Source of the DNA: a virus
Taxonomy: Duplodnaviria > Heunggongvirae > Uroviricota > Caudoviricetes
IMG/VR virus record: IMGVR_UViG_2663762627_000004
Direction: 5' to 3' (one strand)
Length of the DNA: 5,742 bases
Positions 1 through 5,742 of the stretch are shown here, one piece after another. The notes below the pieces were generated by a model, which saw only the letters and a list, made by a program, of their open reading frames with translations, did no database searches and was not told the origin of the DNA. The translations under genes and the position numbers were made by a program. Every line of letters begins with the position of its first letter. The first letter of the stretch is position 1.

Positions 1-249
1 CTGGCATCAACAGGAAGTACAGGCGACTCGTATGACAACGCGATGGCGGAGAGCATCAATGGTCTTTACAAAGCGGAGGTAATACACCGTAAGAGCTGGA
101 AAAACCGTGCAGAAGTGGAACTGGCCACACTCACGTGGGTGGACTGGTATAACAATCGACGATTGCTGGAAAGGCTGGGCCATACTCCTCCGGCAGAAGC
201 AGAAAAAGCTTATTATGCTTCCATCGGAAACGATGATCTGGCAGCCTGA
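1..249 (+). CDS. IS3-family transposase OrfB (DDE integrase-like), C-terminal fragment; 5' end lies outside the window
   Basis: Open frame from base 1 to TGA at 247-249, in the same frame as the listed 43..249 ORF. The YDNAMAES...INGLYKAE...WVDWYNNRRL motif block is typical of IS3-family OrfB C-termini. Confidence 0.8.
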   Translation: MASTGSTGDSYDNAMAESINGLYKAEVIHRKSWKNRAEVELATLTWVDWYNNRRLLERLGHTPPAEAEKAYYASIGNDDLAA

Positions 250-291
250 GTTCACAGATAAAACACTCTCCAGGAAACCCGGGGCGGTTCA
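1..291 (+). mobile_element. 3' part of an IS3-family insertion sequence (IS51/IS6110-like subgroup) including its right terminal inverted repeat; the element continues upstream of the window
   Basis: Frame-1 translation from position 1 is a transposase OrfB C-terminus (GDSYDNAMAESINGLYKAEVIH...WVDWYNNRRL), stop at 247-249. The stretch 264-291 (CACTCTCCAGGAAACCCGGGGCGGTTCA) ends in CCGGGGCGGTTCA, the reverse complement of the TGAACCGCCCCGG-type terminal repeat I recall for IS6110-like elements. Exact IS name not determined. Confidence 0.6.
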
Positions 292-785
292 CAATAGGTG
301 CAATATTTTTCGATCCGCAAACCGGAGATATGGGACCGGAATTTAGTAAGACTATCGATCTGGAAACTGCTGGCGGAGTCATTGATCGGGACACCATTAA
401 ATGGTGGCTTAAGCAATCACGCGAAGCGCAATCTGCCATTATGACCGATGAAATCCCGTTAGATGATGCACTGTTACAATTGCGAGAATTTATCGACGAA
501 AACTCCGGTGAATTTTTTGTTCAGGTTTGGGGAAATGGAGCCAACTTCGACAACACGATTTTGCGCCGTTCATACGAACGGCAGGGGATCCCCTGCCCGT
601 GGCGTTACTACAACGATCGCGATGTACGCACAATCGTTGAGCTGGGGAAAGCCATAGACTTCGATGCCAGAACGGCTATTCCATTCGAAGGTGAGCGCCA
701 TAATGCACTTGATGACGCCCGTTACCAGGCAAAATACGTTTCAGTTATCTGGCAAAAACTGATCCCGAGTCAGGCTGATTCTTAA
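292..785 (+). pseudogene. DnaQ-like (DEDDh) 3'-5' exonuclease of phage origin, 5'-truncated by the IS insertion
   Basis: The listed ORF 330..785 carries an Exo II-like motif (WGNGANFD) and an Exo III-like motif (HNALDDARYQAKY). The same frame stays open upstream to the IS end and encodes IGAIFFDPQTGD, which resembles the strand that normally follows the Exo I motif, so the Exo I D-x-E residues and the native start appear to be missing. The ATG at 330 has GGAG only 2 nt upstream, a poor spacing for a start. Confidence 0.5.
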
Positions 786-796
786 TGTTCAACTGT

Positions 797-828
797 CGCC
801 GGTTGTGACTGGTATTCTGCAACCGGCG
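797..828. repeat. Perfect 9-bp inverted repeat (CGCCGGTTG / CAACCGGCG) with a 14-nt spacer between the exonuclease remnant and the excisionase gene; possible stem-loop or protein-binding site
   Basis: Read directly: arms at 797-805 and 820-828. No T-run follows on either strand, so it is not a canonical intrinsic terminator. Confidence 0.4.
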
Positions 829-857
829 CTCGTCTGATGTAAGAGATAAAGAAATCG

Positions 858-1109
858 ATGAGCGAAGTAATCATGATTGTCTCTCCCGGCAAATGGGTAT
901 CCGAAGAGCAGTTAATTGCGCTGAAAGGAATAAAAAAAGGTACGTTAAAAAAGGCCCGGGAAAAATCGTTTATGGAAGGAAGGGAATATAAGCATGTCGC
1001 TCATGACGGTATGCCATGGGATAACAGTCCATGCTTTTACAACCTGGAAGAAATTGATCGCTGGATTGAGCGCCAGGCATCAGCGAGACCAAGACGTCAT
1101 CTTACTTGA
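858..1109 (+). CDS. xis: Putative excisionase (Xis-like small DNA-binding protein)
   Basis: 83-aa ORF immediately upstream of and co-oriented with the integrase (stop at 1107-1109, 34 nt before the integrase start). It contains a GREY motif (FMEGREYKH), as in the wing of lambda Xis, and is basic. The start is ambiguous: ATG at 858 or ATG at 873, both with weak ribosome-binding sites. Confidence 0.55.
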   Translation: MSEVIMIVSPGKWVSEEQLIALKGIKKGTLKKAREKSFMEGREYKHVAHDGMPWDNSPCFYNLEEIDRWIERQASARPRRHLT

Positions 1110-1143
1110 CTAAAAGCCACACTAACTAATGAGAGAAGTTGAA

Positions 1144-2424
1144 ATGAAATATCCGACAGGCGTGGAAAACCATGGAGGGAAATTACGTATCTGGTTTGTT
1201 TATAAAGACGTAAGAGTCAGGGAAAATCTGGGGGTTCCTGACACAGCAAAAAACAGGCGCGTTGCAGGTGAACTACGCTCCTCTGTTTGTTACGCAATAA
1301 AAACTGGTGTTTTCGACTATGCAAAACAGTTTCCCTCCTCACGCAATCTGGAAAAATTTGGTGAGGCCCGACAAGATTTAACCATAAAAGAACTGGCTGA
1401 AAAATTTCTGGCACTGAAAGAAACTGAAGTCGCCAAAACATCACTCAACACATACCGTGCCGTCATCAAAAATATCCTGAGCATAATCGGTGAAAAAAAT
1501 CTTGCCTCATCGATTAATAAAGAAAAATTACTGGAGGTTCGTAAAGAGTTACTGACTGGATACCAGATCCCCAAAAGTAACTATATTGTTACACAACCAG
1601 GGAGATCGGCTGTAACTGTAAATAATTACATGACAAATCTTAACGCCGTGTTCCAGTTTGGTGTTGATAACGGTTACCTGGCAGATAATCCGTTTAAGGG
1701 GATCTCGCCATTAAAGGAATCAAGAACCATTCCGGATCCTCTTTCGCGGGAAGAATTTATCCGTCTTATCGATGCGTGCAGAAATCAGCAAGCAAAAAAT
1801 TTATGGTGTGTTTCTGTTTATACTGGAGTTCGCCCTGGTGAGCTGTGTGCACTTGGATGGGAGGACATAGATCTGAAAAATGGAACAATGATGATCAGGA
1901 GAAATTTAGCAAAAGACCGTTTCACGGTACCAAAAACACAGGCGGGAACCAATCGGGTCATTCATCTTATTAAGCCAGCAATCGACGCTCTCCGGAGTCA
2001 GATGACATTAACGAGACTGAGCAAAGAGCATATCATTGATGTTCACCTCAGAGAGTATGGCAGAACAGAAAAACAAAAATGCACCTTTGTTTTTCAACCT
2101 GAAGTGTCAGCGAGAGTAAAAAATTATGGTGACCATTTTACCGTTGACTCAATAAGGCAGATGTGGGACGCAGCGATAAAACGTGCCGGACTCCGCCATC
2201 GAAAATCATATCAGTCGAGACATACTTATGCCTGCTGGTCGCTGACAGCTGGTGCTAACCCGGCATTTATAGCAAACCAGATGGGCCATGCAGATGCGCA
2301 AATGGTATTTCAGGTATACGGAAAATGGATGTCTGAAAACAATAATGCACAGGTAGCTTTGTTAAATACACAGTTAAGCGAGTTTGCCCCAACCATGCCC
2401 CATAACGAAGCAATGAAAAATTAA
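1144..2424 (+). CDS. intQ: Phage integrase, tyrosine recombinase family; apparently full length
   Basis: Long ORF ending at TAA 2422-2424. Catalytic-region motifs are present: TGVRPGEL (box I Arg), SRHTYA (H-x-x-R region) and MGHADAQMVFQVYGKW (C-terminal catalytic Tyr). Start chosen at ATG 1144 (MKYPTGVENHGG), which has GAGAGAAG 5-12 nt upstream; the in-frame ATG at 1129 has no ribosome-binding site. The symbol is by position next to rspB, as I recall for the K-12 Qin prophage, and is not sequence-verified. Confidence 0.88.
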   Translation: MKYPTGVENHGGKLRIWFVYKDVRVRENLGVPDTAKNRRVAGELRSSVCYAIKTGVFDYAKQFPSSRNLEKFGEARQDLTIKELAEKFLALKETEVAKTSLNTYRAVIKNILSIIGEKNLASSINKEKLLEVRKELLTGYQIPKSNYIVTQPGRSAVTVNNYMTNLNAVFQFGVDNGYLADNPFKGISPLKESRTIPDPLSREEFIRLIDACRNQQAKNLWCVSVYTGVRPGELCALGWEDIDLKNGTMMIRRNLAKDRFTVPKTQAGTNRVIHLIKPAIDALRSQMTLTRLSKEHIIDVHLREYGRTEKQKCTFVFQPEVSARVKNYGDHFTVDSIRQMWDAAIKRAGLRHRKSYQSRHTYACWSLTAGANPAFIANQMGHADAQMVFQVYGKWMSENNNAQVALLNTQLSEFAPTMPHNEAMKN

Positions 2425-2439
2425 TTTAATATTTATCAA

Positions 2440-2475
2440 ATAGTTAACACGCATGACTCTTGAAATCCATAAATT
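2440..2475. other. Approximate prophage/host junction (attR core region)
   Basis: Inferred from where the minus-strand transporter N-terminus stops looking transporter-like (after EFMDF, codon 31 at 2462-2464) and from the integrase stop at 2424. The core sequence itself cannot be defined without the other prophage end or an empty site. Confidence 0.3.
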
Positions 2476-2554
2476 CAAGCGCAGTGCCCAGCCATCCCGA
2501 TACTGCTGCTTTCACCAAATCCTTAGTGCTTCTTTCGTGTTTTTCTATTGTCAT
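2444..2554 (-). pseudogene. ydfJ: 5' stub of a ydfJ-like MFS (metabolite:H+ symporter family) transporter gene, truncated by prophage integration
   Basis: Minus-strand ORF not in the supplied track: ATG at 2554-2552, 36 codons (MTIEKHERSTKDLVKAAVSGWLGTALEFMDFKSHAC), stop at 2446-2444. The A-A-x-x-G-x-x-x-E-F-x-D-F block matches the conserved N-terminal motif of ProP/KgtP-type transporters. A GAGA ribosome-binding site lies about 9 nt upstream. The gene sits directly downstream of rspB on the same strand. Confidence 0.55.
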
Positions 2555-2567
2555 AATGGTTATCTCT

Positions 2568-2598
2568 AAAAAAGAGGTAAGATGCGTACTACTTACTC
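2568..2598 (-). terminator. Possible intrinsic terminator or attenuator between rspB and the transporter stub
   Basis: On the minus strand an imperfect hairpin (GAGTAAG ... CTTACCTC, about 7 bp with one bulge, 10-nt loop) is followed directly by TTTTTT (plus-strand A-run 2568-2573), starting 13 nt after the rspB stop. Confidence 0.3.
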
Positions 2599-2611
2599 GC
2601 CGTTATTGGTA

Positions 2612-3631
2612 TTATTCAGAAAAAGTGAGTAAGACTTTGCAGCAATGTTTTTGATCCTGTTCAAATAAACTAATGGCATCAGCAACATGCTGGAAATCAA
2701 ACGTATGGGTAATTAATTTTTCTGGTTTAATTAACCCTTTACTTAACCAGTCGATAACGACCGGAAATTTATTTGCATTTAAGCGTGAAGAAAAAATAGA
2801 GAGTTCTTTTCCGGTAATTCCTTGCTGAATCACTTCAGACGGTTCACTGGAGAAGCCCATCAATACAATACGTGCCGCTGGAGAAGCCAGCGTTACGGCC
2901 TCTTTCAGGATAGAAGGATGACAAGCCGCATCGATAATTAATGTCGGCTTGATGCCTTTTTCAGTGAAAATCTCGCCAAGCGGTGTCTGGCTGTTATTAA
3001 TCGCCCAGTCAGCCCCGCTCTCTTTCGCTTTTTCCAGTCGTTCATCAATGCGATCGGCAACAATCACATTTTTAACGTTATAGACGCCTTTTAATACCTG
3101 AACGATCGTCAGGCCGATTGGACCGGCACCATAAACCAGAACGGTATCATTTTCAGTCGGTTGACCATGACCGGTTACGTTAGCCGCAATGGTAAAAGGT
3201 TCGATCATCACCGCATATTGATCGGCCACTGCTTCAGGAATTTTCCACGCATTTTTTGCCGGAACCACGGCATATTCACTGAAACCACCGTCAGCGTGCA
3301 CACCTAATACAGCCAGTGTCGTACAAACGTTCGGTTTACCTATAGAGCACGGATAGCAATGCCCACAGCTGACCACCGGATCGACAGCAACACGTTCACC
3401 GACTCTGGCGCTTTCCACGCCGTCACCCACTGCATCAATGACGCCAAAGAATTCATGACCAATGACGCGCGGATATTTCGCAAAAGGATTATGCCCACGA
3501 TAAATATGGCTATCTGAACCACAAATTCCGGCAAGTTTCACTTTTACTCGTACTTCACCCGCTGACGGGGTGGGTATTTCACGTTCGACAATCGCCAGTT
3601 GATTCGGTTTTTCAATTAATATGCTTTTCAT
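2612..3631 (-). CDS. rspB: Zn-dependent medium-chain alcohol/sugar-acid dehydrogenase RspB (starvation-sensing protein B)
   Basis: 339-aa product starting MKSILIEKPNQLAIVERE, with a catalytic-Zn motif (GICGSDSH, GHEFFG), a structural-Zn Cys cluster (CGHCYPCSIGKPNVC) and a Rossmann motif (VYGAGPIG). Start set at the internal ATG 3631-3629 because it has GGAG about 10 nt upstream, whereas the track's upstream ATG (3655) lies inside rspA. The gap to the rspA stop is 11 nt, so the two are co-transcribed. Confidence 0.93.
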   Translation of the reverse strand: MKSILIEKPNQLAIVEREIPTPSAGEVRVKVKLAGICGSDSHIYRGHNPFAKYPRVIGHEFFGVIDAVGDGVESARVGERVAVDPVVSCGHCYPCSIGKPNVCTTLAVLGVHADGGFSEYAVVPAKNAWKIPEAVADQYAVMIEPFTIAANVTGHGQPTENDTVLVYGAGPIGLTIVQVLKGVYNVKNVIVADRIDERLEKAKESGADWAINNSQTPLGEIFTEKGIKPTLIIDAACHPSILKEAVTLASPAARIVLMGFSSEPSEVIQQGITGKELSIFSSRLNANKFPVVIDWLSKGLIKPEKLITHTFDFQHVADAISLFEQDQKHCCKVLLTFSE

Positions 3632-3642
3632 TATCTTACTCC

Positions 3643-4857
3643 TTACCAGTTCCACAGCGTGCCATCTTCCAGACGTGCGACTGGTAGATAAGCAGGTTCA
3701 TAGGGATATTTCGCCGCCAGCTTTTCATCGAATTCGATACCAAGACCCGGTTTGTCTCCCGGATGCATATAGCCGTTATCGAAAGTCCAGTTGTGCGGGA
3801 AGACTTCGAGCATTTGTTCGGAATAACCCATGTATTCCTGGACACCGAAATTGGGGACCCACAGATCAAAGTGCAGCGCCGCAGCCATGCAGACTGGTGA
3901 CAAATCGGAAGGACCGTGTGAGCCAGTACGTACCTGATACAGCGAAGCAAAATCGGCAATCCGGCGCATACCGGTAATTCCGCCTGCATGGGTCAGCGTG
4001 GTGCGGATATAATCGATGAGTTGCTCTTCAATCAGTTGTTTGCAGTCCCAGATGCTGTTGAAGACTTCACCCACTGCGATGGGTGTGACGGTATGTTGGC
4101 GAATGAGACGGAAGCATTCCTGGTTTTCCGCAGGCGTCGGGTCTTCCATCCAGAACATGCGATAATCTTCAATGCTTTTACCAAAGCGCGCCGCTTCAAT
4201 AGGCGTTAAGCGATGGTGCATGTCATGCAGCAAATGTTCATTAAAACCAAACTTGTTACGTACCGCGTCAAACAATTTCGGCATGAAATCGAGGTATTTC
4301 TCCGTCGACCACAGCTGCTCTTCCGGCCACTGTCCTTTGGTTGCGGGTTCATAAGCCAGACCTTTACCTTTCGACATGCCGTAGGTGGTTTTCATACCAG
4401 GGATTCCGCACTGCACGCGGATGGCTTTGAATCCCAGCTCCTGATGACGGGCATAATCATCCAGAGCTTCATCAATACTGTGACCGGTGGTATGGCAATA
4501 AACCATCACCCCTTCACGAGACGCGCCGCCGAGTAACTGGTAAAGCGGCATGTTGGCAGCTTTGGCTTTAATATCCCACAGCGCCATATCAACCGCTGAA
4601 ATGGCCGACATCGTAACCGGACCGCGACGCCAGTAAGCACCTTTATAGAAAAACTGCCAGATATCTTCGATACGGTGCGCATCGCGACCAATAAGCTGCG
4701 GACAAAGGTGATCCTGCAAATAAGAGGCCACGGAAAGCTCACGTCCATTGAGGGTGGCATCCCCAAGGCCCGTAATACCGTCCTCAGTGGTGATTTTTAA
4801 CGTGACGAAATTACGCCCCGGACAGGTAACAAAAACTTCAGCCTTTACGATCTTCAT
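3643..4857 (-). CDS. rspA: Enolase-superfamily D-mannonate dehydratase-like protein RspA (starvation-sensing protein A)
   Basis: 404-aa product starting [27 protein letters not shown] and ending LEDGTLWNW, recognisable as RspA (mandelate racemase / muconate lactonizing enzyme fold). Start set at ATG 4857-4855 with AAGGAA about 7 nt upstream; the track's extension to 4890 adds 11 residues with no ribosome-binding site. Confidence 0.95.
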
Positions 4858-5062
4858 GTTCGATTCCTTGCATCGCTTGTCGTGATGCATGAAATCTACG
4901 CAACTGAACTACTACCATACAAGTATGAAGATCGAAAAAAGCCGGAGTGATCACAAAAAAAGGCGTATATTTGCGCTGTGAATGGTTGACAAAAGATGAA
5001 ATAGAATACCTTTTGTCAGCTGACACTTCCTCGTATCTTATTGATAAAATGGATTTATGTTC
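4858..5062 (-). promoter_or_regulatory. rspA upstream control region with palindromic candidate operator sites
   Basis: Contains a perfect 12-bp palindrome TGTCAGCTGACA (5014-5025), an 8-bp palindrome GTGATCAC (4947-4954), and a minus-strand TTGTCA-17 bp-TATACG pair (-35 at 4992-4987, -10 at 4969-4964) as a weak sigma-70 candidate. No experimental mapping is available to me; the sites are candidates only. Confidence 0.3.
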
Positions 5063-5389
5063 CTACGTGCGCCCCCAGCCCGCAACAATGATCAACATGC
5101 CGCAAAGCGCAATCAACGCCCCCGTCCAGTCATAAAGACTTAGTTTCACGCCATCCACAACGCGCAGCCACATCAACGCCGTGCAGACATAAACGCCACC
5201 ATAAGCCGCGTAAACACGCCCACTCGCCGCAGGATGCAACGTTAACAACCAAACAAACAGCGCCAGTGAAATCCCCGCCGGAAGCAACAGCCAGATACTG
5301 GCGTTTCGTTTTAACCACAACCAGGGCAGAAAGCATCCAATAATTTCACACAGCGCAGTAGCAAAAAATAGTAACGTTGTTTTAATCAT
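5063..5389 (-). CDS. ynfA: Small inner-membrane protein YnfA (UPF0060 family, four predicted TM helices)
   Basis: 108-aa hydrophobic product [26 protein letters not shown] ... IIVAGWGRT, stop TAG at 5065-5063. Start set at ATG 5389-5387; the track's longer ORF begins at a GTG 9 nt further upstream (5398). Confidence 0.88.
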
Positions 5390-5465
5390 CTTTGTCACTT
5401 ATTGACATCATGTATAGTTATAGGGCGACATAATATCATCAATATAAACACCCTCCTGGTACGTT

Positions 5466-5492
5466 TTGCGTTCGCAGTGGATGGTGTAGAAT
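5466..5492 (+). promoter_or_regulatory. Candidate sigma-70 promoter for ynfB
   Basis: TTGCGT (5466-5471), a 15-nt spacer, then TAGAAT (5487-5492) with TG immediately upstream, about 30 nt before the ynfB ATG. AGGGAA at 5512-5517 is a plausible Shine-Dalgarno 6 nt before the ATG at 5524. The spacer is shorter than optimal. Confidence 0.3.
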
Positions 5493-5523
5493 CACCTTTA
5501 ATCATTCATACAGGGAATGAATT

Positions 5524-5667
5524 ATGAAAATCACTCTCAGCAAACGAATCGGCCTGCTCGCTTTTCTGCTGCCTTGCGCACTGGCATTGAGCACAACTGT
5601 TCATGCCGAAACTAACAAACTGGTGATTGAGTCTGGCGACAGNNCANNNANCCNNCAGNNCNCNGCN
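5524..5667 (+). CDS. ynfB: Secreted small protein YnfB (UPF0482 family), 5' portion only; frame runs into ambiguous bases
   Basis: ATG at 5524 with a good ribosome-binding site. The product [28 protein letters not shown]|[11 protein letters not shown] has a classic signal peptide. Codons through the N cluster (AGN NCA NNN ANC CNN CAG NNC NCN GCN) are compatible with SAQSRQHAA, the continuation I recall for YnfB. Sequence after 5667 does not continue the remembered YnfB sequence in any forward frame. Confidence 0.65.
5643..5667. other. Cluster of 13 ambiguous (N) bases interleaved with called bases
   Basis: Read directly from the sequence; this is the only place in the window with N characters. 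Confidence 0.95.
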
Positions 5668-5742
5668 CACTGCCTGTACCGGTTCGCTGCCCGCTGTCGG
5701 TTATCAGGATCTGTACGTTATGGCGTGCGGCACCGTCCAGCA

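What the first reader, a model, noticed from the sequence alone, without database searches (positions are those of the whole stretch)
1..330. IS3-family element inserted into the prophage early region, with a recognisable right inverted repeat ending at 291
The transposase reading frame ends at 249, and the element appears to end 42 bp later with ...CCGGGGCGGTTCA (279-291), matching the terminal repeat type of IS51/IS6110-like IS3-family elements. The boundary falls inside the reading frame of the downstream exonuclease gene. From memory, K-12 carries an IS2 at roughly this position in Qin, so an IS of a different subgroup here would be an independent insertion into the same prophage region.
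Basis: partly seen in the sequence, partly recalled or inferred. Interest (0 to 1): 0.45.

Follow-up and report, generated by a model that had tools for sequence, protein, structure and literature searches.

The report
IS629 insertion in prophage exonuclease gene
The first 291 bases of the window are the right end of the common insertion sequence IS629 (IS3 family), which interrupts the exonuclease gene of a Qin-like cryptic prophage of E. coli; this is an ordinary, strain-specific mobile-element insertion.

Summary

- **The element.** Window 1-249 encodes the last 82 codons plus stop of an IS3-family transposase (orfB). The element ends at base 291 with ...CCGGGGCGGTTCA. Bases 1-291 are 100% identical to copies in thousands of E. 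coli and Shigella replicons. Full-length relatives are 1310 bp with 3-bp target duplications, so this belongs to the IS629 group (isoforms IS629, IS1203, IS3411).
- **The target.** From base 292 the sequence is nt 1979 onward of a 2472-nt (823-aa) prophage 3'-5' exonuclease gene that is intact in other strains. The break falls in codon 660. It cuts off the start of the exonuclease domain, including its DLET motif.
- **Uniqueness.** This exact junction occurs in none of 5,426 complete E. coli genomes. Other strains carry independent IS insertions 7 bp upstream (IS1203), 11 bp downstream (IS66 family) and elsewhere in the gene.
- **K-12.** K-12 carries a 706-bp IS2 remnant about 1.2 kb further upstream, associated with a deletion. 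That is a separate event.
- **Not checkable here.** The left end and the target duplication (predicted CAA or CAAT) lie outside the window.

The element is already known and the interest is low.

The parts
1..249 (+). 3' end of the IS629-group transposase gene (orfB part of OrfAB): last 82 codons plus TGA stop at 247-249
   Evidence: ORF and translation. Pfam rve_3/rve_2 and NCBIfam NF033516 positions 304-369/369. DNA is 100% identical to copies annotated 'IS3 family transposase' with programmed frameshift.
250..291 (+). 3' non-coding end of the IS. The 25-nt right inverted repeat is 267-291 (tctccaggaaacccggggcggttca), ending in the family-typical CA.
   Evidence: The reverse complement TGAACCGCCCCGGGTTTCCTGGAGA matches the left ends of full-length 1310-bp copies at 23/25 (L016/L018/L019 type) or 22/25 (L001/L017 type), by my comparison of the strings. 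IS matches in other contexts stop at 291/292.
292..295 (+). First bases of the target. Predicted right-hand copy of the 3-bp (CAA) or 4-bp (CAAT) target-site duplication.
   Evidence: This is an inference only. IS629 makes 3-4 bp duplications (PMC3271280), and relatives in L001, L017 and L018 have 3-bp duplications. The left copy lies outside the window.
292..785 (+). 3' remnant (nt 1979-2472) of a Qin-like prophage 3'-5' exonuclease gene. The longest remaining ORF is 330-785 (151 aa).
   Evidence: 100% identical to L002 from position 4001 onward. Pfam PF16473 Rv2179c-like matches profile positions 33-177/177 in the remnant, against 2-177 in the intact 823-aa protein (residues 642-813).
858..1109 (+). 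Excisionase gene of the prophage (context, intact)
   Evidence: Pfam DUF1233, putative excisionase, E 1.6e-31. RefSeq annotation of identical loci.
1129..2424 (+). Tyrosine integrase gene of the prophage (context, intact, 431 aa), followed by the chromosomal genes rspB, rspA, ynfA and ynfB
   Evidence: Pfam Arm-DNA-bind_2 plus Phage_integrase. Gene order matches L001, L002 and K-12.

Best explanation
Window 1-291 is the right end of an IS629-group insertion sequence (IS3 family, 1310 bp when complete). It has transposed into the 3'-5' exonuclease gene of a Qin-like lambdoid prophage sitting next to rspB.

**Mechanism (from established knowledge of the family).** The OrfAB transposase is made by a programmed -1 frameshift. 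It excises a copy as a circle (copy-out, paste-in) and integrates it, duplicating 3-4 bp of the target.

**Shown here.**
- The right junction falls between nt 1978 and 1979 of the 2472-nt gene, in codon 660 of 823.
- The element lies in the same orientation as the gene.
- The break separates the N-terminal 660 residues, including the DLET motif at residues 646-649 at the very start of the Rv2179c-like exonuclease domain, from the remaining 163 codons.

**Inferred.**
- The event was a simple insertion with a CAA or CAAT duplication. The left end was not seen.
- The 151-aa ORF left downstream (330-785) lacks the first ~32 profile positions of the domain, so it is predicted to be catalytically dead.
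- The insertion is a strain-specific pseudogenising event in a cryptic prophage.
For: - Transposase C-terminus, stop at 247-249 and IS3-family domains.
- 100% identity of 1-291 to copies in thousands of E. coli and Shigella replicons, with matches ending at 291/292.
- Full-length relatives are 1310 bp with TGAACCGCCCCGG...CCGGGGCGGTTCA ends. L001, L017 and L018 have 3-bp duplications.
- RefSeq annotates these copies as 'IS3-like element IS1203 family transposase, programmed frameshift'.
- IS1203 and IS3411 are isoforms of IS629. IS629 makes 3-4 bp duplications and sits on prophages in 62% of cases in O157:H7: PMC3271280.
- Empty-site alleles read ...gatcatct|caataggtg and match the window at 100% from 292 to 5642.
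- Domain boundaries in the intact and the remnant protein.
- No sigma-70-like promoter is predicted at or near the junction.
Against: - The left end of the element and the second copy of the target duplication are outside the window. A simple insertion is therefore inferred, not shown.
- In one relative (L016) the same kind of IS in this gene has an unrelated left flank. K-12's IS2E marks a deletion. IS-associated rearrangements do occur at this locus.
- The source assembly is a draft with at least one chimeric join, at the window's 3' end.
- No ISfinder comparison was possible. The name rests on RefSeq annotation, literature and element anatomy.
Confidence: 0.87

Rival explanations
1. The IS copy marks the edge of an IS-mediated deletion, inversion or recombination between two IS629 copies. 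The DNA on its far (left) side would then not be the upstream part of the exonuclease gene, and there would be no target duplication.
For: - L016 (strain Z1323HEC0011) has a 1310-bp copy in this gene whose left flank is unrelated DNA next to a methyltransferase gene.
- K-12's IS2E remnant joins ydfE directly to a truncated intQ.
- L019 has an imperfect duplication, gaa versus caa.
- The window contains nothing upstream of the IS.
Against: - L001, L017 and L018, three of the five full-length comparators, are simple insertions with perfect 3-bp duplications; L019 is also flanked by the gene on both sides but its duplication is imperfect.
- Nothing in the window points to a rearrangement. The right junction looks the same under either reading.
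Confidence: 0.18
2. The 291/292 junction is an assembly artefact: a chimeric join of an IS-containing contig end to the prophage contig. On this reading it is not a real adjacency in the genome.
For: - The 3' end of the window is clearly chimeric. ynfB sequence stops at 5642, 5644-5667 is littered with N, and 5668-5742 is 98.7% identical to F-plasmid traI.
- Many draft contigs from other assemblies break at almost the same position inside this IS. The window start is therefore probably a repeat-induced contig end.
Against: - The join falls exactly at the terminal CA of the element, with no N and no extra bases, as a true transposition junction does.
- A random misjoin would rarely hit that base.
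- Assemblers extend from unique flank into a repeat only along reads that actually span the boundary.
Confidence: 0.03
3. The window's junction derives from the insertion seen in strain AUSMDU00014361 (L001, duplication ATC, 7 bp upstream), followed by loss of the 7 bp atcatct next to the IS. On this reading it is not an independent transposition.
For: The same gene, the same orientation and only 7 bp of separation.
Against: - The IS tails differ at 4 of 291 positions. L001's copy is the IS1203-labelled subtype, which differs from the subtype sharing the window's tail at 32-50 of 1310 positions.
- The flanking 5.3 kb is only 97.3% identical to L001, against 99.9-100% to lineages with an intact gene.
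Confidence: 0.02

Closest known systems
IS629 and its isoforms IS1203 and IS3411 (IS3 family; Shigella sonnei and E. coli O111/O157)
   Same: - The 291-bp tail is identical to copies on Shigella flexneri pWR501, a S. sonnei plasmid and many E. coli replicons.
- It is 98.6% identical to RefSeq 'IS1203 family' copies.
- It has the same terminal repeat. Full-length relatives have the same 1310-bp length, orfA/orfB frameshift organisation and 3-bp duplications.
- It shows the same preference for prophage DNA (PMC3271280).
   Different: Nothing in kind. This particular insertion site was found in none of 5,426 complete E. coli genomes. Sub-type assignment (I, II or III of PMC3271280) cannot be made from 291 bases without reference sequences.
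IS6110 of the Mycobacterium tuberculosis complex (IS3 family)
   Same: - The terminal 13 nt, TGAACCGCCCCGG, are identical in both IS6110 inverted repeats.
- It also makes 3-4 bp duplications, uses a -1 frameshift and transposes by copy-out, paste-in (PMC5896891).
   Different: A different element and host. Beyond the 13 terminal bases the repeats diverge: IS6110 continues CATGTCCGGAGACTC or TGAGTCCGGAGACTC, whereas this element continues GTTTCCTGGAGAG.
IS2E remnant in the Qin prophage of E. coli K-12 MG1655 (between ydfE and intQ)
   Same: Also an IS3-family element disrupting the homologous prophage exonuclease gene (ydfE) at the same chromosomal prophage locus next to rspB.
   Different: - It is IS2, not IS629, and only a 706-bp remnant (insD7 pseudogene).
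- It starts about nt 766 of ydfE, roughly 1.2 kb upstream of the site used here.
- It is associated with loss of the rest of the exonuclease gene, the excisionase gene and the start of intQ. All of these are intact in this window.

Membership tests
IS3 family insertion sequence | DDE (rve-type) transposase | tested here: met
   Only the C-terminal 82 residues are in the window. They match rve_3 (E 1.3e-12), rve_2 (E 1.9e-07) and NF033516 'IS3 family transposase' positions 304-369/369 (E 8.6e-20). The score of 71 bits is below the whole-protein cut-off of 160 because this is a fragment.
IS3 family insertion sequence | Ends 5'-TG...CA-3' with imperfect terminal inverted repeats | tested here: met
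   The right end only. It finishes ...GGTTCA at 291. Bases 267-291 are complementary at 22-23 of 25 positions to the left ends of full-length copies in other genomes. The left end of this copy is outside the window.
IS3 family insertion sequence | orfA and orfB in relative phase -1, fused by programmed frameshifting | not testable with these tools
   This part lies outside the window. Full-length copies whose tails are identical to the window (L016, L019) are annotated with a programmed frameshift and a pseudoknot.
IS3 family insertion sequence | 3-4 bp target-site duplication | not testable with these tools
   The left junction is not in the window and the source genome was not found. Relatives L001, L017 and L018 have perfect 3-bp duplications.
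IS629 (isoform group IS629/IS1203/IS3411) | Nucleotide identity to the reference element at isoform level over the element | tested here: inconclusive
   No ISfinder reference was available. Surrogates:
- 100% identity over 291 nt to copies on the Shigella plasmids pWR501 and a S. sonnei plasmid, and in thousands of E. coli records.
- 98.6% identity to copies RefSeq names IS1203 family.
- Only 22% of the element can be compared.
IS629 (isoform group IS629/IS1203/IS3411) | 1310-bp length | not testable with these tools
   The window starts inside the element. All five full-length comparators measure 1310 bp.
Rv2179c-like / DEDD 3'-5' exonuclease (the interrupted target gene) | Complete exonuclease domain including the N-terminal acidic motif | tested here: not met
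   The intact homologue matches PF16473 positions 2-177 (residues 642-813). The remnant ORF 330-785 matches only positions 33-177. The MIDLET motif (residues 644-649) lies upstream of the junction (translation). The window therefore holds a truncated pseudogene, not a functional member.

The most novel reading that the evidence does not exclude
The 3' third of this prophage exonuclease gene may be a recurrent target for insertional inactivation. Within a 26-bp stretch, three lineages carry three independent IS insertions:
- IS1203 with duplication ATC at nt 1972-1974 (L001);
- the IS629-type copy of this window, whose flank starts at nt 1979;
- an IS66-family element with the 8-bp duplication ATATTTTT at nt 1990-1997 (L008).

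At least four further IS629-group copies lie within 720 bp upstream (L016-L019). This could reflect a local target preference, or selection to knock out the exonuclease domain of a cryptic prophage.
Probability: 0.12. Interest if true: 0.3.

Novelty: already known. Interest (0 to 1): 0.08.

Why it matters
It matters little beyond bookkeeping. IS629 is among the best-known E. coli and Shigella insertion sequences and is known to favour prophage DNA. Its disruption of a cryptic-prophage gene is expected.

The junction is useful in two practical ways:
- as a strain- or lineage-specific marker, since it is absent from 5,426 complete genomes;
- as an annotation point. The 151-aa 'exonuclease' ORF downstream is a truncated pseudogene, and the contig ends in a repeat.

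It also confirms that the Qin-type exonuclease gene has been hit by different IS elements independently in different lineages, including K-12.

Tried and rejected
**Searching for the source genome or the same insertion, to see the left end and the duplication.** All attempts were negative.
- A 90-bp junction query against 5,426 complete E. coli genomes.
- A 37-nt exact junction pattern in genome contigs, viral contigs and metagenome contigs.
- Exact-protein look-up of the 151-aa remnant ORF. It returned other kinds of disruption: nonsense mutations, frameshifts, an IS66 insertion and scaffold gaps.
- Exact-protein look-up of the 82-aa partial transposase. It returned other contig ends.
- A junction pattern searched in the 14 loci fetched by then.

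**An outward promoter created at the junction that could drive the remnant ORF, xis and int.** The consensus scan found no site in 1-1200, so I dropped this.

**The IS ending at 288 with 'tca' belonging to the target.** Some BLAST matches start at 289. I rejected this because the empty site reads tct-caat, so 291 is a mismatch. Full-length copies end ...GGTTCA.

**Clustering of nonsense and frameshift mutations just upstream as evidence of a mutational hot spot.** I set this aside as ascertainment bias. Those loci were retrieved precisely because the 151-aa ORF is called separately, which needs a disruption between the preceding in-frame ATG and base 330.

**Large shared-database protein searches and structure prediction.** I did not run them, because nothing in the question depended on them.

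Full report
**What is in the window**

Frame 1 is open from base 1 to a TGA at 247-249. The 82 residues it encodes match the C-terminal integrase-core models rve_3 and rve_2. They also match the last 66 positions of NCBIfam NF033516 'IS3 family transposase'.

Downstream lie four features (with annotation of near-identical loci):
- a 151-aa ORF (330-785) with an Rv2179c-like 3'-5' exonuclease domain;
- an excisionase gene (858-1109);
- a tyrosine integrase gene (1129-2424);
- the chromosomal genes rspB, rspA, ynfA and the start of ynfB.

This is the integrase end of a Qin-like lambdoid prophage at the same chromosomal position as Qin in K-12.

**Where the element ends**

Bases 1-291 are 100% identical to copies in many unrelated chromosomal and plasmid contexts. 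Across the collection, 25,501 places in 4,145 of 5,426 genomes match. With a query spanning the boundary, those matches stop at window 291 or 292. Strains with an uninterrupted exonuclease gene match from 292. Some of them match from 289, but the empty site reads ...gatcatct|caataggtg, so only 'tc' agrees by chance and 291 is a mismatch.

Five full-length copies inserted in the same gene family in other strains each measure 1310 bp. They begin TGAACCGCCCCGG and end CCGGGGCGGTTCA, and three have perfect 3-bp duplications. The right end at 291 is therefore secure.

The 25-nt right repeat is 267-291. It pairs at 22-23 of 25 positions with the left ends of those full-length copies.

**What the element is**

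RefSeq annotates the closely related copies as 'IS3-like element IS1203 family transposase' with a programmed frameshift and pseudoknot. IS1203 and IS3411 are isoforms of IS629. IS629 sub-types differ by 4-5%, it duplicates 3-4 bp, and 62% of its copies in O157:H7 sit on prophages (PMC3271280).

The window's tail compares as follows:
- identical to the tails of the copies in L016 and L019;
- identical to copies on Shigella flexneri pWR501 and a S. sonnei plasmid;
- different at 4 of 291 positions from the IS1203-labelled sub-type.

Both IS6110 inverted repeats begin with the same 13 nt, TGAACCGCCCCGG (PMC5896891). That IS629 and IS6110 both belong to ISfinder's IS51 group is my own knowledge. 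I could not check it here.

**What it interrupts**

In strains such as HCP6S3_I1 (L002) the exonuclease gene is 2472 nt (823 aa) and lies between ydfD and the excisionase gene. That strain is 100% identical to the window over 292-5642.

Window 292 corresponds to nt 1979, the second base of codon 660. The Rv2179c-like domain spans residues 642-813 in the intact protein. The remnant ORF covers only profile positions 33-177 of 177. The segment CDHLMIDLETMGKNPDAPIIS, which carries the acidic D-x-E motif typical of the first motif of DEDD exonucleases (established knowledge), lies upstream of the break (translation). The remnant is therefore best regarded as a pseudogene fragment. No sigma-70-like promoter is predicted at the junction.

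**Is it an independent event?**

Yes.

- No complete E. coli genome has this junction.
- Strain AUSMDU00014361 has an IS1203-type copy 7 bp upstream with duplication ATC. It is a different IS sub-type, and its flank is only 97.3% identical.
- CP024278.1 (L008) has an IS66-family element with an 8-bp duplication ATATTTTT 11 bp downstream.
- Other IS629-group copies lie 234-718 bp upstream in L016-L019. L017 is in a paralogous prophage at ompW.
- K-12 MG1655 carries 'IS2E', a 706-bp IS2 remnant beginning about nt 766 of ydfE and running into a truncated intQ.

**What remains unshown**

The left end and the second copy of the target duplication (predicted CAA at 292-294, or CAAT) are outside the window. 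I could not locate the source assembly. L016 shows an IS629 copy in this gene with an unrelated left flank, and K-12 shows a deletion. I therefore give about 0.18 to the possibility that this copy bounds a rearrangement rather than a simple insertion.

The window comes from a draft assembly. Its last 75 bases are F-plasmid traI, joined to ynfB through an N-littered stretch. Many draft contigs from other assemblies break at nearly the same position inside this IS, so the window start is probably a repeat-induced contig end. The IS/target junction itself falls exactly on the terminal CA without ambiguity codes, which argues strongly that it is real.

**Verdict**

This is a correct and carefully located observation of an ordinary thing: an IS629-group insertion that pseudogenises a cryptic-prophage exonuclease gene. 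The element, its mechanism and its liking for prophages are all already known. Only the exact site is new, as a strain polymorphism.

Noticed in passing
window 5643-5742: ynfB sequence matches E. coli only up to 5642. Positions 5644-5667 are littered with N. Positions 5668-5742 are 98.7% identical to the F-plasmid relaxase gene traI. This looks like a chimeric or misassembled join in a draft assembly rather than biology.
   Followed up: partly
L001 2982-4291; L008 ~3275-5973; window 292-310: Three different IS insertions fall within a 26-bp stretch of the same exonuclease gene in three lineages: IS1203 (duplication ATC, 7 bp upstream), this window's copy, and an IS66-family element (8-bp duplication ATATTTTT = window 303-310). 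This may be a local hot spot, but retrieval was biased.
   Followed up: partly
L003-L006, L009, L010 around locus 5930-5962 (equivalent to 20-30 bp upstream of window 292): Several assemblies carry point disruptions of the exonuclease gene just upstream of the IS site. These are nonsense changes (atg tga; gga taa) and changes in or next to the run of six A in GGGAAAAAATCC. They were retrieved because the 151-aa ORF is called separately, so the clustering is probably ascertainment. Homopolymer sequencing errors are also possible.
   Followed up: partly
L022-L028 position 1-251; window 1: Draft contigs from many independent assemblies start within 2 bases of the window's first base inside IS629, each giving the same 82-aa partial transposase. 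This suggests a shared assembly-graph break point in the IS, perhaps a sub-type SNP nearby. It also suggests that the window begins at a contig end.
   Followed up: no
L021 4178-8249 (GCA_000460835.1, KE702064.1): An IS629-type copy appears to be split by a group II intron. The orfA and orfB N-terminal genes are followed by a reverse transcriptase with RVT_1 and GIIM domains, and then by the same 82-aa transposase C-terminus.
   Followed up: no
L016 1236-2545 (NZ_CP148385.1): An IS629-group copy sits in the same exonuclease gene (right flank starts at gene nt 1666). Its left flank is unrelated DNA next to a SAM-dependent methyltransferase gene, which implies an IS-associated deletion or rearrangement of the prophage in that strain.
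   Followed up: partly
window 858-2424: The excisionase and the 431-aa integrase of this Qin-like prophage are intact here. K-12's intQ is a truncated pseudogene and its excisionase gene is missing.
   Followed up: no

What the first reader, a model, noticed from the sequence alone, without database searches (positions are those of the whole stretch)
292..785. Phage DEDDh 3'-5' exonuclease gene missing its Exo I motif
The remnant keeps Exo II-like (GNGANFD) and Exo III-like (H-x-A-x-x-D...Y) motifs, but the reading frame runs straight into the IS boundary with no in-frame stop and no credible start site; the segment expected to carry the catalytic D-x-E motif is missing. The IDLET sequence at residues 10-14 of the ATG-330 product is probably not the true Exo I, because it follows rather than precedes the IGAIFFD strand. 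Stand-alone DnaQ-like exonucleases next to xis-int are common but poorly characterised phage accessory genes; this copy is probably inactive.
Basis: partly seen in the sequence, partly recalled or inferred. Interest (0 to 1): 0.4.

Follow-up and report, generated by a model that had tools for sequence, protein, structure and literature searches.

The report
IS-truncated prophage exonuclease pseudogene remnant
This is the dead tail end (last 163 of 823 codons) of a very common E. coli prophage exonuclease gene, cut off by an insertion sequence so that two of its catalytic residues are gone; it is an ordinary pseudogene.

Summary
Window 292-785 (+) is the 3' end of a Qin-type prophage exonuclease gene. 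It abuts the last base (291) of an IS629/IS1203-type IS3-family element. It matches Pfam PF16473 (Rv2179c-like DEDDh 3'-5' exonuclease) from profile position 21 of 177 onward (E 6e-57). It keeps Exo II (GNGANFD) and Exo III (HNALDD).

In intact copies the true Exo I, LMIDLET, starts 17 codons upstream of IGAIFFD. It aligns with FIIDFET of T4 DexA (PDB 8KEL). That segment is absent here. The downstream IDLET lies on strand beta3, at a position that reads VSLE/VNLE/VTLK in homologues, so it is not Exo I.

It is an 823-aa protein (K-12 ydfE is its N-terminal remnant) with the DEDDh domain at the C-terminus. About 80% of the gene is missing beside the IS, not about 20 residues.

No promoter-like site was found. 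The first start codon, ATG-330, has a GGAG only 2 nt upstream. Its product would lack strands beta1 and beta2. RefSeq already annotates equivalent IS-disrupted copies as pseudogenes, so this is ordinary and already known.

The parts
1..291 (+). Right end of an IS629/IS1203-type IS3-family insertion sequence. It holds the C-terminus of transposase orfB (stop TGA at 247-249) and the terminal inverted repeat, which ends ...GGTTCA at 291.
   Evidence: Pfam rve_3/rve_2 on the 1-246 translation. It is 100% identical to the IS3-family element in AH21 and Z1323HEC0011. The same terminus is found at junctions in L001, L002 and L004. PGAP names the copies in enterohaemorrhagic E. coli strains 'IS3-like element IS1203 family transposase'.
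292..785 (+). 3' remnant of the Qin-type prophage exonuclease gene (YdfE-family, 823 aa when intact). Codons 661-823 lie at 294-782 and the stop at 783-785. It covers most of the C-terminal DEDDh domain but lacks Exo I.
   Evidence: PF16473 at E 6e-57, profile positions 21-177 of 177. phrog_2082 positions 661-822 of 823. 100% identical to nt 1979-2472 of the phage PhiR42_1 gene.
330..785 (+). Mechanical ORF from the first in-frame ATG (151 aa). Gene callers report it in many assemblies. It would begin at strand beta3 of the fold.
   Evidence: ORF list. The exact 151-aa product is called in 150 blocks of public assemblies, always beside a disrupted upstream part or an assembly gap. The secondary structure of the intact domain model places MGPEFSKTID on beta3. 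GGAG at 324-327 leaves only a 2-nt spacer to the ATG (sequence).
549..551 (+). Exo II aspartate codon (D746 of the intact protein, in GNGANFD).
   Evidence: Aligned with DexA D119 (residue list in PMC12153337). Invariant in alignment A3. Numbering.
699..716 (+). Exo III motif HNALDD. His796 is at 699-701 and Asp801 at 714-716, giving H-x4-D as in DnaQ H162/D167 and DexA H186/D191.
   Evidence: H and D are invariant in A3. The H-x4-D spacing matches the residues listed in PMC12153337. Pfam RNase_T matches residues 644-807 of the intact protein.
858..1109 (+). Excisionase gene (context), immediately downstream of the remnant.
   Evidence: PF06806 DUF1233 putative excisionase, E 1.6e-31. Annotated as excisionase family protein in L001 and L002.
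1129..2424 (+). Tyrosine integrase gene (context). It is followed by chromosomal rspB, so this is the int end of a Qin-type prophage.
   Evidence: Pfam Arm-DNA-bind_2 plus Phage_integrase. Same order as K-12 ydfE-IS2-intQ-rspB and as L001 and L002.

Best explanation
Window 292-785 is a non-functional 3' fragment of the early-operon exonuclease gene of a Qin-type lambdoid prophage integrated next to rspB.

The intact gene encodes an 823-aa protein. Its parts are an N-terminal YdfE_N/YdfE_C region, an acidic linker with a CxxC...CxxC element, and a C-terminal DEDDh (DexA/Rv2179c-like) 3'-5' exonuclease domain.

An IS629/IS1203-type IS3-family element now sits with its right terminus directly against codon 660/661. 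This may be a simple insertion or an insertion followed by deletion. Either way the upstream 1,978 nt are no longer contiguous. That lost stretch includes the promoter-proximal part, the start codon and the Exo I motif (D646, E648 in LMIDLET).

Shown here:
- the junction;
- the identity of the remnant;
- the position of the true Exo I;
- the loss of strand beta1 and the first three residues of beta2.

Inferred:
- With two of the four metal-binding carboxylates and one or two core strands missing, and with no promoter or usable ribosome-binding site, any product is catalytically dead and probably unfolded.
- The IS also uncouples xis-int from the upstream dicB-type early operon.
For: - Family and truncation point: Pfam match begins at profile position 21 of 177.
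- Intact gene: the 823-aa homologue is 100% identical over the retained 163 aa, with LMIDLETMGKNPDAPIIS immediately upstream of IGAIFFD.
- Architecture: PF16473 lies at residues 642-813 of 823. phrog_2082 covers 1-822 of 823. YdfE_N/YdfE_C labels appear on the upstream part.
- K-12 link: K-12 ydfE equals residues 1-256 at 100% identity, at the same locus.
- Exo I assignment: phmmer alignment to T4 DexA 8KEL puts MIDLET on FIIDFET (D7/E9) and GNGANFD on D119. DexA and epsilon catalytic residues are listed in PMC12153337.
- Conservation: MIDLET is conserved in 19 of 19 homologues that cover it, and stand-alone forms start there.
- Fold: the AlphaFold model of the intact domain (pLDDT 81) has beta1 = HLMIDLET and beta2 = IISIGAIFFD. 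Best Foldseek hits are DexA, RNase T and Orn.
- Expression: no sigma-70-like promoter in 1-1200. In-frame stop at 234-236 and no start before ATG-330.
- Existing annotation: equivalent IS-disrupted copies in closed genomes are annotated as pseudogenes missing the N-terminus.
Against: - The left side of the IS is outside the window, so I cannot say whether the N-terminal 80% survives on the other side (as in AH21 and AUSMDU00014361) or was deleted (as in Z1323HEC0011).
- This exact junction was not found in 5,426 complete E. coli genomes, JGI metagenome contigs or GTDB representative genomes.
- The source assembly is demonstrably chimeric at its other end.
- Inactivity is inferred from missing residues and strands. 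It was not measured.
- Read-through transcription from the IS transposase gene cannot be excluded.
Confidence: 0.94

Rival explanations
1. The gene is intact. It starts at ATG-330 and uses the IDLET at residues 10-14 as its Exo I motif.
For: An ATG with a nearby GGAG exists. Gene callers do report this 151-aa ORF in many assemblies. The local sequence IDLET mimics D-x-E.
Against: - The Pfam profile match starts at position 21, so the N-terminal strand is missing.
- All stand-alone homologues start at M(NNL)MIDLET, 29 residues upstream of the Met-330 equivalent.
- The second IDLE column is not conserved (VSLE/VNLE/VTLK) and lies at the end of beta3.
- DexA aligns KFDLKS there, not its catalytic residues.
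- In eight of the ten loci retrieved, the 151-aa ORF sits directly downstream of a disrupted upstream part of the same gene. Of the other two, L010 has an IS fragment on the left, and in L016 a scaffold gap lies between an N-terminal stretch of the gene and the ORF.
Confidence: 0.01
2. The IS-exonuclease junction is an assembly artefact, and the exonuclease gene is intact in the real genome.
For: The window's 3' end joins ynfB to F-plasmid traI after an N-riddled stretch. The exact junction is absent from the collections scanned.
Against: - The break falls exactly at the terminal nucleotide of the IS inverted repeat (...GGTTCA). This is the signature of transposition, not of random concatenation.
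- The sequence around the junction is clean.
- Closed genomes show real IS629/IS1203 junctions in the same gene 7, 313 and 932 nt away.
- Even if an assembler attached the wrong IS copy, an IS-end/flank join still implies an IS at this site.
Confidence: 0.04
3. The truncated C-terminal fragment is retained because it has a non-catalytic function, for example nucleic-acid binding or dominant-negative interference with intact paralogues from other prophages.
For: - The remnant is 100% identical to intact copies, with no decay.
- E. coli genomes carry a median of 2 and up to 10 matches to this gene, so partners could exist.
- In-frame deletion proteins lacking Exo I also occur (P0037, P0051, P0065).
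Against: - Lack of decay is equally explained by a recent event.
- No promoter-like site was found and the ribosome-binding-site spacing is poor.
- One or two core strands of the sheet are missing, so stable folding is doubtful.
- The in-frame variants are an ascertainment effect of searching a protein database.
Confidence: 0.02

Closest known systems
E. coli K-12 Qin cryptic prophage pseudogene ydfE (b1577), truncated by IS2E next to intQ/rspB
   Same: It is the same gene at the same chromosomal locus. ydfE residues 1-256 are 100% identical to the 823-aa intact protein. The order is dicB-ydfD-ydfE-IS-int-rspB. Both copies are IS-generated pseudogenes.
   Different: K-12 keeps the N-terminal fragment, has lost xis and has a damaged intQ. 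The disruptor is IS2. The window keeps the C-terminal fragment with intact xis and int, and the disruptor is an IS629/IS1203-type element.
Intact 823-aa prophage 'exonuclease' (phrog_2082; for example phage PhiR42_1 XSB42569.1; PGAP 'exonuclease' / '3'-5' exonuclease')
   Same: The remnant is identical over residues 661-823, with the same downstream xis-int. The gene matches in 4,800 of 5,426 complete E. coli genomes, and 3,537 hold at least 80% of it in one place.
   Different: The window lacks residues 1-660: YdfE_N/YdfE_C, the linker, the Zn-ribbon-like CxxC...CxxC element and Exo I.
Bacteriophage T4 DexA (PDB 8KEL/8KEN) and the E. coli DexA-like 'EcD' (HREX, hmC-recognizing exonuclease) anti-T4 nuclease (PMC12153337)
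   Same: Same DEDDh sub-family. phmmer gives E 6e-8 and Foldseek gives E 3e-10 with TM about 0.65 for the intact domain. Exo I, II and III motifs correspond. EcD, like the other stand-alone forms, starts at M-I-D-x-E-T (primer sequence).
   Different: DexA and EcD are stand-alone and catalytically complete. The window copy lacks the D7/E9 equivalents. The DexA W152 equivalent, reported as needed for 5hmC DNA recognition, is Tyr here (RYYNDRD). No anti-phage role was tested for this family.
Rv2179c-like 3'-5' exoribonuclease family (Pfam PF16473) within the DnaQ/RNase T DEDDh superfamily
   Same: Strong profile match. H-x4-D Exo III marks the DEDDh subclass.
   Different: Only profile positions 21-177 are present. 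The substrate (RNA or DNA) is unknown for the prophage protein.
RecE / exodeoxyribonuclease VIII (Rac prophage)
   Same: Several phage records name the 823-aa protein 'exodeoxyribonuclease VIII'. Its middle region matches recE DNA at 86-91% identity over nt 1423-1867, and matches phrog_412 and phrog_607. It holds a comparable position in the early operon next to xis-int.
   Different: At E<=0.1 the only Pfam matches on the intact protein are the two DEDDh-type families, Rv2179c-like and RNase_T. The catalytic module and polarity therefore differ, and the name is a transferred annotation.

Membership tests
DEDDh (DnaQ-like) 3'-5' exonuclease, Pfam PF16473 Rv2179c-like | Significant match to the family profile | tested here: met
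   E 6.2e-57, 192.6 bits against a cutoff of 27; profile positions 21-177 of 177.
DEDDh (DnaQ-like) 3'-5' exonuclease, Pfam PF16473 Rv2179c-like | Exo I motif D-x-E on strand beta1 (two metal-binding carboxylates) | tested here: not met
   The motif is absent. In intact copies LMIDLET (D646, E648) starts 17 codons upstream of the first retained codon. The downstream IDLET is at a non-conserved position on beta3.
DEDDh (DnaQ-like) 3'-5' exonuclease, Pfam PF16473 Rv2179c-like | Exo II aspartate | tested here: met
   GNGANFD: the D at window 549-551 is aligned to DexA D119 and is invariant in A3.
DEDDh (DnaQ-like) 3'-5' exonuclease, Pfam PF16473 Rv2179c-like | Exo III H-x4-D (the 'h' subclass) | tested here: met
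   HNALDD at window 699-716. H and D are invariant in A3. The spacing is as in epsilon H162/D167 and DexA H186/D191.
DEDDh (DnaQ-like) 3'-5' exonuclease, Pfam PF16473 Rv2179c-like | Complete alpha/beta fold with a five-stranded core sheet | tested here: not met
   The model of the intact domain shows beta1 at residues 32-39 and beta2 at 48-57 of P0002. The remnant starts at residue 51 and the ATG-330 product at residue 63. The intact model matches DexA, RNase T and Orn.
DEDDh (DnaQ-like) 3'-5' exonuclease, Pfam PF16473 Rv2179c-like | Mg-dependent 3'-5' exonuclease activity | not testable with these tools
   Requires biochemistry.
YdfE-family 823-aa Qin-type prophage exonuclease (phrog_2082) | Colinear full-length match (YdfE_N, YdfE_C, linker, DEDDh domain) | tested here: not met
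   Only profile positions 661-822 of 823 are matched, and only nt 1979-2472 of 2472 are present.
YdfE-family 823-aa Qin-type prophage exonuclease (phrog_2082) | Orthology of the retained part and synteny (exo-xis-int next to rspB) | tested here: met
   100% identity to PhiR42_1 over the retained part. xis-int-rspB-rspA-ynfA order as in K-12 Qin, L001 and L002.
RecE / exonuclease VIII | RecE-type C-terminal nuclease domain | tested here: not met
   Pfam scan of the intact 823-aa protein at E<=0.1 returns only Rv2179c-like and RNase_T.
IS3 family, IS629/IS1203 group (the disrupting element) | DDE transposase orfB (rve) and terminal inverted repeat ending 5'-TG...CA-3' | tested here: met
   rve_3/rve_2 on the 1-246 translation. 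The terminus ...CCCGGGGCGGTTCA is the reverse complement of the TGAACCGCCCCGG left end seen in L001, L002 and L004. PGAP uses the IS1203 label for copies in enterohaemorrhagic E. coli strains.
IS3 family, IS629/IS1203 group (the disrupting element) | 3-4 bp target-site duplication flanking a simple insertion | not testable with these tools
   The left end of the IS is outside the window. Relatives show TSD (target-site duplication) CAC in AH21 and ATC in AUSMDU00014361, and none in Z1323HEC0011. A 3-4 bp TSD is reported for IS629 (PMC3271280).
HREX / EcD-type DexA-like anti-phage nuclease (PMC12153337) | All catalytic residues conserved, plus the Trp (DexA W152) and Asp (D169) used for 5hmC recognition | tested here: not met
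   The D7/E9 equivalents are absent. The W152 equivalent is Tyr. The D169 equivalent was not aligned.

The most novel reading that the evidence does not exclude
This exonuclease gene is knocked out independently many times in E. coli. The disruptions seen are:
- IS2 in K-12;
- IS629/IS1203-type elements at five or more positions;
- IS66;
- a nonsense mutation and two different 1-nt deletions within GGGAAAAAATCC just after Exo I;
- in-frame internal deletions.

The novel reading is that this reflects selection rather than neutral prophage decay. The active DexA-like nuclease might be costly to lysogens. Alternatively it might be an HREX-like anti-phage or superinfection-exclusion nuclease whose loss or retention tracks phage pressure. 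The window would then be one instance of an adaptive loss.
Probability: 0.05. Interest if true: 0.4.

Novelty: already known. Interest (0 to 1): 0.08.

Why it matters
It matters little beyond correct annotation.

- The 151-aa ORF that gene callers report here and in many other assemblies should be flagged as a pseudogene fragment of the ydfE-family prophage exonuclease. It should not be counted as a stand-alone 3'-5' exonuclease.
- The IS probably also disconnects xis-int from the prophage early operon. This is one more step in the domestication of a Qin-type prophage.
- The intact 823-aa protein is ubiquitous in E. coli prophages and is often mislabelled 'exonuclease VIII'. It is related to the recently described DexA/EcD nucleases, and its function is more interesting than this dead copy.

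Tried and rejected
- DLP12 exoD (K-12 b0539) as the homologue: BLASTP shows no similarity. Rejected.
- Finding the source contig or the same junction, to see the left side of the IS. I tried a megablast of the junction against 5,426 complete E. coli genomes, exact-pattern scans of JGI metagenome contigs and GTDB representative genomes, and a look-up of contigs encoding the exact 151-aa ORF. None has this junction. L016, which looked promising, holds a scaffold gap there.
- 'Nested one-sided deletions from a fixed IS'. This was suggested by the window, L001 and L002 all reading GGTTCA|CA. It was rejected because AH21 is a simple insertion with TSD (target-site duplication) CAC and its left flank differs from that of Z1323HEC0011.
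- An IS 'hot spot' at nt 1959-1997 of the gene (L010, L004, window, L011), and the clustered point disruptions. I do not claim either. Those loci were retrieved by asking for the exact 151-aa ORF, which can only be called when the disruption lies between codons 650 and 673.
- The sequence of EcD (HAK9828821.1) could not be retrieved. Only its primers were available, so identity to this subfamily was not measured.
- The papers found by searching for Rv2179c and for ydfE with Qin prophage were not opened. Their titles and abstracts suggested nothing on this gene's function.

Full report
**Observation.**
The window is E. coli chromosome. Its layout is:

- 1-291: right end of an IS3-family element. 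The orfB C-terminus has rve_3/rve_2 domains, the stop is at 247-249, and the inverted repeat ends ...CCCGGGGCGGTTCA at 291.
- 292-785 (+): the exonuclease reading frame.
- 858-1109: an excisionase gene (DUF1233).
- 1129-2424: a tyrosine integrase gene.
- Beyond that: rspB, rspA, ynfA and ynfB.

The 294-785 translation reads IGAIFFDPQTGDMGPEFSKTIDLET...GNGANFD...HNALDDARYQAKY...*. It matches Pfam PF16473 (Rv2179c-like 3'-5' exoribonuclease domain) at E 6e-57. The match covers only profile positions 21-177 of 177.

The frame stays open upstream into the IS as far as a TGA at 234-236. There is no ATG/GTG/TTG before ATG-330.

**What the intact gene looks like.**
Megablast against complete E. coli genomes found the same IS and the same exonuclease-xis-int-rspB locus at 100% identity. 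In those genomes the IS abuts the exonuclease gene further upstream: 932 nt in strain AH21 and 313 nt in Z1323HEC0011.

Reading upstream in AH21 gives ...TSRTCDHLMIDLETMGKNPDAPIIS|IGAIFFD....

A tblastn against phage genomes found the uninterrupted gene in phage PhiR42_1, from E. coli strain ECOR13. It is 2,472 nt and encodes 823 aa. It lies between a ydfD-family gene and xis-int.

- The window's 494 nt are identical to nt 1979-2472 of that gene.
- In the intact protein the DEDDh domain occupies residues 642-813.
- The whole protein matches phrog_2082 end to end.
- The upstream part carries the Pfam labels YdfE_N/YdfE_C in precomputed annotations.
- The K-12 Qin pseudogene ydfE equals residues 1-256 at 100% identity, at the same locus: dicB-ydfD-ydfE-IS2-intQ-rspB.

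So the window holds the C-terminal 163 of 823 codons. About 80% of the gene is missing beside the IS, not a short N-terminal segment.

**Which motif is Exo I.**
Catalytic positions in the intact protein (numbering) are:

| Motif | Sequence | Residues | Status in the window |
|---|---|---|---|
| Exo I | LMIDLET | D646, E648 | absent |
| Exo II | GNGANFD | D746 | present, 549-551 |
| Exo III | HNALDD | H796, D801 | present, 699-716 |

- phmmer against PDB sequences aligns LMIDLETMG with FIIDFETMG of T4 DexA (8KEL). It also aligns GNGANFD with the DexA D119 motif.
- PMC12153337 lists the DexA catalytic residues as D7, a glutamate printed as E12, D119, H186 and D191. In the alignment the Exo I glutamate of FIIDFET is residue 9, so I take E12 to be a misprint for E9. 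The epsilon equivalents listed are D12, E14, D103, H162 and D167.
- In an alignment of 20 sequences, M(I/V)D(L/V)E(T/S) is present in every homologue that covers it. Stand-alone 180-190-aa forms start right at or four residues before it.
- The window's downstream TIDLE aligns with VSLE/VNLE/VTLK/ISLT in homologues and with KFDLK in DexA. It is not conserved.
- An AlphaFold model of the intact domain (mean pLDDT 81) places HLMIDLET on beta1, IISIGAIFFD on beta2 and MGPEFSKTID on beta3. Its best Foldseek hits are DexA, RNase T and oligoribonucleases.

The remnant therefore lacks beta1, the start of beta2 and two of the four metal-binding carboxylates. The ATG-330 product would lack beta1 and beta2 entirely.

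The stated refutation condition is not met.

**Expression.**
- No sigma-70-like promoter was found on either strand of 1-1200.
- The only start codon, ATG-330, has GGAG at 324-327, a 2-nt spacer.
- The transposase orfB stops at 249 in a different frame.
- Read-through transcription from the IS cannot be excluded. A functional enzyme is not expected (inference).

In the intact prophage the gene order and strand are shared: dicA-type repressor, ydfABC, dicB, ydfD, exonuclease, xis, int. The IS therefore probably also uncouples xis-int from the early operon. This is an inference from lambdoid phage organisation.

**Origin of the junction.**
IS junctions and other disruptions in the same gene are:

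| Strain or locus | Disruption |
|---|---|
| AH21 | simple insertion, target-site duplication (TSD) CAC, exonuclease fragment on the other side |
| AUSMDU00014361 | simple IS1203 insertion 7 nt upstream of the window's junction, TSD ATC, the N-terminal 1,974 nt on the other side |
| Z1323HEC0011 | unrelated left flank, so a deletion or IS-IS recombination |
| L011 | IS66 insertion at nt 1990-1997 |
| L010 | remnant from nt 1959 |
| K-12 | IS2 after nt 767 |
| L007, L008, L012 | one nonsense mutation and two 1-nt deletions just after Exo I |

The window starts inside the IS, so I cannot tell which case applies here.

The exact junction was not found in complete E. coli genomes, JGI metagenome contigs or GTDB representative genomes.

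The window's other end is chimeric: an N-riddled stretch at 5642-5668 is followed by F-plasmid traI. I therefore considered an assembly artefact. A break exactly at the last base of the IS inverted repeat argues for a real transposition junction.

IS629 is known to sit mostly in prophages (62% of copies in O157:H7). It makes 3-4 bp duplications and has no sequence-specific target (PMC3271280).

**Comparison with what is known.**
- The intact gene is ubiquitous. Matches occur in 4,800 of 5,426 complete E. coli genomes, and 3,537 hold at least 80% of it in one place.
- RefSeq annotates IS-disrupted copies as pseudogenes 'missing N-terminus'.
- Several phage records call the protein 'exodeoxyribonuclease VIII'. 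It shares a middle segment with recE. At E<=0.1 its only Pfam matches are the DEDDh families Rv2179c-like and RNase_T, and nothing of the RecE type was returned.
- A 2025 paper reports that a stand-alone E. coli DexA homologue, EcD, protects against T4 by degrading 5hmC DNA. EcD also begins M-I-D-x-E-T.
- The Qin-type domain has Tyr where DexA has W152. No such role was tested for it.

**Verdict.**
This is an ordinary, recent (undecayed) IS-generated pseudogene of a well-represented prophage gene. It is already known in kind, and interest is low.

Noticed in passing
window 5642-5742: Interspersed Ns at 5642-5668 inside ynfB. After them the sequence is not ynfB but F-plasmid traI (98.6% identity to many plasmids). 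The source is a chimeric or concatenated draft assembly.
   Followed up: yes
L001 4421-4983 and 6292-7717; L002 6292-7098; L004 769-2742 and 4053-4553; L005 6079-6845; L010 9943-10456; L011 5278-7274 and 9974-10456: The same 2,472-nt exonuclease gene is disrupted independently by IS2, IS629/IS1203-type elements at several positions, and IS66. Some events are simple insertions with target-site duplications (CAC, ATC, 8 bp for IS66). Others have unrelated left flanks. The apparent clustering at nt 1959-1997 is an ascertainment effect of how the loci were retrieved.
   Followed up: partly
L007 ~9935-9945; L008 and L012 ~9935-9945 (gene nt ~1950-1962): Three different point disruptions fall within GGGAAAAAATCC immediately after Exo I: AAA>TAA nonsense, A6>A5, and deletion of the T. 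In frame, G_GGA_AAA formally fits the X_XXY_YYZ slippery-heptamer pattern. This is probably coincidence plus ascertainment bias.
   Followed up: partly
proteins P0037 (214 aa), P0051 (261 aa), P0065 (209 aa): In-frame internal deletions fuse the YdfE N-terminus (63, 132 or 95 residues) directly to the Exo-I-less C-terminal part. P0037 joins precisely at the MGPEF that is the window's ATG-330. P0037 is seen on 19 contigs and P0065 on 10.
   Followed up: no
L003 2954-5425 (intact gene); window 594-620 for the RYYNDRD segment: The 823-aa protein is labelled 'exodeoxyribonuclease VIII' in phage records. At E<=0.1 its only Pfam matches are the DEDDh families Rv2179c-like and RNase_T, with nothing of the RecE type. 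It shares only a middle segment with recE. Its DEDDh domain has Tyr at the position of DexA W152, reported as needed for 5hmC recognition. Many stand-alone enterobacterial homologues have Trp there.
   Followed up: partly
window 107-346 (+) and 131-439 (-): Mechanical ORFs of 79 and 102 aa run across the IS/exonuclease junction. They have no support and are most likely spurious.
   Followed up: no
window ~2425-2611: The int-rspB intergenic region is the prophage/chromosome junction. K-12 annotates the small gene ynfP on the minus strand here (L005 8729-8839), and a 36-aa ORF is called at the equivalent place in several loci. It was not examined in the window.
   Followed up: no

Follow-up and report, generated by a model that had tools for sequence, protein, structure and literature searches.

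What occupies the short interval between a prophage integrase gene and the bacterial gene rspB, and how did it come to be there? The question is raised by positions 2425–2611 of the 5,742-nucleotide stretch of DNA analyzed here (the window), in which a 36-codon reading frame on the minus strand begins like a transporter, continues into unrelated residues, and stops just short of the integrase gene. The first-pass annotation had interpreted this interval as a prophage attachment site lying within the first ~30 codons of a ydfJ-like transporter gene. Our analysis arrives at the same reading with a probability of about 97%: positions 2425–2611 constitute the integrase-proximal att junction of a Qin-type lambdoid prophage, generated by Campbell-type integration through a tyrosine integrase into ydfJ. 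The lambda convention makes this junction attL; in K-12 coordinates it corresponds to Qin's right end.

The window and the integration genes

The window is the ynfB-ynfA-rspA-rspB neighborhood of Escherichia coli adjoining a prophage end. On the bacterial side, ynfB starts at 5524 and runs onward on the plus strand (ORF list and family scans), and three genes lie on the minus strand: ynfA (5063–5389, 327 nt, as annotated in relatives; the mechanical ORF extends to 5398), rspA (3643–4857), and rspB (2612–3631). RspA belongs to the enolase superfamily as a D-mannonate dehydratase (ManD; NF043051 at 744 bits, cut-off 550), and RspB is a Zn-dependent oxidoreductase (NF007489, 694.6 bits). The right end of the window is chimeric, with 5641–5667, inside ynfB, partly N-masked and 5668–5742 no longer ynfB. 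These last 75 bases correspond to F-plasmid traI at 98.7% identity (3002 plasmid places), which suggests a scaffolding or assembly join.

The phage side, read entirely on the plus strand, begins with the right end of an IS3-family element (IS1203-like; 1–293), followed by the C-terminal part of a prophage 3'-5' exonuclease gene (294–785), both recognized from the ORF list and family scans. The IS1203-like element sits inside the exonuclease gene, at an insertion point shared with AUSMDU00014361 (L017); across this IS/exonuclease junction, the genomes that are most similar overall (99.6%) are not colinear with the window. Further along lie an excisionase gene of the DUF1233 family (858–1109, 83 aa; PF06806, 108.1 bits, above the cut-off), annotated as excisionase in both L004 and L017, and, adjacent to it, a full-length tyrosine integrase gene (1144–2424, 426 aa, or 431 aa if counted from the ATG at 1129).

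Family scans of the integrase recovered the catalytic domain family PF00589 (66.2 bits) and, at the N-terminus, the arm-DNA-binding domain PF12167 (Arm-DNA-bind_2; 78.5 bits), both above their cut-offs. Alignment to the Tn1549 integrase (6emy) shows the catalytic residues R230, K264, R359, H382, and Y392 to be present, with Tyr356 at the position of the first His of the canonical R-K-H-R-H-Y set. This first-His position varies among active integrases. Within the last int codons, two TGCCCCA motifs spaced 11 bp apart on the plus strand (2385–2391 and 2396–2402) lie at −77 and −66 from the attachment core described below; taken alone, two exact matches in the window are not significant, as this count was reached in 34 of 200 shuffles. 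A TG[CT]CCCA pair of equal spacing and orientation recurs at +130/+141 of the far prophage arm in K-12 (L005 8409–8415 and 8420–8426), in MDK6L1, and in a diverged O157 prophage. We suggest these pairs, including the one at 2385–2402, as candidate arm-type Int-binding sites.

The attachment core and the chimeric reading frame

The crossover was located by a three-way att comparison that set the empty site (CUPS04, L003) against the junction in the window and the one at the far prophage end in MDK6L1 (L004) and K-12 (L005). MDK6L1, used as a proxy, matches the window at 99.6% identity, and its junction shows no difference from that of the window. Common to attB, the window junction, and the far junction is a core of 11 exact bases, GAAATCCATAA, at 2462–2472 of the window, and the arms on its two sides are exchanged. 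Thus, attB reads ATAACTG, GAAATCCATAA, ATTCAAGC; the window junction reads GACTCTT, GAAATCCATAA, ATTCAAGC; and the far junction reads ATAACTG, GAAATCCATAA, TTCACAGG. K-12 MG1655 carries the same sequences at both of its junctions. In the ydfJ frame, the core extends from part of codon 28 to codon 31 (F-M-D-F). Alignment to an empty-site locus and a search for a shared core at the far prophage end had both been proposed as checks on the attachment-site reading: the former bounds the crossover at 2462–2472, that is, at codons 28–31, close to the predicted first ~30 codons, and the latter recovers the 11-bp core in the proxy genomes, whose far ends stand in for that of this element.

If one mismatch and a 1-bp indel are allowed, attB and attP have ~19 bp in common, CTKGAAATCCATAA(A)TTCA. 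This imperfect shared sequence agrees with the 18–19 bp att sequence defined for ydfJ-integrating phages by Nakamura et al. 2021 (PMC8112680), who also obtained an attP amplicon from the ydfJ prophage of O26 strain 11368. In the tandem prophage cluster of O157:H7 OK1, an internal junction (L006 3163) is attP-like, with the core flanked directly by the integrase-side arm on one side and the far-side arm on the other. Its integrase-side arm matches window 2425–2461, the 37 bp between the int stop and the core, and the same bases diverge from the empty site, identifying them as phage-derived DNA of the P' side. The boundary annotated in K-12 is likewise placed: the 'cryptic prophage Qin' feature of NC_000913.3 (1632277..1652745) extends from one copy of the core up to the base that precedes the second copy, which is equivalent to window 2461, and its edge thus falls exactly at 2461/2462. 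In the occupied strain THO-006 (L008 1798–1808), the far junction carries a core variant, GAAGTCCATAA, which represents a synonymous change in ydfJ codon 30.

From 2462 rightwards through rspB, identity to the empty site is continuous, and 289 of 289 bases match empty-site genomes such as H19 and H20, an identity far beyond chance. Beyond the core, the host-derived sequence at 2473–2554 (minus strand; 100% identical to the empty site) supplies ydfJ codons 1–27 and the first base of codon 28. The 36-codon frame (2444–2554, minus strand), listed among the ORFs as MTIEKHERSTKDLVKAAVSGWLGTALEFMDFKSHAC, is accordingly chimeric. Its residues 1–31 are identical in 31 of 31 positions to the N-terminus of the intact 455-aa YdfJ of the empty-site genome CUPS04 (L003 3726–5093), whereas residues 32–36 (KSHAC) are unrelated to YdfJ and are encoded, together with the stop, by phage bases 2444–2461. 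The transporter-like beginning and the switch to unrelated residues described in the first-pass annotation therefore resolve into 31 YdfJ codons and five phage codons. The TAA stop of the stub (2444–2446) is separated by a 19-bp gap from the convergent TAA stop of int (2422–2424). At the other end, its ATG (2552–2554) lies 57 bp downstream of the rspB stop (2612–2614) on the same strand, at precisely the distance first noted, and the spacer (2555–2611, minus strand) corresponds to the rspB-ydfJ intergenic region.

The stub is already known in K-12 as ynfP (b4534; NC_000913.3 1652728..1652838), with 36 of 36 residues the same and the same placement between int and rspB. PGAP annotation of other genomes calls no gene at this position, which fits the observation that the ORF was missing from the gene track supplied with the window. 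A Pfam search with the 36-aa stub alone returned no family match because the peptide is too short, and its identity is shown instead by the direct alignment to intact YdfJ.

The displaced part of ydfJ and the sugar-acid cluster

In occupied genomes, the remainder of the transporter gene, ydfJ' (427 codons from Met29), and ydfI are found beyond ~24 kb of prophage in MDK6L1 and ~20.5 kb in K-12. The expectation that the rest of the gene would lie past the other prophage end is thus confirmed in these two proxies, and so is the proposal that the integration separates rspA-rspB from the downstream transporter and dehydrogenase genes. The stub carries exactly the 28 codons that the distant ydfJ' lacks, with only the 11-bp core duplicated, and in MDK6L1 ydfJ' is annotated as 'missing N-terminus'. 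The interruption of K-12 ydfJ by Qin is likewise supported by the K-12 annotation and by PMC6379469, which reports Qin at the 5' end of ydfJ, with loss of the promoter and 28 codons, in 48% of 638 strains. Our own junction count agrees with this figure: the int–stub–rspB junction is present in 2660 of 5426 complete E. coli genomes (49%). The Qin-type far junction occurs in 3161 genomes of the same set (58%).

Intact YdfJ matches TIGR00883 (metabolite/H+ symporter) at 462.9 bits against a cut-off of 443.45. The profile starts at YdfJ residue 23, which places the core, and with it the cut, right where the conserved transporter body begins. The cut would fall within the first transmembrane helix, such that ydfJ' would be missing half of helix 1. 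A search for a phage-side promoter-like site pointing into ydfJ' found none, and the displaced gene probably lacks a recognizable promoter or ribosome-binding site.

In all seven occupied genomes sampled (L004, L005, L007–L011), ydfJ' is an intact 427-codon ORF, and its pN/pS across these genomes is 0.022; in six genomes with an empty site, the corresponding region gives 0.017. Divergence of the prophage flank and of ydfJ' is discordant between strain pairs: L004 and L009 differ by 0.4% in the flank and 2.8% in ydfJ', while L004 and L005 differ by 1.5% in the flank and 0.08% in ydfJ'. This discordance points to a mosaic, recombinant history. We considered the low pN/pS as a signature of selection after integration and rejected this interpretation, as mosaic histories account for the low ratio equally well. 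Given the intact ORF and a pN/pS of ~0.02, simple inactivation of ydfJ by the split is not proven.

In genomes with an empty site, the genes are arranged as rspA-rspB-ydfJ-ydfI, the spacers on the two sides of ydfJ measure 57 bp and 88 bp, and rspR is nearby; a transporter gene therefore does follow rspB there, as the attachment-site reading presupposes. No promoter-like or terminator-like site was found between rspB and the stub or ydfJ, which fits co-transcription of ydfJ with rspAB. The 88-bp ydfJ-ydfI spacer of the empty site contains a 12-pair hairpin with a T-rich tail (L003 3692–3719, minus strand) that may act as a terminator or attenuator and so set ydfI apart from rspA-rspB-ydfJ. Co-transcription of rspAB with both ydfJ and ydfI as an operon in empty-site strains is plausible. 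RspR represses rspAB, which yields a transcript of ~2.3 kb, and Qin separates rspR from rspAB (Shimada et al. 2021, PMC8249747).

The score of RspA exceeds the ManD equivalog cut-off, as noted above, and that of YdfI exceeds the cut-off of the fructuronate reductase subfamily; for RspB, an L-idonate 5-dehydrogenase model is among the weaker matches (169 bits, well below the cut-off). Judged from these family assignments, a route from a sugar acid through fructuronate and mannonate to 2-keto-3-deoxygluconate appears plausible. With RspR as the regulator, rspA-rspB-transporter-ydfI may form an L-gulonate catabolic cluster, a role with which the families are consistent; Wichelecki and colleagues reportedly described an L-gulonate pathway in Biochemistry in 2014.

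Several prophage-free strains show lesions of their own in this cluster: an IS1 inside ydfJ in ECZP248 (L001 3739–4436), a frameshift in rspB in 510016 (L013 1949–2931), and internal stops in ydfJ (W174*) and ydfI in UPEC957C (L016 524–1891). In view of such independent breakage in some empty-site strains, the cluster appears to be dispensable.

These observations can be assembled into a sequence of events. The phage attP and the bacterial site share GAAATCCATAA at ydfJ codons 28–31, where tyrosine-integrase-mediated recombination joined them. Strand exchange within the core left ydfJ codons 1–31 behind rspB, running into five phage codons and a stop, and moved the rest of ydfJ (427 codons from Met29), along with ydfI, ~20–24 kb away to the other prophage end. 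The RspR-repressed rspA promoter would now drive rspA-rspB-ynfP and then presumably read antisense into int. The sugar-acid cluster would in this way be left with no transporter of its own and cut off from ydfI.

Alternative origins and significance

Two other origins of the locus were weighed against site-specific integration. In one, ynfP is an independent small gene, arisen either when the 5' end of ydfJ was partially duplicated or as a separately evolved ORF. Its appeal lies in expression data: a YnfP protein of exactly the sequence seen here has been detected as a translated product in K-12 (VanOrsdel et al. 2018, PMC6001520 Table 1), and a preprint reports that ynfP is up-regulated in long-term nitrogen starvation and that a ynfP deletion mutant recovers growth more slowly, at n=2 (bioRxiv 10.1101/2020.03.30.016519). 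Expression of this kind is, however, compatible with a by-product of integration, and the surrounding DNA argues strongly for the latter. The core is the only sequence duplicated in occupied genomes, and the 28 codons missing from the distant ydfJ' are precisely those present in the stub. Where the site is empty, this DNA merely forms the beginning of the 455-codon ydfJ, and the last five codons of ynfP are phage-arm DNA that also occurs in the attP-like junction. The three-way att comparison thus rules out an independent origin, which we regard as very improbable.

The other alternative attributes the split of ydfJ to an IS-mediated insertion, a deletion, or some other illegitimate rearrangement. 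IS elements are indeed abundant in this region, as illustrated by IS1203 in the exonuclease gene of the window, IS2 at K-12 intQ, and IS1 in ydfJ of ECZP248, but no IS end abuts the junction. The arrangement is instead the classical one of lambda: the tyrosine int gene, with xis next to it, ends 37 bp short of the junction, and the core is identical in attB, both junctions, and the attP-like site. Furthermore, at least three unrelated prophage far arms (L005, L010, L011), >40% divergent beyond the core, join at exactly the same core, indicating that several phages use the ydfJ site. The shared core and the use of one site by different phages rule out an IS-mediated split, to which we assign a probability close to nil, lower still than that of an independent ynfP.

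Site-specific integration accordingly remains our explanation of the junction. A separate matter is whether its outcome was something other than a plain knock-out, with both halves of ydfJ co-opted and YnfP holding a role of its own in starvation recovery; we consider this unlikely.

Both the junction and the ynfP stub are already annotated and published, and the junction is an ordinary, textbook one. Beyond correct annotation, it matters little in itself. Its wider interest is that a sugar-acid utilization cluster can be taken apart, in about half of the E. coli strains, by a prophage whose target is the conserved beginning of a transporter gene, and that the integration creates a small, translated chimeric ORF, which automatic pipelines of the PGAP type leave out.

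Comparison with K-12 Qin and other prophages

The closest known counterpart of the element in the window is Qin (Kim) of K-12 MG1655, whose right-end junction, intQ/ynfP/rspB, has the same core and both arm sequences. Across window 2300–2750, the junction DNA is 100% identical to K-12-lineage genomes, and K-12 intQ shows no mismatches to window 1265–2424. The Qin genes dicBACF, relBE, cspBFI, ydfK, and pinQ, among others, are present in the proxy MDK6L1 (99.6% identical). However, K-12 intQ is a pseudogene that an IS2 fragment cuts short by approximately its first 40 codons, and K-12 has no xis. The window shows no such truncation at IS2: it has a full-length int and xis, and its IS1203 insertion is located further in, in the exonuclease gene. 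The element is therefore Qin-type but not the K-12 allele. With int and xis both full-length at this end, this copy might still excise, unlike the one in K-12.

A broader set of relatives is formed by the PPydfJ prophages and prophage clusters of STEC O157:H7, O26:H11, and O177:H25 (PMC8112680), which have the same attB inside ydfJ and a related integrase (in O157 OK1, the 3' end of int is 88.8% identical in DNA sequence). They differ from the element studied here, which matches the Qin-type defective prophage, in being larger, in carrying type III effector genes, in often being arranged in tandem, and in possessing other far arms (in L011, with DinI-like and NleG proteins).

Beyond ydfJ, the locus can be set beside the integration of Rac at ttcA and of e14 at icd. 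Both icd and ttcA stay functional after integration. As at ydfJ, a tyrosine integrase has in each case inserted the prophage site-specifically within a protein-coding gene, and a short duplicated or pseudo fragment is left: e14 duplicates the 3' end of icd as a pseudo icd' of 163 bp, and TtcA has its N-terminus altered by Rac (PMC6379469). The ydfJ site differs from both in that the phage supplies no replacement N-terminus. At its far junction, the reading frame is closed by a TGA two codons before Met29, which precludes a substitute N-terminus, and ydfJ consequently loses its first 28 codons together with its promoter.

Follow-up and report, generated by a model that had tools for sequence, protein, structure and literature searches.

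The stretch of DNA analyzed here (5,742 nt, hereafter the window) enters the Escherichia coli gene ynfB near its right end, runs into a cluster of ambiguous bases and then continues as sequence that is no longer ynfB. The question raised by this locus is whether the change records a rearrangement in the cell or an error at the end of a contig. As described below, we infer that the last 100 bases are very probably the artefactual right end of a short draft E. coli contig. The features on which the argument turns are as follows.

5524 to 5642, plus strand: the clean 5' part of ynfB (DUF1283 family protein), comprising codons 1-39 and the first two bases of codon 40.
5643 to 5667, plus strand: the N zone, 25 nt with 13 Ns, in which the called bases correspond to ynfB codons 40-48 (SAQSRQHAA).
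5643, 5644, 5647-5649, 5651, 5654, 5655, 5659, 5660, 5662, 5664 and 5667: the positions of the Ns.
5665 to 5666, no strand: the dinucleotide GC, a micro-homology at the breakpoint that is common to ynfB and traI, as found in a three-way comparison with the references.
5668 to 5742, minus strand: a fragment of traI, the conjugative relaxase/helicase gene of F-type plasmids (nt 1562-1636, codons 521-546), which reaches the end of the window.

The start codon of ynfB is located at 5524, with ynfA upstream in divergent orientation. The translation of the clean part was the same as residues 1-39 of reference YnfB, and the identity with ynfB extended over codons 1-48 only. Positions 5000-5642 were 100% identical to the ynfA-ynfB region of many complete E. 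coli chromosomes, and the chromosomal sequence, ynfA followed by ynfB, has good support as far as 5642. When the region was aligned to reference ynfB, as had been proposed in an earlier note made from the sequence alone, 5668-5742 was not contiguous with the gene, and every chromosomal alignment obtained with BLAST ended at 5642. The earlier note had also given MEKEQWND as the continuation of YnfB after SAQSRQHAA, and the reference protein does continue in this way. In the window, the same frame reads HCLYRFAARC... instead. None of the three forward frames from 5668, all of which are open to the end as had been noted, gave YnfB, and neither the rest of the gene up to its stop codon nor the following speG was found there. 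In the E. coli genome search, one of the approximately 5,390 places with ynfA-ynfB was on a record classed as a plasmid rather than on a chromosome.

We examined whether ynfB is naturally prone to interruption. In each of the 5,384 complete E. coli genomes with ynfB, at least 80% of the gene was present as one contiguous stretch, with 98.2-100% identity, and ynfB was therefore ruled out as a natural hot-spot for breaks or insertions. Further, in ten related contigs ynfB was uninterrupted and followed by speG; its product was 113 aa long in nine of them and was called as 118 aa in the tenth (L011). A separate observation concerns an 83-aa YnfB variant (P0076) that one E. coli genome encodes and that carries an in-frame deletion of 30 residues starting right after ...SRQHAA. 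The deletion starts at the same codon as the switch to traI in the window, a coincidence that seems accidental. The deleted block of the variant ends in ...DAA, and a short direct repeat (the HAA/DAA codons) thus probably mediated that deletion.

The last approximately 75 bp had been considered impossible to assign. A search with 5668-5742 on its own gave an assignment. In the complete-genome collection, 3,006 E. coli records contained this segment, at 74 of 75 positions, as the opposite strand of traI. The matching places, all annotated as traI, were on plasmids in 3,002 cases and on chromosomes in 34. The same segment also matched, again at 74 of 75 positions, 3,761 plasmids in PLSDB, 3,623 of which are predicted to be conjugative. 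The traI tail is antisense to ynfB; its reverse frame is open and reads LDGAARHNVQILITDSGQRTGTGS, as in reference TraI, with identity at all 24 amino acids of residues 522-545. The GC content rises from 46% to 61% across the switch from ynfB to traI.

The sole mismatch to traI is at 5723, where the window has G and the references have A, in the third position of the codon for His527. The G was present in no full-length match of either collection, and the matches listed were 98.7% identical over the 75 nt. It may represent a rare allele, or else an error in a read. The change is synonymous and in this respect resembles a true allele more than a random error, suggesting that the traI part may be good sequence.

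The switch between the two genes is sharp. It falls between 5666 and 5668, with an N at 5667, and the references have only the GC dinucleotide in common at this point; the BLAST alignment to traI accordingly spans 5665-5742. No IS end or other repeat was found at the junction in 5643-5742. The join was also unique. With 5400-5742 as the query, no record among 5,426 complete E. coli genomes was matched with at least 80% coverage. A search for the junction pattern, in which the Ns were treated as wildcards, matched nothing in either the GTDB representative contigs or the JGI metagenome contigs. Likewise, among 5.8 billion proteins searched, none covered the tail of a chimeric product consisting of YnfB residues 1-48 and antisense traI, and the proteins retrieved were ordinary or otherwise truncated YnfB proteins only. 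Thus, in the collections searched, the junction occurred in no independent assembly of the species.

These results bear on the possibility that the junction is real, having arisen in the strain or in a subpopulation when illegitimate recombination of the chromosome with an F-type plasmid joined ynfB to traI. Such an event could take the form of an Hfr-like integration, an F-prime, or a plasmid with captured chromosomal DNA. Both halves are authentic E. coli sequence of high identity, the one difference from traI lies in a third codon position and is synonymous, and a sharp switch with a 2-bp micro-homology fits illegitimate recombination. However, the join was found in none of the 5,426 complete genomes nor in the other collections searched, and traI continues for only 75 nt before the sequence stops. 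Integration of F normally proceeds via IS elements, and the ynfB/traI boundary has no IS end. The Ns also argue against a real junction. A clonal junction would yield no Ns. If the Ns are instead ascribed to a mixture of rearranged and wild-type molecules, conflicts with wild-type ynfB would be expected on the right-hand side of the breakpoint. That side, 5668-5742, is clean, and the Ns are all on the left-hand side. We therefore consider a real junction unlikely. Its specific form, an IS-independent, Hfr- or F-prime-like junction that runs from ynfB codon 48 to traI codon 546 through the 2-bp micro-homology and truncates both genes, is similarly improbable.

The N zone itself provides further evidence. 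The window contains 13 non-ACGT characters, every one of which is N; they are clustered within 25 nt and directly abut the ynfB/traI junction. The called bases of the zone were identical to reference ynfB at 12 of 12 positions (probability by chance, 6e-8), and only 4 of the 12 matched traI in register. The called bases are hence compatible with codons for SAQSRQHAA (YnfB residues 40-48), in agreement with the earlier reading of the way in which Ns and called bases are interleaved. We also considered a divergent traI allele as the source of the called bases. When the pattern was searched without its ynfB flank, there was no match in the GTDB representative contigs, which rules out a variant traI allele within that collection.

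It had been proposed further that the pattern is a consensus made from two overlapping sequences. In its strict form, a sequence ending in ynfB and a traI sequence would overlap by 25 nt, and the columns at which they disagree would each carry an ambiguity code, shown here as N. The N zone does have clean sequence on either side and lies directly against the switch, its length of 25 nt resembles a k-mer or a minimum overlap, and ynfB and traI differ at 10 of the 13 N columns. However, Ns occupy 10 of the 18 differing columns and 3 of the 7 agreeing columns, so that they are not enriched at the differences (Fisher p=0.67), and 8 of the 12 called columns keep the ynfB base even though traI differs there. 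Such a consensus is thus very unlikely to have produced the zone. Another second sequence in place of traI was also sought among 17,478 25-mers from the window, the ynfB locus and the traI locus, in all registers and on both strands; the best candidate fitted 21 of the 25 columns, which is the level expected by chance.

The Ns might instead reflect natural polymorphism, with a mixed culture or several ynfB alleles giving rise to them independently of the traI tail. Beyond the presence of ambiguous calls, nothing points in this direction. The identity of 98.2-100% across the 5,384 genomes corresponds to very few variable positions over 342 nt, so that 13 variable sites within 25 nt are out of the question, and the Ns are the only ones in the window and touch the breakpoint. 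We regard polymorphism as scarcely conceivable.

The left end of the window is informative about the nature of the record, and the features concerned are the following.

1 to 291, plus strand: the terminal 291 nt of an IS3-family element, with the inverted repeat ...CCCGGGGCGGTTCA at their end.
330 to 2424: a prophage end beside rspB, with a truncated, Rv2179c-like exonuclease ORF (151 aa), an excisionase (83 aa, DUF1233) and an integrase (426 aa).

Positions 1-293 were 100% identical to the 3' end of an IS3-family transposase in strain AH21, and this element is present at a median of 4 places per genome. A left end within a multicopy IS is typical of a break between short-read contigs and supports the view that the window is the whole of a small draft contig. 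From left to right, the gene order is the right end of the IS3-family element, the truncated prophage 3'-5' exonuclease gene, excisionase, integrase, rspB, rspA, ynfA and ynfB. Apart from its right end, the window is an ordinary chromosomal segment.

Several side observations were made in this region. The end of the IS3-family element adjoins the exonuclease gene approximately 930 bp deeper than in AH21 (L003, 1793 versus 2724). In the best 8 complete-genome matches listed, the match to positions 1-700 was split into 2-3 pieces, and the exact junction between the IS and its target was hence not seen in these 8 matches. The IS/exonuclease junction has the appearance of an IS insertion specific to this strain, or of a deletion next to the IS. 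In related contigs, this prophage end adjoins prophage genes of the dicB/ydfE type, and the region is disrupted by different IS elements (of the IS3, IS66 and IS1 families) in different strains.

Taken together with the traI tail and a join found in no other sequence searched, the general part of the earlier reading, a misjoin or a low-quality contig end, stands, and its account of the Ns as a consensus of two sequences does not. We propose that the reads behind the last 100 bases were poor or in conflict, such that about half of the 25 ynfB columns could not be called. The traI sequence would probably have come from an F-type plasmid in the same sample. The cause would most probably have been a chimeric read or template, generated by ligation, PCR or an overlap error, or a wrong extension of the contig end by the assembler or a gap-closing program. 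A chimera of this kind would make the contig stop inside a gene that is normally single-copy, leave an overhang of about one read length, and put weak or contradictory base evidence right at the join. The distance from the first N to the last base of the window is exactly 100 nt (the N zone of 25 nt plus the tail of 75 nt), and this geometry resembles a read length, although the resemblance is only suggestive. Literature on how assemblers behave at conflicts provided no specific support beyond the existence of conflict-resolution settings. One of these, the 'conflict resolution' setting of CLC ('vote' in published use), does not explain the N pattern observed here.

The importance of the feature is a matter of quality control only. 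Taken at face value, the record would suggest that ynfB is truncated or fused and that the chromosome carries plasmid tra DNA, and an uncorrected join could mislead gene-presence calls, the detection of plasmids or Hfr strains, and pangenome clustering. The remedy is to trim the contig at 5642. If the junction were real, it would represent a rare IS-independent recombination between plasmid and chromosome, which would be of modest interest and belong to a known class.

Each half of the window's right end is a known gene. Compared with E. coli ynfB, which lies between ynfA and speG, positions 5524-5667 represent codons 1-48, with all 131 called bases identical, but the window lacks codons 49-113 and speG and has antisense traI in their place. 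Compared with traI of F-like (MOBF12/IncF) plasmids, 74 of 75 nt and 24 of 24 amino acids are shared, but the window has only an internal piece of 75 nt, on the strand opposite to ynfB and outside any tra context. Homology at IS2, IS3 or gamma-delta gives rise to the classical Hfr and F-prime junctions. As in those junctions, F-type tra DNA in the window is directly beside chromosomal DNA. In contrast to them, the boundary has neither an IS nor substantial homology, only the GC at 5665-5666; further, the junction is inside traI, where it would inactivate transfer, and is unsupported elsewhere. The feature as a whole matches the known category of chimeric ends of draft contigs. As in such ends, unrelated replicons are joined with almost no homology, the join is no more than about one read length from the end and has a cluster of Ns at it, the join is unique in public data, and the other end of the contig is in an IS repeat. 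It differs from them in its N pattern, which a simple consensus of two sequences does not reproduce.
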